Source: Shigella phage vB_SsoM_113 | Direction: 5' to 3' (one strand) | Sequence record: LR746311 | Length of the DNA stretch: 64,000 nt | Part shown: positions 1 to 64,000 of the stretch, piece after piece | How positions within the stretch are numbered: the stretch's first letter is position 1 | How the letters are laid out: the number at the start of each line of letters is the position of its first letter | The notes under the pieces: generated by a model | Told to the model about the DNA's origin: nothing | Databases searched by the model: none | What the model saw: the letters and a program-made list of their open reading frames with translations, nothing else | Translations under genes and position numbers: made by a program

Positions 1-51
1 GGGCTAATAAACGAATTGCCCAGTTTATTGGGGAAAATTCATTTAAAGTAA
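1..51 (+). CDS. 3' end of an upstream ORF truncated by the window edge
   Basis: Frame 1 is open from position 1 to a TAA at 49-51; no start codon is visible inside the window. Confidence 0.3.
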   Translation, partial: GLINELPSLLGKIHLK

Positions 52-125
52 AAATAGATCCTGCGAAAAATGTTATTAGCATTAAACGCGAAATTGATGA
101 CCGCTGGTATAAAGCTGTTGATGTA

Positions 126-452
126 ATGGGCGAATCCTATAAAGTTAGCCCGCTATTTTCAATTGCTTATATGTTAGAATATTCTTTTTTCGAAGAAGTT
201 CAAAAAGATGATTCTGTCAGTAAATTTGAAATTAAAACTGATAAAGAAATTAAGTGGAAAGTAGTAGGTATTACTGGTTGTATGTTTTATATCTATGCTC
301 AAACTGATACGAAGGAAGAAGCTAAAAAGAAAGCTCTAGAATATCTTGAAGAGTATGAAGAAGGCCCGGTAATGATTACACAAGATGCTGAATTAGTTTC
401 TGTCAAATTAGTTAAAAACGTTGAAAGTAAGGAGCTGGGATCAACATGCTAA
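126..452 (+). CDS. hypothetical early protein (108 aa)
   Basis: ORF track; same strand and tight spacing with the cd operon; stop/start overlap (TAATG) with the upstream frame. Confidence 0.55.
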   Translation: MGESYKVSPLFSIAYMLEYSFFEEVQKDDSVSKFEIKTDKEIKWKVVGITGCMFYIYAQTDTKEEAKKKALEYLEEYEEGPVMITQDAELVSVKLVKNVESKELGSTC

Positions 453-682
453 GTGAAAAACCAATTACTGTTAAAGAATTCCAAGAAAAAGTTAAACTAT
501 TTGCTCAGGAATTGGTAAATAAGGTTTCTGAACGATTTCCAGAAACATCGGTTCGCGTTATTACCGAAACTCCTCGTTCAGTATTAGTAATTGTGAATCC
601 AGGTGATGGTGACCAAATAACACATCTCAAATTGGATTTTGATGGATTAGTTGAAGCACAAAGGGTGTATGGCGTACTATGA
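446..682 (+). CDS. hypothetical early protein (78 aa)
   Basis: ORF track; overlapping stop/start with its neighbours, typical of T4 early gene packing. Confidence 0.5.
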   Translation: MLSEKPITVKEFQEKVKLFAQELVNKVSERFPETSVRVITETPRSVLVIVNPGDGDQITHLKLDFDGLVEAQRVYGVL

Positions 683-1017
683 TGAATTTAACTGATATAA
701 TTGATAATTGTCTTGAAAATGATACTGGCGATCATAGAGCGCTTGACTCTGAAACAGCTCAGTTCATTAGAATAACTTTAATGAATGATACTCTAGTGAA
801 TAGTATTCATCCTTCTGTGTATGATGCTATTATTGTGACGAAGTATCCAGTTGAGCTTCACAAAAAGATGGTTGGCGCAATTTTTATTGATAAGAAAAAC
901 CGCTTTAAAGATGGGCAGAATATAATTAGTTCTGTTATTAAAAGTATAACTAAACTTCGTCACGAAATTTATCGTGTTGAAACTGCTAAATCTGCTTATC
1001 TGGTGATTATGAAATGA
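679..1017 (+). CDS. hypothetical early protein (112 aa)
   Basis: ORF track; ATGA start/stop overlap with cd at 1014. Confidence 0.5.
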   Translation: MMNLTDIIDNCLENDTGDHRALDSETAQFIRITLMNDTLVNSIHPSVYDAIIVTKYPVELHKKMVGAIFIDKKNRFKDGQNIISSVIKSITKLRHEIYRVETAKSAYLVIMK

Positions 1018-1595
1018 AAGCGAGTACAGTACTTCAAATTGCATATTTAGTATCACAAGAATCAAAATGTTGCTCCTGGAAGGTAGGAGCAGTAATTGAA
1101 AAGAATGGACGTATTATTTCTACTGGATATAATGGTTCACCTGCAGGTGGTGTGAACTGCTGTGATTATGCTGCTGAGCAAGGTTGGTTGCTGAATAAGC
1201 CTAAACATACTATCATTCAAGGTCATAAGCCTGAATGTGTATCATTTGGTTCAACTGATCGTTTTGTCTTGGCGAAAGAACATCGTAGCGCGCACTCTGA
1301 ATGGTCGTCTAAAAATGAAATTCATGCTGAACTAAATGCGATTTTGTTTGCTGCACGAAACGGTTCTTCAATTGAAGGTGCTACTATGTATGTAACACTT
1401 TCTCCTTGCCCAGATTGTGCAAAAGCAATAGCTCAATCTGGTATTAAAAAGCTGGTTTATTGTGAAACATACGATAAAAATAAACCTGGCTGGGATGATA
1501 TTCTGCGAAATGCAGGTATTGAAGTGTTTAATGTTCCTAAGAAAAACTTGAATAAGTTAAACTGGGAAAATATCAACGAATTCTGTGGTGAATAA
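1014..1595 (+). CDS. cd: dCMP deaminase
   Basis: 193 aa; cytidine/dCMP deaminase zinc motifs (HAE...NAILFAA and SPCPDCAKAI); length and sequence match T4 Cd as recalled. Confidence 0.93.
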   Translation: MKASTVLQIAYLVSQESKCCSWKVGAVIEKNGRIISTGYNGSPAGGVNCCDYAAEQGWLLNKPKHTIIQGHKPECVSFGSTDRFVLAKEHRSAHSEWSSKNEIHAELNAILFAARNGSSIEGATMYVTLSPCPDCAKAIAQSGIKKLVYCETYDKNKPGWDDILRNAGIEVFNVPKKNLNKLNWENINEFCGE

Positions 1596-1831
1596 TGAAA
1601 TTTCGTTTGGTACAGCTCACAGCAATTAGTTCTTATTCTACCGAGAACATTTCATTTGCTGTAGAGTATAAGAAATATTTTTTCTCTAGGTGGAAACAGT
1701 ATTATAAATCAAACTGGGTTTGTATTGATAGACCGCATAGTTGGAAATCTGATTTAGAAAAATATCAAAAATTACTTTCCACTCTTAAAGAACGTGGAAC
1801 AATTTATCATAAAACTGTAATAGGTAAATAA
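1595..1831 (+). CDS. hypothetical protein (78 aa), between cd and gene 31
   Basis: ORF track; start overlaps the cd stop. Confidence 0.45.
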   Translation: MKFRLVQLTAISSYSTENISFAVEYKKYFFSRWKQYYKSNWVCIDRPHSWKSDLEKYQKLLSTLKERGTIYHKTVIGK

Positions 1832-2140
1832 ATGAAACTGACGACTGAACAAAAAGTAGCAATTCGTGAAATTTTGAAAACTAAATTGTCCATGGGGGTT
1901 TCAAACGTAGTTTTTGAAAAGTCTGATGGTACTATTCGTACTATGAAAGGCACTCGTGATGCGGACTTTATGCCAACCATGCAAACTGGTAAATTGACTG
2001 AATCTACTCGGAAAGAATCTACTGATATGGTTCCAGTATTTGATGTTGAACTCGGTGCATGGCGAGGTTTTTCTATTGACAAATTGATTTCCGTTAATGG
2101 TATGAAAGTTGAGCATTTGCTTCAATTTATTGGTAAATAA
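1832..2140 (+). CDS. hypothetical protein (102 aa), 31.1/31.2 position
   Basis: ORF track; ATG directly after the previous stop. Confidence 0.5.
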   Translation: MKLTTEQKVAIREILKTKLSMGVSNVVFEKSDGTIRTMKGTRDADFMPTMQTGKLTESTRKESTDMVPVFDVELGAWRGFSIDKLISVNGMKVEHLLQFIGK

Positions 2141-2170
2141 ATGCTTTAAGAATTATTTGTTATTATTAAT
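2139..2170 (+). promoter_or_regulatory. MotA-box type middle promoter upstream of gene 31 (copy 1 of a ~42 bp repeat)
   Basis: aaTGCTTTAag followed about 12 nt later by TATTAT; the same 40+ bp segment recurs at about 63329-63371. Confidence 0.4.
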
Positions 2171-2196
2171 TCATCTGTTAACAAAAAGGAAAAACG

Positions 2197-2532
2197 ATGT
2201 CTGAAGTACAACAGCTACCAATTCGTGCTGTCGGTGAATATGTGATTTTAGTTTCTGAACCTGCACAAGCCGGTGATGAAGAAGTTACAGAATCAGGGCT
2301 TATTATCGGTAAACGCGTCCAAGGCGAAGTTCCTGAACTGTGTGTAATTCACTCTGTTGGTCCTGATGTTCCTGAAGGTTTCTGTGAAGTTGGTGATTTG
2401 ACTTCTCTTCCAGTTGGTCAAATTCGAAACGTTCCGCATCCTTTTGTAGCTCTGGGTCTTAAGCAGCCAAAAGAAATTAAACAAAAATTTGTTACCTGTC
2501 ACTATAAAGCTATTCCGTGTCTTTATAAGTGA
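2197..2532 (+). CDS. 31: co-chaperonin gp31 (GroES-like)
   Basis: 111 aa; N-terminus [22 protein letters not shown]; size and sequence match T4 gp31 as recalled; RBS AAGGA upstream. Confidence 0.9.
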
Positions 2533-2679
2533 TATAAATAATAATATGAATTGGGTGTCGGAATAATAAGTTAACCGAACAATTCTATGTGGTAGTCTAC
2601 AACTGAGAGATCTGTCGAAAGAAGATGAAATTCAGAAGAACGTGACTACCGAGTTTTAATCTCTAACGAGAATTTTTAA

Positions 2680-2928
2680 ATGATTAAACAATTACAACAC
2701 GCTCTTGAACTGCAACGAAACGCATGGAATAATGGTCACGAAAACTATGGCGCATCTATTGATGTTGAAGCCGAAGCTCTTGAAATCCTGCGTTATTTCA
2801 AACATCTGAATCCTGCTCAAACTGCATTAGCTGCTGAGCTTCAGGAAAAAGATGAACTTAAGTATGCTAAGCCTCTGGCTTCTGCCGCACGAAAAGCAGT
2901 TCGTCACTTTGTGGTAACACTGAAGTAA
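2680..2928 (+). CDS. rIII: rIII lysis-inhibition accessory protein
   Basis: 82 aa, which is the T4 RIII length; position immediately downstream of gene 31. Confidence 0.8.
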   Translation: MIKQLQHALELQRNAWNNGHENYGASIDVEAEALEILRYFKHLNPAQTALAAELQEKDELKYAKPLASAARKAVRHFVVTLK

Positions 2929-3324
2929 TTTATTGGAGATTCACTGCCTTAGTGTGAGCTAAAATCGAGGAGCCGTCGAACTGTCTGATTAATGATTTGC
3001 GAATCATTATAGTTTTAAGACCCCGGCAGTTTTACGGTGTACCTCTTGAATGTTATTCTTATAGCGGCAAGTGCATGCTACCCCGAGGTGATGGCCAATC
3101 GGGAGTACGCCTCAAGGCCTATATATCCATCAGTATATATCTTATCCTCGAGAAATCGAACCCGGAACCTTTAAGCTAACGGTGTGCAACAGATAAGAGT
3201 TATAAGTATGATGACGGGTTTATGGTTATCCTGTCGGTAAATACTCAAAACCTAAGTACCCCCTTGAGGGCTTTCGCAGGCAATGCCAATAAGTCCTGCA
3301 TTTTCATTTAAAAGAGAATTTATA

Positions 3325-3501
3325 ATGGCAAAACAAGCTAAAGCAAAGAAAGCAGTTGAAAAGAAAGTTGGTGATTCTAAACGCGCTGGTTACAAGCGTG
3401 GGTCGAACTCTCGTATCAATCAAACTGTTGAGAAGATCATGCGCCGAGCACGTGCGGTTCTTCGAGATGATGCTTCTCGTTTTGGTAAGCAGAAAGCATA
3501 A
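3325..3501 (+). CDS. small lysine-rich basic protein (58 aa)
   Basis: Track ORF 3283..3501; I prefer the internal ATG at 3325 (MAKQAKAKK...) with GAGA 7 nt upstream; followed by a strong terminator. Confidence 0.45.
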   Translation: MAKQAKAKKAVEKKVGDSKRAGYKRGSNSRINQTVEKIMRRARAVLRDDASRFGKQKA

Positions 3502-3506
3502 GTTGA

Positions 3507-3535
3507 GGACTCCTTCGGGAGTCCTTTTTTATTTT
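3507..3535 (+). terminator. rho-independent terminator
   Basis: GGACTCC-TTCG-GGAGTCC hairpin followed by TTTTTTATTTT. Confidence 0.6.
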
Positions 3536-3554
3536 CCAAAGACTGCACAAAGTT

Positions 3555-3584
3555 GTTTACAGTATGGTTCCTTTGTGATAGTAT
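3555..3584 (+). promoter_or_regulatory. T4 early-type promoter (GTTTAC -35, TAGTAT/TATTAT -10)
   Basis: aGTTGTTTAC, 17-18 nt spacer, gTGaTAGTATTAT, just upstream of the 3612 ORF. Confidence 0.45.
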
Positions 3585-3611
3585 TATCTTACACAAACAA
3601 AGGAGAATAAA

Positions 3612-3944
3612 ATGAAAACGATTAATCTGAACGCTGCAGTTAAAACTAAATGCTTCAATGGTAAATATGATGAAACTATGTGGTTCTTAATGGCAGTTGA
3701 AGGTGATATTATTGAAGTAGAAACAACAGAAGGTATGGGAACAGATTTCACCTTTACAATTCAAGTTCATAATTTCTTTACTGGTTGGATTTATGAATTG
3801 AATACAGTAATCGTTGGAAAAATTGAACAAAATGAATTGGGTGAATGGTATTATGTTACAGCTCGCCAACGTGCCGAACGCTTAATTGAGAAGATGAAAA
3901 AAGTTGGTAAACTTGACATGCAGCACTGGAAAGTAGTAAAATAA
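3612..3944 (+). CDS. hypothetical early protein (110 aa)
   Basis: ORF track; RBS AAAGGAGAAT upstream of the ATG. Confidence 0.6.
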   Translation: MKTINLNAAVKTKCFNGKYDETMWFLMAVEGDIIEVETTEGMGTDFTFTIQVHNFFTGWIYELNTVIVGKIEQNELGEWYYVTARQRAERLIEKMKKVGKLDMQHWKVVK

Positions 3945-3946
3945 TT

Positions 3947-3975
3947 GTTTACTTTGGTACAGGATATGATATTAT
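3947..3975 (+). promoter_or_regulatory. T4 early-type promoter
   Basis: GTTTAC, 17 nt spacer, TATTAT, upstream of the 4012 ORF. Confidence 0.5.
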
Positions 3976-4011
3976 ATACCTGTACCGCAATTAAACATCT
4001 TGGAGAATAAA

Positions 4012-4377
4012 ATGAACTACATCAACTTTGAACGTAAATATGTTTCTAACGGTATTGCAGGTTCTATTGATACTATCTGTCTTTGGAAACATCAAAATGG
4101 ATCAGTATGCGAAATTGAACAGTATATGACTCCTAACTACGTTTATATGCGATTTGAAAATGGCATCACGGTTTCAATCACAATGGAAGGTTCCAACTTC
4201 AAAATCGCTTTGGATGATGATTTTCGTCAACGCGATTTAGGGACTCATCCTTGCTGGAATGGTGTTAATCGCAAGCTTCTGGTTAAAACTTGGATTCGTC
4301 ATATTCTGAGTAACAGAGCTAAACCTGAGCATCTTGAAGCAATCTTTGATGTAGTTATTAACGAATTTGATATTTAA
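4012..4377 (+). CDS. hypothetical early protein (121 aa)
   Basis: The track ORF begins at a TTG (4000); the ATG at 4012 follows a GGAG RBS. Confidence 0.6.
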   Translation: MNYINFERKYVSNGIAGSIDTICLWKHQNGSVCEIEQYMTPNYVYMRFENGITVSITMEGSNFKIALDDDFRQRDLGTHPCWNGVNRKLLVKTWIRHILSNRAKPEHLEAIFDVVINEFDI

Positions 4378-4385
4378 AATAAAAT

Positions 4386-4405
4386 GAGGGGCTTCGGCCC
4401 CTTAC
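4386..4405 (+). terminator. GC stem-loop with TTCG tetraloop (weak terminator or RNA-stability element)
   Basis: GGGGC-TTCG-GCCCC; no strong T-tract after it. Confidence 0.3.
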
Positions 4406-4418
4406 TGAGGAAAATACT

Positions 4419-4706
4419 ATGTTTATGACTACTTATTTTGACACCCGCAAAAATTTCTGTGAAGTGGTTTTCTCTAAGGCGCCTAAAGACCTTCCTGCTC
4501 ATTTGCAACCTACCAGTGAATCAATTAAAAACTACGTTAATATAGTCTGCCCTTTGGAGTTCCGTATTGTAAATGGGTGCGATACTTTAGCTATCACTAA
4601 ACTCAATCGTGAAATTGACATTGACCCTTCAATTGCGCGTGAAATTAATATTTCTGATATTGGCGGCGGTAATGTTAAATCACATGGCTTTCAGATGAGA
4701 TTTTAA
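4419..4706 (+). CDS. hypothetical early protein (95 aa)
   Basis: ORF track. Confidence 0.55.
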   Translation: MFMTTYFDTRKNFCEVVFSKAPKDLPAHLQPTSESIKNYVNIVCPLEFRIVNGCDTLAITKLNREIDIDPSIAREINISDIGGGNVKSHGFQMRF

Positions 4707-4710
4707 TAAA

Positions 4711-4926
4711 ATGTTTAAGAAATTAATCCAGAAATTACTGGGCACGGAAATGGTTGAAGTTACTTATCGTGTGACTGATGTCTCTCCGCTCACTGAAGAC
4801 CATTTAGAGCCATATATTATGACAATTAAAATGCTTAAATATGATGGCGGATTATCTGTTGAAGACCGTTTACCAAGTTATGGTCATTGGGCTGATATTG
4901 AAATTATAAGTATTGAAAATGTCTGA
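4711..4926 (+). CDS. hypothetical early protein (71 aa)
   Basis: ORF track; ATG 5 nt after the previous stop. Confidence 0.5.
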   Translation: MFKKLIQKLLGTEMVEVTYRVTDVSPLTEDHLEPYIMTIKMLKYDGGLSVEDRLPSYGHWADIEIISIENV

Positions 4927-5377
4927 GCTAGAGATAAGAAGCAATTTTAAATGGCCATCATGCGCATTAAGTAATTTTGCCCAATGGCCTTTCGTTATGG
5001 ATGGTATTCAATTTGGAGGTCTAGAAGGATTCCTCCAAGGGTGTAAGGTGAAAAATGTTGAACAACAACGTCGTATATTTGGGTTATCCGGGCTTGCCGC
5101 CCAACAGGCTGGAAGGTCTTATGCTAGAGCTCAGGACCGTGGCACGTTGTTCTGGCTTGGAGTTCCGTTTTCAAGATACTCCCCGGCGTGGAAAGAATTA
5201 TACACAAATGCATATTTTGAAGCAGCGTTCCAAAACAAGGGCTTTCGCGATGCATTACAAGCCTCGAAAGGAAAAGTTTTGAAGCACAGCATGGCTAGTG
5301 GTCTAACAAAAGATGATACAATACTAACCGAAGCTGAATTTATTGATGTGTTAAACCTATTAAGAGACTCTCTATGA
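4919..5377 (+). CDS. NADAR/YbiA-like (DUF1768-type) protein, putative ADP-ribose processing enzyme
   Basis: Track ORF starts at a TTG (4913); ATG at 4919. Motif ALSNFAQWPFVMDGIQFGGLEGFLQGCK resembles the YbiA/NADAR signature (FSNFA.WP..DG...E.FQ.K). Assigned by motif only. Confidence 0.55.
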   Translation: MSELEIRSNFKWPSCALSNFAQWPFVMDGIQFGGLEGFLQGCKVKNVEQQRRIFGLSGLAAQQAGRSYARAQDRGTLFWLGVPFSRYSPAWKELYTNAYFEAAFQNKGFRDALQASKGKVLKHSMASGLTKDDTILTEAEFIDVLNLLRDSL

Positions 5378-6213
5378 AGCCTACTATTTTAACTGATATT
5401 GATGGAGTGTGTTTAAGCTGGCAATCAGGTCTTCCTTATTTTGCTCAGAAATATAATCTTCCGTTAGAACATATTTTAAAAATGATCCAAGATGAGAAAT
5501 TTATTTCTCCAGGTAAACTCTTTAATTGTGATGAAGAACTTGGTGTCAAGCTAATTGAAAAATACAATCGATCAGATTTTATTCGTTACTTGTCTCCATA
5601 TAAAGATGCCTTGTGCGTAATTAACAAACTAAAAGAAGATTATAATTTTGTAGCTGTTACAGCGCTGGGTGATTCTATTGACGCTCTGTTGAATCGTCAA
5701 TTTAATTTGAATGCTCTTTTTCCTGGTGCCTTCTCAGAAGTAATGATGTGTGGTCATGATTCTTCAAAAGAAGAGTTGTTCAAAAAGGCAAAAGAGAAAT
5801 ATAACGTAATTTGTTATATTGACGATCTTGCTCACCACTGCGACCACGCGAGTGAAATATTAAATGTTCCGGTTTATTGGATGGCTCGAGGAGAGCGTGA
5901 CAATATTCCAAAAACTGCGCAGCGAGTTTATACATGGAATGATGTAGAAAATAAGTTTTTTTCGCCGAAGGAAAATAAAGAAAGTTTTGATAGTGAAAAA
6001 GCTATAAAAGATTTAATTGAGAAGATGGTTAAAAACGATTCTTTTCCTTGGAACACTACCTGGAAAACGCCTGGATTTAATCCTTATAATCATCTATATC
6101 ATCCATATCAGACACATCCGTTTCAGACATGGAACTACATTAAACCTGGTGGCATAGAGTATTTGTATAATAGACCTACTAGCGGTGATAATATTTTCCA
6201 AGGAGCATTCTAA
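5374..6213 (+). CDS. HAD-superfamily hydrolase-like protein (279 aa)
   Basis: N-terminal ILTDIDGV motif (DxDG, HAD motif I) and a later ICYIDD motif; start overlaps the upstream stop. Confidence 0.6.
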   Translation: MKPTILTDIDGVCLSWQSGLPYFAQKYNLPLEHILKMIQDEKFISPGKLFNCDEELGVKLIEKYNRSDFIRYLSPYKDALCVINKLKEDYNFVAVTALGDSIDALLNRQFNLNALFPGAFSEVMMCGHDSSKEELFKKAKEKYNVICYIDDLAHHCDHASEILNVPVYWMARGERDNIPKTAQRVYTWNDVENKFFSPKENKESFDSEKAIKDLIEKMVKNDSFPWNTTWKTPGFNPYNHLYHPYQTHPFQTWNYIKPGGIEYLYNRPTSGDNIFQGAF

Positions 6214-6482
6214 TGTTTGTTGTTCACACTATTTATGAAAATGAAGGTAATACTACACGTGATTACGGTCACGTAAATCAATTTTTTAGATGTAATCCAG
6301 AATTCCGAGCTCAAAAAGACGAACGAATTTTTAAAAAATGTGTAGAGCAAGGTTTCATTTACGTTAAGCACTGGATGCAAGGAAATAAAGTTAGAACTAC
6401 ATATCATAGGTCTTTGCCTGAGCTTAATGATGAATTGATTTATAATAGAGCTGTAAACCAAACCTTGAAGGATGAGCAATGA
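6213..6482 (+). CDS. hypothetical early protein (89 aa)
   Basis: ORF track; overlaps the start of the ligase gene (ATGA). Confidence 0.5.
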   Translation: MFVVHTIYENEGNTTRDYGHVNQFFRCNPEFRAQKDERIFKKCVEQGFIYVKHWMQGNKVRTTYHRSLPELNDELIYNRAVNQTLKDEQ

Positions 6483-7939
6483 TTCTTAAAATTCTGAATG
6501 AAATAGCATCTATTGGATCAACTAAGCAGAAGCAAGCAATTCTTGAAAAGAATAAAGATAATGAATTGCTTAAACGAGTATATCGTCTGACTTATTCTCG
6601 TGGGTTACAGTATTATATCAAGAAATGGCCTAAACCTGGTATTGCTACCCAGAGTTTTGGAATGCTGACTATTACCGATATGCTTGACTTCATTGAATTC
6701 ACGTTAGCTACTCGGAAATTGACTGGAAATGCTGCAATTGAGGAATTAACTGGATATATCACTGATGGTAAAAAGGATGATGTTGAAGTTTTGCGTCGAG
6801 TGATGATGCGAGATCTTGAATGCGGTGCTTCAGTATCTATTGCAAATAAAGTTTGGCCAGGTTTAATTCCTGAACAACCTCAAATGTTGGCAAGTTCTTA
6901 TGATGAAAAAGGCATTAGTAAGAATATCAAATTTCCAGCCTTTGCACAGTTAAAAGCAGATGGAGCTCGGTGTTTTGCTGAAGTCCGAGGCGATGAATTA
7001 GATGATGTTCGTCTTTTATCACGAGCTGGTAATGAATATCTAGGATTAGATCTTCTTAAGGAAGAGTTAATCAAAATGACCGCTGAAGCTCGCCAGATTC
7101 ATCCAGAAGGCGTGTTAATTGATGGCGAATTGGTATACCATGAGCAAGTTGAAAAAGAGCCAGAAGGCCTAGATTTTCTTTTTGATGCTCCTGAAATCAG
7201 TAAAGCTAAAGAGTTTTCCGAAGTAGCTGAATCACGTACTGCTTCTAATGGAATTGCCAATAAATCTTTAAAGGGAACTATTTCAGAAAAAGAAGCTCAA
7301 TGTATGAAGTTTCAGGTCTGGGATTATGTCCCGTTAGTAGAAATATACGGTCTTCCAGCATTTCGTTTGAAGTATGATGTACGTTTTTCTAAACTAGAAC
7401 AAATGACATCAGGATATGATAAAGTAATTTTAATTGAAAACCAGATAGTAAATAACCTAGATGAAGCTAAGGTAATTTATAAAAAGTATATTGACCAAGG
7501 TCTTGAAGGTATTATTCTCAAAAATATCGATGGATTATGGGAAAATTCTCGTTCAAAAAATCTCTATAAATTTAAAGAAGTAATTGATGTTGATTTAAAA
7601 ATTGTAGGAATTTATCCTCACCGTAAAGACCCTACTAAAGCAGGTGGATTTATTCTTGAATCAGAGTGTGGAAAAATTAAAGTAAATGCTGGGTCAGGCT
7701 TAAAAGATAAAGCCGGTGTAAAATCGCATGAACTTGACCGTACTCGCATTATGGAAAACCAAAATTATTATATTGGAAAAATTCTAGAGTGCGAATGCAA
7801 TGGTTGGTTAAAATCTGATGGCCGCACTGATTACGTTAAATTATTTCTTCCGATTGCGATTCGTTTACGTGAAGATAAAACTAAAGCTAATACATTCGAG
7901 GATGTATTTGGTGATTTTCATGAGGTAACTGGTCTATGA
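6479..7939 (+). CDS. 30: ATP-dependent DNA ligase
   Basis: 486 aa; adenylation motif KADGARCF; N-terminus MILKILNEIASIGSTKQKQAILEKNKDNELLKRVY matches T4 DNA ligase as recalled. Confidence 0.97.
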   Translation: MILKILNEIASIGSTKQKQAILEKNKDNELLKRVYRLTYSRGLQYYIKKWPKPGIATQSFGMLTITDMLDFIEFTLATRKLTGNAAIEELTGYITDGKKDDVEVLRRVMMRDLECGASVSIANKVWPGLIPEQPQMLASSYDEKGISKNIKFPAFAQLKADGARCFAEVRGDELDDVRLLSRAGNEYLGLDLLKEELIKMTAEARQIHPEGVLIDGELVYHEQVEKEPEGLDFLFDAPEISKAKEFSEVAESRTASNGIANKSLKGTISEKEAQCMKFQVWDYVPLVEIYGLPAFRLKYDVRFSKLEQMTSGYDKVILIENQIVNNLDEAKVIYKKYIDQGLEGIILKNIDGLWENSRSKNLYKFKEVIDVDLKIVGIYPHRKDPTKAGGFILESECGKIKVNAGSGLKDKAGVKSHELDRTRIMENQNYYIGKILECECNGWLKSDGRTDYVKLFLPIAIRLREDKTKANTFEDVFGDFHEVTGL

Positions 7940-8124
7940 AAGCTTACTTAGAAACAATTGTCGTGGCTCAAAAAGAAGGTGGAGATGTTTCTACTTCTGT
8001 ATCACAAATTATGATTGAATTTATAGATGCATATGCTTATAATAAATTCACAGAAACATTTGATACCTATGAAAAAGGTCCAAAGTTTGAAATATATCGT
8101 ACTCTCTTACCAATAGATTATTAA
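7936..8124 (+). CDS. hypothetical protein (62 aa)
   Basis: ORF track; start overlaps the ligase stop; followed by a hairpin terminator. Confidence 0.45.
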   Translation: MKAYLETIVVAQKEGGDVSTSVSQIMIEFIDAYAYNKFTETFDTYEKGPKFEIYRTLLPIDY

Positions 8125-8147
8125 AGGCCTTCGGGCCTTTAATTTTA
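8123..8147 (+). terminator. stem-loop terminator
   Basis: AAAGGCC-TTCG-GGCCTTT followed by AATTTTA. Confidence 0.5.
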
Positions 8148-8176
8148 TAAATAGAATAAACACTAGAGAGGATATG

Positions 8177-10270
8177 ATGGAACTCATTACAGAATTATTT
8201 GACGAAGATACTACTCTTCCGATTACAAACTTAAATCCAAAGAAGAAAATACCGCAAATTTTTTCAGTTCATGTTGATGACGCAATTGAACAACCAGGTT
8301 TTCGTTTATGTACCTATACATCTGGAGGTGATACTAATCGCGATTTAAAAATGGGCGATAAAATGATGCATATTGTTCCTTTTACATTAACTGCTAAAGG
8401 TTCAATTGCTAAATTAAAAGGTCTCGGTCCAAGCCCAATTAATTACATCAATTCAGTTTTTACTGTTGCGATGCAGACGATGCGTCAGTATAAAATTGAT
8501 GCATGTATGCTCCGTATTCTTAAGTCTAAAACTGCTGGTCAAGCTCGTCAAATTCAACTTATTGCTGATAGACTTATCCGTAGTCGTTCAGGTGGCAGAT
8601 ACGTCCTTCTTAAGGAACTCTGGGATTATGATAAAAAGTATGCATATATTCTTATACATCGCAAAAATGTATCATTAGAAGACATTCCAGGAGTTCCAGA
8701 AATTAGTACCGAGCTCTTTACTAAAGTTGAATCGAAGGTCGGTGATGTTTATATCAATAAAGATACTGGAGCTCAAGTAACTAAAAATGAGGCAATTGCT
8801 GCATCTATTGCGCAAGAAAATGATAAACGTTCTGACCAAGCGGTAATCGTTAAAGTTAAAATTTCCCGTAGAGCAATTGCACAAAGTCAGTCATTGGAAT
8901 CTTCTAGATTTGAAAGTGAATTATTCCAGAAGTATGAATCTACCGCAGCTAATTTCAATAAACCTGCTACAGCTCCTTTAATTCCCGAAGCAGAAGAAAT
9001 GAAGCTTGGAATTAATTCATTAGCTTCTAAAACTAAGGCAGCAAAAATTATTGCTGAAGGAACTGCAGATGAACTTCATTATGACTATAAATTCTTTTCA
9101 AAAAGTGAGGTTAATGAAGTTTCTGAAAAAATTAAAGATGTAATTCTTAATGCGATTAAAAATGAACCAACTACTTCAATAAAATGTTTAGAGAAATACG
9201 CAGCAGCTGTTAATCAATTATTTGAAGAATATAAAGATAACTGGCTTGATAAACATAATAAAACTCGTAAAGGACAAACAGATGAAGTCTGGGAAGAAAT
9301 AACTAAAAATTCCTGGAACGCAGCAAAAACTAAATTCCTCAAACGAATGATTTATAGCTTTTCCGGAATTGGTGCAGGTCCAATGATTGATATTACTATT
9401 GCCCGTGATGGTTCTAAATATACTCCATCACAAAAGCGCGGCATTAGAGAGTATTGTGGTTCAGGATATACTGACATCAATAATCTTCTTTTGGGTCGTT
9501 ACAATCCAGAACGATATGATGTAATGAGTGAAAAAGAAATTGAATCTGCTATAAATAACTTAGATTCAGCTTTTGAAAACGGTGACCGTATACCAGAAGG
9601 CATTACAGTTTATCGTGCTCAAAGCATGACTGCTCCTATATACGAAGCATTAGTTAAAAATAAAGTATTCTATTTCAGAAATTTTGTATCTACTTCTTTA
9701 ACTCCTATCATTTTTGGACGTTTTGGAATTACACATGCTGGTATTGGTCTTTTAGAACCAGAAGCTCGTAATGAATTGACAGTTGATAAAAATGAAGAAG
9801 GAATAACTATTAATCCAAACGAAATAAGAGCATATAAAGAAAATCCTGAATACGTTAAAGTTCAAATAGGATGGGCAATTGATGGAGCTCATAAAGTTAA
9901 TGTTGTATATCCAGGAAGTCTCGGAATAGCAACAGAAGCTGAAGTTATTCTACCACGCGGATTGATGGTCAAAGTTAATAAAATAACTGATGCTTCTAAT
10001 AATGACGGAACAACATCTAATAATACAAAACTCATTCAAGCTGAAGTTATGACTACGGAAGAACTCACCGAATCAGTAATTTATGACGGTGATCGTCTAA
10101 TGGAAACTGGTGAAGTAGTTGCAATGACAGGTGATATTGAAATAGAAGACAGAGTTGATTTTGCATCATTTGTTTCATCAAATGTTAAACAAAAAGTAGA
10201 ATCATCTCTTGGAATTATTGCGTCTTGCATAGATATTGCAAACATGCCTTACAAGTTCGTTCAAGGATAA
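8177..10270 (+). CDS. alt: Alt-type ADP-ribosyltransferase (head-packaged, injected)
   Basis: About 697 aa; N-terminus MELITELFD; C-terminal ART-like motifs (TVYRAQ, FVSTSL, EAEVILPRG). The track starts one ATG earlier (8174). Confidence 0.9.
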   Translation: MELITELFDEDTTLPITNLNPKKKIPQIFSVHVDDAIEQPGFRLCTYTSGGDTNRDLKMGDKMMHIVPFTLTAKGSIAKLKGLGPSPINYINSVFTVAMQTMRQYKIDACMLRILKSKTAGQARQIQLIADRLIRSRSGGRYVLLKELWDYDKKYAYILIHRKNVSLEDIPGVPEISTELFTKVESKVGDVYINKDTGAQVTKNEAIAASIAQENDKRSDQAVIVKVKISRRAIAQSQSLESSRFESELFQKYESTAANFNKPATAPLIPEAEEMKLGINSLASKTKAAKIIAEGTADELHYDYKFFSKSEVNEVSEKIKDVILNAIKNEPTTSIKCLEKYAAAVNQLFEEYKDNWLDKHNKTRKGQTDEVWEEITKNSWNAAKTKFLKRMIYSFSGIGAGPMIDITIARDGSKYTPSQKRGIREYCGSGYTDINNLLLGRYNPERYDVMSEKEIESAINNLDSAFENGDRIPEGITVYRAQSMTAPIYEALVKNKVFYFRNFVSTSLTPIIFGRFGITHAGIGLLEPEARNELTVDKNEEGITINPNEIRAYKENPEYVKVQIGWAIDGAHKVNVVYPGSLGIATEAEVILPRGLMVKVNKITDASNNDGTTSNNTKLIQAEVMTTEELTESVIYDGDRLMETGEVVAMTGDIEIEDRVDFASFVSSNVKQKVESSLGIIASCIDIANMPYKFVQG

Positions 10271-10273
10271 ATC

Positions 10274-12331
10274 ATGGAACTTATTACAGAATTATTTGAC
10301 GGCGCTTCGGCGCCGGTTGTTAACTTAAATCCTAAGCATAAAATACCTCAAATTTTTGCTATTCAAGCCGGTGAAGAAAGCGTGCTTCCTGGATTTAGAT
10401 TTTGTACATACACCTCTGGTGGTGATACAAATAAAAACGTTAAGCCAGGCGATAAAATGATGCATATCGTAATGATAGGTGTCAATGAGAAACTATCATT
10501 AGTTAAACTTAAAAACTTGGGTGGAAATCCAATTGGTGTCATTAATGCCGTTTTTGATACTGCTCTTCAAACAATGAAACAGTATAAAATTGACGCATGC
10601 CTATTCCGCGTACTAAAGAGTAAAACAAATGGCGCAGCTCGTCAAATGCAAGTTATTGCTGACCGTTTAGTACGTACTAAAGGAGCAGGTCGATATGTTC
10701 TTTTAAAAGAAATCTGGGATTATGATAAAAAGTATGCATATATTATGGTTTACCGTAAAAATGCCAATTTAGAAGACATTCCAGGTGTACCTCCTATTTC
10801 AACTGAGTTATTCACAAAAGTTGAATCAAAGGTTGGTGATGTTTATGTAGATGTTAAAACAGGTAATGCTGTTCCTAAAGCCGTTGCTGTGGCTGCTTCT
10901 ATTGCTTTAGAAAATGATAAGCGCACGGATCAAGCTGTTATTCAGAAAACTAAAATTAGCCGTCGATTAGCAGCACAAGCTCAATATTCTACTGTCGATG
11001 CTTCACTTCAGGGTGATAGCTTCGCTGCCAAGAAATATCAAGAGTTTGAATCTAAAGTTCCGGTATATAAAGCAGAAGGACCAATGAACTCTGGTGTTAT
11101 TCAGATTGGTTCCAACTTCAGCAAAGGAGCTATCGGTGGTATGAGAAGTGCTTCTCGTTTTAAATCTAACGATTATGAACTAGAAAGCTTCCGAAATCAT
11201 ATTGCATTGGCCCATGCACGTTTACGTGATCCGTCTATCAGACTGCAGAGCGATATAACATATCAAGGTTCTCAAGAATATTTAAAGAATAAAGAATTTT
11301 TTGATTATAAAACCGATAAAATTTTGAGCGATCTCGCTGACATTAATATTTCTAATAGCTTTGATGTTATTAAGAAAATTGTCAATGATTTAGTTAAAGG
11401 TTCTAAAGCCGCACCAGACGAAAAGGTAGCTATTATTCAATTTGTCATGAATAGCATTTATAAATTGATTAATGAATCTGCTGCTCAGGCATATGAATAC
11501 GCAAGCACCGAAGTAACTCCAAAAGGATTAACTCAGTCTGAGTCTGATGTAATTGAAGATTATTGTGCAGATTCATATGTTGAAATGAACTCGTTCCTCT
11601 TGGGTAAACCAGATTCTACCCGTGAAGAATACATGGAACGAGCTATTAAACACATCGAGACGCTGGATTCTGCATTCGCCAAAGGATCAGTTCTTCCTCC
11701 AGGAACTACGCTTTATCGTGGGCAAGAAGTTACTTTTAAAACTTTACGTCATAATATTGAAAATAAAATGTTCTATTTTAAGAACTTCGTATCAACATCG
11801 CTTAAACCAAATATCTTCGGTGAGCATGGTAAAAACTATATGGCTCTAGATGATTCAGGTGCAGTATTTTCTGGTGAAGGAGAAGGTTCTGTTGATGCTG
11901 AAGATTTAATGCATATGGGTAGTCATTCTGCATATGCTAATGAAGATGCTGAAGCTAGCGTAGGTATGGTAATTAAAGGGGCTGAGCGAATCAAAGTTAT
12001 CGTTCCAGGTCATTTATCAGGATTTCCATCAGAAGCTGAAGTTATTCTACCACGTGGAATTTTGTTAAAGATTAATAAAGTAAGCACGTACATGATGAAA
12101 GAAACTGCTTATAACAAGTATCTAATCGAAGGCACAATCGTTCCTCCTTCTGAACAATTAGAAGAATCAGTATATGATGGCGATCATCTAATGGAAACTG
12201 GTGAAGTTCGTCCAATGGCTAGGTTTAATCAATTCCTTGTAGAAGAATCAAAAGAAGAGGAAAACGAAGTTTCTCAAATCTTGGCTTCTTTGGTTAACAT
12301 CAATGGAATGTCTAAAAAGTTCAAGATGTAG
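10274..12331 (+). CDS. second Alt-like ADP-ribosyltransferase (tandem paralogue)
   Basis: 685 aa; N-terminal ~220 aa closely similar to the upstream alt product (MELITELFD..., YKIDAC, GRYVLLKE.WDYDKKYAYI); diverged middle; C-terminal motifs TLYRGQ, FVSTSL, EAEVILPRG. Confidence 0.85.
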   Translation: MELITELFDGASAPVVNLNPKHKIPQIFAIQAGEESVLPGFRFCTYTSGGDTNKNVKPGDKMMHIVMIGVNEKLSLVKLKNLGGNPIGVINAVFDTALQTMKQYKIDACLFRVLKSKTNGAARQMQVIADRLVRTKGAGRYVLLKEIWDYDKKYAYIMVYRKNANLEDIPGVPPISTELFTKVESKVGDVYVDVKTGNAVPKAVAVAASIALENDKRTDQAVIQKTKISRRLAAQAQYSTVDASLQGDSFAAKKYQEFESKVPVYKAEGPMNSGVIQIGSNFSKGAIGGMRSASRFKSNDYELESFRNHIALAHARLRDPSIRLQSDITYQGSQEYLKNKEFFDYKTDKILSDLADINISNSFDVIKKIVNDLVKGSKAAPDEKVAIIQFVMNSIYKLINESAAQAYEYASTEVTPKGLTQSESDVIEDYCADSYVEMNSFLLGKPDSTREEYMERAIKHIETLDSAFAKGSVLPPGTTLYRGQEVTFKTLRHNIENKMFYFKNFVSTSLKPNIFGEHGKNYMALDDSGAVFSGEGEGSVDAEDLMHMGSHSAYANEDAEASVGMVIKGAERIKVIVPGHLSGFPSEAEVILPRGILLKINKVSTYMMKETAYNKYLIEGTIVPPSEQLEESVYDGDHLMETGEVRPMARFNQFLVEESKEEENEVSQILASLVNINGMSKKFKM

Positions 12332-12332
12332 T

Positions 12333-12360
12333 TTACAAGTCCATCGTGTTGTGTTATAAT
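12333..12360 (+). promoter_or_regulatory. early-type promoter
   Basis: GTTTAC, 17-18 nt spacer, TGTTATAAT, upstream of the 12392 ORF. Confidence 0.45.
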
Positions 12361-12391
12361 AATCTTACTGACATAACATGAGGAACACAAA

Positions 12392-12682
12392 ATGAAATCT
12401 TCTTTACGCTTTTTAGGTCAAGAACTTATAGTTGAAGGCGTTATTCCTGCTGATAATGCTTTTAATGAAGCAGTTTATGATGAATTTATCAAAATTTTTG
12501 GAATAGATAAAAAGTTCGGAATTTTTCCTTCTGAAAATTTTTCAAAGCCAGAGCAGACTGAAAGCATTTTCCAAGGTGTAGTAACAGGTAAATTCGAGTC
12601 AGAAGCTCCGGTAAAAATTGAAGTTTATATTGAAGACAGTTTAGTTGCTTCAGTTGCTGCTTTTATTTCATTCCGTAAATAA
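12392..12682 (+). CDS. hypothetical protein (96 aa)
   Basis: ORF track; RBS GAGGAA upstream; last + strand gene before the convergent late cluster. Confidence 0.5.
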   Translation: MKSSLRFLGQELIVEGVIPADNAFNEAVYDEFIKIFGIDKKFGIFPSENFSKPEQTESIFQGVVTGKFESEAPVKIEVYIEDSLVASVAAFISFRK

Positions 12683-12686
12683 AAAT

Positions 12687-12708
12687 ATGGGGACCAAAAG
12701 GTCCCCAT
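12687..12708. terminator. bidirectional stem-loop terminator between convergent transcription units
   Basis: ATGGGGACC-AAAA-GGTCCCCAT located between the + strand ORF ending at 12682 and the gp54 stop at 12711. Confidence 0.55.
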
Positions 12709-12710
12709 TG

Positions 12711-13676
12711 TTATATTGCTCCTAATATTTTACTTTGCGAATTGACAATTCCCGTCATAGTATTAATGTTTGAAATGCTTCCAGCAGTTCCCCCTAATCT
12801 ACTAAGTCGTGAAAGCGAATTAGATAATCCAGTAACACCTCCACTATTTCCGAGAACGCTTTGAATGCCATTTATAGCAGCAGATTCAAGCCACTCAAGC
12901 GCAGCTTGTCTATCAACTGACCCAGCTTGCATGACTCTATACGCAAAAGTAACATCAAATGTAGTTATTTGGTTATCTCCATCATATGATAACTCAGGAG
13001 CGCTCACTGACACTGGAATGCATCCGGTGAACATCACTGCAGTATGAGGTAATCCATTACGAGCATGAAGATTAACCTGAATATCTGCCTCGACATCTTG
13101 TGGCAAAGCGCGCAGTCCAGTTACTGGGTCTTGAACAGCGTTAACCCAGTCTTGCATTGCACGATAGTTACAAGCTTCTGAATCCATTCTAAATGAAATA
13201 ACCAAAGGGTCTAATTCTCTCCCAGTTATACGAATATTAGGAGAGTTATAGTTCCAGTCAGTTTCATAGGATAATCTATTCTCTGGCATTTTTACAGAAT
13301 ATATCATCAATCCAGACGAGTTATATGCCATGTTAAAGAAGTCAATTAAATATGTACCGACGGTAAATGAGCCCAATAAACTTTGAACTGTACGTTGACT
13401 CATGGCACCAATAAGATATTTACTAACCCCTGATTTTCTTATCAGTTTTTGTGTGCCAGCAGTAATTAGCGTGGTAATTCCCTGATTAATATCGCCTTGA
13501 GACAATCCTAACCAGTCTGAATTTAAACCCAAATTATTATAAGAAAAGTTGCTAATTGAACTTATCAACGAAGAGCTTTTAGTTGATGGAGTTGTCGCAA
13601 AAACACAGCTAAACATATTATTACGTTGAAAATCTGCGTTTATTGCTTGATTATTAAATTCCTCTAAAGAATACAT
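12711..13676 (-). CDS. 54: baseplate tail-tube initiator gp54
   Basis: 321 aa; length and gene order (54-48-29-28-27-51) match T4. Confidence 0.88.
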   Translation of the reverse strand: MYSLEEFNNQAINADFQRNNMFSCVFATTPSTKSSSLISSISNFSYNNLGLNSDWLGLSQGDINQGITTLITAGTQKLIRKSGVSKYLIGAMSQRTVQSLLGSFTVGTYLIDFFNMAYNSSGLMIYSVKMPENRLSYETDWNYNSPNIRITGRELDPLVISFRMDSEACNYRAMQDWVNAVQDPVTGLRALPQDVEADIQVNLHARNGLPHTAVMFTGCIPVSVSAPELSYDGDNQITTFDVTFAYRVMQAGSVDRQAALEWLESAAINGIQSVLGNSGGVTGLSNSLSRLSRLGGTAGSISNINTMTGIVNSQSKILGAI

Positions 13677-14770
13677 TAAAAAGTCCCCGCATATAAAGAA
13701 GCACGATTTAACGTGATAATTTCTCTCATAGTAATCTCAAGAGTAAATGTACTAGGGAGGTTTGGAGCAATAGCTAATCCGTTAAAATTACCATTCGGAG
13801 TTTTATCAAATCTAATACTTTGAATTTGACACGGTCCAAACACTTCTGTTTTTCCGTCAAATTTAGAAGTTGCGCCAAAGTTTTTAACCATCCAAATTGT
13901 CGGGTTTGAAACTACAAGAACGTTAGTTAAACTCGATGTCATTTTCTCAAATAACGTCTTATTTTTAACTGCATCTTCTGGAGTTAATGGCTCAATAAAA
14001 GTAGAGCGATACCACTCATCTAAATATCCTTTTATTTCAGCAGCATATTGAGATTTACCCGTTTCACCATAAGAAAAATAGTTAAAATATTGATAGATAT
14101 TAATAATAGCCATTAAATCTTCTGTGGAACGCGGAGTCAAATCCCAAGTGAACACTTTAGTTCTATTCTCAGCACCACCATACATACTTCTGGCTGTCGT
14201 ATAAATCTGTTCATTATTATCAGCCATTATACCTTGTGTTATACTTTCCAGTGCTCCAAATACTGCAGTTGAAGCCATATTGCTTAACACGCCAGTAGCA
14301 GTACCTCCACCTTTTGTAATAAGACTATCTTGAACATCGTTAAATCTATGTGATGATGTATCAACATCGGATTTAGATCTCGGTAAAAGAATATTTGCAA
14401 CAGGAACTTTACTTATTGTTCCTGAATTATTATCTGATATTAATCCATTTGACAGTTTTGATACTGTATTACTGATAGTGTTTCTGGCTGTACGTAAAAT
14501 ACTAGAAGATGAAGAAGAGTAGTTAGATCTCATCGTTCTGAGACTTCCAGAATCCCTAGATGACATATTGTATGCAGTAAATAATAATCCATTCTTATAT
14601 AGATCTGTTACCTGGAAGTCCCCTGTAGTGTCATTCCCACTAGCACGCCCAGTTGGAAACTGGGCTGTGTATGTTTTAGTTCCTACTTCTGATTTAGTAC
14701 TCTGTCCGGCTGAAATTTTCTCACCGGACTTTTTAATTAAATCAGCAGTTATTTCTTTAACAATTGCCAT
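13676..14770 (-). CDS. 48: baseplate tail-tube cap gp48
   Basis: 364 aa as in T4; synteny. Confidence 0.88.
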   Translation of the reverse strand: MAIVKEITADLIKKSGEKISAGQSTKSEVGTKTYTAQFPTGRASGNDTTGDFQVTDLYKNGLLFTAYNMSSRDSGSLRTMRSNYSSSSSSILRTARNTISNTVSKLSNGLISDNNSGTISKVPVANILLPRSKSDVDTSSHRFNDVQDSLITKGGGTATGVLSNMASTAVFGALESITQGIMADNNEQIYTTARSMYGGAENRTKVFTWDLTPRSTEDLMAIINIYQYFNYFSYGETGKSQYAAEIKGYLDEWYRSTFIEPLTPEDAVKNKTLFEKMTSSLTNVLVVSNPTIWMVKNFGATSKFDGKTEVFGPCQIQSIRFDKTPNGNFNGLAIAPNLPSTFTLEITMREIITLNRASLYAGTF

Positions 14771-14778
14771 ATTATTCC

Positions 14779-16551
14779 TTAATTAACTCCAGTCGCGCCA
14801 AATACACCAGGAGCAGTTGTGCTCGTTACGGGTGTCATATTATGAACGACAGTATTTTTCTTAATAACATTATTAGTATTATTGATCGAAGGAGATGCTT
14901 GTTGAACAGGAGCCTGTTGTGCTTTGTTCTTTTCTATTACCTGGACTTGTTTTGCTTCTGGCGATTTAGCAGAAGTTTCAGGTTTGGCATTAGGCTGATT
15001 TTTCTTGAGCTCTTGATAAGTAGCATCAATTTTAGAAAATCTAGCAGCAAGTTCTTTTTTAACTGCTGGTGAATTATTTAAATCCGGGTCATCCATCCGT
15101 TTTTTAAGGTCTTCATAGGCAGCTTCAACTGATTTAACCGTTGAGTCTTTACTCATATCAGCCGAATCAGCGTATTTTTCAAAACGAATCATCGCAGCAC
15201 GAGCTTCATTAGCCTTCATTAAAGCGTTTTTTCTTTCTTCTGGTGAAAGTTGCTTTAATTTTTCTTCTTCTGCTGCGCGTTCTTCATCAGTTGTCAATGC
15301 TTCTTTATTATCAACACCACGAATCCAGTTAGATGCACGGGTTTTCCAATTAGCAATTTTATCTAATCCTTTTGCTATTGGACCAAGATCGTCATTCATT
15401 CGTTTATCTTGATAATTTGCTACTTTTTCTTGGTCTTCTTTATTGAGAGATGCTCCAGTAGAATTTTGGAAATTTTCTAATGCTCTTCCTTCTACTTCAT
15501 CAGCAGTATCTTTCATACCAGGAATAACTCGAAGAATTGCTGCTGATAATTTAGCCATTCCAAGTTGAATAAGTTCTCCTAAATTATAAAGAACACTTCC
15601 AAGTCCTTCCACAATAGCTACTGTCAATCCACCCCAGTCTCCAGCTTCCCAGAACTTTTTAATTTTATCAATAGATTTAAAGATGCTCTGTAATAAAGGA
15701 CCCCAAGTTCCGGTTTCGCTTGAAAAAGTTTTAAAATCAGTGCTAAACAAATCCCAGGCTTTTGAAAATTTATCTGACCAATATTTAAAATGAACCATCA
15801 GTAGGTCTATTCCAATAACAACAGCCATTATTAATGCAACCATTTTAGCAGCTTCAATAGCAGCACTGACAGTATACTTAAATAGCATGCTTGATATTTT
15901 ATCAGTAATTGAAATGGATTTTTTAAATCCAAAATCAACAGTCTTTGTTAATTTATCTAAAGCTTGAGATAATTTTAAATTAAATGCTTCTTTTTTCTGT
16001 TTTTCTTCCGGTGACTCTCGCTTAGGTTCAACTGGTTGAGGGGCAGGGAAAAAATCAGCGTCAGGATCATTATTAACTGCTTCAGGAGCTGGTAATAATG
16101 GACCAACAAATTCAGCTGTATCATCCTCAACAACTTTAACGGGAATAGCACTTTCGACTACAGCTAAGCTGGTTCCTGTCTGTTGAATTCCAGCTGTTTG
16201 AATTTTTTGTTCTAGTAAACTCGTTAATTTATCTAATTTACTTCCGAGTGATTCACCGATTTCTTTATTAATATTGTTGCCAATTTCTACAGTTTCAGCA
16301 ATTAACTCAGAACCAGCAGTAGTATCACTCACTGCGCTTTCGACATTGTCAATTGCTCCAATTATTTCATTCGATTTTTCTTCAACAGTTTGAGCTATTA
16401 ATTCAGAAGCAGCTTGAGCATCATCCAATTTTGTAGAAATGTCATTAAGCCCAGATAAAGTGTTAGAAGCGGATTTAGCCGCTTCCTGAACTGGTTTATT
16501 ATCTGAAATAACTTTTCTACGCATCGTTTGCATTTCTTGTGGCTTTTTCAT
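14779..16551 (-). CDS. 29: tail length tape-measure / baseplate hub protein gp29
   Basis: 590 aa as in T4; extended coiled-coil-like sequence; synteny. Confidence 0.9.
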   Translation of the reverse strand: MKKPQEMQTMRRKVISDNKPVQEAAKSASNTLSGLNDISTKLDDAQAASELIAQTVEEKSNEIIGAIDNVESAVSDTTAGSELIAETVEIGNNINKEIGESLGSKLDKLTSLLEQKIQTAGIQQTGTSLAVVESAIPVKVVEDDTAEFVGPLLPAPEAVNNDPDADFFPAPQPVEPKRESPEEKQKKEAFNLKLSQALDKLTKTVDFGFKKSISITDKISSMLFKYTVSAAIEAAKMVALIMAVVIGIDLLMVHFKYWSDKFSKAWDLFSTDFKTFSSETGTWGPLLQSIFKSIDKIKKFWEAGDWGGLTVAIVEGLGSVLYNLGELIQLGMAKLSAAILRVIPGMKDTADEVEGRALENFQNSTGASLNKEDQEKVANYQDKRMNDDLGPIAKGLDKIANWKTRASNWIRGVDNKEALTTDEERAAEEEKLKQLSPEERKNALMKANEARAAMIRFEKYADSADMSKDSTVKSVEAAYEDLKKRMDDPDLNNSPAVKKELAARFSKIDATYQELKKNQPNAKPETSAKSPEAKQVQVIEKNKAQQAPVQQASPSINNTNNVIKKNTVVHNMTPVTSTTAPGVFGATGVN

Positions 16552-17081
16552 TCAAATAATCCAATAATATTGCCAATTCCAGTTATTGGACCATTAGGGC
16601 CAGGAATTGCTAAAGTTGTAGAAATATCATTTGCCCATTTTAATACAAATGCTGGCATCTCAAGAAAATTAATTTCTTTAACTTCATCATTGACCTTAAG
16701 CAAGCATTTAGATAACATATCGCTTACTGTCAAAAATTGCTCAAATTTTCCAGGAGGTCTAAAATAAAATGTATTTCCTTGGTATTGAAATTCTAATCTT
16801 TGGCATACATAAACGTCATTTATGTCATAAGTATAACCATCTATTTCTTTACGAGATTTAATCTTTCCATTAAATTCCAATAAATGAATGGAAACGAAAT
16901 CAACTTCTGCTGGTGATAAATTCGGACAAATAGAATCGATCAAAAGTTTTAAATTTTCATCAGGACCTTTAACATCTTTTAAAATGTTATAATGTTTAAG
17001 ACCCATTTTAGGAATAGAAACTTCTTTATTGCTTATTGGAAGAACTACTTTCTTCAGTGGTAGTATCAGATTTAAATTCAT
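16548..17081 (-). CDS. 28: baseplate hub distal subunit gp28
   Basis: 177 aa as in T4; N-terminal 56 nt overlap the 3' end of gene 27. Confidence 0.82.
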
Positions 17082-18201
17082 TTTTAACCTTAACTGGGTC
17101 TATTGTTTCCAGTTTCGTTGCATTAGTGAACATATATAGATGAGTTACTGAATTATTATTGGATAATTCATGGATAACTTCATCAACGTAAAATTCTGTT
17201 TTAAATTGGTTTTTACTATCATTAAAAATAATTTTAACGCCAGGAGTCAAGTTAAAATTACCGACAGTAGAACATTTAGCATAGCCATCGTATTGCGCCA
17301 TAGTTTGAAGACGAATAGCTTCTTCATATCCATTCCTATAAGTCATTTCAGAATAAGCACCCGACCTTGACACTACAATAGAGTTTTCTCCCTTTCCTGT
17401 AGTAATCATTGGCAATGAAGAGTCTAAAAATGAATGCGCATAGATAGTAGCGTTTTTCATTGGGTCACGTTTGTGAGGATTCGATTTAGTCAACCAAATG
17501 AAATCATATGCTAATGGATATTTTAATTCTTGGATGAATTGACCTATTAAAGATGGCTCACCGACAATCATTGGATATGGTTCTTGATTTATCATCATAT
17601 CATAGTCCATCATGTTAACTCCCATGATGTCTTGCCATACAAATACAAATTTGTCACTTCCTACAGCTAGAGCAACTTCTCTGACATACGACAAATAGTT
17701 TTCAAATGTGCTAGTCCATGGAATATCAGGAACATAAGCATTTATAGCATTTATTGCTGGAGTTAATAACGTGCGATCCTGATAAATGACACCAAGCATT
17801 TCCTTTATAGATTCACCTGCATCAGGGAAAAACGGTCTGCCAAATTTAAGATTTTCTATAGAATGAATAGTTCCCAATTCAATAGCAATGATGTTATCAC
17901 CCTTTGAATCTACCGATACGGAAAAGTGCTTACATCCATAAATTCGTGTTTTAACATTATTAATATCGTTTGCATTAGCTACAGAAATCTGAATTATTTC
18001 ATTTCCATCCATTTTTGTATGGATATTTTTAGAATCATAAAACTGCAGCATTCCTTCATTTCGACCATAAAGAGAATCCCGCATAGTTAATGTGGTAATA
18101 GTAGCAGCTAATTCAACAAATCTATTATTACTCCAAGCGTCATAACTCTCAAATAATTTAACGCTGAGATTTGGATATCCGGGGCGTTGCAACATACTCA
18201 T
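17026..18201 (-). CDS. 27: baseplate hub subunit gp27
   Basis: 391 aa as in T4; synteny. Confidence 0.9.
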
Positions 18202-18950
18202 TGTTGTTTATCCTTCTCAATCAGTTTTAATACGAATCCGCGCTCAGCAGGAATCATTTTCATTATTGAATTTAAGCTATAATTACTTTTTACGAGCGTG
18301 TGATTGATTTGATAAAAAGTAAATATTTCATCTGGGTTAACTAATAGCTTAAACACATCTACTATATCAGTGTATTTTTTTACATACTTATTACAACACG
18401 ACATATGCAGTGTTAAATTAATAGGATTCATTGCATCGAGAATTTTTTCTAATGTTTCTATCTCGATGGCGTCAACAAGTTCTATTTGACTCGATTCGCT
18501 AATTTCCTTCCAATCATACCACATTTCATCTACTTGAACAGAATGAATATTTTCAGTAATCATCTTTGCTTTATTTTCATAAAACTCAGAAGGAAACTTT
18601 AATTTAATTTTAACATTAGCTACATCAAAAACAGGTTCCTTTAATTCTTTTTGATATATTTCAAATGGAACTGTCTTTTCTTTTTTGCATTTTGGACATA
18701 CAAATGTGACCGGTACTTTAGTTTTACCTATTGACCCTACAAATACCTGCAAAAATATAAATGGTTGCCAAGTCTTCGGATAGTCTCCAAAATAATCGGC
18801 AATTAAATCAGCAATTATTTCTTTTTGTTCTTGCGGTGACCGATGTTCTATATCGTTTCGAACTAACAAAAAATCTCGATAATCTTCTACCGTAAATGGT
18901 TTAAAACGATGAACACCATCTGGTAATTTACAACGAATAATGTTTGCCAT
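18198..18950 (-). CDS. 51: baseplate hub assembly catalyst gp51
   Basis: 250 aa (T4: 249); synteny. Confidence 0.85.
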
Positions 18951-18967
18951 AGATGCTCCTTTTATTC

Positions 18968-18979
18968 TATTTATAAATA
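18968..18979. promoter_or_regulatory. divergent overlapping late promoters (TATAAATA on both strands) for genes 51 and 26
   Basis: ctaTTTATAAATAtg contains TATAAATA on the + strand and its reverse complement on the - strand, in the 51/26 intergenic region. Confidence 0.5.
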
Positions 18980-19000
18980 TGATAAATAAAGGAGCTAAAT

Positions 19001-19627
19001 ATGTATGAATACAAATTTGACGTGAGAGTTGGTTCTAAAATAATCAACTGTCGCGCATTTACTCTTAAAGAATATCTAGAACTTATTACTGCTAAAAAGA
19101 ACGGTTCAGTAGAAGAGATCGTTAAAAAGCTAATCAAAGACTGTACAAATGCAAAAGATTTAAACCGTCAAGAATCAGAACTACTATTGATTCATTTATG
19201 GGCGCATTCTCTTGGAGAAGTTAATCACGAAAACTCCTGGAAGTGCACCTGTGGAACTGAAATACCAACCCATATAAATCTATTACATACACAAATAGAT
19301 GCACCAGAAGACCTCTGGTATACACTGGGTGACATTAAAATTAAGTTCCATTACCCTAAAATTTTTGATGATAAAAACATAGCCAACATGATAGTATCAT
19401 GTATAGAAACGATTCATGCTAACGGTGAAAGCATTCCAATTGAAGACTTAAATGAAAAAGAGTTGGAAGATTTATATTCTATCATCACAGAGTCAGATAT
19501 TGTAGCTATAAAAGATATGCTTTTAAAGCCTACTATTTATTTGGCTGTTCCAATTAAGTGTCCAGAGTGTGGAAAAACTCACGCTCATGTAATAAGAGGA
19601 CTCAAAGAATTCTTTGAGCTATTGTAA
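19001..19627 (+). CDS. 26: baseplate hub subunit gp26
   Basis: 208 aa as in T4; RBS AAGGAG. Confidence 0.85.
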
Positions 19628-20025
19628 TGGCAAATATTAATAAGCTTTATTCTGACATTGACCCAGAAATGAAAATGGATTGGGATAAAGATGTTTCTAG
19701 ATCCCTTGGATTAAGGTCAATTAAAAATAGCCTTTTAGGAATTATTACAACCAGGAAAGGGTCAAGACCATTTGACCCAGAATTTGGATGCGATTTATCT
19801 GACCAGCTTTTTGAGAATATGACTCCTCTTACTGCTGATACTGTTGAGCGTAACATTGAAAGCGCAGTAAGAAACTACGAGCCACGTATTGATAAATTAG
19901 CAGTTAATGTAATACCAGTTTATGATGATTATACTCTGATAGTAGAAATACGCTTTTCAGTCATCGATAACCCTGATGATATTGAGCAGATAAAACTGCA
20001 ACTGTCTTCTAATAACAGAGTATAA
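19627..20025 (+). CDS. 25: baseplate wedge subunit gp25
   Basis: 132 aa as in T4; follows gene 26. Confidence 0.9.
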   Translation: MANINKLYSDIDPEMKMDWDKDVSRSLGLRSIKNSLLGIITTRKGSRPFDPEFGCDLSDQLFENMTPLTADTVERNIESAVRNYEPRIDKLAVNVIPVYDDYTLIVEIRFSVIDNPDDIEQIKLQLSSNNRV

Positions 20026-20091
20026 TGCTTCACGTATAAACGTGGTATAATGAATCTAAGTCCATCCAATAACAATTGAATAGAGAACAAC

Positions 20092-20505
20092 ATGAAATTA
20101 GAAGATCTTCAAGAAGAATTGAAGAAAGATGTGTTTATAGATTCGACTAAATTACAGTATGAAGCAGCTAATAATGTGATGTTATATAGTAAATGGCTCA
20201 ATAAGCATTCAAGTATTAAAAAGGAAATGCTTAGAATTGAAGCACAGAAAAAAGTTGCTCTTAAAGCTAAATTAGACTACTACTCGGGACGAGGAGATGG
20301 TGATGAATTTAGTATGGACCGTTATGAGAAATCAGAAATGAAGACAGTTCTATCAGCTGATAAGGATGTTTTAAAAGTTGATACTTCATTGCAATATTGG
20401 GGAATTTTATTGGATTTCTGTAGCGGAGCTCTTGATGCTATTAAATCACGCGGATTTGCTATTAAGCATATTCAAGACATGCGAGCATTTGAGGCTGGAA
20501 AATAA
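20092..20505 (+). CDS. uvsY: recombination mediator UvsY
   Basis: 137 aa as in T4; position downstream of gene 25. Confidence 0.9.
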   Translation: MKLEDLQEELKKDVFIDSTKLQYEAANNVMLYSKWLNKHSSIKKEMLRIEAQKKVALKAKLDYYSGRGDGDEFSMDRYEKSEMKTVLSADKDVLKVDTSLQYWGILLDFCSGALDAIKSRGFAIKHIQDMRAFEAGK

Positions 20506-20729
20506 TGAAATATAGCATTGATGATGCTTTTAATTATGAAGAAGAATTCGAAACGGAAATTCAATTCTTAATGAAAAAGTATAATCTCAAGCGTCAGGAT
20601 ATTCGTATCCTGGCCGACCACCCATGCGGTGAAGATGTACTTTATGTTAAAGGAAAATTTGCCGGATATCTTGATGAATATTTTTATTCTAAAGATATGG
20701 GCATTGATATGCATATGAGAGTTATATAA
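20505..20729 (+). CDS. hypothetical protein, uvsY.-1 position (74 aa)
   Basis: ORF track; ATGA overlap with the uvsY stop. Confidence 0.6.
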   Translation: MKYSIDDAFNYEEEFETEIQFLMKKYNLKRQDIRILADHPCGEDVLYVKGKFAGYLDEYFYSKDMGIDMHMRVI

Positions 20730-20732
20730 ATA
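20725..20732 (+). promoter_or_regulatory. late promoter motif TATAAATA
   Basis: TATAAATA about 25 nt upstream of the small ORF at 20758. Confidence 0.4.
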
Positions 20733-20757
20733 GATATATAATTTAGAGGAGACAATC

Positions 20758-20925
20758 ATGTCAGATAAGATTTGTGTTGTCTGTAAAACTCCAATCGATT
20801 CTGCATTGGTTGTTGAAACAGACAAAGGTCCTGTACATCCTGGGCCTTGTTATAATTACATTAAAGAACTACCAGTTTCAGAAAGTTCGGAAGAACAATT
20901 AAATGAAACACAACTTTTGCTATAG
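20758..20925 (+). CDS. small Cys-rich protein (55 aa), uvsY.-2 position; not in the ORF track
   Basis: ATG preceded by GAGGAG; translation MSDKICVVCKTPIDSALVVETDKGPVHPGPCYNYIKELPVSESSEEQLNETQLLL (CxxC...C spacing). Confidence 0.5.
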   Translation: MSDKICVVCKTPIDSALVVETDKGPVHPGPCYNYIKELPVSESSEEQLNETQLLL

Positions 20926-20948
20926 TGTGACCTTTAGTCTATAGTTTT

Positions 20949-20977
20949 GGCCCTTCCTTTTTGGTTGGGCCTTTTTT
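20949..20977. terminator. stem-loop plus T-run between convergent genes
   Basis: GGCCC...GGGCC followed by TTTTTT; lies between the + strand small ORF and the - strand uvsW.1-like ORF. Confidence 0.5.
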
Positions 20978-20980
20978 AAT

Positions 20981-21211
20981 TTAAAAGCTTTCTTCTACTT
21001 CATCGTCTGAATCTTCTAATTCAGCTCTTTTTCCTGCCAAAGCATCTCTCACAGAGATGTCATCAGTATCTTTTAATTCAGTTTCTTTAACTCTTTTCTT
21101 GTAATAAGCTTCAAGTTCTTCTAGACCTTCTATCGTTTGACAAGAGGCAATTTTACCCATAAATTCATCAATAGAAGCTTCATAAAGAAATTGTTTAAAT
21201 TCTAGTAACAT
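20981..21211 (-). CDS. uvsW.1: UvsW.1-like small acidic protein (76 aa)
   Basis: Track ORF begins at a TTG (21223); the ATG at 21211 follows a GGAG RBS and gives 76 aa, the T4 UvsW.1 length. Confidence 0.65.
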   Translation of the reverse strand: MLLEFKQFLYEASIDEFMGKIASCQTIEGLEELEAYYKKRVKETELKDTDDISVRDALAGKRAELEDSDDEVEESF

Positions 21212-21236
21212 CTTTTTCTCCAAAGGGCCGAAGCCC

Positions 21237-21929
21237 TTATAAATTAACTGTTTTTCTAAGTATTCTTAGTTTGTACATTGATAATCCAGTAGCTTTAGAA
21301 GCATCTTTCATACATTTATACTTAACACCATTTACTTCTATAGGTTTAGCAGCTGGGTTATTAGCTCCTGAATTATCTGGCATGTTATCTTTAATTTTCT
21401 GAATAGATTTAGCGGAATGCTTCCTTCCATACATGCCGTTATTTTTACCCGATTGATTGATTGAATGTAATCTTTTAGCTTCTTCAGTCCATTTCGTTGG
21501 GTTCATTCTTTTAGTTTTACTAATTTTATTTCCCCATGTAATTGGACGGCTTTTCATGAGTTTTGACATATATTGTTTATGTTCTTCCGTATGATGTTTT
21601 CCGTAAAATGGATTACCTTCGCCGGATTGAAGTTCTGCCATTTTACGACGTTCCCATGCGTAAGATTTATTGACGTGTCTTTCATGAGTATTTGAATTCA
21701 TTCCCATACATATAACGGCTTTAATTATACCGTAATGATTTGGATGAATTTTAGCTAAAAGTTTATGGGCTATAAAATGTTCTTCAGCCGTTAGTTCTAC
21801 TAAATTACACTTATCATCTGTACCACCCATACATCTAGGAATTATATGATGAGTTTCAGTGTATCCATTAAGGCGAGCCCGATTCTGGGCTCTATTAATT
21901 AAATTATCATATATTAATTTATAATTCAA
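21237..21929 (-). CDS. HNH homing endonuclease (free-standing, mob-like)
   Basis: 230 aa; HNH motif THHIIPRCMGGTDDKCNLVELTAEEHFIAH; C-terminal NUMOD-like repeats (NPFYGKHHTEEHK, NNGMYGRKHSAKS) and an HTH-like tail. Only possible start upstream of the HNH histidines is a TTG overlapping the uvsW TGA stop. Confidence 0.8.
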   Translation of the reverse strand: MNYKLIYDNLINRAQNRARLNGYTETHHIIPRCMGGTDDKCNLVELTAEEHFIAHKLLAKIHPNHYGIIKAVICMGMNSNTHERHVNKSYAWERRKMAELQSGEGNPFYGKHHTEEHKQYMSKLMKSRPITWGNKISKTKRMNPTKWTEEAKRLHSINQSGKNNGMYGRKHSAKSIQKIKDNMPDNSGANNPAAKPIEVNGVKYKCMKDASKATGLSMYKLRILRKTVNL

Positions 21930-23437
21930 AGTTTAACCTCTTTCATCACATAATTAAACTTTTCATCAGCATAACGCTGAATACGATCAAGTCCATGTTT
22001 TAAAAGATAGTTTAAATGCGAGTATTTTTTAGAAGATGTTTTTGATTTAGAAACTACGCCCGCGTCATCTATAAGATCCCAGACCGTTGCGATTGTTTTA
22101 GAACCATGCTTACGTAATACGCGACCTATTGTTTGCAATACAATAATTTTAGATTTAACACCGTGTGCTAAAACAACGTGATGCAGATTTTTAACTGAAA
22201 TACCAGTAGAAAATACACCATAACTAGCTACTATAATTATTCCTTTACCGTTTTCAGCTAAGGTTTTCATTACATTGCGGGTTTCGGTATCAACTTCCCC
22301 TGATACGTAATAAACTTTATCGTATTCATTTTTAATTAAATCGAAAATAGCTTTACCGTGCGATACGTGTTTAAACATGACAAAAGCATTTTCATCTTTT
22401 TGCGCAAGCTTAATAGCTAATTTAGCGATCCATTTATTTCTTTTACTGAGCCCAGTAATAATTTTTATTTCTTCTTGGTAAGTTTTTCCCTTTAATTTAG
22501 TAGTGAACTCATCGGGATAGCGAAGAAAAATACTATTAATTTTTAACTCAGTTACTTGTCCATCTTCCATTAATTTAGAGGTCGTTACTGGCTTAAATAT
22601 TTCACCGAACATTCCAACATACTGCATGATATTAGCTTTGCCATCGCGCAATGAACCAGACAAACCAAATTTAAACATACAGTTATTTAAACCTGATATG
22701 ATAGATGAAATACTTTTTCCTGTAGCAAGATGACATTCATCATTCATCATCATTCCAAACTGTGAGAACCATTCTTTTGGTTGTTTTACTACAGTTTGCC
22801 ATGTACCAACAACGACTGGTGCATCATTTTTATATTTATCATCTTTTGATGCTCCACCGCCGATTTTCTTTATCATTGCATGACTGAATAAACGATAGTC
22901 AACAAAGTCATCAGCCATCTGAGTTGTCAGAGCAGTTGTTGGAACAATGATAAGAATTTTACCTTCATAATTTTCCAAATAATACCGAGCGAGCAAAGCT
23001 TGAATTAAAGATTTACCTGCGGATGTTGGAAGATTAAGAATTCTACGACGATTAACTAATCCTTCGAACACTGCATCTTTTTGATACCAATGCGGTTCAA
23101 TTCTTTTATTTCCTGAATAGATTTCTAATTTAGAAAGCCATTCATCAAAATCTTTTCTTGATAATTCTTCTTTTTCGTTAATTTGCGGGTCAATCCAGGC
23201 TTTATAGCCAAAGTTATCACAGAACTTTTTAATTTGCCCGACTAAACCGAATGGAAGAAGGCGATTATAATCTAAAAGACGAATTCGTCCATCCCAGTGG
23301 CCATATTTGTATTTCGGATTAAAACGATACCCATCAGCTTCAAAGCTAAAGAAATCACGGAGTTCATGAAATGTGCTTTCTTCACAATCAATTCTCACGT
23401 GACTAAAATCATAAAAATGTACTTTAATGTCAGTCAT
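21926..23437 (-). CDS. uvsW: UvsW ATP-dependent DNA/RNA helicase
   Basis: 503 aa; Walker A (TSAGKS), DECH box (MMMNDECH) and later helicase motifs; length matches T4 UvsW. Confidence 0.92.
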   Translation of the reverse strand: MTDIKVHFYDFSHVRIDCEESTFHELRDFFSFEADGYRFNPKYKYGHWDGRIRLLDYNRLLPFGLVGQIKKFCDNFGYKAWIDPQINEKEELSRKDFDEWLSKLEIYSGNKRIEPHWYQKDAVFEGLVNRRRILNLPTSAGKSLIQALLARYYLENYEGKILIIVPTTALTTQMADDFVDYRLFSHAMIKKIGGGASKDDKYKNDAPVVVGTWQTVVKQPKEWFSQFGMMMNDECHLATGKSISSIISGLNNCMFKFGLSGSLRDGKANIMQYVGMFGEIFKPVTTSKLMEDGQVTELKINSIFLRYPDEFTTKLKGKTYQEEIKIITGLSKRNKWIAKLAIKLAQKDENAFVMFKHVSHGKAIFDLIKNEYDKVYYVSGEVDTETRNVMKTLAENGKGIIIVASYGVFSTGISVKNLHHVVLAHGVKSKIIVLQTIGRVLRKHGSKTIATVWDLIDDAGVVSKSKTSSKKYSHLNYLLKHGLDRIQRYADEKFNYVMKEVKL

Positions 23438-23466
23438 GTCTAAATACCATGTAATAAATATATCTA

Positions 23467-23474
23467 TATTTATA
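23467..23474 (-). promoter_or_regulatory. late promoter motif (TATAAATA on - strand) upstream of uvsW
   Basis: + strand TATTTATA about 30 nt upstream of the uvsW start codon. Confidence 0.4.
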
Positions 23475-23487
23475 CTGAGGAAATATT

Positions 23488-24168
23488 ATGATAGATAAAG
23501 ATTATATTGCAGAGCTGAAGGCTCTTGATGATAATAAAGAAGCTAAAGCTAAATTAGCTGAATATGCTGAACAGTTTGGTATAAAGGTCAAAAAGAATAA
23601 ATCTTTTGATAATATCGTTAATGATATTGAAGAAGCTCTCCAGAAGCTCGCTAGTGAACCTATGCCAGAGACTGATGGGTTATCTATTAAAGACTTAATT
23701 GATGCTGCTGATGCTGCAGACGGATTAAAATATGACGATGAAGAAGTCAATCCAGAGGCAGCACTTCTGATTGATTCTCCGGTTAAATCTGACATTAAAA
23801 TTGAAGTAGTAGAAACGGATAAAATTCCTGAAAATACTGATGTTTTGATTGAAGATACTCCTTTTGTTGAAGAAAAATTCGAACAGGCTGTAGCTGAGAT
23901 TATTGAATCTGAAAAGCCGTCTGTATTTACTCTTCCGGAAAACTTTAGTCCGAATCTTCAGCTGATTGGAAAAAATCCAGGATTCTGCACTGTTCCTTGG
24001 TGGATTTATCAATGGATTGCTGAAACCCCAGATTGGAAATCTCACCCAACTAGTTTTGAACACGCGTCGGCACACCAAACTTTGTTTAGCTTAATTTATT
24101 ACATTAATCGTGACGGATCAGTTCTAATTCGTGAAACACGCAATTCTTCTTTCGTAACATTAAAATAA
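23488..24168 (+). CDS. inh: Inh, inhibitor of prohead protease (hoc.1)
   Basis: 226 aa as in T4 Inh; located immediately upstream of hoc. Confidence 0.8.
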   Translation: MIDKDYIAELKALDDNKEAKAKLAEYAEQFGIKVKKNKSFDNIVNDIEEALQKLASEPMPETDGLSIKDLIDAADAADGLKYDDEEVNPEAALLIDSPVKSDIKIEVVETDKIPENTDVLIEDTPFVEEKFEQAVAEIIESEKPSVFTLPENFSPNLQLIGKNPGFCTVPWWIYQWIAETPDWKSHPTSFEHASAHQTLFSLIYYINRDGSVLIRETRNSSFVTLK

Positions 24169-24177
24169 GGATAACTT

Positions 24178-25308
24178 ATGACTTTTACAGTTGATATAAC
24201 TCCTAAAACACCTACTGGAGTTATTGATGAAACCAAGCAGTTTACTGCTGCACCCAGTGGTCAAACTGAAGGTGGAACTATTACCTATGCTTGGAGTGTA
24301 GATAATGTTCCACAGGATGGAGCTGAAGCAACTTTTGATTATGTATTAAAAGGACCTGCTGGTCAAAAGACTATTAAGGTGGTTGCAACAAATACAGTTC
24401 CAGAAGCTGATCCTGAAACAGCAGAAACTACGACAACTATCACAGTCAAAAATAAAACACAAATAACTACATTAGCCGTAACTCCTGATAGCCCTGATGC
24501 TGGAGTAATCGGAACAGCTGTCCAATTTACTGCTGCCTTAGCTTCACAGCCATCGGGCGCAACTGCCACGTATCAATGGCACGTTGACGGTTCTCCTGTA
24601 AGCGAAGCAACTTCTGCTACATTCAATTACACTCCTGCCACAAGCGGAGTTAAAAAAATCAAGTGCGTAGCTCAAGTAACCGCGACTGATTACGATACAT
24701 TGAGCGTTACTTCTAATGAAGTATCATTAACAGTTAATAAGAAAACAATGAATCCACAGGTTACATTGACTCCTCCTTCTATTAACGTTCAGCAAGATGC
24801 TTCGGCTACATTTACGGCTAATGTTACTGGAGCACCTGAAACAGCACAAATTACTTATTCATGGAAGAAAGATTCTTCTCCTGTGGAAGGGTCAACTAAT
24901 GTATACACCGTTGATACATCATCTATTGGAAGTCAAACTATTGAAGTTACTGCTGTCGTTACAGCAACTGACTATGATAGTAAAACAGTTAAAGCGACTG
25001 GTCAAGTTCAGGTAACTGATAAAGTTGCTCCGGAACCAGAAGGTGAATTGCCTTATGTTCATCCTCTTCCACATCGTACTTCAGCTTATATCTGGTGCGG
25101 TTGGTGGGTTATGGATGAAATCCAAAAAATGACCGAAGAAGGTAAAGATTGGAAAACTGAAGATCCAGATAGTAAATACTACCTGCATCGTTACACTCTT
25201 CAGAAGATGATGAAAGACTATCCGGAAGTTGATGTTCAAGAATCACGCAATGGATACATCATTCATAAAACTGCTTTAGAAACTGGTATCATCTATACCT
25301 ATCCATAA
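24178..25308 (+). CDS. hoc: Hoc, highly immunogenic outer capsid protein
   Basis: 376 aa as in T4; repeated Ig-like segments (TYAW/TYQW/TYSW-containing repeats). Confidence 0.9.
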   Translation: MTFTVDITPKTPTGVIDETKQFTAAPSGQTEGGTITYAWSVDNVPQDGAEATFDYVLKGPAGQKTIKVVATNTVPEADPETAETTTTITVKNKTQITTLAVTPDSPDAGVIGTAVQFTAALASQPSGATATYQWHVDGSPVSEATSATFNYTPATSGVKKIKCVAQVTATDYDTLSVTSNEVSLTVNKKTMNPQVTLTPPSINVQQDASATFTANVTGAPETAQITYSWKKDSSPVEGSTNVYTVDTSSIGSQTIEVTAVVTATDYDSKTVKATGQVQVTDKVAPEPEGELPYVHPLPHRTSAYIWCGWWVMDEIQKMTEEGKDWKTEDPDSKYYLHRYTLQKMMKDYPEVDVQESRNGYIIHKTALETGIIYTYP

Positions 25309-25318
25309 TCATAATCAT

Positions 25319-25347
25319 AAGGGGCTTCGGCCCCTTTCTTCATTTTG
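25319..25347 (+). terminator. rho-independent terminator after hoc
   Basis: AAGGGGC-TTCG-GCCCCTT followed by TCTTCATTTT. Confidence 0.6.
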
Positions 25348-25403
25348 AAAGCACACAAAACATACTCAGAAAATGATGTATATAATGGCATCAACTCGAT
25401 AAC

Positions 25404-25619
25404 ATGAGATTGATTATGAGAACTGAGGTTGTGGTGTTTACTCTTCATGAGTCTGGAAAGTCATTCATTGAAATTGCTCGTGAATTAAACTTACAGGCGA
25501 AAGAAGTGGCTGTATTATGGGCTCGAGCTATGACTGCTAAGAATAAATTTGAAACTCGAGAAAAAGTTGTCTATAGAAAAAGACATATTAATAAAAAGGT
25601 GAAAAATGGAACAGTATGA
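25404..25619 (+). CDS. hypothetical small protein with HTH-like segment (24.3 position)
   Basis: 71 aa; SFIEIARELNLQAKEV resembles a helix-turn-helix. Confidence 0.5.
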   Translation: MRLIMRTEVVVFTLHESGKSFIEIARELNLQAKEVAVLWARAMTAKNKFETREKVVYRKRHINKKVKNGTV

Positions 25620-25884
25620 TCTTTATGAAAATGAATCTTTTGCTAATCGATTACGCGAAAAAGCACTTAAAAGTAAACAGTTTAAGCTAGAGTGTTTTAT
25701 TAAAGATTTTTCGGAACTTGCTAATAAAGCAGCTGAACAAGGTAAAACATATTTTAGTTATTATTGTACTGCTCGCGATAAATTGATTACTGAAGAAATT
25801 GGTGATTGGCTGAGAAAAGAAGGATTTAGCTTTAAAGTCAATAGTGATCAGCGTGATGGTGATTGGTTAGAAATTACATTTTGA
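25606..25884 (+). CDS. hypothetical protein (24.2 position, 92 aa)
   Basis: ORF track; overlaps the upstream ORF end. Confidence 0.55.
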   Translation: MEQYDLYENESFANRLREKALKSKQFKLECFIKDFSELANKAAEQGKTYFSYYCTARDKLITEEIGDWLRKEGFSFKVNSDQRDGDWLEITF

Positions 25885-25893
25885 GGATTAATT

Positions 25894-26898
25894 ATGTTTA
25901 AAAAGTATAGCAGTCTTGAAAATCATTACAATTCTAAATTCATTGAAAAACTTTATAGTTTAGGATTGACTGGTGGCGAATGGGTAGCTCGTGAAAAGAT
26001 TCATGGCACAAATTTCTCGTTGATTATTGAGCGTGATAAAGTAACTTGTGCTAAACGCACTGGTCCTATTCTTCCTGCTGAAGATTTCTTTGGGTATGAA
26101 ATTATTTTGAAGAATTACGCTGATTCCATTAAAGCAGTACAAGATATTATGGAAACTTCAGCGGTTGTATCTTATCAAGTCTTCGGTGAATTCGCTGGAC
26201 CTGGCATTCAGAAGAATGTCGATTATGGCGATAAAGATTTTTATGTATTTGACATTATTGTTACTACAGAAAGTGGTGATGTGACTTATGTCGATGATTA
26301 TATGATGGAATCATTTTGTAATACATTTAAATTTAAAATGGCTCCACTTTTAGGTCGTGGTAAATTTGAAGAGCTTATTAAATTGCCAAATGATTTAGAT
26401 TCTGTCGTCCAAGATTATAATTTTACAGTAGACCATGCTGGATTAGTTGATGCAAATAAATGCGTTTGGAATGCTGAAGCAAAAGGCGAAGTATTTACCG
26501 CTGAAGGATATGTATTGAAACCTTGTTATCCTTCTTGGCTGCATAACGGCAATCGTGTAGCTATCAAATGCAAGAACTCTAAATTTAGTGAAAAGAAAAA
26601 GTCTGATAAGCCTATTAAAGCTAAAGTTGAACTGTCAGAAGCTGATAACAAATTGGTTGGAATTTTAGCTTGTTACGTTACACTGAACCGAGTAAATAAC
26701 GTTATTTCTAAAATTGGCGAAATTGGTCCAAAAGATTTTGGAAAGGTGATGGGACTAACTGTTCAAGATATTTTGGAAGAAACTTCTCGTGAAGGTATTA
26801 CTCTAACTCAAGCAGATAATCCTTCTTTGGTTAAAAAGGAATTAGTTAAAATGGTACAAGATATACTTCGTCCGGCTTGGATTGAATTGGTAAGTTAA
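25894..26898 (+). CDS. rnlB: RNA ligase 2
   Basis: 334 aa as in T4 Rnl2; nucleotidyltransferase motif [10 protein letters not shown] (lysine of KxHG). Confidence 0.9.
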
Positions 26899-26902
26899 AT
26901 AA

Positions 26903-26931
26903 AAAGGGACCTTTCGGTCCCTTTGTTTTAT
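26903..26931. terminator. bidirectional terminator between rnlB and gene 24
   Basis: AAAGGGACC-TTTC-GGTCCCTTT followed by GTTTTATT. Confidence 0.6.
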
Positions 26932-28211
26932 TCATCAACGATAATTTTTGGTAGCTTAACACCTAATAAAACAGACAAATCTGAACGACCCGCCATTTTA
27001 TCCATGTCTCCACCATCAATTACTCTTGCTTCTTTTTCATCTTTTGCTACAGTGTAAGGATTTGCAGATAAAGCATATCTAACTAATAAACCGATAGATG
27101 GCTGCAAACTTTCTGGATCAACTACAACTTTAAATGCACCTACATGTTCAGGGTCATCTAAGTCAAGACCTTCTGTATACGGAGCATAGAAAATTGATCC
27201 AACAATTTCTTTTTCACCGATATTTTCTACTACGCCAACGATTACATAATCTAATGGGCTGTTGGTATCGCAATAAAGCGGTAAACCATTAGCTAAGAAC
27301 CCATAGGCATTTTGTGAAAGATATTTGTCATCTTCTGGTTTATGTTTTAACCAACCTGACGCAGCAAGAATCGCAGCGGCACGAGCTGAAGCAACACAGA
27401 ACGTTGCGGTGTAAGTTGATTCTTTCTGGATATGTGAAACCATTTCACATACCATTCGGTATAATGAACGACCTGCTTCAGGTGCAGATGCATAACTCAA
27501 ATCAATGAATCCAGTATCAGTAATTCCTGTAACTTTATAGCGTTTTGATACTGTAATCAAAGACTGTAGAATATCTTTATTGATTTCATCCGCCATTTCA
27601 GTTGCAAGCAAATCTTCCAAGAAATTAGGAGCATCGAATCCATTTGCTTCTAAATCTTGTGCTAATTCGACTGTGATGCCAGTTTTAAGTTTACGAGATT
27701 TAACTGCGGTTTGCCATTTATTAATCTGGAATCTAGCATCCGCAATTTCACTATCAGAGCTTTCAAATTTGCTTGTTACTGCAGCATCAGAAAATAGACG
27801 AACCTTTAAAAGAACAATTGCAATCTGAAGAGCTAATTCTAAATCGCTTTCTTCAATATCAGCAAATGGTGTATCTTCTAATACTTTATAAACGATATTG
27901 TTATATTTGAATAAATCGCCTTTATTGAGAGTTAATTTAGACTCTTCTGTTAATTCTGTGATTTGTTTTCGGTCTACGTATCCAGCTTCGCCAGCGTAAG
28001 TAGCACCAGTTTTAAATGTAAATTCGTTATCTGGGTTAAGGTATTTAATACCGTAAAAAGCAGCAACAGGTTGATTAGTTCTTTGCGTTGCTACAATATC
28101 AGAATATATTAATTTAGTGGTAGCGCGAGTCAAAGCAACGAGATTTGGGCGACCGATTGAGTTGCTATTCGTTGTGGTTGATTCGCGCAGAAGTTCGTTG
28201 ATTTTAGCCAT
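26928..28211 (-). CDS. 24: head vertex protein gp24
   Basis: 427 aa as in T4; paralogous similarity to gp23 (for example a shared SIELAQDL-like segment). Confidence 0.9.
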   Translation of the reverse strand: MAKINELLRESTTTNSNSIGRPNLVALTRATTKLIYSDIVATQRTNQPVAAFYGIKYLNPDNEFTFKTGATYAGEAGYVDRKQITELTEESKLTLNKGDLFKYNNIVYKVLEDTPFADIEESDLELALQIAIVLLKVRLFSDAAVTSKFESSDSEIADARFQINKWQTAVKSRKLKTGITVELAQDLEANGFDAPNFLEDLLATEMADEINKDILQSLITVSKRYKVTGITDTGFIDLSYASAPEAGRSLYRMVCEMVSHIQKESTYTATFCVASARAAAILAASGWLKHKPEDDKYLSQNAYGFLANGLPLYCDTNSPLDYVIVGVVENIGEKEIVGSIFYAPYTEGLDLDDPEHVGAFKVVVDPESLQPSIGLLVRYALSANPYTVAKDEKEARVIDGGDMDKMAGRSDLSVLLGVKLPKIIVDE

Positions 28212-28238
28212 TGCGCTTTCCTTTTGGTTTATATGATT

Positions 28239-28246
28239 TATTTATA
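28239..28246 (-). promoter_or_regulatory. late promoter (TATAAATA on - strand) for gene 24
   Basis: + strand TATTTATA about 30 nt upstream of the gene 24 start. Confidence 0.45.
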
Positions 28247-28261
28247 CCATAAAAACAACTA

Positions 28262-28281
28262 AAGGGACCCGAAGGTCCCTT
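28262..28281 (-). terminator. stem-loop between genes 23 and 24 (partial terminator)
   Basis: AAGGGACC-CGAA-GGTCCCTT immediately downstream of the gp23 stop. Confidence 0.4.
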
Positions 28282-28294
28282 AAATCGTCAAAGA

Positions 28295-29860
28295 TTAGAT
28301 ACCTTTAACATATACACGGCGGAAGTAAGCGTTTTTACCAAGGCTATTCAGAATAGAAGGCATACCGCTCTGGATGCGAGAAGCCGGAGCCTGAGCAGCG
28401 GATTCTGCAAATGGGTTGATACCGATACCGTAACGAGTTTTGAATCCCATTACCGGTTGGAAGTTCTTCGGATCGGAACCACGCAGCGGAGTCAGAGCTA
28501 CATATGGAGCGTAGTAAATACCAGCATCCATTTCGTTCGGACCTTTATAACCTACAGTGAAATAATCCTGTTTAGCATACTGGTCGATATATACACGGTA
28601 TTTACCACCCAGAACACCAGCAAATACTGACTTGGTAGTATCAGTGTTAAAGCCGGTAGCCAGACCCTGTGCAGCATAAGAAATGCCAGTATCAACTGAA
28701 GCCAGAACGTTAACTACGTTACGGGAAGCGATAATGAAGTTACCTTCACCACGACCGGTTTGACGAGCAATTTCAACTGCTTCTTTGTCAATCTGGAACA
28801 ACAGAGCTTTAAAGGATTCACCCGCCCAGCGAGCACCACGAATATCAATTGGATCCTGGAAGTCAAATACACCAGCTTTAGAACCCGGAGTCAGGGTCAT
28901 ACCAGATTTACCAACCTGAGCTGAGTAGTTAATCCAATCAACAACTTCACGGTTGATTTCCAGCATAATTTCGGTAGCCAGAATACCAGACAGTTCAGCA
29001 TCAGCATCCATACCGTGAACAGCGCGGAGGTCTTGTGCTAATTCGATAGAGTAAGCAGCTTTCAGCTGACGAGATTTAGCTTCGATAACTTGTTTATCGA
29101 TACGGAAGCCCATTTCATTCCATGGGTTATCAGTAGAACCGTTGAAACCTTCCTGAAGTTCAGCGATAGAAGTAGCCATACCTTCAGCGATTTCTACCAA
29201 TGCGCCAGCTTCCATTTGTTTCTTAATTTCAGCATCTAATTTAGCTGCATCATCTGCAGTAGAACTAATTGTTACTTGAGCAGAAGCTTGCAGATATACA
29301 GTACCAGTTTCCTGGAAGAAGTGAGTATAGATATCACCTACTTTGGTTTGTGTGCTAGCAGCCAGAGCTGGGAATTTCTTAGCAGCACCCTGACCAGAGA
29401 ACATTGCATCTGGACCATACATTGGGTGGAATGCTTCTTTAGCATCAGCAGCGATTGGGTCTTTACCATATACTGCACGCAGTGCGAATACCTGGCCAGT
29501 CGGGCTATTCATCGGCTGAACACCGCAAATATCGAAAGCAATCAGGTTAGGAATAGCACGACGTACCATACCCATAACAGCTGGGCCAATCTGAGTTACT
29601 GCGCCAGAAGTCTGACCAGCAGCGATGTTAGTAGCGTTGTAACCGTGGTCACCACCGATTTCAGCTTCTGTTAAGAAAGAACCAAATGCCTGGGCGATTT
29701 TTTCGTCTTTGTACTCTGGAGCTGTCTGGAAATCTTTTTCCTGGTTTTCAAAGATTTTAGCGATAATCGCTTGTTTGCTATTAGCAATTTCCGGTAAACC
29801 TTCACCTTCCAGTAATGGCTTCCATTTGTTCAAAAGTTCAGCTTTAGTTTTGATAGTCAT
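28295..29860 (-). CDS. 23: major capsid protein gp23
   Basis: 521 aa; N-terminus MTIKTKAELLNKWKPLLEGEGLPEIANSKQAIIAKIFENQEKDFQ matches T4 gp23 as recalled. Confidence 0.97.
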   Translation of the reverse strand: MTIKTKAELLNKWKPLLEGEGLPEIANSKQAIIAKIFENQEKDFQTAPEYKDEKIAQAFGSFLTEAEIGGDHGYNATNIAAGQTSGAVTQIGPAVMGMVRRAIPNLIAFDICGVQPMNSPTGQVFALRAVYGKDPIAADAKEAFHPMYGPDAMFSGQGAAKKFPALAASTQTKVGDIYTHFFQETGTVYLQASAQVTISSTADDAAKLDAEIKKQMEAGALVEIAEGMATSIAELQEGFNGSTDNPWNEMGFRIDKQVIEAKSRQLKAAYSIELAQDLRAVHGMDADAELSGILATEIMLEINREVVDWINYSAQVGKSGMTLTPGSKAGVFDFQDPIDIRGARWAGESFKALLFQIDKEAVEIARQTGRGEGNFIIASRNVVNVLASVDTGISYAAQGLATGFNTDTTKSVFAGVLGGKYRVYIDQYAKQDYFTVGYKGPNEMDAGIYYAPYVALTPLRGSDPKNFQPVMGFKTRYGIGINPFAESAAQAPASRIQSGMPSILNSLGKNAYFRRVYVKGI

Positions 29861-29878
29861 TTGTGTTAACCTTTAAAA

Positions 29879-30688
29879 TTAGAAACGAGATGCGACTTTC
29901 GCATATACACTTACAATATCTTCTGCACCAGGTGCAGTTTTATCTTCTACAGCTTCAGTGACGAAATTCAGTCCGGCTGCTTCAGTATCAGGAGTATTTA
30001 TACTCTCAGTAATAGTGCTTTCATCTTTATTAGACTTCTTCACCATTTCTACGATGGCACTCAATTTACTTGAGAATGCATCTGAATAATCCATACCTTC
30101 GACCAGAGCAGAGACTTTTTCTTTTTGAGACTCAGTCAGATCTTTAGTACTTTCGCTCAATGCCACTTCACGCTGCACATAATTGATATATGCGTCACGC
30201 TTATTGAGTTCTTCGAACAGACGAGCTGATTCTTCTTTATGTTCTTGCAGCTCTTCTTCCATTTCAGCTACAACATCAACTGATTCTTCTGGAACAACAA
30301 CGTTGTGTTCAACAAAGAGCTCTTTTAATCCACCAAGCATGGATTCAAACAGTTCGGCTTTGATGCCTTTATCAACTGCTAATTTATTTTCAGCGAGCCA
30401 TTCTTTCGCAAGATGGTCGATGAATTTAGAAGCTTGCTCAGCGATTTTCTTCTCAGCTTTTTCTTCGGCTTCTTCTTTATTTTTTTCTACTTCTTCTTCT
30501 GCTTTTTCAGCAATTTTAGCGATATGAGATTCAGCTAATTTAACGGCGTGCTGCTTGACGGTAGCTTCGAATACAGTGCCGAAAGTTTCTTTTGCTTCCG
30601 GAGAAATATTAACTGATTCGAAAATACTATCAAGAGCAACGGAAGCATCAATTTTTTGCGCTTCAGCAATCAGTTGTTCTTTAAGCAT
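29879..30688 (-). CDS. 22: prohead core scaffold protein gp22
   Basis: 269 aa as in T4; highly charged helical, E/K-rich. Confidence 0.9.
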   Translation of the reverse strand: MLKEQLIAEAQKIDASVALDSIFESVNISPEAKETFGTVFEATVKQHAVKLAESHIAKIAEKAEEEVEKNKEEAEEKAEKKIAEQASKFIDHLAKEWLAENKLAVDKGIKAELFESMLGGLKELFVEHNVVVPEESVDVVAEMEEELQEHKEESARLFEELNKRDAYINYVQREVALSESTKDLTESQKEKVSALVEGMDYSDAFSSKLSAIVEMVKKSNKDESTITESINTPDTEAAGLNFVTEAVEDKTAPGAEDIVSVYAKVASRF

Positions 30689-30718
30689 TTTGTAGTCCTG
30701 TTGTTTAGATAATAATAT

Positions 30719-31357
30719 TTATAACGCTTTTTTCATGGCCTCTGCGAGAGCCATATAGGCGTCATCGGCACTTGTATCGGCTTCCGCCGTCTGTGATTCG
30801 GTAATTTCCTTAGGAGTTACCCATGCATCTGGAGCACTTGGACCCCATACTGCATCAACACCTACAGTTAATTTGAATCCTTCGTTTACGATACGATAAC
30901 CTTTATTTGTGTCAGTCAATGAACCTAATCCACGAGAAGAAACTCCTGGAATCCATCCGGCACGAATATTAGCTGCTAATTTATCTCCAGGACCATGGTC
31001 ACCTTCAATAACACGAGCTCGTCCGTATACGTCATTTCCTTTCCACCACATATCTTCTATAATGATAGCGGCTTGCATCGGGTCAACATTAGCGCGTGGA
31101 GGATGATTTAATTCTCCGAGAGCTTGTTTAGTTAAAACTTGCTCATTGATATAGTCTTTTACCGCTTTTTCTAATATGCGTTTTGGATAAAGACGTTTAT
31201 TTCTATTGACGACTTCCGCTTGCATGAATATTCCTTCGATGTATAAACCGGGTTTTAAACCTAGGTCTTTTCCATCATGAGATTCAAGCATTGGCACGCC
31301 ATCAATAATTTCGCCAGGTTGACCCCAAGTTTCAATTAGTAATTGGGGTTCATTCAT
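30719..31357 (-). CDS. 21: prohead core protease gp21
   Basis: 212 aa as in T4; synteny 21-22-23. Confidence 0.92.
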   Translation of the reverse strand: MNEPQLLIETWGQPGEIIDGVPMLESHDGKDLGLKPGLYIEGIFMQAEVVNRNKRLYPKRILEKAVKDYINEQVLTKQALGELNHPPRANVDPMQAAIIIEDMWWKGNDVYGRARVIEGDHGPGDKLAANIRAGWIPGVSSRGLGSLTDTNKGYRIVNEGFKLTVGVDAVWGPSAPDAWVTPKEITESQTAEADTSADDAYMALAEAMKKAL

Positions 31358-31782
31358 TAGCTTAATCCTAATGCTTTACGGCGTTTAAGAGCTTTTTTAC
31401 GCTTACGCTGAGCACGAGATTGACCTGCTGGATTGGCAATCTTCGTTTTGGTAGCTTTGCGAGCAATTTGTCTACGTTTTGCTTTAGACAGCCCGGTGGT
31501 TTGAAATGCATTACGTTCACGCGTTTTGCGGTCTTTGGTACGTGTAATTTCACCACGAGCAGAAACATGTTTAACGATGAATTCATTTAGCGGCATATCT
31601 TCATTAATAGAAGCTAATGCAATTGCTAAATCAGTTTCATCATCAAGCATATTCTCGACAATTGTATTTATATCGTCTTTATTTAAAGCAGAAGACAATT
31701 CGTCAAAGCGACCCTGTGCTTCAGGAATAAGTGCTTCGACATTCTCGAGAACTAATTCATGAGTTTCAGGGATCAGAAGCAT
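31357..31782 (-). CDS. 68: prohead core protein gp68
   Basis: 141 aa as in T4; basic C-terminus. Confidence 0.75.
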
Positions 31783-32020
31783 TATTCATCATCCTCGTCT
31801 TCGTCATCTTCATCAGAGTCTTTGTCTTTTTTGTCGTCTTTATCATCACTATCTTCGTCATCCTCATCATCAGGTTCTTCACCTTCGATTAAGAAATTAC
31901 GAGCGATAGCGATTTTTTCTTCTTTAATTAAATCAATCGTTCTTGCAGCCATGGCTTCAGCAAATAATTTACGAGCGGCTACGAGGTCGTTTGATTTAAT
32001 AGCTTCAATTAAACCTTCCA

Positions 32021-32021
<1 letters not shown>
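31782..32021 (-). CDS. 67: prohead core protein gp67
   Basis: 79 aa; poly-D/E acidic C-terminal tail. Confidence 0.8.
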
Positions 32022-33646
<1,625 letters not shown>

Positions 33647-33678
33647 TTAAGCAGGATGGGGATTTCTCCCCATTCATT

Positions 33679-34170
33679 TTATTCCCAATAATCGAGAGCG
33701 AGAGTTACTTCAAAGGTTTGGATTTCATTGTTTGAATCCCAATCTAATTGAAGTTCACCCACGTTAGTAGGCCACAGGCCTTTAATTTCGACTTCTTTTG
33801 TTACAGTTTTAGCATCACGAGCATATTGGCGAACAACAGCGCTCTTTTTATACTCTGCTGGTTTTCCACCAGTAATTTCGTTCCCTTGCCCAGCAGCAAT
33901 GCTTTGCCAATCAACAAACTTCTGGCGAGCATCATGTGCCTCATCGTTCATTACCGTAACAGTCCAGTCATCGAATGTACGATCGCCTGCTACGTTAATT
34001 TTACGGTTCATAAAACCGACTGGAATTTTTTCTACAATACCAGCTGGTAAAGCAGTGGCTTTACATTGAAACGTAAAATTTTGTCCAAGATAAGAAATTT
34101 CTACTTGGAATAAGTTAGGTCGAGCAAAATCACCAGATTCAAACGCTCGTGTTACATCATCTACAAACAT
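33679..34170 (-). CDS. 19: tail tube protein gp19
   Basis: 163 aa as in T4. Confidence 0.92.
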   Translation of the reverse strand: MFVDDVTRAFESGDFARPNLFQVEISYLGQNFTFQCKATALPAGIVEKIPVGFMNRKINVAGDRTFDDWTVTVMNDEAHDARQKFVDWQSIAAGQGNEITGGKPAEYKKSAVVRQYARDAKTVTKEVEIKGLWPTNVGELQLDWDSNNEIQTFEVTLALDYWE

Positions 34171-34184
34171 ATTAGCCTCTGTAG

Positions 34185-34192
34185 TATTTATA
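34185..34192 (-). promoter_or_regulatory. late promoter for gene 19
   Basis: + strand TATTTATA about 15 nt upstream of the gene 19 start. Confidence 0.45.
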
Positions 34193-34243
34193 TCCCTATG
34201 TTTAACCTAGGGCATATAGAATTAAAGAATTAAGGATATAGTG

Positions 34244-34251
34244 TATTTATA
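34244..34251 (-). promoter_or_regulatory. second late promoter motif upstream of gene 19, downstream of the HNH ORF
   Basis: + strand TATTTATA between the HNH stop (34278) and the gene 19 start. Confidence 0.4.
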
Positions 34252-34277
34252 TGGCCTGCCGAAACAGGCCTTTAGAA

Positions 34278-34835
34278 TCATTCTAGTAAATCCCAAAGAT
34301 CTACGCTATTTCTTTTTGACTTTTCTCGGTTAGATTCCCAAGTGATTATTTCTAAATTTTTTACGCTTGCTATAATTTCCGGCGGAATTAAATTATCAAA
34401 TCCATATTTGATAGATACTTTATGATCAAGTTGGTAAGCACCTTCTACGCCGCACACTCCTATTTTATCAGCATTCGGCCATTTTGACCAAATTTTTCTT
34501 ATTTTAGCTGACTTAGTTATAGAATGAACTCTACTAGCATATAATGCAAACTCTTTTCTTTTACCAGTCCATCGAGGATGTTTATCGCCTCTTTGCCATG
34601 GTCTGCTTATTCCAGATTGAACTTCCGAATTTTTAATAGCAACCTGTTTAATGCTACATTTTCTACATGCATGTGTGGGTGTTCTATTTAAAAGCTGAAT
34701 GCTTCTACTAAATTTAATACCACACAAATCACATTTAGCGTCAACTATTTTATTACTATTCTTTGGCATTAATTCTATTGGAACAGATATTGTATCATGA
34801 TATGATACTTTATATCCCAGAATTGTCGACCACAT
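34278..34835 (-). CDS. HNH homing endonuclease inserted between genes 18 and 19
   Basis: C-terminal HNH motif (QLDHKVSIKYGFDNL...EIITWESN) and Cys-rich zinc-binding segment (CDLCG...CRKCS). The track ORF extends to a TTG at 34919 inside the gene 18 terminator hairpin; I prefer the internal ATG (residue 29 of the track ORF). Start uncertain. Confidence 0.7.
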   Translation of the reverse strand: MWSTILGYKVSYHDTISVPIELMPKNSNKIVDAKCDLCGIKFSRSIQLLNRTPTHACRKCSIKQVAIKNSEVQSGISRPWQRGDKHPRWTGKRKEFALYASRVHSITKSAKIRKIWSKWPNADKIGVCGVEGAYQLDHKVSIKYGFDNLIPPEIIASVKNLEIITWESNREKSKRNSVDLWDLLE

Positions 34836-34892
34836 TTTTGAATGATTTCTTGGTTTTATTGTAACAAACTTAGAAATAATCACTTGTTTCCT

Positions 34893-34908
34893 CGAGAATA
34901 GGGGGCCG
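34893..34908 (-). terminator. stem-loop downstream of gene 18
   Basis: GGGGGC-CGAA-GCCCC immediately after the gp18 stop. Confidence 0.45.
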
Positions 34909-34923
34909 AAGCCCCACAATCAA

Positions 34924-36903
34924 TTAACCTGCAAGACCAGTTAACTCATCGAAATCTGCACCAGTAGCAGTTGCGACGAAATTAAGTTGGATATAATTTA
35001 TACTACGAGCCGGTTGAATGTAGAATGTTGCAACAAACTCATTTCTATCAATTACTGACGGAGTGTTATTTGTTGTATCGCAAACTACACGATATTCATA
35101 AATTCCACCGAGAGCTTTAATTCCCTGTAAGTATTGGGCAGTTTCTGTGCGGAATGATGAACGAGTAAACGCGTTGTTTAATTCGAACAAACGATATTTT
35201 GAACTACGTCCGATATTCGTTTTCAACATATTAAACAGACGACGAACGTTAATACGATCAAATGGAGAAGGAACAGAAGTAGCTGTTTTATCACCATACA
35301 GTACGTAACCATCACCACCTGTACCAGTTACTGGGTTGATAGCTTCTTGATATAAACGGTCGCGCTGAGCTTGGCGAGTTTCAATAGCAAGTTTAATAAC
35401 GTTAAGAATCTGGCCACGATTATAACCAGCTGGAGACATCCAAGTCTGAGAAACGTTATCAGTTCTCGCGCATAAACCAGCAATATCAGCTGCTAATGGA
35501 ACCCAACGATTCACATCATTATATTTGTCATACTGATACTTGTAGTTACCATCGATTGCTGCATAGGTTGAACTGATATTAAAGTTATTATCAGTGTATG
35601 AACCTGCTGCGGTTCTCCAATTGACTAAGTTATCAACAGCGCGAGTTACAGGAATTCCAACTACAGTTTCGCGCGGCGGTGAGCACAGTACTAGGCAATC
35701 TTGGCGAGCATCTCCAATTGAAACGACGTGTTTTTGGACAGTAGATGCTGTTTCTAAAGATTCACCGGCACAAGAACCCGCAATAAACAACTGAACGTCA
35801 ACAGATTCGCGGTCAGCAAAGAAGTCCCAAGCTTCCATCAAATCTCCTGCTGTTACTTCAGCATTTGATGATAATCCACCAGACAGAGTTAAAATTCCAG
35901 AGAAGCCTTCTGGCCAGTTTTGCGCAGTTGCGAAAATATATTCTGAACCACCTTTTGCGAAAAAGTCATCAATATAGATGTTACTATCGTAAATATCTTT
36001 TTCACCTCGCTTTGTCGAAAGAACAACGCTTTGAACAATAGCATCGTTGCGACGAACTATAATAGCGTATTGTGAATCAGTTTGTGGTCCATATCCAAAC
36101 ACTGCTTTGGCAGTAGATGCGCGTGTTCCGCCACCTGGATAAATTGGAAGTAATGCAGAAGCACCTTTTGCGTAGTCAGCTTTAGATACGATTTCAATTT
36201 CGATTTTATCGCCCAACTCGCCTGGATAAAGAGCTACTACTCCAGGAATTCCATATTTTTCGAGATTTGCCTGAAAGTCAACAGCTGTCATAGCAGCTTC
36301 GGCATTTTCAATTTCAGCTAATAAAATACCAGAATCAGTAATAATTTTTCCAAGAGTTATTACTGCAGCTAAACCAGAGGAAGACGAAGAAATTTCCGCG
36401 GTCCAATTAGAACCTAATGCTGGATATTCGCCTACTTCTTTTGCTTTAGCGATAATTTTTGCGGTAGGAATATTAATTTTCTTAATTTTTCCATCAGCAT
36501 CTACTTCGGTAACTTTACATTCTGTTTCAACATCTTCTGAAACATACTTAACCGTGATTTTATCTCCAACCGCGTAGTTACTACCTGGGGTAGAAATAGT
36601 GTATTCAATATTACCGGCAATCGGAGATGAGTTTTTAGCGGTATCTCTATCGACAGCACGCACGACTCGCAAATCATTTCCATATTGTAAGAAATTCATT
36701 GCAGACATAAAATAGTCAGCAGTTTCAGCTGTAGGTTGACCAAAAGTATTAACTAAATCTACTTCATTTGTAACCTGTTTAATTTGAAAAGCAGGACCCC
36801 ACTGGAATTTACCGGCCAAAGCTGCTGTACCAGTAGAGTTATTAACCACGGTGCTTTGAACCGTAGTTTCTTTGAGCTCAATGCCCGGAGATAATAAAGT
36901 CAT
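34924..36903 (-). CDS. 18: tail sheath protein gp18
   Basis: 659 aa as in T4. Confidence 0.95.
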   Translation of the reverse strand: MTLLSPGIELKETTVQSTVVNNSTGTAALAGKFQWGPAFQIKQVTNEVDLVNTFGQPTAETADYFMSAMNFLQYGNDLRVVRAVDRDTAKNSSPIAGNIEYTISTPGSNYAVGDKITVKYVSEDVETECKVTEVDADGKIKKINIPTAKIIAKAKEVGEYPALGSNWTAEISSSSSGLAAVITLGKIITDSGILLAEIENAEAAMTAVDFQANLEKYGIPGVVALYPGELGDKIEIEIVSKADYAKGASALLPIYPGGGTRASTAKAVFGYGPQTDSQYAIIVRRNDAIVQSVVLSTKRGEKDIYDSNIYIDDFFAKGGSEYIFATAQNWPEGFSGILTLSGGLSSNAEVTAGDLMEAWDFFADRESVDVQLFIAGSCAGESLETASTVQKHVVSIGDARQDCLVLCSPPRETVVGIPVTRAVDNLVNWRTAAGSYTDNNFNISSTYAAIDGNYKYQYDKYNDVNRWVPLAADIAGLCARTDNVSQTWMSPAGYNRGQILNVIKLAIETRQAQRDRLYQEAINPVTGTGGDGYVLYGDKTATSVPSPFDRINVRRLFNMLKTNIGRSSKYRLFELNNAFTRSSFRTETAQYLQGIKALGGIYEYRVVCDTTNNTPSVIDRNEFVATFYIQPARSINYIQLNFVATATGADFDELTGLAG

Positions 36904-36931
36904 TTTTAATCCTCTTTAATATGCTTTAATA

Positions 36932-40072
<3,141 letters not shown>

Positions 40073-40113
40073 GATTTCTCCTAATCTGGGCTTTAATTAG
40101 TTTATAATATTTA

Positions 40114-41815
<1,702 letters not shown>

Positions 41816-41827
41816 TTAAAATCCTTT

Positions 41828-41843
41828 GGGGCCTTGCGGCCCC
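41828..41843 (-). terminator. stem-loop after wac
   Basis: GGGGCC-TTGC-GGCCCC between the wac stop and the gene 13 start. Confidence 0.45.
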
Positions 41844-41846
41844 ATG

Positions 41847-43304
41847 TTATGCTGGTGATAAAAAGGTAGAAAGTAATACCCATTCGCCGTCTTTACGAAC
41901 GTAAGCTTGGCCATCTTTTGGAGCTTCAGGAATATAACCTGCTTCTTGTAGATCTTGAACGCTACTCTGTAAAGAGGATATATTTTCTTTAACTGTATTT
42001 ACTTCCTGTGTGACTGCCGCAATGTTAGTTTCATTCGTTTTTACAGAATTAGTTAATCCTCGTTCTTCAACAGTTGATCCGTCAGGATTATTTCCATTTA
42101 TAAGTGAAGTAAGTTCAATAACTTGACCTTTAATTCCTGTTCTATTATTTCCTATTTCAACTTGTATATTTTGAACATTATTGTTTAAAACTGAAACTTC
42201 TCCTTCAATCACTGAAACTTTATTTAATAGAGATCCAGAAGGAGACGGTTGTCCTCCACTGGAGTCAGTTCCAACAATTTGATTTAACCACGAAACATTT
42301 GCTCTTAAACCAGACGAAGTGTTTTCACCGACAATTCCATTTAAAGACTCAATAGAAGTTGTGTGATTTTTAATTTTTCCTTTAATACTAGAAGGAATAT
42401 CATCTGAACCTATAGAAGTTTCAATAGCCGTTAAGCGCTGTTTAACACCTTCACTCTGATTTAATTCATTATTAATAGCTTCAATGCTACTTTTGTTATT
42501 ATTAATTTCTGTTATTATAGAAACATTTTCTGGGTATCCAATAGAAGATTTAATTTCTGCTATATCAGAAATTATTAAAGTTTGTTTATCATCTATGGTG
42601 TTTAATCTATTATAAATATTTGGCCCAAAATCTACCGGTTTATTACCAAGTTCATCGCGTAATTTACCAACTTCAACAGTTAATGATCCTACGTCAGATT
42701 CAGTAAATTTAGTTTCTAATTCGCTTAAACGAATGCCTTGTGAAGATAATAACGTACTATTTGTTATTATTCTGTGTTTCATTCCTGTGCTAGCATTACC
42801 AACAACAGGAAGACCGTTAATGTCTTGACCAGAATATTGTCCTAATTCCTGTTTAATCCACAATAAATCATTTCTAATTGTTCTGTAAACAGAGTTTTCT
42901 TCATCATTAAATGGACCTATATCAGCAATAATTTTGTCAACTGTATTATTAGTTCCAGTTAATATATCAGTGTGTTCATTAGTAAGTGTCTTTAAATTTG
43001 ATATGTCATTTTTATTAACACTGATCTGTGCTAGTGCTTCTATATCTCCTGATACATCTAAAACTCCTTGAATTGTTTTAATATCTTTCTGTGATGTTTC
43101 AATGGCAGTTTTAAGAATTCCCACATTTTCATCAAGAACTTCGACATTTTTAAACACGGAAACAATAGGTCTATTCATTGATCCATCATTTCCATACTTA
43201 GTACTAGCTCCTAATATTTCTTCACCATTTTTAATCCATGAAATACGCTCTTGACCTTCGTCAGGAGCGCTATCAACAAAAGGTAACTCTTTTAATTCAA
43301 TCAT
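41847..43304 (-). CDS. wac: fibritin (whisker antigen control)
   Basis: 485 aa (T4: 487); long heptad-repeat coiled coil; C-terminal foldon-like [27 protein letters not shown]. Confidence 0.93.
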
Positions 43305-43313
43305 TTGTAATCC

Positions 43314-44864
43314 TTAGTAATGAATTTTAATAATATAGTTTAATGATATATTCCATGGTCTAGTTTCATAACCAATTAATCCTTCACGATTAAGTGTACC
43401 ATGAGCATCTCTCGGTCCACCTAATTCAAATCCATCATTAGTGAAGTATGAAGCATTATCCCAGTCGGAATATTTTCTAGTTCCAAGATATCCTTGATAA
43501 ACTGACGCGCCAAATGGGCCTTCACTTCTGTTATATTCTCCCCAACCACCGGCGTGTTTATGGTATGACATTTGTTGTGCCTGGACACCACCAACATGCA
43601 TTCCGTCACATCCTACACCAAGTCTATCCTTTCCATAACCATCTTGTCCTCGTTGATTTAAAATATGACCGCCAGTACCGGCTCCTCTGACGAAAAGACC
43701 TCGCATATCAGGAATACCAGGATTATTCCAATCACCACCAAATCTTGATCCAACTACGTTTCTATAATCAGGAAATTGGTCACCTGACACGGTTCCACCG
43801 TGACACATAATCCAACCTGGAGGTGCTGAATCACCCGCAAACATCATAATAGTTCCAACTGGAACCCTTTCGGACGCATATCTTTCAGTGGCAACAGGTT
43901 GATCGCCATTTTTCCACATTCCACCGCGTGACCAAATTCCATTTGCTGTAAGATGGTCTAAATTTAAAGAACCATTAATAGTTTGTCCACCACGAGTATT
44001 AATTACATCTGCGTTCCATGCTAATGCTCCAGAGCTATCACCTTCAGGGGCAATACCGGCTTGCGTCGTTAATTTAACTACTCCACGCATAGAACCGGTA
44101 GCTCCTCGACCATTTAGTGTTTCACCTGTTACTGCAACACCACCCAAATTATTATTAATTTCAGTCTGCGTTCCTAGGCGTATAACACCCTTATATTCAT
44201 GTGTTGCAACAGAATTCATAAAGGTATACGGGGAAATTGCATATCCTTCGCGGAGAGTTCCTTGACGAATTTGTGCAACAGTAGATAATTGAACTACTCC
44301 TCTCACCGATTCTGTTGCAGTGTCTTCTGAAGGAGCTATTTGCGAAATTAATTTTATTGCAAGTTTTTGGGTTTTTAGCGGAGTCATCGCAGTAGTATCA
44401 TCAACTCCAGCCAAAGCTGCAGGTGTAGATGATATTTTAATAACCCCGTTTGATGACTCAGACGAATATCTATTTTTGAACACATCGTCAGTGTGGTATT
44501 TCAGTTTTTGTGGTGTTATTGATGAATTATTATCTGAGCCTTTTAATGTTTCTTCATTTGTTGAATAACGCGTTAAACCATATTTAGTTTCAGTAGCATT
44601 TGGATACAATAATCTTGTTGCTAATGTAGCTGGTGTAACGATTTTAGAATTATTAGTTCCATCTAAAACCTCTTGTTCTGACGCAATCATTGCTATTCCT
44701 TTAACTTCCATAGTTGCATCAGGAATACCATTTACGCCGATATTACTTATTTTTGATAATGCAGACTGTACTGTCGTAACAGTGCCAGGAAAATTCGATC
44801 CAGTAGGATCGAATTTAACATATTTTGATTCATTTGATACGTGCTGATATGTATTGTTACTCAT
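43314..44864 (-). CDS. 12: short tail fibre protein gp12
   Basis: 516 aa (T4: 527); synteny. Confidence 0.88.
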
Positions 44865-45538
44865 GCTACTCTCTCAAAATAATAAAATACTGTAGGTTGT
44901 GTGTGACTATCTAGCGTAACAGTTTGCGCACCTAATAATTGCCAAGTTCCATACCCAGGTTTAGAAGGAGAAATTATTTCCTGTTTGAAAGTAATTCCTT
45001 TATCAGAGTATTGTTCTAAGATATGTTCTTGGTTATCTAAATACTTAACTTGTATTTTATTTCCTATGGTAGGATGGTCTTCAAATGAATCAATTGCAAT
45101 AAATTTTACAACCATTTCCTGTAGAGCTATTCTAACGGCACTAGTAAATTCAATTGAAGTCATTCCATTAGTAGCTTTAACTGGAATACCAAACATGTTA
45201 ACAATAACTGGGTCACCTGATTTGACTGAAGTATCAGTAACAGTTCCTTCAAATGACCAATAGTCGGTTTGTTGCACGCCAGTAGGAGATACGCCGCTTA
45301 TATTAACTAATACAGCTCCAACCGGTTGCTCTGCCATATTTCTAACGTCATTGATAGCAGATTCTACATTTGAATCATAAAAACCTTTTGATATTTGTGA
45401 AATTGTTACAGCGCCTACTGGCTGATTATTCATAATCGAAATATCATTTTTCTTAGTTCTAAAACCAAGAAAATCCGCTAAGCGGGAAATAACTCCCGCT
45501 TTATTATTAAGTAAACTCATTATGCAATCCTTATCCAA
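44861..45538 (-). CDS. 11: baseplate wedge / short tail fibre attachment protein gp11
   Basis: 225 aa (T4: 219); synteny. Confidence 0.85.
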
Positions 45539-47325
45539 CGGTATACAGTAATAGACGGTTGAATATTACTAATATTAGTAGGAGGAGTATGTGAAGAGTT
45601 TGTTGTTGCATAGTCTTCACGATATTTTGTATATATAGGACCAGTTTCATCTGGGTCATATTGACAACCTCCAATAATAACTGATCCATTTTCATCTTCA
45701 ATTAAAACTCTTTCATCAGTTTTAGTCGCAGGAAGATTTGCGTTTTCAAGCGTTACTGACGTTGTTCCAACTGTTCCACCGGCAGTGTGTGAAGGATTTC
45801 CACTAGAATCTAAATCATTATTGTTTAAAGCAAAGTTTGGATCCGTAACATCATCATTCCATCCTACTAAAACTTGTCCTTTACCAAATAATTTCCACGA
45901 ACCAAACCCCATATAAGTCACCGGATTATTTGGGTTTATAGCATTTTCATAAATTGAACCTACAGGATAAATGCTATCGAAAATAGATGATATTGAATTA
46001 TACGTTCTAGTATAAGAATCAACTTTTTCAACATTTGGCCAACCAATTTTATCAAAATCTGTTAAGGCTACATCGCCAGTAACTTCGGTAGACGATCCTT
46101 TGCTAACATAACGGTCATCAGTCAATTCAATGATGTCATCTTTTTCTAAAAGAGTTCCTAAATCATTATTGAACCACGTTATAACGATTATATCGCCTGA
46201 TTCAAATTTTCTATCAAATAAAAGACTGGTAGGTTTTCCATCTTCATATTCTATAGAATAATCTGTGTTTGATTCTTTCCATTCGCCACCAAGAGATATA
46301 CATCCTTCTTGCGTATCTGAATTAGCGCCTTCGCACAAAAACAGAGGATACCCAGCTGTTCCAGCCTGTTGCTGTAAAATTCCATTAAAACGAACCTCGA
46401 GAGAATTAGGATTAATGGGTTCGCCAGGAATTAATCCAAACGCAGAGAATGGAATTGATTTCATCGCCGATAAATCAGTAACATAAATGCTTCCTTCTAA
46501 AGAAGTCTTTGATGTTAGTTTTGAATCTAGTACTTTTATTTGGCGTCTTGTATATGAACTTCTCCATTGTGATACACCATCCATAAACGTTTCAATTTGA
46601 ACAGTGTCGCCAATATTACAAGGCTGTCTTAACCTAATATTAAATCCATCAAGAGGAATTAATTCTCCTTCATTTTCCCCCGGAGAGCCAAAGTCACTGT
46701 TTTCACTAAATACATCGCCGTAATATAATTCGTTACCGCGGTGTTTTACTCTGATGTTATTGACATTATAACTAGTTCCATGGAAAACATCTAAAAAGTC
46801 AGTTTGTCCTTGAACTTCTACTAAAAATTCTTTGCGAGCTACATTACTAATATCTGAACTAACAATTTTATCAATTTGTTTGTTTTTGACATACTCCCAA
46901 CGTCCTGGAGCGCAATAAACAAGCTCTAAATCACTAAATTGAATATTAATTTCAACTGACGATGACGACCCTTTAATTGTATCTCCAGAAGCAGCTACTA
47001 AAGTAACTGGATTAATGTTCCATGTTGCAAATACATCCCTAGCTCTAATTACTTTATTATAATCATTAACAGTTCCTTTAGGAAGTTGTAAAGTTACTCT
47101 TCCAGAAGAGGTATTAATAGCGTATGATTTTCCCCACTTAGCTTTTAGTGTTTGACCAGATGAAGCATTATAAGTTTTCCAGGCACCGGCTGAATATGGA
47201 ACATCTCCATCACCGAGTTCATAATAAAGTTCATCAAAGTTTTCATTTATTTTTATACCACCTTTACGCAGGTAGTCACCGGTACCATCATCAACAACAT
47301 TACCGATATTAATATTTTGTTTCAT
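45520..47325 (-). CDS. 10: baseplate wedge protein gp10
   Basis: 601 aa (T4: 602). Confidence 0.9.
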
Positions 47326-48191
47326 TATTGAGCCACCCCGATTTTCTGCGTAGCGATAACTTTAACTGCTGCTCTCATACCGACAGTTGAAGAACTTATA
47401 GTCGCTGTTACATAATTTGTTTTAATACTAAATGCAATATTAGCGATTTCGTCTTCTTCAGTTTCATTCCCAACTCGCATGACAGCATATTCAGAAGAAA
47501 TGACCTCTGAATTAACAGTATCTACAAGAATATTTATTTCTGCTGTTTTAATTTTTCTTCCATCTACTGATTGGCATGTAACTAACAATTTAGCCATATT
47601 ATATTCAGTACGATGAAATAGCGGAATGTCAACTGATCCAGACGTAGAAATATTCCATGTACCTTCGGCCGGTGATTCCTTTTGGCCAAACATACTTTCA
47701 ATAGAATAATTCCAAACAGACGTAGAATTATCAGATGAAATACATCGTAAAGTAACTTTACTATATGGGCTAGTTACTACCAAATTACCCGAAACACCTT
47801 TGATTGAATCAATAGCCTGAATTGTTAAAGGATTAGTAACTGATATTGACCCATTTGAGTTAATAAATTCAACACAGTCGCCAAGTTCGCCTTTTTCAAT
47901 GATAACTTTAACACCTACAGTAGAGGTATCAATATCATGTCTAGTGCCAACTTTTACTGGAGTTGCATACTCTGCTATAGAGTGCTTTTGATAATATCCA
48001 GTAGCATGGATAATTTGGCCATTTGCTCCAGTGCCATTTGCTACTGCCATTTTGCGCTGATCGCCAAACGCATTATAAATTGCGTTAAAATCACTATTAA
48101 TTTTATTACCACCGTCGAATAAGATATCACCAGTAGAAGCGTTACCAATTTCGCCGGTATCAATCAATTTCTTTGGTTCTTGAATGAACAT
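47325..48191 (-). CDS. 9: baseplate wedge protein gp9 (long tail fibre socket)
   Basis: 288 aa as in T4. Confidence 0.9.
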   Translation of the reverse strand: MFIQEPKKLIDTGEIGNASTGDILFDGGNKINSDFNAIYNAFGDQRKMAVANGTGANGQIIHATGYYQKHSIAEYATPVKVGTRHDIDTSTVGVKVIIEKGELGDCVEFINSNGSISVTNPLTIQAIDSIKGVSGNLVVTSPYSKVTLRCISSDNSTSVWNYSIESMFGQKESPAEGTWNISTSGSVDIPLFHRTEYNMAKLLVTCQSVDGRKIKTAEINILVDTVNSEVISSEYAVMRVGNETEEDEIANIAFSIKTNYVTATISSSTVGMRAAVKVIATQKIGVAQ

Positions 48192-48215
48192 AGCGGTTTC
48201 CTTATGAGTTTATAG

Positions 48216-48223
48216 TATTTATA
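48216..48223 (-). promoter_or_regulatory. late promoter for gene 9
   Basis: + strand TATTTATA about 25 nt upstream of the gene 9 start. Confidence 0.45.
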
Positions 48224-48230
48224 AAGAAAA

Positions 48231-48253
48231 AAGGGAGCCTATGGGCTCCCTTA
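48231..48253 (-). terminator. rho-independent terminator after gene 8
   Basis: On the - strand: AAGGGAGCCCATAGGCTCCCTT followed by TTTTTTCTTTAT. Confidence 0.65.
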
Positions 48254-48255
48254 AT

Positions 48256-49260
48256 TTAAAATGTAAACAGAATATTGATTTCTTCTGTTTGATCCATTGC
48301 CATGATAATAGGTGGCCTATTTTCCATATAAATCATTTCGCCCGAATGCCTCATTAAATCTTCCGGATCATAATAATCCTTTTCAGCTTTAACGTTTGGG
48401 TCATTTGGATGAACTTTAGCTTCAAGAGGATTGGTGATTATTGATATTTGTCTAAATCCTTTATTTCCCGGTAATGCAGCATCAGGAAAGTAAACTGAAT
48501 CTAAATATGCTTTAAAACGTATAGTGTTTGCCTTAACGCGATAAATTAATCCAAAATCATCTTGTTGCCAAGTGAGATTATCTTCATACCCCCATCTAGT
48601 TGGGTCTTCTTTTAATTCCTCAGGCCAAGGAACTACGATATATTCATTTGTGCATCTATTTATAGATACATCAGGCGGAATCTCAAAAAGATATTCCCAA
48701 ACATATCCGTCTCCAGGTTCGATTGTTCCTTCCGCGTCTCCTCGACCTTCAGGAGGAGTCATTGACCTAACAGAAGGAGTCCATTTTCCACCTAACTTAA
48801 TACATTCATCCTTGTCAGTCAAAGATGTTATTGAGCATGTTCCTGTGTCAGGAACATCTAAACAACGATATACTAGCCAGCCTGCGCCTGATTCAGTAGC
48901 ATTGTAAGGAGCTGAGTTACACACTACAATATCGTTAATTCTAAATGTGTATGGATCCGGATATCTAGTATCTCCCCAATCTCTACGAGGAATAACCGCA
49001 TCAAGCATAGATGGAAGAACCTTTACGGTTCCCATCATATGAGTCCACATGTCAGTTACACCCAATACAGAATCAGTTGGATAAGGTGGAGCAAAGCCCA
49101 CCTCATTTTCATTTGATGACCACGGTTCTGATCTTCCAAATGTGATAAAGATAGTGTTTTTATCCGGACCACTCCCAATTGAATTATAAAAATTCAACAT
49201 TTTTTCTGTTCTAAATTTTGAAGTAACTATCGCACGATAGATAACACTTGAATCATTCAT
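48256..49260 (-). CDS. 8: baseplate wedge protein gp8
   Basis: 334 aa as in T4. Confidence 0.9.
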   Translation of the reverse strand: MNDSSVIYRAIVTSKFRTEKMLNFYNSIGSGPDKNTIFITFGRSEPWSSNENEVGFAPPYPTDSVLGVTDMWTHMMGTVKVLPSMLDAVIPRRDWGDTRYPDPYTFRINDIVVCNSAPYNATESGAGWLVYRCLDVPDTGTCSITSLTDKDECIKLGGKWTPSVRSMTPPEGRGDAEGTIEPGDGYVWEYLFEIPPDVSINRCTNEYIVVPWPEELKEDPTRWGYEDNLTWQQDDFGLIYRVKANTIRFKAYLDSVYFPDAALPGNKGFRQISIITNPLEAKVHPNDPNVKAEKDYYDPEDLMRHSGEMIYMENRPPIIMAMDQTEEINILFTF

Positions 49261-52200
49261 CTATTTTAACCTGTGTTGGATTTTCAGGGTCTCTTGGATT
49301 TCCTATATTATCTTTTAGACGTTTATTAACTAAATCCCTAAACTGTGCAAATGTTGTTCCAGATGCGTCAAATAGAGGACTCATTAACTTGCGTCGTTCA
49401 GAAGGCAATTGACCTTGAAATATTGAATTATTATTTTCAGCATTATAGTCATCAGGAAGAGGATATTTTACACCAGCCATTGGGCCAGGTTCATAAATTG
49501 CTTCTCCTGTTACTGAATCATGTTCAATTTCGCCAGTTGGAGTTAATTTAGCTACTCTATCAGCATATTCAGTAGGCAATCCAGAATCCCATTTGTAGTT
49601 TTTGTATTTATTAATTATAGTCTCTGTGTGTTTAAGAGTTAAACCAACATTAATAAACATCGTTAAAAGGGTAATTGCTATAAATCCAAATCCTACTGGA
49701 TGAACAAAACGAATAACGTCAGATTTCCAGCGAGAAGAAGGTAAATTGGATTTAATTTTCATTACATAATATGATCGGCTTCTATTAATATAGTCTATAT
49801 TATTTTGAAGCAAATCCTTTCCTTTAACACCACGAATAATTTCGCCTTCAAAACTCGGAAGTCTTTCTGCTTTAACTTCTTGACCAGCAATTAATCTTCC
49901 CAAAAGATTATGAATAGTTACGGTCCATTGCAATTTACCATCAGAATAACTTCTTTCTATATAAGTAACATTACATCTTCCTGTAGCTGTATAAATCGTT
50001 TGTCCTACCAAATCTTCAGTTAAAGAATCAGATTGAACGATTATATCGTATTCAGTACCAGCACCAGATTCAATTTCAATTTCAACTTCTTCATTATAAA
50101 GAACTTTAAAAAGAAATTTATATGATGCTTCAATTCCTTTAGTAGAATAAAAATCATAGCTACGTGATTCAAAAAATCTTGCAACAGCATCACGTTTGTC
50201 AGCATTTAAATAAATGTTTCTTTTATATATCTCTGACCACAAATATTCCCATGCATGCTCTTCTCGTGGATATTTGTTACGAATTAAATTTCGTAAATTG
50301 TTATACTGAGTTCCATATCCATCAGAAAGATATTGAATATATGCTTCGCAAAATGCCTCAAAATTCGAATCTTGCAGTAAATAAGAATCAGGCATCATTG
50401 TGCCAATCAATGGTCTTAAATCAGGGTCAGCTAATCCATGCTCTTCTTCTGGTGACCAAGGAGTTTCATGCTCTTGGTTTTGTAAAAATGCTTTTAAAAA
50501 TATTCCAGTTGGCTTCCAAATTATTTCAACCGTGTCTCTCACTCGATAGTTAAAATCATAATAAGAAATTATTTCACCAGAGGATTTATAAAAAAGCATC
50601 CCAGACGCATATTTTTTAAATCCCGTGAATTTAACGTTTGGCATTACTATAGTGCAATCGCCGTCATCCCAGTATTCATGAACTAATCTATCTGGCGATG
50701 TTTCTGGAAAATTTTCAATAACTTTAGTATATTTTAAATCTGCATAAACTACCACAGCCCTATTAGAGTTGTTTATCCAGCACCGTGTATTAGACTTTTT
50801 AGACCAGTTAAAGAATGGTTCTGCATAGTATTTCATCGGCTGAGGCGTAAAAGTTTCCCAATCAGACTTTTCATCTGCTATAAATGCCATCATATGATAA
50901 TGCTTATCAGCTAACCATTCACGAGGAAATTCATATTTAACGGCACCGATTAACTGATATTTTGCTACAGTTTCAGGGTCATTAACAATATTATCACTTA
51001 AAAATTTAAAATTACTCGAAGATAGAGAAACTAATTTACCATCAGTTGACATATTCGCATACCCAGGTTGAATACGTCTTCTTTCTTCTTCAGTGTTGCC
51101 AAAAACTCTTTTCCACGTTTTTGTGTCATGATTTAAAACATATATTCCTTTATCAGCAGAATCAATTATTTTTGACGTTCTAGGATTAGCATTTAATGTT
51201 TCAACTTCACCGATAATAAGAGCAAAAACTTTATCACCAATAGAATCCATTTTATAGCATACTGCTTTAGGATTTCCAGTTATAGTCATTGTATCAGGTT
51301 CAAATAGCCTTTCTGAATATGTTGGAGATAATGGATCAGAATCTATAGGTGCATTGCTCGTTTTTATGTATCTAACTTTGTCTCTGGCGACAACGTAAAT
51401 GTAATCATCGGTGCAAGTAATAGCTTCAGCTATACGATACACATTTGCAGGTAATGTAGCATAAGTACCAAAGATTTCAACATCAAATCCCAAATGAAGT
51501 TGATCACCAAGTTTAGCGAATGTTATGTCCTGCGAACTAAATCTGACATCATCAGCTGACCATCTAACATCAGTAGATTTGCGGCCATAGAAAATCTTGT
51601 CGTATCCTAGAACATATGTTGTGCTCGCAGATTGGTAATATACAGTCTTAGATAAAGGATATCCTACACGATCATTGAAGAGCTTTACAGCTTTCCAGGT
51701 TTGACCTTTATCATTGGATACTTTAACTACAGGTTGATAACGCTCAAAAAGATATAGAATCCCTTCTGATTCCATCAAATAAACTCGATTAATATCCTTA
51801 CATACTTGCTGAATAGAACCTTGTATTTCATGATACTCATTTTCACCAATAATAAAATTACTTATTGATGAAACATCAGCATATGATGGGCTGAATTGGA
51901 ATGATTCATTCATCAATGCAGCCATTATAGTGTCATTATTAAAATTAACATAGTCAGAATTATTAAGAGTAAATTTTTCCTGAATGAATTTATTAGCTAA
52001 TTGCATTTCAATCATGTTTTGAAATGTATAAGCGTTTGTAGCAAAAGTTTCAAACTCTTCGGTATAAATCCAATCAGACTGCTCAAAATCCTGTGCAGCT
52101 GTAGCTACTCTAATAATGTACGATGTCAATGGATTAGCATTATCAAAAAAGAAGCTGTTATTTGCAGTATATCCTAAGTTAATCCATTGGTATTGATTGC

Positions 52201-52351
52201 TCGGGAGATTTCCCCCCGAGTTTGTTTTTGTCTCAGCGATTTCTACAAAATAGTAGAAATTAGCACCAACGTCATCCCAGCGTACTTGCACCTGATTTGC
52301 GGATAACTTGGAAATTCTGAGACTAGTGACTGAAGGTGCTTTTACTGTCAT
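49253..52351 (-). CDS. 7: baseplate wedge protein gp7
   Basis: 1032 aa as in T4. Confidence 0.93.
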   Translation of the reverse strand: MTVKAPSVTSLRISKLSANQVQVRWDDVGANFYYFVEIAETKTNSGGNLPSNQYQWINLGYTANNSFFFDNANPLTSYIIRVATAAQDFEQSDWIYTEEFETFATNAYTFQNMIEMQLANKFIQEKFTLNNSDYVNFNNDTIMAALMNESFQFSPSYADVSSISNFIIGENEYHEIQGSIQQVCKDINRVYLMESEGILYLFERYQPVVKVSNDKGQTWKAVKLFNDRVGYPLSKTVYYQSASTTYVLGYDKIFYGRKSTDVRWSADDVRFSSQDITFAKLGDQLHLGFDVEIFGTYATLPANVYRIAEAITCTDDYIYVVARDKVRYIKTSNAPIDSDPLSPTYSERLFEPDTMTITGNPKAVCYKMDSIGDKVFALIIGEVETLNANPRTSKIIDSADKGIYVLNHDTKTWKRVFGNTEEERRRIQPGYANMSTDGKLVSLSSSNFKFLSDNIVNDPETVAKYQLIGAVKYEFPREWLADKHYHMMAFIADEKSDWETFTPQPMKYYAEPFFNWSKKSNTRCWINNSNRAVVVYADLKYTKVIENFPETSPDRLVHEYWDDGDCTIVMPNVKFTGFKKYASGMLFYKSSGEIISYYDFNYRVRDTVEIIWKPTGIFLKAFLQNQEHETPWSPEEEHGLADPDLRPLIGTMMPDSYLLQDSNFEAFCEAYIQYLSDGYGTQYNNLRNLIRNKYPREEHAWEYLWSEIYKRNIYLNADKRDAVARFFESRSYDFYSTKGIEASYKFLFKVLYNEEVEIEIESGAGTEYDIIVQSDSLTEDLVGQTIYTATGRCNVTYIERSYSDGKLQWTVTIHNLLGRLIAGQEVKAERLPSFEGEIIRGVKGKDLLQNNIDYINRSRSYYVMKIKSNLPSSRWKSDVIRFVHPVGFGFIAITLLTMFINVGLTLKHTETIINKYKNYKWDSGLPTEYADRVAKLTPTGEIEHDSVTGEAIYEPGPMAGVKYPLPDDYNAENNNSIFQGQLPSERRKLMSPLFDASGTTFAQFRDLVNKRLKDNIGNPRDPENPTQVKIDE

Positions 52352-54330
52352 TGTGATATAGGCTCCAAATCGATAGTTAAGTATTGTGGACGTAAGTCAT
52401 TTTCAAATACAATCAGTGAACCATCGCGAGTAAAGATAACATCATCGGTTGGGTCAGAATATAATTCAATAGTCTGAACTTCAAATTTTTCAGATGTTAA
52501 ATTAATTTTAGCGATATTCCAATAAATCACATCAGCTGGATAATTTATTTCACCGATAACATAGTATTTGTCGCGTCCACTAGAATTTGCTAATTTATTA
52601 AAATCGTTGCCTGTATATGGACGAATGTTTTTATTTTCTGTAACATCGCCAGAAGCAAATGGACCAATAATAACTTTACCAATTCCTTTAGAATTTCGGT
52701 CTGTTGATACTATGCGAACGTCATATAATACATCTTCTTCTAAACCAGTATCAGGATTTACAACCTTTCGTCCAGAATTAAATGAAAACGTATTAGATTC
52801 CATAGAACGATCTTTTATTTGATTATTGTATTTAATACCTGCTTCAGGCGTTTTATAGAAGTTTTGTACTTCACGAACAATTTGAATTGTCGCTGATGAG
52901 CCAATGATAGAATGATCTGCATCATCTACATATGTCAACATCTTAGATTTAGCGAAAGACGAGTTAAAAATTTCTACGTCTTCGGTATAATAACGATCAA
53001 TTTTATCAATTATTTGACCTTCAAGCCACTGTTCAGATTCTTGCAGCTTGTTTAAAGCATATGTGACTTTTAAATTAGTCTTAATAAAAAGGTAATTAGG
53101 AGAAATAATTGATGGGGTAATAGGAGCTAAATTATAGTCTTTGAGATAATTTTTAATATCTTCACGCTGTACAGTAGTTAAATACAGACCTGATTTAGGT
53201 TTAGCAGCAATAAATGCATAACCGGGTTTTGTAGAATCAGTGAACGTCTGAACTGCTTGAATAATAGAACCAAATCTCTCTGAAACGAATGTATCATAAT
53301 CAGTCGCAGTTACGCAGCGTTGTTGGGTTTCGCGTTTAATAGTACCCAATTCGCGAATACGCTCAATATCTTCTGGGTCACCGCCGCCGTCTGCTCCAAC
53401 AAAATCTGGGTCGTCGTTTGGATTTTCATTAATATTGATGACAGTTATATTTGTTAATGTATCTGCATATGAAAATCCGACTGCGCCGTTCGCATCTGCA
53501 CCGTTAGTACTGATGTATTCAATAACAATCGTAGAGTTCTGAGTAGGTTTAAGACCTCCAATATAATTAGCGGTCAATGCTCCTTCTGCCGCATTAACAG
53601 AAATCTCACCTTCACCAAAATAAAACTCGGTATTTCCATCAATAGTTTCACGCATGTAGTAAATTGTTGATGTAGAACCAGCATGAACCATTGACTTTCT
53701 TGTCCAGTTAATCCATTCTGCTCCATCAACGTATAGTTTAACTTGGTTTCTATCTATATTTTTGTCATAAATGATAATAGGTGTTAATTTATCATAAATG
53801 ATTTCAGTTCTTACTATACGTCCCTGGGCTAATTTTAAACGTGGAAAATACTGGTTATTTTTATCGCGAATAGCAATAACATCTTCAGTAGATACAAAGT
53901 TATAAGGATTAACGGAAGTATCTTTTGCATATGCTAAAAAGCGAGTACCACGAGGAATAGTAATATAATTTCTATTCAATGCGTCTGTACAAGTTAGCAT
54001 AATTTCAGTTTGAGCAGCTGATTTTGAAGTAGGTAAATATCCATTATCTTGTGCAGCTTGAACTACTGAACTACGCAAATTAGCAGTACGCATAAAGCTT
54101 TCATACAAGGCAGCATTACCAAACTGCTGAATGTACAATGTATTATAAGCCAAAAGGTCACACAGAACGTTTAATCTTGAGCCTTCAAAATCATAATCCA
54201 AAAATTCATTTTGGCCATTAAGCCATTCAATGAGGTTTTGTTTTATTTCAGCAAATGTACCCCCGACGAATATCTCGGGAATAGCATTTGCTGTTCTTGT
54301 TAATTGATAATTTACAGGGGTCTTTGCCAT
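52348..54330 (-). CDS. 6: baseplate wedge protein gp6
   Basis: 660 aa as in T4. Confidence 0.93.
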   Translation of the reverse strand: MAKTPVNYQLTRTANAIPEIFVGGTFAEIKQNLIEWLNGQNEFLDYDFEGSRLNVLCDLLAYNTLYIQQFGNAALYESFMRTANLRSSVVQAAQDNGYLPTSKSAAQTEIMLTCTDALNRNYITIPRGTRFLAYAKDTSVNPYNFVSTEDVIAIRDKNNQYFPRLKLAQGRIVRTEIIYDKLTPIIIYDKNIDRNQVKLYVDGAEWINWTRKSMVHAGSTSTIYYMRETIDGNTEFYFGEGEISVNAAEGALTANYIGGLKPTQNSTIVIEYISTNGADANGAVGFSYADTLTNITVININENPNDDPDFVGADGGGDPEDIERIRELGTIKRETQQRCVTATDYDTFVSERFGSIIQAVQTFTDSTKPGYAFIAAKPKSGLYLTTVQREDIKNYLKDYNLAPITPSIISPNYLFIKTNLKVTYALNKLQESEQWLEGQIIDKIDRYYTEDVEIFNSSFAKSKMLTYVDDADHSIIGSSATIQIVREVQNFYKTPEAGIKYNNQIKDRSMESNTFSFNSGRKVVNPDTGLEEDVLYDVRIVSTDRNSKGIGKVIIGPFASGDVTENKNIRPYTGNDFNKLANSSGRDKYYVIGEINYPADVIYWNIAKINLTSEKFEVQTIELYSDPTDDVIFTRDGSLIVFENDLRPQYLTIDLEPISQ

Positions 54331-54338
54331 TTTAAATC

Positions 54339-54632
54339 CTATTTAATGAATACTTTAGATGATGCCTGAGCCACAGTATCACCGCATGATATTGGATCAG
54401 CCATTTGAACAGCTTTCTTTCCAGTGACATATACTTTAGAAGTTCTAGGTTGTGTCACTCCGCCATGTGTTTCATATGGCTTTTTAATTTCTGTATGTTC
54501 TGTAATTGGATCACCTGCCACGAGAACAGCAATTCCTCCAGTGAATACTTTACTTTGTGTAGCATTCACAACTGTTGGAGGCCACGCTTCATGACCAGCA
54601 GTAACACACTTATCATAGCTTAATCCTGACAT
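54339..54632 (-). CDS. 5.4: PAAR-repeat spike tip protein gp5.4
   Basis: 97 aa as in T4 gp5.4; Cys/His-containing PAAR-like sequence. Confidence 0.85.
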
Positions 54633-55169
54633 TTATTGCCTCTCATACACGTAGCTTCTCAATTTATTAGCCCAACGACTCCAATTTCCAACTATAGTTT
54701 TTGTGTAATTTTTAACAAGAGTTTTTCTTATTGGAGCTGGAGGATCAGTTGGTTCAGTGGTATCAGAAGATGACCTAGAATTACTACCAGAACCTCCAGA
54801 TTCACTTTGTTCTTGGTAGTCATATATTAATGTTACTTCGTAAGTGAATGTCTTCTGGAGGTTTTGAGGAGCTTTCCATAAATATAATTGAGTATTAGAA
54901 TCAGTTGGAAGGTCTTCCCATGAAGCAGCAGTTTTAAATTCATCATCTAAACGATATTTCAACGCATCATTTCCAAATCCAAACACAGATTCATACGTTC
55001 CATATAAACGATTTTCTTCTACTAAAACCCCAGGAGTTTCTTCGTAACTAGTTATATTTATAGATACTAACGTTTCACCTGTTTCTAATTGAGCGGTAAA
55101 GGTGACGTCGATAGAAGAACCTTCCATGGATTCTCCTAAATCAGCGCTCATTGGAAGTATATTAGCCAA
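54633..55169 (-). CDS. hypothetical protein, gene 5.1 position (178 aa)
   Basis: ORF track; the first codon appears to be a non-ATG start, so the true start is uncertain. Confidence 0.55.
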
Positions 55170-56028
55170 TTGTTGAATTCTCTAATGATGTAAATTTATA
55201 ATCACATTTTTTCAACGCTTTTAAAATTGCGTTATAACTTACATCCGGGAGATCACGTTCAATTGCTTTTTCTCTAAACCATTTGTATTTCTGCGGATGT
55301 GGTTTTCCCAAATCCTCCCAAAGTTTTTTGACTTTTTCTATACTAATCCAAGGTTCAACTGATCTTAGTTTTTTATTTCTAGCGTCTAATCTCGATTTTC
55401 TTATCAAAGGATCATTCCATGATTGTTTAGTTCCTTCTATTTTTCCTGGATGATTGATTAATTTGTTTCTGTATTCATCGGATTTCCATAAAGATTTAAC
55501 AGTATTAGAAATACGAATTTTTAATGTTGGATCATTTTCAAAAGCAGTTTTCATCGCATTACTCATTTTCTTTCGATATTCTGGTGATGCGCATCTTTCT
55601 TTGTTTATTTTAGATATTTTCTCTGAAAATTCTTTAGTTGACGTTGATTTAGCTAATGCCTTCAATTGAGCTTTCCTATATTCAGGATTAGACCACATTC
55701 TCTTCAAATCTTCGGATGAAAAACCATCACCGCCGGATTTTATATTGGTACATAGAATGTCAGATGATTTATATTTCGAAATCCAATACCTTTCTCTTAA
55801 ATTAAGAATTTCATAAGTAGAAACAAATTCAATTATTTCAAAATCTATTTTATAACCAGGTTTATTGCATATCTTTTTAATATAATCACCGGAACCTATA
55901 TACTTGTCATTTTCTAAATCAAAATATCTAGATTCATGTTTACCAATATAAACACGTACTAATCCTTTCGGATTAGTAACGGTTGTTTTATATATGTATC
56001 TAAATTGAACTGTGTTAGATTTTTTCAT
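55162..56028 (-). CDS. GIY-YIG homing endonuclease (seg-like), between gene 5 and the 5.1-position ORF
   Basis: 288 aa; N-terminal FRYIYKTT...VYIGK (GIY, about 12 residues, YIG); C-terminal repeated NUMOD-like segments (NPEYRKAQLK, ASPEYRKKMS, KSDEYRNKLI); GAGGTG RBS. Confidence 0.8.
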   Translation of the reverse strand: MKKSNTVQFRYIYKTTVTNPKGLVRVYIGKHESRYFDLENDKYIGSGDYIKKICNKPGYKIDFEIIEFVSTYEILNLRERYWISKYKSSDILCTNIKSGGDGFSSEDLKRMWSNPEYRKAQLKALAKSTSTKEFSEKISKINKERCASPEYRKKMSNAMKTAFENDPTLKIRISNTVKSLWKSDEYRNKLINHPGKIEGTKQSWNDPLIRKSRLDARNKKLRSVEPWISIEKVKKLWEDLGKPHPQKYKWFREKAIERDLPDVSYNAILKALKKCDYKFTSLENSTIG

Positions 56029-56043
56029 AATTCACCTCTGAAT

Positions 56044-56051
56044 TATTTATA
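56044..56051 (-). promoter_or_regulatory. late promoter motif upstream of the GIY-YIG gene
   Basis: + strand TATTTATA about 15 nt upstream of the endonuclease ATG, overlapping the gene 5 stop. Confidence 0.4.
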
Positions 56052-57777
56052 AACCTACGTCTATACGGCTACCATCAATTGTGTATTGACCAGATGAAAT
56101 AGAACTCATAGATGCCATTTTTTCCGTCCAATCACCACCAACGTCCCAATCAACTGTCCCAGCAACTTTCCAAGAAAGATTTCCATTTACTGTATTAGTC
56201 TGGTTTCCTTCAACTAAAGTGGTAGCATCTCCTTTAACTGTAATGTCAGCATTACCTTCAACTACAATAGTAACATTACCTTTGACTAAGATAGTTCCAT
56301 TACCTTCAACCGTCTTAGTTTCATCGCCACGTACAAATATTGTATTGCTTCCATCTATTTGGTGGAGACGATTATCCATGTTGTAATAAATTTCTGACCC
56401 ACCGACGTTAGTCTTTTTATCACCGGCTACCAAAAAATTACCATCAGCATTTGTTATATCATACAAATTATCAACAGTTTTTCTTGTTCTTCTTCCTGAG
56501 GGTGATACTTCCTCATATGTTCCAGTCGGATGAACTAATCTGTATCGTTCTTGCCCAGGGGTATCATCAAATTCCTGAATATGACCGCTTTCAGTTTCCA
56601 TTGTGTGAACATACGGATATTCACCTTTATATGAAGAAACAGGTTCTTTAAATAAAATTCTCGAATCATTCGGAATAGGAGGATCAGCTGGATCAGAAGA
56701 CTTTGCTACAGTAGCAGCCATTGCTGACAAAGACCTAGACGGTGTTTTCACTTCAATACCGTATGATTCCAAATTCCCTGTAAGAATAATCATGGTAACA
56801 CGGGATGCACGGCCTTTTGTTTGTTGATACCACAATGAATCACGACCAGCTTTATATGCCTTTTCCCAATCTCCGGCTAACATGGCAGTTAACATTGTGT
56901 TAAATTTAGCTACACCGCCAACGCCCATCTGAAATGCCATATTTTCTAATGCCATTTGACGAGAACGATTAACTGCTTGCCAAACTGGGCCAACTTTAGA
57001 ATGTGATTTAATGTCACGTTGCATATCAGCCAAATCACGTTCAAATAAAGTTACCGCTTCTTCCATTGTAATAGAACCTGGATTTCCGGTAATTTCACGA
57101 CCAACTTGTTTTGATAAAACTTTATTAATTTGGGCCATATCACGAACTGGCTGCTTCATGATAAGATGACCAATACCAATTGTCGGATATCCTTCGGTAT
57201 CCCAATAAACTTTTAGTCTTAATCCTTCATCGCGGCGAAGCATTTCAGCCATTGACATATTTGGATTATCATCAGTTGGAATCTCTGATAGCGGTCTGTC
57301 ATCAGGATTTATCGCAGTGTCTAGATTGCTATCTTGGATAATATTAGAAGACGAATCATATCCTACTTCTCCGCCTTGGTTTAATACGTTAGTATCATTT
57401 CCTAGACGTCTAGGATACTGTCCAGTCGGATCAGAAAATCCTTCAAGTCTATTAGGTTTTTCGCGAACTATTCCACCATACGTGCCAAGGACAATTCCGT
57501 TAGTTTTCCATTTGTCTAAAAAATGACCATAGACTCTAGTTCCTTCTACCGGACCAGTAACGGAGCCTCCAATTCCAGACATTGCTGCGGAAGTTATGGG
57601 TTGAATAACTGACATCCACGGTAATTTATCAGTTGGAATACCCATTACATCACCTTGCGCTCTTTGAGGTGGGTGCAGACCAACCACACGAACACGAACA
57701 CGACCTAATTTTAATGGGTCCATTCTATCTTCAACAACACCAACAAACCAATTAAGGTTATTACTTATCATTTCCAT
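56047..57777 (-). CDS. 5: baseplate hub subunit and tail lysozyme gp5
   Basis: 576 aa (T4: 575); lysozyme-like domain (MLRRDEGLRLKVYWDTEGYPTIGIGHL); C-terminal beta-helix repeats (VEGN.T..V.G). Confidence 0.95.
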   Translation of the reverse strand: MEMISNNLNWFVGVVEDRMDPLKLGRVRVRVVGLHPPQRAQGDVMGIPTDKLPWMSVIQPITSAAMSGIGGSVTGPVEGTRVYGHFLDKWKTNGIVLGTYGGIVREKPNRLEGFSDPTGQYPRRLGNDTNVLNQGGEVGYDSSSNIIQDSNLDTAINPDDRPLSEIPTDDNPNMSMAEMLRRDEGLRLKVYWDTEGYPTIGIGHLIMKQPVRDMAQINKVLSKQVGREITGNPGSITMEEAVTLFERDLADMQRDIKSHSKVGPVWQAVNRSRQMALENMAFQMGVGGVAKFNTMLTAMLAGDWEKAYKAGRDSLWYQQTKGRASRVTMIILTGNLESYGIEVKTPSRSLSAMAATVAKSSDPADPPIPNDSRILFKEPVSSYKGEYPYVHTMETESGHIQEFDDTPGQERYRLVHPTGTYEEVSPSGRRTRKTVDNLYDITNADGNFLVAGDKKTNVGGSEIYYNMDNRLHQIDGSNTIFVRGDETKTVEGNGTILVKGNVTIVVEGNADITVKGDATTLVEGNQTNTVNGNLSWKVAGTVDWDVGGDWTEKMASMSSISSGQYTIDGSRIDVGL

Positions 57778-58351
57778 AAGATTTCTCCATTATACGTATA
57801 AGGTCGTTCATAAATGAATTGATGTCTGATTTTGCTATTATTTTTATTTGACGAAGTTTTTCATTTTCAAGAACAGCAGCTTCATACGTATCGACCGCAG
57901 CAAGTGCTCCTTCATATTGAGGATATTTTCTAGCTTTATCGCCTTTGTCATACCAAACGTATGGATTATCATCGTATGATATTAAATTATAAAATTTTTC
58001 ACCGTTCTCATTCACATGATATACTATTTGGTCTCCACCTACGTTTTTGTATTTTTGTATAGATGCTTGATAAGCAGCTTCTTGCGAAGTAATCCATCCA
58101 TAATACGGATCATAATTATCATTACACATCAATAAAACCCAATACAACTGCGGATTTCCATATATAGCATTTGCTAATTCTTCCGGACGTGGTGAACCTT
58201 TAATATAATAAGTGCGTAAGCGGTATCCTGCAAGAGCACGTTTGAAATAGTCTTTATAGTTTCTAAAAATATCTGTCATAGGAATAGTCGGCGCGTTTTT
58301 ATTCACCGTTTTGGCCGCATATTCAATCGGATCAAAAAATGTAAAGAGCAT
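57761..58351 (-). CDS. 53: baseplate wedge protein gp53
   Basis: 196 aa as in T4. Confidence 0.88.
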   Translation of the reverse strand: MLFTFFDPIEYAAKTVNKNAPTIPMTDIFRNYKDYFKRALAGYRLRTYYIKGSPRPEELANAIYGNPQLYWVLLMCNDNYDPYYGWITSQEAAYQASIQKYKNVGGDQIVYHVNENGEKFYNLISYDDNPYVWYDKGDKARKYPQYEGALAAVDTYEAAVLENEKLRQIKIIAKSDINSFMNDLIRIMEKSYGNDK

Positions 58352-58364
58352 GGGCCCTCCTGTT

Positions 58365-58387
58365 TATAAATATATTATCTATTTATA
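58365..58387. promoter_or_regulatory. divergent late promoters (TATAAATA on each strand) for genes 4 and 53
   Basis: tgtTTATAAATAtattatcTATTTATAagg in the 53/4 intergenic region. Confidence 0.5.
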
Positions 58388-58398
58388 AGGAGAATCCA

Positions 58399-58851
58399 AT
58401 GGCATATTCTGGAAAATGGGTTCCTAAAAATATATCAAAATATAGAGGTGACCCTAAAAAAATTACGTATAGATCAAATTGGGAAAAATTCTTTTTTGAA
58501 TGGTTAGATAAAAATCCAGAAATTATTGCATGGGGTAGTGAAACAGCAGTAATTCCTTATTTTTGTAATGCAGAAGGGAAAAAACGTAGATACTTCATGG
58601 ATATTTGGATGAAAGATTCTTCTGGACAAGAATTTTTTATTGAAATAAAACCTAAAAAAGAAACACAACCACCAGTTAAACCGGCACATCTAACAACTGC
58701 AGCGAAGAAAAGATTTATGAATGAAATTTATACATATTCCGTTAATACTGACAAATGGAAAGCAGCGCAATCTTTAGCTGAAAAGCGTGGAATAAAATTT
58801 AGAATTTTAACAGAAGATGGATTACGAGCTCTTGGCTTTAAGGGGGCATAA
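58399..58851 (+). CDS. 4: head completion protein gp4
   Basis: 150 aa as in T4. Confidence 0.88.
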
Positions 58852-59675
58852 TGGCTATTTTTCAAATAATTAATGAAAGCACTCCCCAAGTTCCAAAGGT
58901 TAAGCAATCATTAAACGAAAAGAAATGGATTCAGATAGGTCTTGAATACAAAAAGGCCAAAGCAAAAGGAATGACAGGAAAGCAATTTGCCGAAGAAAGA
59001 GGAATCAAATACTCTACGTTTACTTCAGCAATGTCAAAATATGCTTCAGGAATTAAAACAGCTGAAAAGATTCAAAAGCTTGAATCAAAACCAATGAATA
59101 AACTCAATAAGCAAGAAAGACAACTGCTTATGATAAATTCATTCAGGCAAACACTGCGTGATAAAATTCGTAATGAAGGTGCAGCAATTAATAATAAAAC
59201 CAGAAAGTGGTTTGCTGAAACTATTAAGCAAGTAAAAGGACATAAAGTTGTTCGCCCGCAGCCGGGACGAATATATGCTTTTGCTTATGATGCTAAGCAC
59301 AAGGAAACTCTTCCTTACTGGGATAAATTTCCTTTGATAATTTACCTTGGTTTAGGTAAACATAATTTAATGTATGGATTGAACTTGCACTATATTCCAC
59401 CTAAAGCTCGTCAGCAATTTCTAGAAGAGCTTTTAAAGCAATATTCAAATACACCTACTATTACTAATAAAACAAAATTAAAAATTGATTGGAGTCAAGT
59501 GAAAGGATTTAGGGGTGCAGACCAAATGATTAAGGCATATATACCTGGTAATATTATGGGTAGCCTTGTTGAAATCGCCCCGAAAGACTGGGCGAACGTT
59601 GTGTTAATGCCACTCCAAAGCTTCTACTCCAAAGGAAAACGTTTCTCTGCAAACAAAGTCTGGTCAAATATCTAA
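58851..59675 (+). CDS. 2: DNA end protector protein gp2
   Basis: 274 aa as in T4. Confidence 0.88.
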
Positions 59676-59781
59676 TTCTATTATCTTCCATTCTTTTCTA
59701 TTGTTTGTTCTAATTGGAATTGAATGGAAGGGACTTAGACCCATTATACCACCAACATTTATAAAGCATTATGAGGAATAT

Positions 59782-60312
59782 ATGTCGCAAGCACTGCAAC
59801 AAATTTTTAACCAAGCAAATACAACTAACTTTGTAGTATCAATACCGCATAGTAATACTACATCTGCTTTTACTTTAAATGCTCAGTCAGTTCCTATTCC
59901 AGGAATTAGAATACCTGTTACTGATACCGTGACTGGGCCGTTTGGACTAGGCAGAGCACAACGTCCAGGAGTTACATTTGAGTACGATCCACTCATCGTG
60001 AGATTTATAGTTGATGAAGAGCTTAAGTCGTGGATAGGAATGTATGAATGGATGCTAGGAACTAGTAACTATCTTACAGGCGAAAATACTGCCCAAAAAA
60101 CAGGTCCTGAATACATTACGCTTTACATTTTAGATAATAGTAAAACTGAAATCGTGATGTCAATAAATTTTTATAAGCCTTGGGTTTCTGACCTGTCTGA
60201 AGTAGAATTTAGCTACACGGAAGATTCAGACCCGGCTTTAGTATGTACAGCAACGATTCCTTATACGTATTTTCAAGTAGAAAAAGATGGCAAAATTATA
60301 GCAGAAGTTTAA
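59782..60312 (+). CDS. 3: tail completion / sheath stabiliser protein gp3
   Basis: Track ORF begins at a non-ATG codon (59701); the ATG at 59782 follows a GAGGA RBS and gives 176 aa, the T4 gp3 length. Confidence 0.85.
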   Translation: MSQALQQIFNQANTTNFVVSIPHSNTTSAFTLNAQSVPIPGIRIPVTDTVTGPFGLGRAQRPGVTFEYDPLIVRFIVDEELKSWIGMYEWMLGTSNYLTGENTAQKTGPEYITLYILDNSKTEIVMSINFYKPWVSDLSEVEFSYTEDSDPALVCTATIPYTYFQVEKDGKIIAEV

Positions 60313-60361
60313 TGCTTCAGTTTCATGTGTTATAATCTTAACTAAATTTGAGGAGAAACAT

Positions 60362-61086
60362 ATGAAACTAATCTTTTTAAGTGGTGTAAAGCGTAGCGGA
60401 AAAGATACTACTGCAGATTTTATCATGAATAATTATTCTGCAGCTAAATATCAACTTGCTGGTCCTATTAAAGATGCATTGGCTTATGCATGGGGCGTGT
60501 TTGCAGCAAACACTGACTATCCTTGCTTAACTCGTAAAGAGTTTGAAGGAATTGACTATGATCGTGAGACTAATTTAAATCTGACTAAATTAGAAGTAAT
60601 TACGATTATGGAACAAGCATTTTGCTATCTTAATAGTAAAAGCCCAATTAAAGGTGTGTTTGTTTTTGACGACGAAGGAAAAGAATCAGTTAATTTCGTA
60701 GCATTTAACAAGATTGCTGACGTTATAAATAATATTGAAGATCAATGGTCAGTCCGTCGTCTGATGCAAGCCCTAGGTACGGATTTGATTGTTAATAACT
60801 TCGACCGCATGTATTGGGTAAAATTATTTGCTTTAGATTATCTTGATAAATTTAACTCAGGTTATGATTACTATATCGTTCCTGATACCCGTCAAGATCA
60901 TGAAATGGATGCGGCTAGGGCGATGGGTGCTACAGTAATTCATGTAGTTCGTCCTGGTCAAAAATCCAATGATACTCATATTACAGAAGCTGGATTGCCA
61001 ATTCGTGATGGCGATTTAGTAATTACAAACGATGGTTCTCTTGAAGAACTTTTTTCTAAAATTAAAAATACACTAAAGGTACTATA

Positions 61087-61087
<1 letters not shown>
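60362..61087 (+). CDS. 1: deoxynucleoside monophosphate kinase gp1
   Basis: 241 aa as in T4; P-loop-like GVKRSGKDT. Confidence 0.9.
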
Positions 61088-61840
<753 letters not shown>

Positions 61841-61856
61841 TAATTAGGAAAATAAA

Positions 61857-62114
61857 ATGAAAACTTTCAAAGAGTTTGCTACAAAAACTACTATCACTGA
61901 ATCTTCCCACGGTATGGAAGTAAAGCTTGGAATGGCTTTAGCTGAAGCTGAGCGTCTTTTCTCTCGTATTAAAGAACTTGCTGCTGCAGTCGATCCTTCG
62001 TCTTTTAAAGGAGATCAAACTAAAGTTAAAGCGCTTTTAGCATTATGCTCCGATGCAGGAGAAATTGCTAAAAATGGTTCTAAGATGAAGAAACGATTAG
62101 AAGATTTAAAATAA
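61857..62114 (+). CDS. internal-protein-like small protein A (85 aa) with capsid targeting sequence
   Basis: N-terminus MKTFKEFATKTTITE resembles the T4 internal protein targeting sequence (MKTYQEFIAE-type, cut by gp21 after Glu); sits in the variable IP position after 57B. Confidence 0.6.
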   Translation: MKTFKEFATKTTITESSHGMEVKLGMALAEAERLFSRIKELAAAVDPSSFKGDQTKVKALLALCSDAGEIAKNGSKMKKRLEDLK

Positions 62115-62165
62115 TTTCATAGAGTTGTTTACTTCTGGGTAGTAGTGTGATACTATTACCCTATC
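62106..62165 (+). promoter_or_regulatory. early promoter cassette B (copy 2 of 3)
   Basis: gatttaaaataatttcatag-GTTGTTTAC-ttctgggtagtagtgTGaTACTATtaccc; a 44-bp core identical to cassette C. Confidence 0.55.
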
Positions 62166-62190
62166 AAAACAAAACCAAATGGAAAATAAA

Positions 62191-62415
62191 ATGAAATCAT
62201 TTAAAGAATTTATCGCTGAAGCTAAAAGACATGAAGATGAACTACCAATTGTTACGAAAACTTTTGATGGTACATTAAGTGATTTTAAAAAAATTCCTAG
62301 CGATAAACTTTCTAAGTTAACTGGCTCTATTAGTGAAAAGGATGGTAAAGTCACGTTTTCTGCTCGTGGCACTGCTAATCTTAAAAAGCTTTTGAAAGCT
62401 GCTGGAGCGGAATAA
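62191..62415 (+). CDS. internal-protein-like small protein B (74 aa) with capsid targeting sequence
   Basis: N-terminus MKSFKEFIAEAKRHE closely resembles the T4 internal protein targeting sequence; the track ORF starts 4 codons earlier (62179). Confidence 0.6.
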   Translation: MKSFKEFIAEAKRHEDELPIVTKTFDGTLSDFKKIPSDKLSKLTGSISEKDGKVTFSARGTANLKKLLKAAGAE

Positions 62416-62457
62416 GTTGTTTACTTCTGGGTAGTAGTGTGATACTATTACCCTATC
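62403..62457 (+). promoter_or_regulatory. early promoter cassette C (copy 3 of 3)
   Basis: GTTGTTTACttctgggtagtagtgtgatactattaccctatcaa, identical to cassette B over about 44 bp. Confidence 0.55.
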
Positions 62458-62476
62458 AACTACTGAGGAGAATAAA

Positions 62477-62662
62477 ATGAAACGTTGTGAATTAATTCGA
62501 AATGTTGCTATTGCAATTTCTGCTTCTGCTTTTAGTTTTTCAATGTTTGTTGGATTTATATGTGGATTATTAACTACAGCAGAAAATGTGTTTTCACTTG
62601 TAGTAGCATTTTTAATTGGTTTAATCGCTATCGTTATGGATAAAATTTCTAAAGATGAATAG
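62477..62662 (+). CDS. small hydrophobic protein with two predicted transmembrane segments (61 aa)
   Basis: AIAISASAFSFSMFVGFICGLL and FSLVVAFLIGLIAIVM hydrophobic stretches; RBS GAGGAG; driven by cassette C. Confidence 0.5.
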   Translation: MKRCELIRNVAIAISASAFSFSMFVGFICGLLTTAENVFSLVVAFLIGLIAIVMDKISKDE

Positions 62663-63044
62663 AATGTATAAAGTGTATGCGGATTATCAGGCGAATCCAT
62701 CTGAAAAGCCAGGTTGTCAAATTGGATGGGCTCATGATACTTTGCTTGAAGCAGTAGATGCTGCTCAAAAATTGGGATATAAATATGTAGAGATTGTTCA
62801 ACCGTCAGGAAAAGTTATTACTCTTGAAGAGTTCAATAACATTAAACCAAACTTTTTACTTTTTGCAGGTGATAATTATTATCCTCGTGGTGGATATGCT
62901 GATTTAATCGCGAAAGCCGCCACTGAAGATGAACTCCGTGACATTATCAAAGAAAATGAAAACAAACCAGATTATGGTTCTAATCGCTTTGATTGGTGGC
63001 AAATTGTAAATGCCAATACGCATACTATTGTTGATGAAGGTTGA
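62655..63044 (+). CDS. hypothetical protein (129 aa)
   Basis: ORF track; overlapping start/stop with its neighbours. Confidence 0.5.
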   Translation: MNRMYKVYADYQANPSEKPGCQIGWAHDTLLEAVDAAQKLGYKYVEIVQPSGKVITLEEFNNIKPNFLLFAGDNYYPRGGYADLIAKAATEDELRDIIKENENKPDYGSNRFDWWQIVNANTHTIVDEG

Positions 63045-63334
63045 TAATGATTCTTTATGCGAAAGTATCGTCCGTTGAAAATGGATATAAATATGATCAA
63101 GATGCGGCTAAAGCCTTGATTGATGATTATGGCATTTTAACATGTTTTGAAGTTGAAAAGGTTTACATTGGCCGTTCATCTTCTCAAGTTAAATTAGTAA
63201 ATGAAGACCGTAAATTTAATACAGTAAATTTTGATTTCTTTATTGAAACAGAAAAAGGTCCTCTTGAATATGATATTTTCAAGAATCCTTTGGGTCTTGA
63301 ATGCATCGTAAATATGTATTATCATAAATGGTAA
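63041..63334 (+). CDS. hypothetical protein (97 aa)
   Basis: ORF track; ATGA overlap with the upstream ORF. Confidence 0.5.
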   Translation: MIMILYAKVSSVENGYKYDQDAAKALIDDYGILTCFEVEKVYIGRSSSQVKLVNEDRKFNTVNFDFFIETEKGPLEYDIFKNPLGLECIVNMYYHKW

Positions 63335-63365
63335 ATATGCTTTAAGAATTATTTGTTATTATTAA
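63335..63365 (+). promoter_or_regulatory. MotA-box type middle promoter upstream of the tRNA cluster (copy 2 of the ~42 bp repeat)
   Basis: ataTGCTTTAagaattatttgttatTATTAAc, nearly identical to 2139-2170. Confidence 0.4.
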
Positions 63366-63431
63366 CTCATATCGCACTGATTAATACCCTCTATCATCAA
63401 GGGTTCTTGTTAGAGAGCCTTTGTTAATAAT

Positions 63432-63504
63432 TGGGAATTAGCCAAGTTGGTAAGGCATAGCACTTTGACTGCTAGATGCAAAGGTTCGAGTCCTTTATTC
63501 CCAG
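63432..63504 (+). tRNA. tRNA-Gln (anticodon TTG)
   Basis: Cloverleaf: acceptor TGGGAAT/ATTCCCA, anticodon stem TAGCA/TGCTA with loop CTTTGAC, T-arm AAAGG-TTCGAGT-CCTTT; no encoded CCA. Confidence 0.85.
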
Positions 63505-63505
63505 C

Positions 63506-63592
63506 GCGAGAATGGCCAAATTGGTAAAGGCACAGCACTTAAAATGCTGCGGAATGATTTCCTTGTGGGTTCGAGTCCCACTTCTCGCACCA
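63506..63592 (+). tRNA. tRNA-Leu (anticodon TAA), long variable arm
   Basis: Acceptor GCGAGAA/TTCTCGC, anticodon stem CAGCA/TGCTG with loop CTTAAAA, T-arm GTGGG-TTCGAGT-CCCAC, 3' CCA encoded. Confidence 0.85.
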
Positions 63593-63597
63593 AATTT

Positions 63598-63671
<74 letters not shown>

Positions 63672-63717
63672 ATTTATGACTCGTCGTGAGACGCTCAGTT
63701 CTTTATTAGGGACTGAT

Positions 63718-64000
63718 ATGCATTTTTATCTTTATAAAATAACAAATAAAATTAATAATAAAATTTATATTGGTGTGCATTCTACCGAAAATTTAGATGA
63801 TGGATATATGGGTTCTGGTAAATTATTAAAACGAGCCCAAGATAAGTATGGTATAGAAAATTTCTCTAAAGAAATATTAGAGTATTTTGATGATAAAGAA
63901 TCTATGCTTGAAGCCGAGAAAAATATTGTTACAGAAGAGTTTTTAAATAGACCAGATGTGTATAATTTAAAACTTGGCGGTGAAGGTGGATGGGACCATA
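63718..64000 (+). CDS. GIY-YIG homing endonuclease (segB-like), 5' part only, runs off the window
   Basis: ATG at 63718 after an AGGGA RBS; translation [22 protein letters not shown]...R...E...N carries GIY-YIG motifs. Absent from the ORF track because no stop lies inside the window. Confidence 0.7.

Follow-up and report, generated by a model that had tools for sequence, protein, structure and literature searches.

The open reading frame (ORF) at 4919-5377 of the window (the whole 64,000-nucleotide stretch of DNA that was analysed) is, with high confidence, an intact orthologue of adfN (gene 30.3) of phage T4, encoding an early-expressed, single-domain enzyme of the NADAR fold. With a product 98% identical to the T4 protein and its C-terminal helix retained, the gene is an intact orthologue of a counter-defence enzyme that has been characterised by experiment. 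The feature has been described before, as T4 AdfN: work published in 2023-2025 covers its family and fold, its catalytic residues, and its activity and phenotype, and the window adds one more intact allele, with no novelty beyond that.

4919..5377, + strand: adfN (T4 gene 30.3 orthologue), predicted phage-type NADAR DNA ADP-ribosylglycohydrolase, 152 amino acids, full length

The gene runs on the + strand from an ATG at 4919 to a TGA at 5375-5377, and the peptide ALSNFAQWPFVMDGIQFGGLEGFLQGCK, which the earlier note had quoted from a 152-amino acid ORF in this position, was confirmed as residues 16-43 of the product. The longest mechanical ORF starts at a TTG at 4913, 6 nt upstream of the ATG, and would give 154 amino acids; the ATG at 4919 was preferred because it corresponds to the start annotated for gene 30.3 in T4. 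The ORF is a real gene and did not arise by chance, as it matches the Pfam family PF08010 (Phage_30_3) with E=1.3e-69 (232.8 bits against a cutoff of 36, spanning profile positions 1-138 of 138), has many homologues, and has 12 synonymous changes among its 17 nucleotide differences from T4. A word-indexed search gave 107 homologues of the product at E<=1e-3, and an exhaustive profile search gave 1,675 cluster representatives at 50% identity for the gp30.3-type family (the best 150 of these 1,675 matches were all clearly gp30.3-type).

Within adfN, in another frame, lies the counterpart of the annotated T4 ORF 30.3' (75 amino acids in T4; here 5055-5282, + strand). Of the nine nucleotide differences from T4 in this span, 8 change an amino acid when read in the 30.3' frame and only 2 do so in the adfN frame, so that amino-acid identity to T4 across it is 91% in the 30.3' frame compared to about 99% in the adfN frame. 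It is therefore on adfN that selection acts, and 30.3' is probably not under constraint as a coding sequence.

The 152-amino acid product aligns with T4 gp30.3 (NP_049816) at equal length and without gaps, with 149 of 152 residues identical. Over the 459 nt of the gene, the five differences from T4 that are not synonymous lie in three codons and give the substitutions R11K, I104F and I125M, the Met at 125 being the consensus residue of the family; none of these positions lies in an invariant or nearly invariant column of the 65-homologue alignment described below. The 2-kb region around adfN has 95-97% nucleotide identity with hundreds of Tequatrovirus genomes, as the first 25 kb of the window likewise has with many of them, and the source is, by these sequence comparisons, a T4-like phage (Tequatrovirus). 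The T4 gene order 30.4-30.3-30.2-30.1-30-alt.1-alt is kept, appearing in the window as a 71-amino acid ORF, the 152-amino acid ORF, a 279-amino acid ORF, an 89-amino acid DUF3045 protein, a 486-amino acid ATP-dependent DNA ligase, a 62-amino acid ORF and Alt.

The start codon of adfN overlaps the stop of the upstream 71-amino acid ORF (30.4/30.3, ATGTCTGA), and further start/stop overlaps in 4919-6482 are found at 30.3/30.2 (ATGA), where the gp30.2 start overlaps the adfN stop, at 30.2/30.1 (TAATG) and at 30.1/30 (ATGA). Such overlaps point to adfN being translationally coupled with the genes around it, as far as that for DNA ligase, and the ATGA at the adfN stop predicts that gp30.2 is coupled to adfN in this way; tight gene packing of the kind seen around adfN is typical of T4 early gene blocks. 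A promoter and terminator scan of 3000-8300 gave counts no higher than in shuffled sequence, and therefore no conclusion is drawn on a dedicated promoter. The same scan, with its counts at the shuffled level, returned a strong terminator-like hairpin (3505-3526, + strand, a 9-bp stem followed by a T-run, after a 72-amino acid ORF) and a sigma-70-like promoter matching at 11 of 12 positions (TTGACA-18-TAAAAT, 3913-3942, + strand) upstream of a 30.7-like ORF.

The product had earlier been described as NADAR/YbiA-like, with a profile search against PF08719 as one way of checking this. That description held, by remote comparison and not by the direct one: no direct match of the product to the Pfam NADAR family PF08719 was found even at E<=10. 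It was also without a match in NCBIfam or to the DarG models of PADLOC, and a single-sequence phmmer search against the PDB gave just one spurious match (E=0.8); a match to phrog_652 was obtained with E=1.5e-51. When an alignment of 65 full-length homologues (35-87% identity) was used as a profile, the top match in the PDB by hmmsearch was E. coli YbiA (E=0.004), and hhalign aligned this profile with YbiA over window protein residues 15-122 with 94% probability (E=1.4e-7), pairing E36 with YbiA E48 and K43 with YbiA K55. PF08719 was also matched by 25 of the 65 homologues when these were taken one by one, with a best E of 1.5e-7. Sequence identity to solved NADARs is 14-20%, and the AlphaFold2 model made from the alignment is a confident one (pLDDT 93.3, pTM 0.89), the product having the YbiA fold of a helical core with two small flanking sheets. 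In Pfam the gp30.3 family is PF08010, separate from PF08719, and the missing PF08719 match is a result of this division of families and not counter-evidence on homology. There is a lesson for annotation here, in that a plain PF08719 test gives a false negative and would wrongly refute a correct NADAR call, while the gene still goes by "hypothetical" or "Phage_30_3" in Pfam, in NCBIfam and in most GenBank records.

The residues and the secondary structure element on which the assignment to an active enzyme bears are as follows.

5024..5026, + strand: Glu36 (codon GAA), predicted catalytic glutamate of the (S/L)EGFLQ..K motif, aligned with YbiA E48, invariant in 65 homologues

5045..5047, + strand: Lys43 (codon AAG), predicted ADP-ribose phosphate-contacting lysine, aligned with YbiA K55, invariant in 65 homologues

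5285..5287, + strand: His123 (codon CAC), hallmark of the phage NADARs, in the final beta-strand (model strand E120-123), invariant in 65 homologues

5330..5371, + strand: C-terminal alpha-helix, residues 138-151, a helix in the model, with ungapped T4 identity through residue 152

The Glu and Lys of the NADAR SxE..xQxxK motif are therefore both present, as E36 and K43, which the check on catalytic residues had called for. In T4 AdfN, the E36A substitution impairs function in vivo and in vitro and K43A also impairs it (PMC11825919), and the equivalent of K43 in the NADAR of E. coli C7, K95, is essential (PMC11543638). The gp30.3 proteins have a His in the last strand in place of the YbiA-type Glu or the DarG1-type Asp (PMC11125620; PMC11543638). 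This bears on whether the product could be a housekeeping, YbiA-type N-glycosidase acting on riboflavin-pathway intermediates, a role that the fold and N-terminal motif common to it and E. coli YbiA would permit, but which is extremely unlikely: His123 occupies the last strand and the Glu of the YbiA subfamily is lacking, gp30.3 clusters nearest to the DarG1-type NADARs and not to YbiA (PMC11825919), riboflavin damage control is of no obvious use to a lytic phage, and the DarTG1 phenotype is direct (PMC11825919).

The C-terminal helix is modelled with pLDDT >90. In RB69, the insertion of 1 nt removes the final 15 residues and makes the phage sensitive to DarTG1, and a T4 truncation mutant has also been described (PMC11825919); the RB69 allele is thus frameshifted and non-functional with its C-terminal helix lost, whereas the window allele retains this helix. 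Several other T4-like phage records contain shortened or frame-fused forms of gp30.3 with 80-97% identity (109 amino acids in phage SV76, P0007; 107 in vB_Eco_NR1, P0016; 91 in UGJNEcP4, P0017; and 126 in P0004-P0006). These short products may be natural loss-of-function alleles like that of RB69, or sequencing or annotation errors, and if they are true losses of function they would predict DarTG1 sensitivity. The existence of such fragments raises the question of whether the window allele too is a non-functional remnant like that of RB69, but this is very improbable, given a full-length ORF without insertions or deletions against T4, a C-terminal helix that is present, catalytic residues that are intact and substitutions that are mostly synonymous.

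NADARs hydrolyse guanine-N2-ADP-ribose and act as the antitoxin to DarT1 (Schuller et al. 2023, PMC11543638), and T4 gp30.3 was found to remove guanosine-ADPr but not thymidine-ADPr in vitro (2024, PMC11125620; PMC12945103). The DarTG1 resistance of T-even phages was mapped to gene 30.3 via recombination with the sensitive phage RB69, and the gene was renamed adfN (Johannesman et al. 2025, PMC11825919). Deletion of adfN made both T4 and T2 sensitive to DarTG1, ectopic adfN expression rescued RB69, and purified T4 AdfN, but not its E36A variant, de-ADP-ribosylated DarT1-modified DNA; T4 AdfN did not bind DarT1 and did not counter DarTG2 (PMC11825919). The suggestion of the earlier note that the gene could be anti-defensive is thus borne out by published work on a protein 98% identical to that of the window. 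T4 AdfN did not rescue uninfected cells from DarT1 toxicity and rescued non-T-even phages only weakly (PMC11825919), and therefore a further T-even factor is needed.

In the mechanism proposed, the host DarT1 toxin would ADP-ribosylate guanine (at N2) in phage DNA and block replication, and AdfN, made early, would hydrolyse the N-glycosidic bond between the base and the ADP-ribose, giving unmodified DNA on which phage replication could resume. Glu36 and Lys43 would keep the diphosphate and the distal ribose in place, the catalytic Glu or Asp of cellular NADARs would be replaced by His123 of the last beta-strand, and the target would be the lesion itself and not the toxin, to which AdfN would not bind. 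By analogy with the 98%-identical T4 protein, we infer that the window allele, with its R11K, I104F and I125M substitutions, would have guanine-ADP-ribose glycohydrolase activity and would behave like T4 AdfN; because it is intact, unlike that of RB69, the phage is predicted to resist DarTG1.

It is conceivable, though on balance unlikely, that the substrate of AdfN is broader than, or other than, DarT1-modified DNA, and includes guanine-ADPr on RNA or the marks of other ADP-ribosylating defence toxins, anti-DarTG1 activity being just one role. Enzymes representing each of the NADAR families, that of phage T4 among them, act in vitro on G-ADPr in RNA and DNA alike, removing it from both (PMC12945103), other targets were raised as a possibility in the AdfN paper (PMC11825919), and the gp30.3-type family is very large (with the 1,675 representatives at 50% identity given above) and its genes also occur in unrelated large phage contigs. 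Against this, the sole in vivo phenotype reported is specific to DarTG1 (PMC11825919), and where cytidine-ADPr reversal is tabulated it is assigned just to the NADAR and YbiA types, with the phage NADAR left out (PMC12945103). Removal of ADP-ribose from DarT1-modified DNA is the role that we prefer for AdfN.

Two of the gp30.3-type genes outside T4-like phages lie on the very large phage-like contigs L002 (a 308-kb ENA contig) and L005, at 6001-6468 in each case; that of L002 is ~2.6 kb from a NUDIX hydrolase gene and a Thg1-like gene, and that of L005, which matches both PF08010 and PF08719, is near GGDEF and SprT-like genes. Metagenomic gp30.3-type NADARs were seen fused to BspA-type leucine-rich repeats (LRR_5), to prolipoprotein diacylglyceryl transferase (Lgt) and to a GDSL lipase, and two gp30.3-type copies in one protein also occur (metagenomic set P0278, P0340, P0264, P0253, P0208). 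The AdfN and NADAR literature cited here does not mention fused or duplicated gp30.3-type architectures, and some of the metagenomic fusions could be gene-calling artefacts.

Two ADP-ribosyltransferase genes of Alt type are found downstream of adfN, with PF03496 matches of E=1.5e-37 and 3.1e-20.

8174-10270, + strand: Alt-type gene 1, full length, PF03496

10274-12331, + strand: Alt-type gene 2, full length, PF03496

Their starts are about 2.8 and 4.9 kb from adfN, in agreement with the distance of about 3 kb originally given for the pair. It had been suggested on this account that AdfN might tune ADP-ribosylation made by the phage itself, but no evidence for this was found, and we consider it highly improbable that AdfN tunes or reverses the action of Alt, ModA or ModB on host proteins or RNA. 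The proximity is a loose one, the two genes lying 2.8-5 kb downstream in the same early direction of transcription, with four genes, including that for DNA ligase, between adfN and alt. Alt-type enzymes modify protein arginine (the T4 annotation is RNA polymerase ADP-ribosyltransferase) whereas NADARs cleave base-linked, N-glycosidic ADP-ribose; furthermore, the neighbours of distant gp30.3-type genes are without a Pfam match to ADP-ribosyltransferases, and DarT1 reversal fully explains the published phenotypes (PMC11825919). Alt-type gene 1 is itself a mosaic relative to T4 Alt (70% identical overall), in which residues ~1-250 and the C-terminal ~100 are near-identical to T4 and the central part, with the ART domain, is divergent. 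Alt-type gene 2 is 41% identical to T4 Alt and sits at the place of T4 alt.-1/alt.-2, annotated in the T4 record as what is left of an old duplication of alt.

The ORF that follows adfN had been called HAD-like, and this is well supported.

5374..6213, + strand: gene 30.2 orthologue, 279-amino acid HAD-fold hydrolase, with a nucleotidase-like core (residues 1-195) and a disordered aromatic/Pro-rich tail

The product is 96% identical to T4 gp30.2 and has no Pfam or NCBIfam match. The HAD residues D8, D10, K132, D150 and D151 are invariant and T96 is nearly so, and a gp30.2 profile aligned weakly (E=0.059), over the DxDG motif, with the 5'(3')-deoxyribonucleotidase 2jao. In the AlphaFold2 model the core has pLDDT >90 and the tail is disordered; Foldseek gave 123 PDB matches at E<=1e-3, the top 50 of these 123 being mostly HAD-family or HAD-derived and the best being 5'(3')-deoxyribonucleotidases (E~3e-8). 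The tail (residues ~200-279, window ~5970-6210) is of low confidence and contains many aromatic, Pro and His residues (…FPWNTTWKTPGFNPYNHLYHPYQTHPFQTWNY…), and many gp30.2 homologues are ~200-220 amino acids long and without it.

No literature on the function of gp30.2 was found. That it is the T-even factor needed by T4 AdfN for full activity, an idea suggested by adjacency, is very unlikely; in that role it might localise or stabilise AdfN, or process the released ADP-ribose or a phosphoribosyl remnant. The gp30.2 profile found nothing in six gp30.3-type loci from two unrelated contig families, large and phage-like with lengths reaching 308 kb, and with gp30.2 absent beside such distant gp30.3-type genes the gp30.2/gp30.3 pairing is therefore specific to T4-like phages, which weakens the case for gp30.2 as an obligate partner of AdfN.

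Among known systems, T4 AdfN is the closest, with the slot between 30.4 and 30.2, the start/stop overlaps, E36, K43 and H123, and the C-terminal helix all common to both, and the three substitutions of the window allele, all conservative, as the difference. E. coli YbiA (PF08719, 2b3w) and the Phytophthora NADAR (8bau) are solved structures at 14-20% identity to the window protein; YbiA has its subfamily-defining Glu and a metabolic role whereas the window AdfN has a His and a counter-defence role. The DarG1 NADARs of Geobacter lovleyi (8bat) and E. coli C7 adjoin a DarT toxin, have an N-terminal extension (219 amino acids) and carry an Asp in the last strand, whereas the window AdfN is an orphan of 152 amino acids without this extension and with a His in that strand. 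Its flanking ORFs, gp30.4, gp30.2, gp30.1 and the ligase, gave no ADP-ribosyltransferase Pfam match as would befit a DarT1 neighbour, and PADLOC had no match for the adfN ORF or its three closest neighbours. DarG1 also functions as an antitoxin, which T4 AdfN is unable to do in uninfected cells (PMC11825919). AdfN-Bas32 and AdfN-Bas60, of T5-like and Vequintavirinae phages, are phage NADARs that counter DarTG1 as AdfN does, but they fall in different NADAR clades and represent independent acquisitions; they need no T-even factors, and neutralise DarT1 even in cells that are not infected (PMC11825919). Alongside these, the window gene provides an example of a lytic phage with an orphan, antitoxin-like enzyme that would erase the DNA modification made by a defence system.

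Follow-up and report, generated by a model that had tools for sequence, protein, structure and literature searches.

The alt locus and its expression signals

The window, a 64,000-nt stretch of the genome of Shigella phage vB_SsoM_113 (LR746311), contains two Alt-type genes, designated Alt-A and Alt-B, which lie in tandem on the same strand, 3 nt apart, between DNA ligase/alt.1 and alt.-3/gp54. Both fall within the interval (gene 30/alt.1 to alt.-3/gene 54) by which position in the Alt family was judged, and alt.1 is located here as it is in T4. Two adjacent Alt-type ORFs of ~690 aa had been proposed at 8174-12331 in an initial annotation made without database searches, and this is where they were found. 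The features of the locus are as follows:

6479-7939: DNA ligase, gene 30, upstream of alt.1
7936..8124, + strand: alt.1, ORF of 62 aa between gene 30 and the Alt pair (Pfam PF24647 Phage_blade, 5.4e-29)
8123..8140, + strand: terminator-like GC-rich hairpin AAAGGCC-TTCG-GGCCTTT, then AATTTT, after alt.1 (read from the sequence)
8146..8153, + strand: T4-type late promoter box TATAAATA, 31 nt 5' of the Alt-A start
8177..10270, + strand: Alt-A, 697 aa, positional orthologue of T4 alt
10258..10276, + strand: Alt-A/Alt-B junction CAAGGATAAATCATG, with an AAGGA RBS in the last Alt-A codons, TAA, 3 nt, ATG
10274..12331, + strand: Alt-B, 685 aa, second Alt paralogue (alt.-1 or alt.-2 in GenBank records)
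12332..12360, + strand: Sigma-70-like promoter TTTACA-17-TATAAT with extended -10 TG (consensus match only)
12392..12682, + strand: alt.-3, 96 aa, DUF5498 (Pfam PF17602, 2.5e-63), downstream neighbour of the Alt pair
12687..12708, both strands: bidirectional intrinsic-terminator-like hairpin, 9-bp stem with 6 GC pairs
12711-13676, minus strand: gp54 gene, convergent with alt.-3

As called, the first ORF spans 8174-10270 (698 aa). Its start is most likely the second ATG, at 8177, which gives a 697-aa protein beginning with MELITE; this choice is preferred because it is the annotated usage in T4 and seven relatives and because of the spacing of the Shine-Dalgarno GAGG (8168-8171), which is 5 nt from 8177 and just 2 nt from 8174.

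The hairpin after alt.1 was absent from the list produced by a terminator consensus scan of the window; it corresponds to an annotated terminator in fPS-2, and a predicted terminator upstream of alt is kept in 5 of 6 T4-like genomes (Nolan 2006, PMC1524935). The late promoter box was searched throughout the window (25 matches versus 9.5 expected). In front of Alt-A, TATAAATA is found at -29 to -36 in T4, ime09, T2, RB14, JoYop, PP01 and teqskov, and in a more distant metagenomic locus (L011). The same scan of the window revealed no box directly 5' of Alt-B, and PP01, teqskov and JoYop lack the internal TATAAATA copy seen at 9550. Seven Tequatrovirus loci share the junction CAAGGATAAATCATG without change, and L011 has it nearly unchanged. 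Expression of Alt-B would thus depend on read-through and on translational coupling, the latter being suggested by the invariance of the 3-nt junction. On the other side of the pair, the Sigma-70-like promoter, located directly 3' of the Alt-B stop and 5' of alt.-3, has the top score in its scan (11/12), and the hairpin at 12687..12708 separates alt.-3 from the convergent gp54 gene, where terminators are annotated in fPS-2. C-terminal extension mutants of T4 Alt.-3 evade the CmdTAC defence (PMC11618068).

Domain organization and catalytic set of the two proteins

The segments recognized in each protein (approximate for Alt-A) are listed below:

Alt-A, aa 1-236 (8177-8884): N domain
Alt-A, aa 237-412: variable helical middle
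Alt-A, aa 413-628: ART domain, with Y479-R480, S505-T-S507 and E587-A-E589
Alt-A, ITE-6 and LTE-632: predicted gp21 sites
Alt-A, aa 633-697: predicted C-terminal propeptide
Alt-B, aa 1-235 (10274-10978): N domain
Alt-B, aa 236-415 (10979-11518): helical middle
Alt-B, aa 416-628 (11519-12157): ART domain, with Y481-R482, S507-T-S509 and E587-A-E589
Alt-B, ITE-6 and LEE-631: predicted gp21 sites
Alt-B, aa 632-685 (12167-12328): predicted C-terminal propeptide

Membership of the enzyme family is indicated by several searches. PF03496 is matched by Alt-A at 1.5e-37 (129.3 bits) and by Alt-B at 3.1e-20 (72.8 bits), the gathering score being 23.4 bits; phrog_802 is matched end to end by the two proteins (1e-271 and 8.6e-255); and precomputed assignments of PF26846 (Tevenvirinae_ADPRT) together with PF03496 exist for near-identical cluster representatives, P0007 (98% identical) and the Alt-A-type P0034. 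The full-length Alt architecture (N domain, middle, ART, C tail) was recovered. The Arg, S-T-S and E-x-E residues (R482, S507, S509, E587 and E589 in Alt-B) are invariant among 16 diverse family members, and in the family profile YR and ExE align to YR and Q/ExE of C3-like and BECa toxins. The AF2 model of Alt-B has a pLDDT of 76.7, with the ART region mostly at 62-92 per 10-residue block, and when compared by Foldseek it matches Vis, Certhrax, C3, Vip2, CDTa and Ia (E 1.8e-07 to 1e-04, probability 1.0). At sequence level, these data support both ORFs as intact Alt-family R-S-E ADP-ribosyltransferases; absence of the catalytic residues, which the initial annotation had named as an outcome that would contradict it, was not encountered in either. 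The T4 Alt mutant E577A, altered in or next to ExE, is catalytically dead in assay (PMC11404850). The published number E577 is off by one relative to the RefSeq translation of T4 Alt (E574-M-E576).

Alt-A and Alt-B are 41% identical (57% positives; BLASTP E = 4e-157), and this identity varies by region: the N domain (235 aa) stands at 68%, the C-terminal tail at 44%, the ART domain at 36% and the middle at 16%. In the N-terminal ~235 aa it ranges from 55 to 82% per 40-aa window, with about 70% at the DNA level. The divergence of the catalytic halves that had been described initially is therefore confirmed by the middle and ART values, whereas the N-terminal ~220 aa, described as near-identical, are not so. 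The strings that had been quoted in support (MELITE, FVSTSL, EAEVILPRG, YCGSGYTDINNLLLGRY in the first ORF, YCADSYVEMNSFLLGKPD in the second and YDGD.LMETGEV) are all present; a pattern that had been given as common to both, ESV.YDGD, occurs in the first ORF (ESVIYDGD) and fails in the second (EESVYDGD). Two parts of the ART domain set the proteins apart: the insert that separates S-T-S from E-x-E, and the loop leading up to E-x-E, which reads GFPSEAE in Alt-B and GIATEAE in Alt-A: the former carries an aromatic residue like the aligned YPGQYE of C3cer, in contrast to the latter.

Processing of T4 Alt at ITE-6 and LTE-619 yields a 68.2-kDa product (PMC5694885), a mass reproduced by translation of the trimmed T4 sequence. 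The corresponding gp21 motifs (ITE-6, and an L-x-E some 55-65 residues before the C-terminal end) are at homologous positions in Alt-A and Alt-B, and the earlier expectation that MELITE is processed by gp21 agrees with these published cuts. In the Alt-B model the only disordered segments, 1-11 and 629-685, are the two predicted propeptides.

Distribution of Alt-B, its loss in T4 and chimeric genes

The cargo part of Alt-B was found in 401 GenBank phage records (coverage at least 80%), T2, RB14, RB32 and PP01 among them, and both genes occur together in 340 records. Full-length Alt-B is named there 'Alt-like RNA polymerase ADP-ribosyltransferase', alt.-1 (T2) or alt.-2 (RB14/RB32/ime09); the gene of the window is 94-98% identical at the nucleotide level to those of RB14, RB32, ime09 and T2. 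The pair is thus already known, as hundreds of phage genomes have been deposited with these genes named, and two intact Alt genes are the normal, annotated state of most close T4 relatives. The unusual character implied for the tandem by the initial annotation is not upheld: judged by one of the outcomes which that annotation had itself listed as contradicting it, the second ORF is the standard gene at this place in about 80% of Tequatrovirus records. The literature search turned up no paper characterising Alt-B. The gene is under strong purifying selection, with dN/dS of 0.03-0.09 and dS of 0.07-0.35 in all four regions (comparison with six relatives), and it is intact at 685 aa in 7 of 7 genes compared. 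The tandem also exists in the more diverged locus L011, where orthology is kept slot by slot.

T4 is the exception because most of its second gene has been deleted. The endpoints of the T4-type deletion are marked in the window by an imperfect 9-nt direct repeat:

10613..10621, + strand: left copy, CTAAAGAGT
12312..12320, + strand: right copy, CTAAAAAGT

T4 homology ends at about 10621 and restarts at 12312, the 1,699 bp between CTAAAGAGT and CTAAAAAGT being gone, so that T4 keeps only about 350 bp of the Alt-B gene, plus a frameshift. The initial statement that T4 has a single large alt accompanied by small alt.-N ORFs is correct according to its record, where alt.-1 and alt.-2 are flagged as alt-derived, by duplication of 'the first part' of alt. 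The products of alt.-1 (NP_049810) and alt.-2 (NP_049809) align to Alt-B residues 1-55 and 62-118, and phrog_23015 and phrog_15247, which represent them, are better matched by Alt-B than by Alt-A. As judged from these alignments, T4 alt.-1/alt.-2 are the remnant of Alt-B after a 1,699-bp deletion between the 9-nt repeats, a simpler reading than partial duplication since the full-length gene is present in 401 relatives. Of 499 records, 91 have the two sides of the deletion directly joined, T4 among them.

The reciprocal loss apparently took place in other phages, where the Alt-A cargo would have been removed by recombination between the two N-domain repeats. Two chimeras (P0011 and P0013) consist of an A-type N domain (94-98% identical) and a B-type cargo (97-98%), and on a 65-kb contig P0011 is flanked by alt.1 and alt.-3 with no other alt gene between them; the chimeric single-gene loci were taken from metagenomic (Logan) assemblies, so that artefacts of assembly are possible. 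Together with the loss of Alt-B in T4, this apparent loss suggests that either enzyme is individually dispensable.

Proposed function, alternatives and relation to known enzymes

We consider it probable that the window carries the standard two-gene Tequatrovirus alt locus, which would have arisen by an ancient tandem duplication and would encode two modular arginine mono-ADP-ribosyltransferases. Each protein comprises four parts: an Alt-specific N domain of ~235 aa behind a predicted 6-residue propeptide, a variable helical middle, a C3/VIP2-type R-S-E ART and a predicted C-terminal propeptide of ~55-65 residues. The pair would be transcribed late as a single unit from TATAAATA at 8146, with Alt-B translationally coupled; the signals are seen and their use is presumed. 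Both products would be assembled in the prohead core and trimmed by gp21 after ITE-6 and after LTE-632 (Alt-A) or LEE-631 (Alt-B), as T4 Alt is, then ejected with the DNA to ADP-ribosylate arginines of host proteins at the onset of infection, by analogy with the same protein. The two enzymes probably hit different sets of targets, because their middles are unalignable and both the ART insert and the loop before E-x-E differ. Divergence in sequence between Alt-A and Alt-B need not mean different targets.

Alternatively, Alt-B could be an active ART that is not packaged and acts late in the producing cell, like ModA/ModB, its N domain serving a role other than head targeting. The lack of a late promoter box of its own is in keeping with this, and no virion data for Alt-B were found in the literature search, nor virion proteomics of any two-gene phage. 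Against it, Alt-B begins with an unaltered MELITE and has an L-x-E where T4 Alt undergoes its C-terminal gp21 cut (PMC5694885), it sits 3 nt 3' of the late-promoted gene of a packaged protein with an invariant coupling junction, and natural chimeras exchange the N domain between A and B cargos. We regard a non-packaged Alt-B as unlikely, and presume, with good motivation, that the protein is packaged and injected and has distinct targets.

A similarly unlikely possibility is that the two proteins are redundant, modifying the same main targets, for example RNA polymerase alpha, with a second copy providing dosage or robustness and its loss in T4 being without consequence. They do have the catalytic set and the N domain in common, Alt-B is missing from T4 and 90 other records, and T4 alt is non-essential (PMC9026906). 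However, identities of just 16% between the middles and 36% between the ART domains, as well as the difference between GFPSEAE and GIATEAE, do not favour redundancy, and since before the L011 lineage split off, strong purifying selection has maintained the two as separate genes, which pure redundancy does not usually achieve. That Alt-B is a decaying duplicate, a pseudogene in the making, hardly deserves credence: only fragments exist in T4 and fPS-2, annotated 'old duplication' and 'putative pseudogene', but this reading is already contradicted by 401 records with Alt-B, by dN/dS of 0.03-0.09 across regions and by the invariant catalytic residues, and all full-length loci examined encode the complete 685 aa.

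Returning to the two-enzyme reading, we tentatively suggest, at somewhat less than even chance, that Alt-B is likewise packaged in the head and injected, as a second ART whose targets are distinct from those of T4 Alt and might be a host defence or stress-response protein instead of RNA polymerase, and that the PF26846 domain is an interchangeable head-delivery module. Large phage proteins named zeta-toxin, deaminase or ParB/Srx-containing begin with this same N-domain fold. If so, a host-takeover effector acting in the first minute and common to about four-fifths of Tequatroviruses was overlooked during half a century of T4 work, because the laboratory reference had deleted it, and alt would be a polymorphic 'cargo cassette' locus. 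T4 is atypical here: what has been concluded on 'the' T-even injected ART comes from a strain without one of the two enzymes. Moreover, in its catalytic half the Alt-A allele of this phage and of T2/RB14 reaches only 33-65% identity to T4 Alt, the protein that was studied, and the second enzyme, Alt-B, could reveal new host targets.

T4 Alt (gpAlt, NP_049811) is a NAD(+)--arginine ADP-ribosyltransferase, packaged in the head (about 40 copies) and injected with the DNA (PMC9026906); it ADP-ribosylates RNA polymerase alpha, among other proteins of the host (Depping 2005, cited in PMC5512222). Alt-A has the same flanks (30, alt.1), late promoter, gp21 motifs and R/STS/ExE set, and is 99% identical to it in the N domain, 33% in the middle, 65% in the ART domain and 95% in the C tail. 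The middle and ART values make it a different cargo (catalytic) allele: the 697-aa T2/RB14 type, T4 and JoYop having the 682-aa type. Alt-B has in common with T4 Alt the whole four-part architecture and all motifs, with 16% identity in the middle and 35% in the ART domain. Beyond phages, the fold and motifs of Alt (aromatic-Arg, S-T-S, and E-x-E on the ARTT loop) match those of C3/VIP2/iota-toxin-type R-S-E mono-ADP-ribosyltransferases (PF03496; Vis toxin, C3bot, Vip2, CDTa) in spite of merely 14-20% sequence identity, the E-x-E form going with arginine specificity. Compared with these toxins, Alt has in addition a phage-specific N-terminal domain, a helical middle and two propeptides removed by protease, and it is delivered by phage head and tail instead of a B-component or secretion system. 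The R-S-E clade of phage ARTs, with substrates among the host proteins of transcription and translation, also includes ModA and ModB of T4 (PMC5512222), but these two are single-domain proteins of about 200 aa, non-packaged and made early after infection, without the PF26846 N domain, gp21 sites or late promoter.

Gene order and expression signals of the alt region

The window is a segment of a Tequatrovirus (T4-like) genome in which two alt genes stand in tandem, Alt-A being the positional orthologue of T4 alt and Alt-B the second ORF of the pair. The surrounding features are as follows.

6479-7939, + strand, DNA ligase (gene 30)
7936-8124, + strand, alt.1, 62 aa (Pfam PF24647 'Phage_blade', 5.4e-29), sharing 4 nt with the end of the ligase gene and with a hairpin terminator behind it
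8123-8140, GC-rich hairpin upstream of Alt-A
8146-8153, T4 late-promoter box TATAAATA upstream of Alt-A
8174-10270, + strand, first ORF as initially delimited, 698 aa
8177-10270, + strand, Alt-A with corrected start, 697 aa, beginning MELITE
9550-9557, further TATAAATA within Alt-A, 1,373 nt downstream of the Alt-A start
10274-12331, + strand, second ORF (Alt-B), 685 aa
12332-12360, predicted strong sigma-70-like promoter of alt.-3
12392-12682, + strand, alt.-3, 96 aa, DUF5498
beyond alt.-3, - strand, convergent baseplate/tail genes 54, 48 and 29

The start of Alt-A is almost certainly at 8177 rather than 8174, since the gene is so annotated in T4 and seven relatives and a GAGG ribosome-binding site lies 5 nt from that ATG. 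Further along lies alt.-3; in T4, read-through extensions at the C-terminus of this protein protect CmdA from degradation, by which the phage evades CmdTAC defence (PMC11618068). Close to the window's end, three tRNA genes (Gln-TTG, Leu-TAA and Gly-TCC; 63432-63671) are clustered in what looks like the beginning of a T4-type tRNA cluster.

The TATAAATA box at about -31 of Alt-A is kept in T4, in six other Tequatroviruses and in one more distant metagenomic relative. No late-promoter box of its own was found for Alt-B, which starts 3 nt past the Alt-A stop, with an AAGGA site within the last Alt-A codons; this junction is identical in 7 out of 7 loci. Of the relatives, ime09, T2 and RB14 share the internal TATAAATA at 9550, and PP01, teqskov and JoYop lack it; this box is therefore probably not conserved as a separate late promoter for Alt-B. 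The best-supported reading is that Alt-A and Alt-B would be transcribed as one late operon and that both products would enter the prohead core, be trimmed at either end and be ejected with the DNA; for Alt-B, transcription, cleavage, packaging and injection are all proposed by analogy with T4 Alt.

Catalytic residues, domains and predicted propeptides

The initial annotation had described two adjacent Alt-type ORFs, and the pair proved real: the two can be aligned from end to end (BLASTP E = 4e-157, 41% identity) and every string quoted from them was found. Both exceed the cut-off of 23.4 bits for Pfam PF03496 (Alt-A, 129 bits; Alt-B, 73 bits) and over their full length match phrog_802 ('Alt-like RNA polymerase ADP-ribosyltransferase'); no NCBIfam model matches either. 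The catalytic residues were found in both ORFs: the YR arginine, the S-T-S serines and the two E-x-E glutamates are invariant among 16 diverse aligned family members (R482, S507/S509 and E587/E589 in Alt-B). Judged by these sequence features, Alt-A and Alt-B are intact Alt-family ADP-ribosyltransferases (ARTs). A family profile pairs the Alt motifs with their counterparts in C3-like and BECa toxins, the catalytic YR and Q/ExE. The C3-like toxins were reached only through this profile; a phmmer search of PDB sequences with Alt-B alone gave no match. At Foldseek probability 1.0, the fold predicted for Alt-B by AlphaFold2 (mean pLDDT 76.7) matches those of Vis, Certhrax, C3, Vip2, CDTa and iota-toxin Ia; no solved structure of T4 Alt was found. 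The E577A substitution inactivates T4 Alt (PMC11404850). This residue is in or next to ExE: the RefSeq translation reads E574-M-E576 followed by V577, which indicates a numbering offset of one.

L001 (T4 locus) 7455-9503, minus strand, T4 Alt, ExE at residues 574-576

The Alt-B model comprises an alpha/beta N domain (about residues 12-225), an all-helical middle domain (230-415), an ART domain (416-628) and disordered ends (1-11 and 629-685) that coincide with the known propeptides of T4 Alt. In the latter protein, the prohead protease gp21 cleaves behind ITE-6 and LTE-619, which leaves a mature form of 68.2 kDa (PMC5694885; PMC9026906), a mass that we reproduced from the T4 Alt translation. 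Alt-A has the homologous motifs ITE-6 and LTE-632 (predicted product 70.1 kDa), and Alt-B has ITE-6 and LEE-631 (predicted product 69.1 kDa).

Modelled alone, the N domain gave a pLDDT of 84.6 and a pTM of 0.83. It matched no family in the Pfam copy used (E up to 5), and a search of a 5.8-billion-protein set returned only 6 matches, so that this search says little about cargo diversity (cargo being the middle and ART parts of the protein). Among predicted viral structures, it strongly matched other Alt N domains, and its fold was also found in phages of Erwinia, Dickeya, Vibrio and Agrobacterium, within large proteins that are uncharacterised (E 1e-9 to 1e-4, TM about 0.5), some of them named zeta-toxin, deaminase or ParB/Srx domain proteins. 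These structural predictions hint that the N domain may be a general carrier for injected cargo.

Divergence and maintenance of the two paralogues

Identity by region (Alt-A from the window)
Alt-A vs Alt-B: N domain 68%, middle 16%, ART 36%, C tail 44%
Alt-A vs T4 Alt: N domain 99%, middle 33%, ART 65%, C tail 95%

The catalytic halves are thus as diverged as had been reported, and it is the 'near-identical' N-terminus that has to be revised, the shared part of about 235 aa being only 68% identical. Because identity is low in the middle and ART domains, Alt-A of the window and T4 Alt represent different cargo alleles; in DNA, the flanks are 92-97% identical to T4 and the centre (about 8915-9941) about 72%. 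A 697-aa allele occurs in the window, T2, RB14, PP01 and ime09, and a 682-aa allele in T4, JoYop and fPS-2. At least two Alt-A alleles thus circulate, each of which occurs combined with a full-length Alt-B. The loop before ExE reads GFPSEAE in Alt-B, GIATEAE in Alt-A and APSNEME in T4 Alt; by profile alignment, the Alt-B loop carries an aromatic residue, as does C3cer (YPGQYE). Together with this loop, the insert between S-T-S and ExE, which is variable, and the middle domain, which cannot be aligned, would lead one to expect different substrates for Alt-A and Alt-B. The proposal of two probably packaged ARTs with diverged catalytic halves and different targets is a reasonable one, in part supported by sequence.

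Could the shared N-terminus in the window reflect recent gene conversion, or Alt-B be a decaying duplicate? The former is ruled out by the DNA identity of the two N domains, which is only about 70%. The latter is ruled out by the intact length of Alt-B (685 aa in all 7 orthologues examined), its invariant catalytic residues and its pairwise dN/dS of 0.03-0.09 (dS up to 0.35), which is low in all four regions. The duplication itself is older than the split from the more diverged metagenomic locus L011, where the same tandem pair shows slot-wise orthology: its first slot is 88% (N domain) and 60% (ART) identical to Alt-A, and its second 93% and 73% identical to Alt-B.

In two database proteins (P0011 and P0013), an A-type N domain (94-98% identical) is joined to a B-type cargo (97-98%). 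Chimeric alt genes in metagenomic relatives are located as follows.

L009 6001-8055, chimeric alt gene
L010 5001-7061, chimeric alt gene

On a 65-kb contig, no alt gene other than P0011 lies between alt.1 and alt.-3; of the two loci above, it is at L009 that the chimera stands alone in this way. Unequal recombination between the N-domain repeats, deleting the Alt-A cargo, would produce exactly this arrangement. It is possible that the chimeras are assembly artefacts, both contigs being Logan metagenome assemblies. Read as recombinants, they indicate, together with the T4 deletion described below, that either enzyme can be lost, and suggest that the N domain can be exchanged as a module.

The T4 remnant and distribution of the locus

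T4 does have one large alt gene and small ORFs, as the initial annotation stated: alt (682 aa) is followed by alt.-1 (61 aa), alt.-2 (67 aa) and alt.-3. A remark in the T4 record has alt.-1 and alt.-2 seeming to duplicate the first part of alt. By alignment and phrog matches, residues 1-55 and 62-118 of Alt-B correspond almost perfectly to these two ORFs. Collinearity between T4 DNA and the window extends as far as 10621 and resumes at 12312; the 1,699 bp that T4 lacks are flanked by imperfect 9-nt direct repeats.

10613-10621, left repeat CTAAAGAGT
12312-12320, right repeat CTAAAAAGT

By the collinearity, the repeat-bounded gap and the matches of the small ORFs, alt.-1 and alt.-2 of T4 are a deletion-plus-frameshift remnant of Alt-B. 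The T4-type junction was found in 91 of 499 records, including many T4 isolates as well as RB55 and RB59. In the phage collection, the Alt-B cargo region is present in 401 records (coverage 80% or more) and the whole two-gene locus in 340.

For the second paralogue, no functional study turned up in our literature search, virion proteomics included (in PMC13119998, Alt does not occur as a whole word). The tandem pair is already known. Full-length Alt-B is annotated as alt.-2 (RB14, RB32, ime09) or 'alt.-1' (T2), other records use alt_1/alt_2 or 'Alt-like RNA polymerase ADP-ribosyltransferase (x2)', and Nolan et al. 2006 described alt paralogues adjoining alt in T4-like phages, with a full-length duplicate in 44RR (PMC1524935). 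The locus is therefore not unusual: two genes are the ordinary, already annotated state in most relatives of T4, which is itself the deletion variant.

Follow-up and report, generated by a model that had tools for sequence, protein, structure and literature searches.

Free-standing endonuclease genes of T4 are typically promoter-less cassettes whose products cut at a distance, with co-conversion of the flanks (PMC2988022). Among the characterised proteins, the nearest relative of the ORF that we analysed is the homing endonuclease MobE, which in T4 lies between nrdA and nrdB and to which the HNH protein is ~42% identical over its N-terminal 168 aa. MobE and MobA-D have in common with it the N-terminal HNH signature MNYxKIY...HHIIPRCMGG...NLV.LT.EEH..AH, and the nucleotide identity to mobB is ~80% across the HNH motif. 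The Mob genes are likewise promoter-less operon cassettes of sporadic occurrence (PMC2988022). However, the gene described here occupies a different site, uvsW|uvsW.1, the C-terminal half of its product carries NUMOD3 repeats and an I-TevI-like HTH, and its start codon strictly overlaps the upstream stop. It has been labelled 'mobD' in PST and 'mobile endonuclease E' in W143, but these names are annotation transfers and do not reflect orthology.

Three further systems are relevant. The DNA-binding domain of I-TevI (1i3j), with its minor-groove helix and helix-turn-helix module, aligns with residues 156-215 of the HNH protein, although the catalytic domain here is HNH and not GIY-YIG and the gene is free-standing and not intron-encoded. 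Like I-TevI and I-HmuI, the HNH protein is modular, with an extended linker between its nuclease and its DNA-binding module, and from this kind of architecture cleavage is predicted at a distance from the binding site; I-HmuI was not retrieved among the sequence or Foldseek matches of the HNH protein, the likeness being one of architecture only. In the nrdA gene of Aeromonas phage Aeh1, split by MobE, and in the mobA-associated split of gene 39/60 in T4, an HNH gene is likewise found between two co-expressed ORFs of the same pathway; however, in both cases the gene is contiguous in HEG-free relatives, whereas uvsW and uvsW.1 are two ORFs in the HEG-free relatives examined. Finally, SegE of T4, a GIY-YIG enzyme encoded between inh and uvsW, cleaves the uvsW gene of phages without segE. 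It is also free-standing, it is associated with the same host gene and its linked divergent tract is the first ~200 nt of uvsW, whereas the HNH gene, of another nuclease family, is found at the other end of uvsW.

Taking the evidence as a whole, the ORF between uvsW and uvsW.1 is very probably a free-standing T-even 'Mob'-type HNH homing endonuclease gene, a promoter-less cassette at the coupled uvsW -> uvsW.1 junction, which exploits a split that is older than the endonuclease.

Gene layout and the HNH protein

The window, that is the whole stretch of 64,000 nt that was analysed, comes from a Tequatrovirus, and all three genes of the locus are on its minus strand. The uvsW gene (21926-23437) has TGA as its stop codon, and its product of 503 aa is an SF2 helicase of recombination/repair; the Pfam profile search identified the domains UvsW_N (3.9e-43), ResIII, DEAD and Helicase_C. 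It is followed by the 230-aa HNH/NUMOD3 ORF (21237-21929) and by uvsW.1 (20981-21211), which encodes a small helical protein of 76 aa with its ATG at 21211 and matches Pfam UvsW-1 at 7.3e-30. An 80-aa version of uvsW.1 starting at an upstream TTG was rejected as an ORF-calling artefact. Between the last two genes there is a hairpin, GGGCTTCGGCCC (GGGC-TTCG-GCCC, 21225-21236, minus strand), and then a GGAG (21218-21221, minus strand), the putative Shine-Dalgarno site of uvsW.1. Every coordinate of this layout agrees with what had been read earlier from the sequence only. The hairpin, the GGAG and the uvsW.1 start are thus present 3' of the HNH gene as claimed, but they are not part of the insert, because they are identical in HNH-free relatives; the hairpin is a native Tequatrovirus element of the uvsW/uvsW.1 intergenic region.

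Downstream, between uvsW.1 and the converging uvsY.-2, a GGCCC...GGGCC hairpin with A and T runs at its flanks (20949-20978) is the conserved bidirectional terminator described by Nolan et al. 2006 (PMC1524935). A simple scan did not call it because its loop is longer than 8 nt.

Regarding transcription, a T4-type late promoter, TATAAATA, is predicted from the T4 late-promoter consensus at 23467-23474 on the minus strand, ~30 nt 5' of uvsW. Since this is the single exact match on the minus strand between 20900 and 23500, it is the likely source of a uvsW-HNH-uvsW.1 transcript, and the HNH gene would be co-transcribed with uvsW from it. Within this interval and strand, neither the HNH gene nor uvsW.1 has an exact late promoter of its own; the internal sites, TATAAATT at 21916-21923, which falls in the first codons of the HNH ORF, and TATAAATG at 21313-21320, have one mismatch each.

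The assignment of the ORF to the HNH homing-type endonucleases, already made in the sequence-only reading, is well founded: NUMOD3 is matched by Pfam in two stretches with 51.8 bits (cut-off 20.4), PHROG 655 'homing endonuclease' is matched at 9e-61, and H28, N42, H51 and H55 are shared by all of 27 homologues, where H27-H28, N42 and H51/H55 form the catalytic His-Asn-His motif. The C-terminus matches the I-TevI domain 1i3j with a phmmer E of 0.006 and a Foldseek probability of 0.99. In the AF2 model (pLDDT 81), the Cas8-HNH, McrA and Gme HNH domains come near the top of the Foldseek matches with a weak E of 0.2-2; the PDB structural matches to the HNH fold all have E >0.05, as the modelled chain is extended and multi-domain. 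An HNH nuclease is predicted for the N-terminal part, followed by NUMOD3 repeats and, at the C-terminus, by a DNA-binding module like that of I-TevI. A tblastn search found no further copies of the HNH gene within the window.

Start codon, probable translational coupling and selection

The only start that keeps the HNH domain is a TTG (21929-21927) which overlaps the uvsW TGA (21928-21926) as cTTTGA. There is no other in-frame ATG, GTG or TTG before Met34, and Met34 falls 3' of the catalytic His-His (27-28). All 27 HNH homologues have M1 and Y3, and the orthologues begin at exactly the same position with ATG, GTG or TTG, so homology confirms the TTG as the start codon, as the sequence-only reading had proposed. 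A GAGG (21937-21940, minus strand) lies 7 nt 5' of the TTG as its putative Shine-Dalgarno site, inside the replaced final codons of uvsW (AAA GAG GTT). It is found, as a strong AAGAGG, in all three lineages with a TTG start and is missing from those that start with ATG or GTG.

An NTGA overlap of start and stop is kept in all eight lineages, its first base being A, T or G (ATGA, TTGA, GTGA), and the native uvsW/uvsW.1 junction is itself ATGA in HNH-free Dhakavirus and Klebsiella phages. The overlap points to translational coupling between uvsW and the HNH gene, in line with the earlier suggestion: ribosomes ending at the uvsW TGA would translate the HNH ORF from the overlapping TTG, and the GAGG may help its initiation. 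In this window an RNA hairpin of 11 bp is predicted over the HNH Shine-Dalgarno site and start (z = -2.3). Occlusion of this site by RNA structure was dropped as a general mechanism because RNAalifold found no conserved pairs at the HNH ribosome-binding site across seven lineages.

The start codon is not canonical, and one could regard the gene as a decaying relic which is unexpressed, owing to the weak TTG, or inactive, and which persists by linkage only. The score of the Pfam HNH model, 16.8 bits, under the cut-off of 21.4, and the record BF15, where the ORF is cut to 588 nt, go in the same direction. However, dN/dS of the HNH gene is 0.03-0.07 among the Tequatrovirus alleles (dS 0.15-0.19), and the ORF of 693 nt is intact in all the other copies examined, namely six translated alleles and UFV-AREG1. 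This purifying selection, the invariant catalytic residues, the pairing of TTG with AAGAGG, the NTGA overlap and a recent transfer between Dhakaviruses (see below) all speak against a relic, which we find hardly credible.

Age and origin of the uvsW/uvsW.1 split

The sequence-only reading correctly stated that uvsW and uvsW.1 are directly adjacent in T4, and it went on to propose that the UvsW of other phages includes UvsW.1 as a fused domain and that the insertion of the endonuclease split the gene. In this scenario most lineages would later have lost the endonuclease and kept the split. Some observations are in its favour. The HNH clade is found exactly at uvsW/uvsW.1 in eight lineages and diverges roughly together with UvsW, so its residence at the junction must be old, and in Roth16, L043 and L045 there is an ATGA overlap at each end of the HNH gene. 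The structure of UvsW.1, reportedly described by Kerr et al. in 2007, is said to resemble the accessory DNA-binding modules found at the C-terminus of RecQ helicases.

However, no fused gene could be found. A word-indexed protein search gave no UvsW-UvsW.1 fusion, and when 1.84 billion representative proteins were searched exhaustively with an HMMER profile, none of the 35 hits was a helicase-UvsW.1 fusion. None of the 74 close homologues of UvsW.1 falls outside 52-96 aa in length, and the only larger profile matches are ~290-aa proteins with an N-terminal UvsW.1 domain and weak PPR-repeat noise; the presence of the domain at the N-terminus of these unrelated proteins is a hint that UvsW.1 had an independent origin. 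Actually, the supposed fusion in T4, the 587-aa ORF of the RefSeq record, is an acknowledged sequencing error (a compression) in the GC hairpin. The 'fused UvsW' is consequently a database artefact which still stands in that record.

The HNH-free genomes lead to the same result. Two ORFs are present in 30 of the 30 HNH-free T4-like loci from IMG/VR (71-98% UvsW identity) and had been reported in six genomes, T4, RB69, RB49, RB43, 44RR and Aeh1 (Nolan et al. 2006, PMC1524935). Stop, hairpin, GGAG and ATG follow in the same order in close relatives devoid of the HNH gene, and the HNH-free lineages show tidy coupling, either ATGA or stop-hairpin-SD-ATG, and not deletion scars. Besides, in the source phage the insert interrupts the uvsW tail at a distance of 15 nt from the native stop, and this stop, the hairpin and the Shine-Dalgarno site are intact downstream of the insert. 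The split is, therefore, an older, universal feature of T4-like phages which the endonuclease exploits and did not cause; uvsW and uvsW.1 are not genes-in-pieces, and we consider it very unlikely that an HNH insertion divided an ancestral uvsW.

Insertion, linked tract and mobility

The HNH gene is present at uvsW/uvsW.1 in 48 of the ~503 records with at least 90% identity, including T6, PST, ACG-C40 and HY03, whereas T4 and most other close records are without it; the HNH-free L007 and L008 encode a UvsW 98% identical to that of the window. Seven other T4-like lineages have an orthologue, 54-70% identical, at this junction (Roth16 of Klebsiella, ESCO10 and PSD2002 of Dhakavirus, Morganella phage Rgz1 and three metagenomic contigs), and the gene is missing from most T4-like lineages. 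It is a separate ORF, outside any intron or intein, and uvsW is complete without it.

The earlier placement of the gene exactly at the junction is right for Roth16, L043 and L045 but not for the source phage, in view of the 15 nt mentioned above. There the native tail, AAAACAGTTAATTTATAA (21237-21254, minus strand), which encodes KTVNL* in HNH-free Tequatroviruses, now encodes the last HNH residues and the stop and marks the right junction of the insert, and UvsW ends with a replacement tail, ...FNYVMK-EVKL-TGA. A longer duplication of the uvsW 3'-end at this junction was rejected: similarity beyond the retained tail of 18-21 nt is not convincing, and what there is comes from the conserved C-terminal motif of the HNH protein (RNL/RKL).

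On the other side of the insertion, the 3' tract of uvsW (21926-22070, minus strand) differs by ~27-29% from HNH-free Tequatroviruses, the remaining gene by less than 2%. This divergent 146-nt haplotype and the HNH gene occur in identical sets of records (48 = 48). In Tequatrovirus the tract has its left edge ~140 nt upstream; in Dhakavirus the distance is ~130-160 nt, and there an island running from ~130-160 nt before the uvsW stop to the final base of the HNH ORF is 96-97% identical between ESCO10 and PSD2002, with flanks of 83-85%. The unit formed by the last ~130-160 nt of uvsW and the HNH gene has thus been transferred laterally; the mobile unit measures ~0.83 kb and its precise insertion site is defined. 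The uvsW tract is a co-transferred 'exon' tract and probably the site of self-immunity.

In most lineages the behaviour may be quieter. HNH identity and UvsW identity are correlated (r = 0.84, from 28 non-independent pairs), a pattern that also suits a gene long inherited vertically and of little recent mobility. This divergence in step with UvsW, the strong purifying selection and the position of the gene in a coupled operon, identical in eight lineages, would also be expected if the HNH protein had been co-opted into UvsW/UvsW.1 recombination-repair, for example as a nicking or fork-processing nuclease, and kept for the benefit of the phage. However, the gene is dispensable, because only ~10% of the Tequatroviruses and few T4-like lineages have it, island-like lateral transfer and a linked divergent flanking tract are signatures of homing, and MobE, its nearest characterised relative, is a homing endonuclease. 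Such a domesticated role is, in our opinion, quite improbable.

Under the homing reading, by analogy with MobE, SegE and SegG, the enzyme would in a mixed infection cut the HNH-free uvsW within its last ~150 bp or at the junction. The best candidate cleavage site is the patch encoding GVKPKSAN-KKKYVH, 90-135 bp upstream of the insertion point. Recombinational repair off the HNH+ genome would then copy both the HNH gene and the neighbouring ~140 nt of uvsW, which would bring in a recoded sequence resistant to cleavage.

This patch, which we call patch A (22016-22062, minus strand), is where the near-invariant UvsW motif GVKPKSAN(T/A)KKKYVH has become GVVSKSKTSSKKYSH, with 21 of 46 nt different from the HNH-free alleles. 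It is a candidate recognition/cleavage region in HNH-free genomes. A compensated frameshift was discarded as its origin, since both alleles are in the same register in the codon-by-codon alignment. SANA has also changed, to SK(D/N)S, in Dhakavirus, Morganella phage Rgz1 and contig L044. However, Roth16 and L045, both HNH+, keep SANA unaltered, so immunity cannot depend on patch A in every lineage, and the target may span the junction. LH2 and OES_C-1/2/3 are HNH-free and carry patch A alone.

We also put forward, tentatively and as somewhat more doubtful than not, that the endonuclease family is an ancient resident of the junction which protects its own genome by recoding the near-invariant UvsW motif, with the cleavage site in patch A. 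If this were true, a selfish nuclease would drive amino-acid change in a core recombination helicase, and LH2 and OES_C-1/2/3 would be naturally immune 'empty' alleles.

For specialists in T-even mobile elements there is nothing surprising in a further endonuclease of an already known kind. What appears to be newly defined, from sequence comparison, is a site-specific clade of Mob-type HNH endonucleases; it is carried by T6 and many therapeutic-candidate coliphages and offers a testable target prediction. Moreover, an independent homing endonuclease gene can be present on either side of uvsW, segE 5' and the HNH gene 3', each with its linked tract, and uvsW is therefore a compact natural system for studies of marker exclusion, co-conversion and target-site immunity. 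segE is not in the window, and segE and the HNH gene assort independently.

The uvsW/uvsW.1 locus and its native split

The window comes from a Tequatrovirus, a genus of T4-like phages; over its 2.6-kb uvsW region, identity is 98.5% with Escherichia phage Killian and 96-98% with T6, PST, ACG-C40 and others. On the minus strand, a late-promoter consensus (TATAAATA, 23467-23474) is followed by uvsW (21926-23437, 503 aa; Pfam UvsW_N, ResIII, DEAD and Helicase_C), the HNH ORF (21237-21929, 230 aa), the hairpin GGGCTTCGGCCC (21225-21236), GGAG (21218-21221), uvsW.1 (20981-21211 with its ATG at 21211, 76 aa; Pfam UvsW-1) and a hairpin with A/T runs on its flanks (20949-20978). The succession from uvsW to uvsW.1 is the one described in the sequence-only reading, and the HNH endonuclease identity proposed there was also upheld: the product scores 51.8 bits against Pfam NUMOD3, its HNH match staying below threshold, and is a homing endonuclease by PHROGs (9e-61).

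The same reading had suggested that this insertion split one gene in two, UvsW.1 being fused to UvsW in other phages. Neither idea stood. In the alignment of the window with T4 and HNH-free Tequatroviruses, the order without the endonuclease was ...FNYVMK TVNL TAA, then GGGCTTCGGCCC, TTTGGAGAAAAAG and ATG, so the uvsW stop, the hairpin, the Shine-Dalgarno (SD) site and the uvsW.1 start are native, and the HNH-free relatives carry the same two ORFs. In the window the insert follows ...ATGAAA, 15 nt before the native uvsW stop. UvsW now terminates in EVKL-TGA, the same codons providing GAGG and TTG for the HNH ORF, and the HNH ORF takes its final five codons and its stop (...RKTVNL-stop) from the native uvsW tail AAAACAGTTAATTTATAA. 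The Dhakavirus HNH ORF likewise ends in the native JS98-type uvsW tail (MKQVDL-stop), and a third lineage also has a captured tail (IKQVEI-stop).

A genes-in-pieces reading was rejected because its defining test turned out otherwise, the HNH-free relatives examined having two ORFs and not one; Aeh1 nrdA is such a case, whereas the uvsW/uvsW.1 HNH locus is not. Regarding the fusion, all 30 IMG/VR T4-like loci examined (UvsW 71-98% identical) have uvsW.1 as an ORF of its own, behind a stop that follows the homologous ...MKxVxL; the 74 close UvsW.1 homologues are without exception 52-96 aa long; and a HMMER profile searched against 1.84 billion representative proteins gave 35 matches, none of them a helicase-UvsW.1 fusion. 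Two ORFs were reported in T4, RB69, RB49, RB43, 44RR and Aeh1 (Nolan et al. 2006, PMC1524935), and the T4 uvsW/uvsW.1 sequence was corrected by resequencing (PMC1524935; see also PMC6486255). A 587-aa 'fused' UvsW ORF reading into uvsW.1 is still annotated in the T4 RefSeq NC_000866.4, which at the uvsW 3' end (L001 5185-5200) has TTAATAAGCTTCGGCCC / TTAATAAGCTTCGG where relatives have TTATAAGGGCTTCGGCCC / TTATAAGGGCTTCGG. The difference is a net loss of one base within the GC hairpin and is a documented sequencing error; most likely, the fusion cited in the sequence-only reading stems from this record.

The UvsW.1 domain was also found at the N-terminus of ~290-aa metagenome proteins (P0213, P0215 and P0216; 260-300 aa), one of these ~290-aa proteins having a weak cytidylyltransferase-like match at its C-terminus. 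Therefore, the domain is mobile between proteins, and the same profile search never found it joined to the UvsW helicase.

Start codon and proposed coupling of the HNH ORF

As had been proposed, the HNH ORF starts only at the TTG overlapping the uvsW stop (cTTTGA), which is the sole start 5' of the catalytic histidines and has a GAGG site 7 nt upstream. Orthologues of 54-70% identity occur in seven other lineages, namely the Klebsiella phage Roth16, the Dhakaviruses ESCO10 and PSD2002, the Morganella phage Rgz1 and three metagenomic contigs, and in all seven the gene is sited between uvsW and uvsW.1. In 8/8 lineages an NTGA overlap joins the uvsW stop to the HNH start (three ATGA, four TTGA, one GTGA), and from residue 1 onward the N-terminus MNY(K/Q)KIYD is conserved across them. 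AAAGAGG lies upstream of the start in the three distinct TTG lineages (3/3) and is absent from the ATG and GTG lineages. The HNH 3' end overlaps or adjoins the uvsW.1 ATG in most lineages. HNH-free Dhakavirus and Klebsiella phages also have uvsW and uvsW.1 joined by ATGA; therefore, the HNH ORF was slotted into an already existing coupled junction and the chain was preserved. From this arrangement we infer that translation of uvsW, the HNH ORF and uvsW.1 would be functionally coupled.

An 11-bp hairpin is predicted at 21927-21962 (minus strand), where the uvsW codons AAAGUUUAAUU pair with GGUUAAACUUU (z-score -2.3). The hairpin takes in half of the SD site and two UUG start bases, which it is predicted to mask, and is not conserved in six other lineages. 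Two late-promoter-like sites with one mismatch each also lie within the HNH ORF on the minus strand, TATAAATG (21313-21320) and TATAAATT (21916-21923). From the former, which lies some 100 nt before uvsW.1, a separate late transcript of uvsW.1 could arise, as from the promoters found inside other T4 endonuclease genes.

Endonuclease-linked tracts in uvsW

The HNH gene is sporadically distributed, being present in 48 of ~503 records of at least 90% identity, both counts taking in RefSeq/GenBank duplicates, and the same 48 bear a 146-nt uvsW 3' haplotype common to all HNH+ Tequatroviruses. This haplotype differs by 27-29% from HNH-free relatives, whereas the remaining uvsW differs by less than 2%. 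In its patch A (22016-22062), the motif GVKPKSAN(T/A)KKKYVH, almost invariant among HNH-free phages across genera, is recoded to GVVSKSKTSSKKYSH (21/46 nt differ); in the other ~90 nt the differences are mainly synonymous. The change from SANA to SK(D/N/T)S also occurs in HNH+ Dhakavirus, Rgz1 and the contig L044, and is not found in HNH+ Roth16 or the contig L045. The left edge of the linked tract falls immediately 5' of patch A in Tequatrovirus and Dhakavirus alike, as expected if the sequence from the break to the endonuclease gene is obligatorily co-converted. Patch A is our candidate for the endonuclease target, a proposal to which we give slightly less than an even chance; alternatively, the target would span the insertion point and be destroyed by the insertion itself. 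Four HNH-free Tequatrovirus records, LH2 (L038 2500-2650) and OES_C-1/2/3 (OES_C-2 being L039), have patch A (GVVSKSKTSSKKYSH) joined to a distal tract and tail of T4 type. These records represent either natural recombination or alleles left after loss, and would be cleavage-immune empty sites should patch A be the target.

At the 5' end, segE (GIY-YIG homing endonuclease) lies between inh and uvsW in T4, T6, HY03 and LH2 and is absent from this position in the window (23200-23487). The first ~200 nt of the window uvsW show 10-18 nt differences per 60 nt from segE+ phages, versus 0-3 from most segE-free phages; OES_C-2 is a segE-free exception with 9 differences in one 60-nt window. All four combinations of segE and HNH presence were seen. 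Thus, uvsW is flanked by two independent endonuclease-linked tracts.

In the T6 record MH550421 (L002 3232-3244) uvsW is annotated in two pieces, uvsW and uvsW-B, and by tblastn the reading frame changes near residue 352-355, through either a true frameshift or an error in sequencing; the change is not related to the HNH insertion.

Kinship and mobility of the HNH gene

The HNH protein has T4 MobE as its closest characterised relative (42% identity over 168 aa), and its last 60 residues match the DNA-binding domain of I-TevI. GenBank labels the gene 'homing endonuclease' (T6), 'mobD' (PST) or 'mobile endonuclease E' (W143), and no published description of an endonuclease at this junction was found among the papers examined that mention uvsW.1. 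We rate it as an uncharacterised endonuclease of an already known type. The T4 free-standing endonucleases are promoter-less cassettes with distant cleavage sites and co-conversion (Edgell-Gibb-Belfort review, PMC2988022), exactly the traits that the uvsW/uvsW.1 HNH gene appears to have, and it would work like the free-standing T-even homing endonucleases MobE, SegE and SegG, with which it agrees in every feature of membership testable in silico. Its behaviour in these comparisons is that of a homing endonuclease gene, with cleavage and super-Mendelian inheritance predicted.

The HNH gene is under purifying selection, its dN/dS being 0.03-0.07 at a dS of 0.15-0.19 (six Tequatrovirus alleles), and the catalytic residues are invariant among homologues. 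Between ESCO10 and PSD2002, uvsW and uvsW.1 are 83-85% identical, and identity is 96-97% from ~130-160 nt before the uvsW stop through the last HNH ORF base, falling off at the first uvsW.1 codons. We read this island as a lateral transfer of the HNH gene with its flank. Across lineages, HNH identity follows UvsW identity (r = 0.84 over 28 non-independent pairs), at 10-20 points lower, which fits long residence at the site, transfer chiefly between close relatives and frequent loss. The correlation is no evidence that the endonuclease is older than the split, and no fused UvsW-UvsW.1 outgroup was found to polarise the two ages.

In BF15 (L047 397-984), a sequence 4 nt shorter reduces the HNH ORF to 588 nt and takes away the C-terminal DNA-binding helix-turn-helix, possibly a decaying copy or an assembly error.

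Follow-up and report, generated by a model that had tools for sequence, protein, structure and literature searches.

The locus between the tail sheath and tail tube genes

The window analyzed here is a 64-kb stretch (64,000 nt) of the Shigella phage vB_SsoM_113 sequence (LR746311). It comes from a T6-type Tequatrovirus, and the locus is 98.7-99.6% identical to those of T6, PST, WL-3 and others. All features of the locus are on the minus strand, and the late genes are arranged in the order 17, 18, inserted ORF, 19 and 20 (Table 1).

In the alignment with T4, 645 nt are found right after the gene 18 stop codon in place of the 8 nt TACGGTGC of T4. This agrees with a previous sequence-only reading of the window, in which an ORF was proposed to be inserted between genes 18 and 19. 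The T4 18/19 junction has the sequence GGTTAATACGGTGCATTCTAAAGGCC, and RB14, FelixPlatter and Manna have the same empty junction as T4. The identity to T4 picks up again at ATTCTAAAGGCC, which is followed by a hairpin and two late promoters upstream of gene 19. Judged by sequence, this hairpin is native to the intergenic region and lies outside the insert. Gene 19 is served by its own two late promoters independently of the insert. No target-site duplication was recognized in the T4 alignment at the insertion junction, between TAA on one side and ATTCTAAAGG on the other, and Rfam returned zero family matches across 34100-35100. A transposon or MITE with terminal inverted repeats was considered and rejected, as the arms of the inverted repeat described below are 36 and 60 nt inside the insertion boundaries.

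The cassette carries a UUCG tetraloop hairpin just after the gene 18 stop codon. The sequence-only reading had called it the gene 18 terminator hairpin. The hairpin has no U-tract, the terminator scan gave it no terminator-like score, and it is probably inefficient as a terminator. The stretch from the gene 18 stop codon to the ORF holds no late promoter TATAAATA; the nearest copies are at 36932-36939 and, downstream, at 34244-34251. The scan for sigma-70 promoters and terminators gave only consensus-level matches at the rate expected by chance. Because the nearest TATAAATA copies are upstream of gene 18 or downstream of the ORF, and because the UUCG hairpin is without a U-tract, the insert is read as a promoter-less cassette. 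Lacking its own late promoter, the ORF depends entirely on the abundant late mRNA of gene 18, whose tail it forms, for its transcription.

Table 1. Features of the 18/19 locus in the window, listed from high to low coordinates.
Feature	Position	Strand	Basis or remark
Gene 17	36935-38767	-	ORF list and T4 annotation
Gene 18 late promoter TATAAATA	36932-36939		nearest late promoter upstream of the inserted ORF
Gene 18, tail sheath, 659 aa	34924-36903	-	ORF list; T4 and T6 annotation
Gene 18 stop codon TAA	34924-34926	-	insertion directly after
Inserted cassette, 645 nt	34279-34923	-	pairwise alignment with T4
Tetraloop hairpin GGGGC-UUCG-GCCCC, cassette-borne	34902-34915	-	sequence; present in minimum-free-energy fold
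Outer helix, 5' strand UUCUCG, with adjacent GGA	34893-34898	-	minimum-free-energy and centroid structures; pairing probabilities
Shine-Dalgarno GAGGA, 5 nt upstream of GTG	34889-34893	-	sequence
Putative endonuclease ORF, 201 aa	34278-34883	-	homologue N-termini; PHROG 5104 match; T6 annotation
5' arm of stem, -3 to +23 of GTG, start codon and codons 1-8	34861-34886	-	
Cys4 zinc-finger segment (C51, C54, C73, C76)	34656-34733	-	homologue alignment; weak DUF4379 similarity
HNH-like beta-beta-alpha core, residues 148-188, GAYQLDH...GF...NLEIITWESNREK	34320-34442	-	
3' arm of stem, codons V-K-N-L-E-I-I-T-W of the HNH motif	34339-34364	-	
Outer helix, 3' strand CGAGAA, R-E codons of N-R-E-K	34323-34328	-	minimum-free-energy and centroid structures
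Hairpin GGCCUG-UUUC-GGCAGGCC	34253-34270	-	identical in T4
Two gene 19 late promoters TATAAATA	34244-34251 and 34185-34192	-	identical in T4
Gene 19, tail tube, 163 aa	33679-34170	-	ORF list, T4 annotation
Gene 20	32021-33607	-	ORF list, T4 annotation

The inserted gene, its product and its distribution

The ORF starts with GTG (34883-34881) and stops with TGA (34280-34278). Its start had been placed at either a TTG or an internal ATG, giving a product of about 186-213 aa. A TTG-started reading frame of 213 aa does exist (34278-34919), while the GTG start gives 201 aa. Both the TTG at 34919 and the ATG at 34835 are ruled out by the homologue N-termini, the PHROG 5104 alignment and the T6 annotation. 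In an alignment of 30 homologues, the N-termini begin with M-I-I where the window has GTG 34883, and homologues of many genera start there with M-I-I-(S/T/D)-K; the PHROG 5104 match begins at residue 13 of the TTG-started ORF; and the annotated T6ORF160 is 606 nt long, the same as the GTG-started form, which is preceded by the GAGGA listed in Table 1.

In the predicted product, a Cys4 zinc finger at the N-terminus is followed by an HNH-like nuclease core at the C-terminus. Among the zinc-finger residues, C51, C54 and C73 are invariant among homologues and C76 is nearly so; the DUF4379 treble-clef domain was matched by 9/30 members, with the best E-value of 0.002. The C-terminal third contains the invariant pattern G..CG..GAYQLDH...GF...NL...W..N..K, and D153, H154, N176, N185 and K188 are invariant in the 30 homologues. 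The catalytic core shows the beta-beta-alpha fold of the HNH superfamily, and the general-base His as well as the Asn/His metal and structural ligands are conserved. An HNH motif accompanied by a Cys-rich segment had been proposed for the C-terminus; the HNH-like core is indeed C-terminal, but the Cys segment is N-terminal to central and separate from it.

The identification as an HNH endonuclease agrees with the fold and the invariant motif residues, but not with curated profiles. In Pfam, the window protein has no HNH match and 1/30 members reaches HNH_4 (E=0.078); no HNH match was obtained from NCBIfam, and the PDB profile search returned zinc-finger matches only. PHROGs gave weak matches to "HNH endonuclease" (E=0.004) and "homing endonuclease" (E=7e-4), and the family of the ORF itself corresponds to PHROG 5104, listed as function unknown. 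The protein is likely a divergent HNH-type nuclease, by fold and motif though not by profile.

The distribution of the gene was surveyed with 501 T4-type records matching the T4 18/19 junction. The junction is empty (uninterrupted) in 382/501, and the gene is not universal between genes 18 and 19. A T6-type allele was found in about 74 records and an RB3-type allele in about 48 (about 120 carriers of roughly 500). The RB3-type allele is 50% identical overall, with the leader and the last ~70 residues common to the T6 type; the alleles appear mosaic, with the two gene ends co-inherited. With tblastn, the family was found in 242 phage records down to ~30% identity, and the ORFs are mostly intact (232/242 near full length). 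In ~30/30 inspected loci, the gene immediately follows the sheath gene and precedes the tube gene. The loci are from Tequatrovirus, Dhakavirus, Karamvirus, Gaprivervirus, Jiaodavirus, Gelderlandvirus, Winklervirus, Acinetobacter Hadassahvirus, Aeromonas Ceceduovirus, Sinorhizobium phage phiM7 and metagenomic contigs, and they span three Straboviridae subfamilies plus phiM7, in which the homologue precedes an annotated tail protein. A tandem pair of the gene is present in KMB20.

The gene is thus present patchily at one precise locus among close relatives, with identical junctions. Being scattered within a genus while strictly fixed in position, it fits the description of a free-standing homing-type endonuclease gene. 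In the comparison of 7 genomes, no carrier-specific co-conversion signature was visible in the flanks: flank haplotypes are common to carriers and empty sites (the window and T6 resemble RB14, and RB3 resembles FelixPlatter), and the 200 nt downstream of the insert are almost invariant. With such flanks, it is the distribution that suggests homing.

The same data bear on another possibility, that the ORF is not an active homing endonuclease but a domesticated or otherwise useful nuclease, acting in exclusion, defence or counter-defence and inherited vertically with frequent loss. The position between sheath and tube in all examined homologues, across three Straboviridae subfamilies and in phiM7, the mostly intact ORFs, and the flank haplotypes shared with phages without the gene speak for this possibility. 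A homing enzyme with a conserved target would also yield strong position specificity, however, and patchiness within one genus, identical clean junctions and two mosaic alleles make up the classic picture of free-standing homing, to which the tandem pair in KMB20 also conforms. Domestication is regarded as the less probable reading. As far as the sequence tells, there is nothing unusual in the gene itself, which belongs with the free-standing phage endonucleases although it is unannotated. Literature searches found no description of the inserted ORF or of the stem reported below; T6 was listed with only "1 other HNH" by Petrov et al. (2010).

Long-range complementarity between the start region and the HNH-motif codons

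A 17-bp inverted repeat had been reported at 34870-34886 and 34339-34355, and both the repeat and its positions were confirmed. Exactly two copies of TTAGAAATAATCACTTG are present in the 64-kb window, at 34870-34886 (+) and 34339-34355 (-), while two matches, even with 2 mismatches allowed, were obtained in 0/100 dinucleotide shuffles. The arms extend to 26 nt, with 17 perfect pairs, 24/26 (92%) complementary positions and 496 nt between them, and on the mRNA the 3' arm is 541 nt downstream. The longest perfect complement between the start region of an ORF and its own downstream sequence is 17 nt here versus 5-11 nt in the 67 other window ORFs of at least 100 aa.

In the folding of the 701-nt mRNA, the stem is found in both the minimum-free-energy and the centroid structures, with z = -5.3 against shuffles. 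Two outer helices, UUCUCG/CGAGAA and GGA/UCU, carry the predicted stem over the Shine-Dalgarno sequence. Among 13 GTG-start homologues, the predicted pairing probability is ~0.9-1.0 from -13 to +22, and the Shine-Dalgarno sequence is predicted to be mostly paired with a partner more than 300 nt away. The mean predicted long-range pairing of the start region is 0.89, versus 0-0.60 for 23 other window ORFs of similar size. The predicted structure includes the Shine-Dalgarno sequence and the start codon, as a regulatory hairpin would, and has covariation support. The repeat thus appears to form the centre of a long-range stem in the mRNA, with roughly 21-35 bp and about -30 to -40 kcal/mol, and we infer that it acts in RNA.

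The stem is kept in GTG-start homologues only 40-68% identical, from Tequatrovirus, Dhakavirus, Karamvirus, Gaprivervirus, Jiaodavirus, Gelderlandvirus and metagenomes, with a few weak members in the clade. Unbroken pairing extends over 21 nt in UP19 and Roth19, 20 nt in RB3 and 17 nt in STP4-a. The duplex energies are -23 to -38 kcal/mol in 15/16 sequences; weak stems are seen in P0039 (-15 kcal/mol) and P0009, which is essentially without a stem. Compensatory changes are seen at several positions. AUU/GAA is replaced by AUC/GAG in Roth19, STP4-a, Merci and P0014. In P0010, the A:U pair at position -1 is U:A, and the stem reaches to -7. In P0016, UUUCU/AGAAA is replaced by UAGAU/AUCUA with three consecutive pairs flipped, which alters the protein on both sides (Ser4 to Asp and Glu178 to Ser). 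In the distal extensions of the window, UP19, QL01 and P0002, the sequence varies while complementarity stays.

In the alignment of the 16 sequences, 74% of cells are paired, versus 35-49% in slid registers, and 7 pairs are changed on both sides. The covariation score is 0.112 versus 0.080 +/- 0.006 and was reached by 0/500 shuffles, a statistic that overstates independence since the 16 sequences are related by descent. Codon usage shows a parallel signal. At the 3'-arm codons, the commonest codon accounts for a median share of 0.94, versus 0.69 at other conserved residues (p = 8e-5): Leu177 is TTA in 15/16 and Ile179 is ATA in 16/16, while other conserved Leu/Ile residues show a codon share of 0.31-0.69, and the C-terminal codons adjoining the 3' arm vary freely. 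The stem is present in the sequence, conserved, covarying and dominant in the predicted fold. Since the two arms fall in coding sequence, and since MIISKF and NLEIITW are peptides ancestral to the family, part of the complementarity comes free.

The ATG-start sister clade (P0007, P0023, P0030 and P0036) does not have the stem of the GTG clade. There, UUCAGGAACAAUAUGAUUAUU, which includes the Shine-Dalgarno sequence, AUG and two codons, pairs 21/21 with GAUAAUCAUAUUGUUCCUGAA, which encodes D-N-H-I-V-P-E about 13 codons upstream of NLEIITW. P0030 has a compensated variant, in which GGAGUAAU pairs with AUUACUCC and Val is replaced by Thr. A shorter version of 12 bp is found in P0008, where GAAGGGCAUAUG pairs with CAUAUGCCCUUC, encoding N-I-C-P-S. 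Compensatory changes in the ATG clade link the untranslated leader with codons. The start codon type tracks its partner by clade, GUG with CAC and AUG with CAU, and the ribosome binding site supplies the 5' strand whichever the register. For both registers, the duplex z-scores range from -5.3 to -8.5; they are above -2.7 in the distant members from Acinetobacter, CHI14/Bp7-type phages, phiM7 and environmental contigs. The IMG/VR and JGI metagenome scans retrieved mostly distant relatives, in which the long-range stem is absent, and the stem is therefore regarded as confined to the enterobacterial T4-like clade. Distant homologues without the stem frequently bear their own TATAAATA, in several cases immediately upstream.

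These observations were weighed against the view that the complementarity is a functionless by-product, in which M-I-I-S-K-F and N-L-E-I-I-T-W happen to be encoded by near-antisense sequences and recent recombination spread the gene ends. The stemless distant homologues retain MII(S/D/T)K and NL(E/Q)(I/M)(I/L)(T/P)W, and the mosaic alleles have common ends, as this view would have it. The pairing rests on codon choice, however, which is conserved specifically in the arm while the neighbouring C-terminal codons are free to vary. The compensatory changes include non-synonymous ones on both sides, the second stem differs in sequence and draws partly on the untranslated leader, and the pairing partner is matched by the type of start codon. 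A by-product without function is scarcely credible.

Another view is that the repeat acts in DNA, either as inverted binding sites of the endonuclease for autoregulation or self-protection, or as substrates for recombination or inversion of the ORF core. A pair of identical protein-binding sites would equally predict Watson-Crick covariation. The mismatches, 5 G:U versus 10 A.C in the core and 17 versus 11 over the wider stem, do not tell a sense-RNA stem from a DNA-level repeat; a spectrum without a G:U preference over A.C is compatible with a role in DNA. A precedent also exists, as I-TevI binds an operator resembling its own homing site (PMC2988022). On the other hand, the 5' arm has three different sequences in different clades, each overlapping both the ribosome binding site and the start codon, and arm length and distal extensions differ by lineage while complementarity is maintained. 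The arms are also 500 bp apart within coding sequence rather than at a promoter, and the cassette is promoter-less. A DNA-level role is thus very improbable. The start-centred registers, the synonymous-site conservation and the compensatory leader changes speak most strongly against both this and the by-product view.

The duplex may also be mainly an element of RNA processing or stability. Cleavage by RNase III would destroy the endonuclease message and would also part the gene 18 and gene 19 portions, as in the lambda sib/int system, in which sib mediates retroregulation of int; alternatively, the closed panhandle would shield the abundant late transcript against attack by endonucleases. An A/U-rich duplex of 21-26 bp is about the size of the minimal RNase III substrate, and both independent stem types settle near 21 perfect base pairs, with duplex energies in the range given above. 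The location between two highly expressed genes, the second of which has its own promoters, would also suit such an element. The 5' arm is centred on the Shine-Dalgarno sequence and start codon in all three registers, however, which is needed for a translational block and not for cleavage, and processing as the main function is considered improbable. RNA processing and translational repression can coexist.

Proposed control of translation and comparison with known systems

Translational occlusion is the most economical reading of the predicted stem, and it is in line with what is known of T-even phages, in which structures over the ribosome binding site keep homing endonuclease genes in check (PMC2988022). 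The locus is proposed, with a probability of roughly 60%, to be a promoter-less homing-type endonuclease gene with a self-contained long-range stem that blocks its own translation. The stem would pair the Shine-Dalgarno sequence, GTG and the first 7-8 codons with HNH-motif codons ~540 nt downstream. Synthesis of the 3' arm would close the ribosome binding site, and initiation would be largely restricted to the few seconds that RNA polymerase needs to transcribe the ~540 nt up to this arm. Extra initiation could occur whenever a ribosome crossing the 3' arm melts the stem, and the weak GTG start would let such a ribosome relay fade out. The stem and the weak GTG together may cap the output of a potentially harmful nuclease from a very abundant and stable late transcript, and translation of the selfish gene is probably kept close to nil by the stem. 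This control would travel with the gene because both arms are inside the mobile cassette.

A broader proposal is offered tentatively: the panhandle could be a general and portable design of promoter-less selfish genes that are translationally silent on the mature host mRNA, having arisen at least twice in two registers. If so, translation would be a brief and self-limiting burst during transcription only, and the insertion would in effect be looped out at the RNA level, at low cost to an essential and highly expressed late operon. The N-terminus and the HNH motif would be forced to co-evolve as antisense partners.

Homing endonuclease genes must spare their host phage, and among T-even phages a late promoter together with a local hairpin is the known means to this end. 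The locus suggests a different and self-contained answer, a 0.5-kb stem from the ribosome binding site to the catalytic-motif codons, which is upheld by compensatory change even at the cost of amino-acid substitution and has a second register in the sister clade. It offers a testable case of RNA structure constraining protein evolution at two distant sites, of translation in a DNA phage being controlled kinetically or by ribosome relay, and of a selfish gene living within the sheath-tube late operon. It also corrects the start codon of the gene, and PHROG 5104, which is widespread as a "hypothetical protein" in T6, RB3 and many therapeutic T4-like phages, gains a likely function.

The closest known nucleases are the free-standing HNH endonucleases MobA-E of T-even phages and other small phage HNH nucleases (the Gme HNH protein 4h9d, the GVE2 HNH protein 5h0o and T5 SciA). 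The window protein shows no significant profile match to any HNH family. Its N-terminal Cys4 finger resembles DUF4379, not the usual accessory DNA-binding modules of phage HNH nucleases.

For homing endonuclease genes of T-even phages, control by structures that bury the ribosome binding site is well established, with examples in I-TevI, I-TevII, I-TevIII, segB and Aeh1 mobE (PMC2988022). The arrangement of the I-TevI and mobE type is shared here insofar as a selfish endonuclease gene lies within host transcription units and its Shine-Dalgarno sequence and start are buried, in the present case by prediction; the purpose of those hairpins is low or delayed expression. The known hairpins are local, whereas here the partner is 496 nt away in the gene's own HNH-motif codons. 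In the known cases, a late promoter in or after the 5' strand bypasses the hairpin. No internal late promoter is present here, and for this reason every full-length transcript could close. Also unlike those hairpins, coding sequence on both sides co-evolves and keeps the pairing.

In the RNA phage MS2, the long-distance Min Jou interaction controls replicase translation, and the maturation gene is translated only on nascent RNA. Long-range pairing that hides a start, with translation permitted by a kinetic window or by ribosome melting, is common to MS2 and the control proposed here. MS2 has an RNA genome and couples different genes, while here the partner is the 3' part of the same ORF on a late mRNA of a DNA phage.

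Fold-back inhibition of transposase translation on read-through transcripts is known from IS10 and IS50. As proposed for the inserted gene, a gene of a mobile element there blocks its own start by RNA pairing when transcribed from outside promoters. In IS10, the start pairs with an upstream leader exclusive to read-through transcripts, and the element has its own promoter. In the locus described here, by contrast, read-through is the sole source of transcripts and the pairing partner is downstream.

Allele structure and domain contexts of the ORF family

A mosaic structure was recognized in the alleles of the ORF family, through comparison of the RB3 locus (L007) with window positions 34278-34923, and also in the homologous proteins P0013, P0014 and P0017. 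The T6-type allele, which is that of the window ORF, and the RB3-type allele match nearly exactly in the leader, codons 1-6 and the final ~70 residues, while the zinc-finger and middle regions show only distant likeness, and the RB3 type includes an additional PLGAVKHGF segment. In other proteins of the family, the N- and C-terminal halves are joined in other combinations. These mosaic alleles with near-exact shared ends suggest that the presumed DNA-recognition part has been exchanged between conserved ends.

The C-terminal HNH-like domain alone (residues ~100-200) was matched in many environmental phage contigs among the JGI metagenome loci L132-L194 and the IMG/VR loci L031-L095. The N-terminal architecture of P0047 (288 aa) differs. 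As judged from the different N-terminus of P0047, the HNH-like nuclease domain is also present in other domain contexts.

The insertion site and neighbouring intergenic sites

Seven Tequatrovirus genomes share a near-invariant stretch of ~200 nt downstream of the insertion site, with 0-3 differing positions. In the final 90 nt of gene 18, these genomes show many synonymous-site differences.

Enterobacter phage KMB20 (L005) carries a tandem pair of family paralogues between the sheath and tube genes, 31% identical to each other's type, and the second, as annotated, runs into the start of the tube gene. In several relatives, a further endonuclease-like ORF was found between the tube and portal genes, either annotated as HNH endonuclease or showing a faint NUMOD3 match. 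Given these extra ORFs, the sheath-tube-portal intergenic sites may be a hotspot for endonuclease-like genes.

Coordinates of the features in the window and in related phage loci
Feature	Record	Position
Near-invariant downstream flank: 18/19 intergenic sequence plus 5' part of gene 19	Window	34050-34278
279-aa control ORF	Window	5374-6213 (+)
First family paralogue	L005 (KMB20)	1201-1800
Second family paralogue	L005 (KMB20)	1910-2602
Tube-portal endonuclease-like ORF	L010 (QL01)	from 2585
Tube-portal endonuclease-like ORF	L014 (Bp7)	from 2469
Tube-portal endonuclease-like ORF	L096	from 1615
Tube-portal endonuclease-like ORF	L102	from 2068

Database annotation and start regions

In the GenBank records under the database matches H1, H15, H16, H26, H76 and others, labels for the ORF and its neighbours vary ("putative head morphogenesis protein", "holin", "type II restriction endonuclease"), and gp19 is labelled "tail fibers protein". 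Some gene calls begin at the upstream TTG or other upstream codons, giving forms of 212-220 aa (P0001, P0013, P0016, P0018, P0020 and P0024). In the control set, the next-highest predicted long-range pairing of the start region after the studied ORF was that of a 279-aa ORF (0.60).

Regulation in distant homologues

In the CHI14 and Bp7 types, TATAAATA is located ~4-5 nt ahead of the ATG. In the Acinetobacter phages L011, L022 and L025, this late-promoter motif lies just upstream of the homologous ORF, within a perfect hairpin (GGCUCUCUAUAAAUA...UAUAGAGAGCC). The promoter-in-hairpin is a different regulatory solution in the same gene family, and its layout is the classic T4 arrangement.
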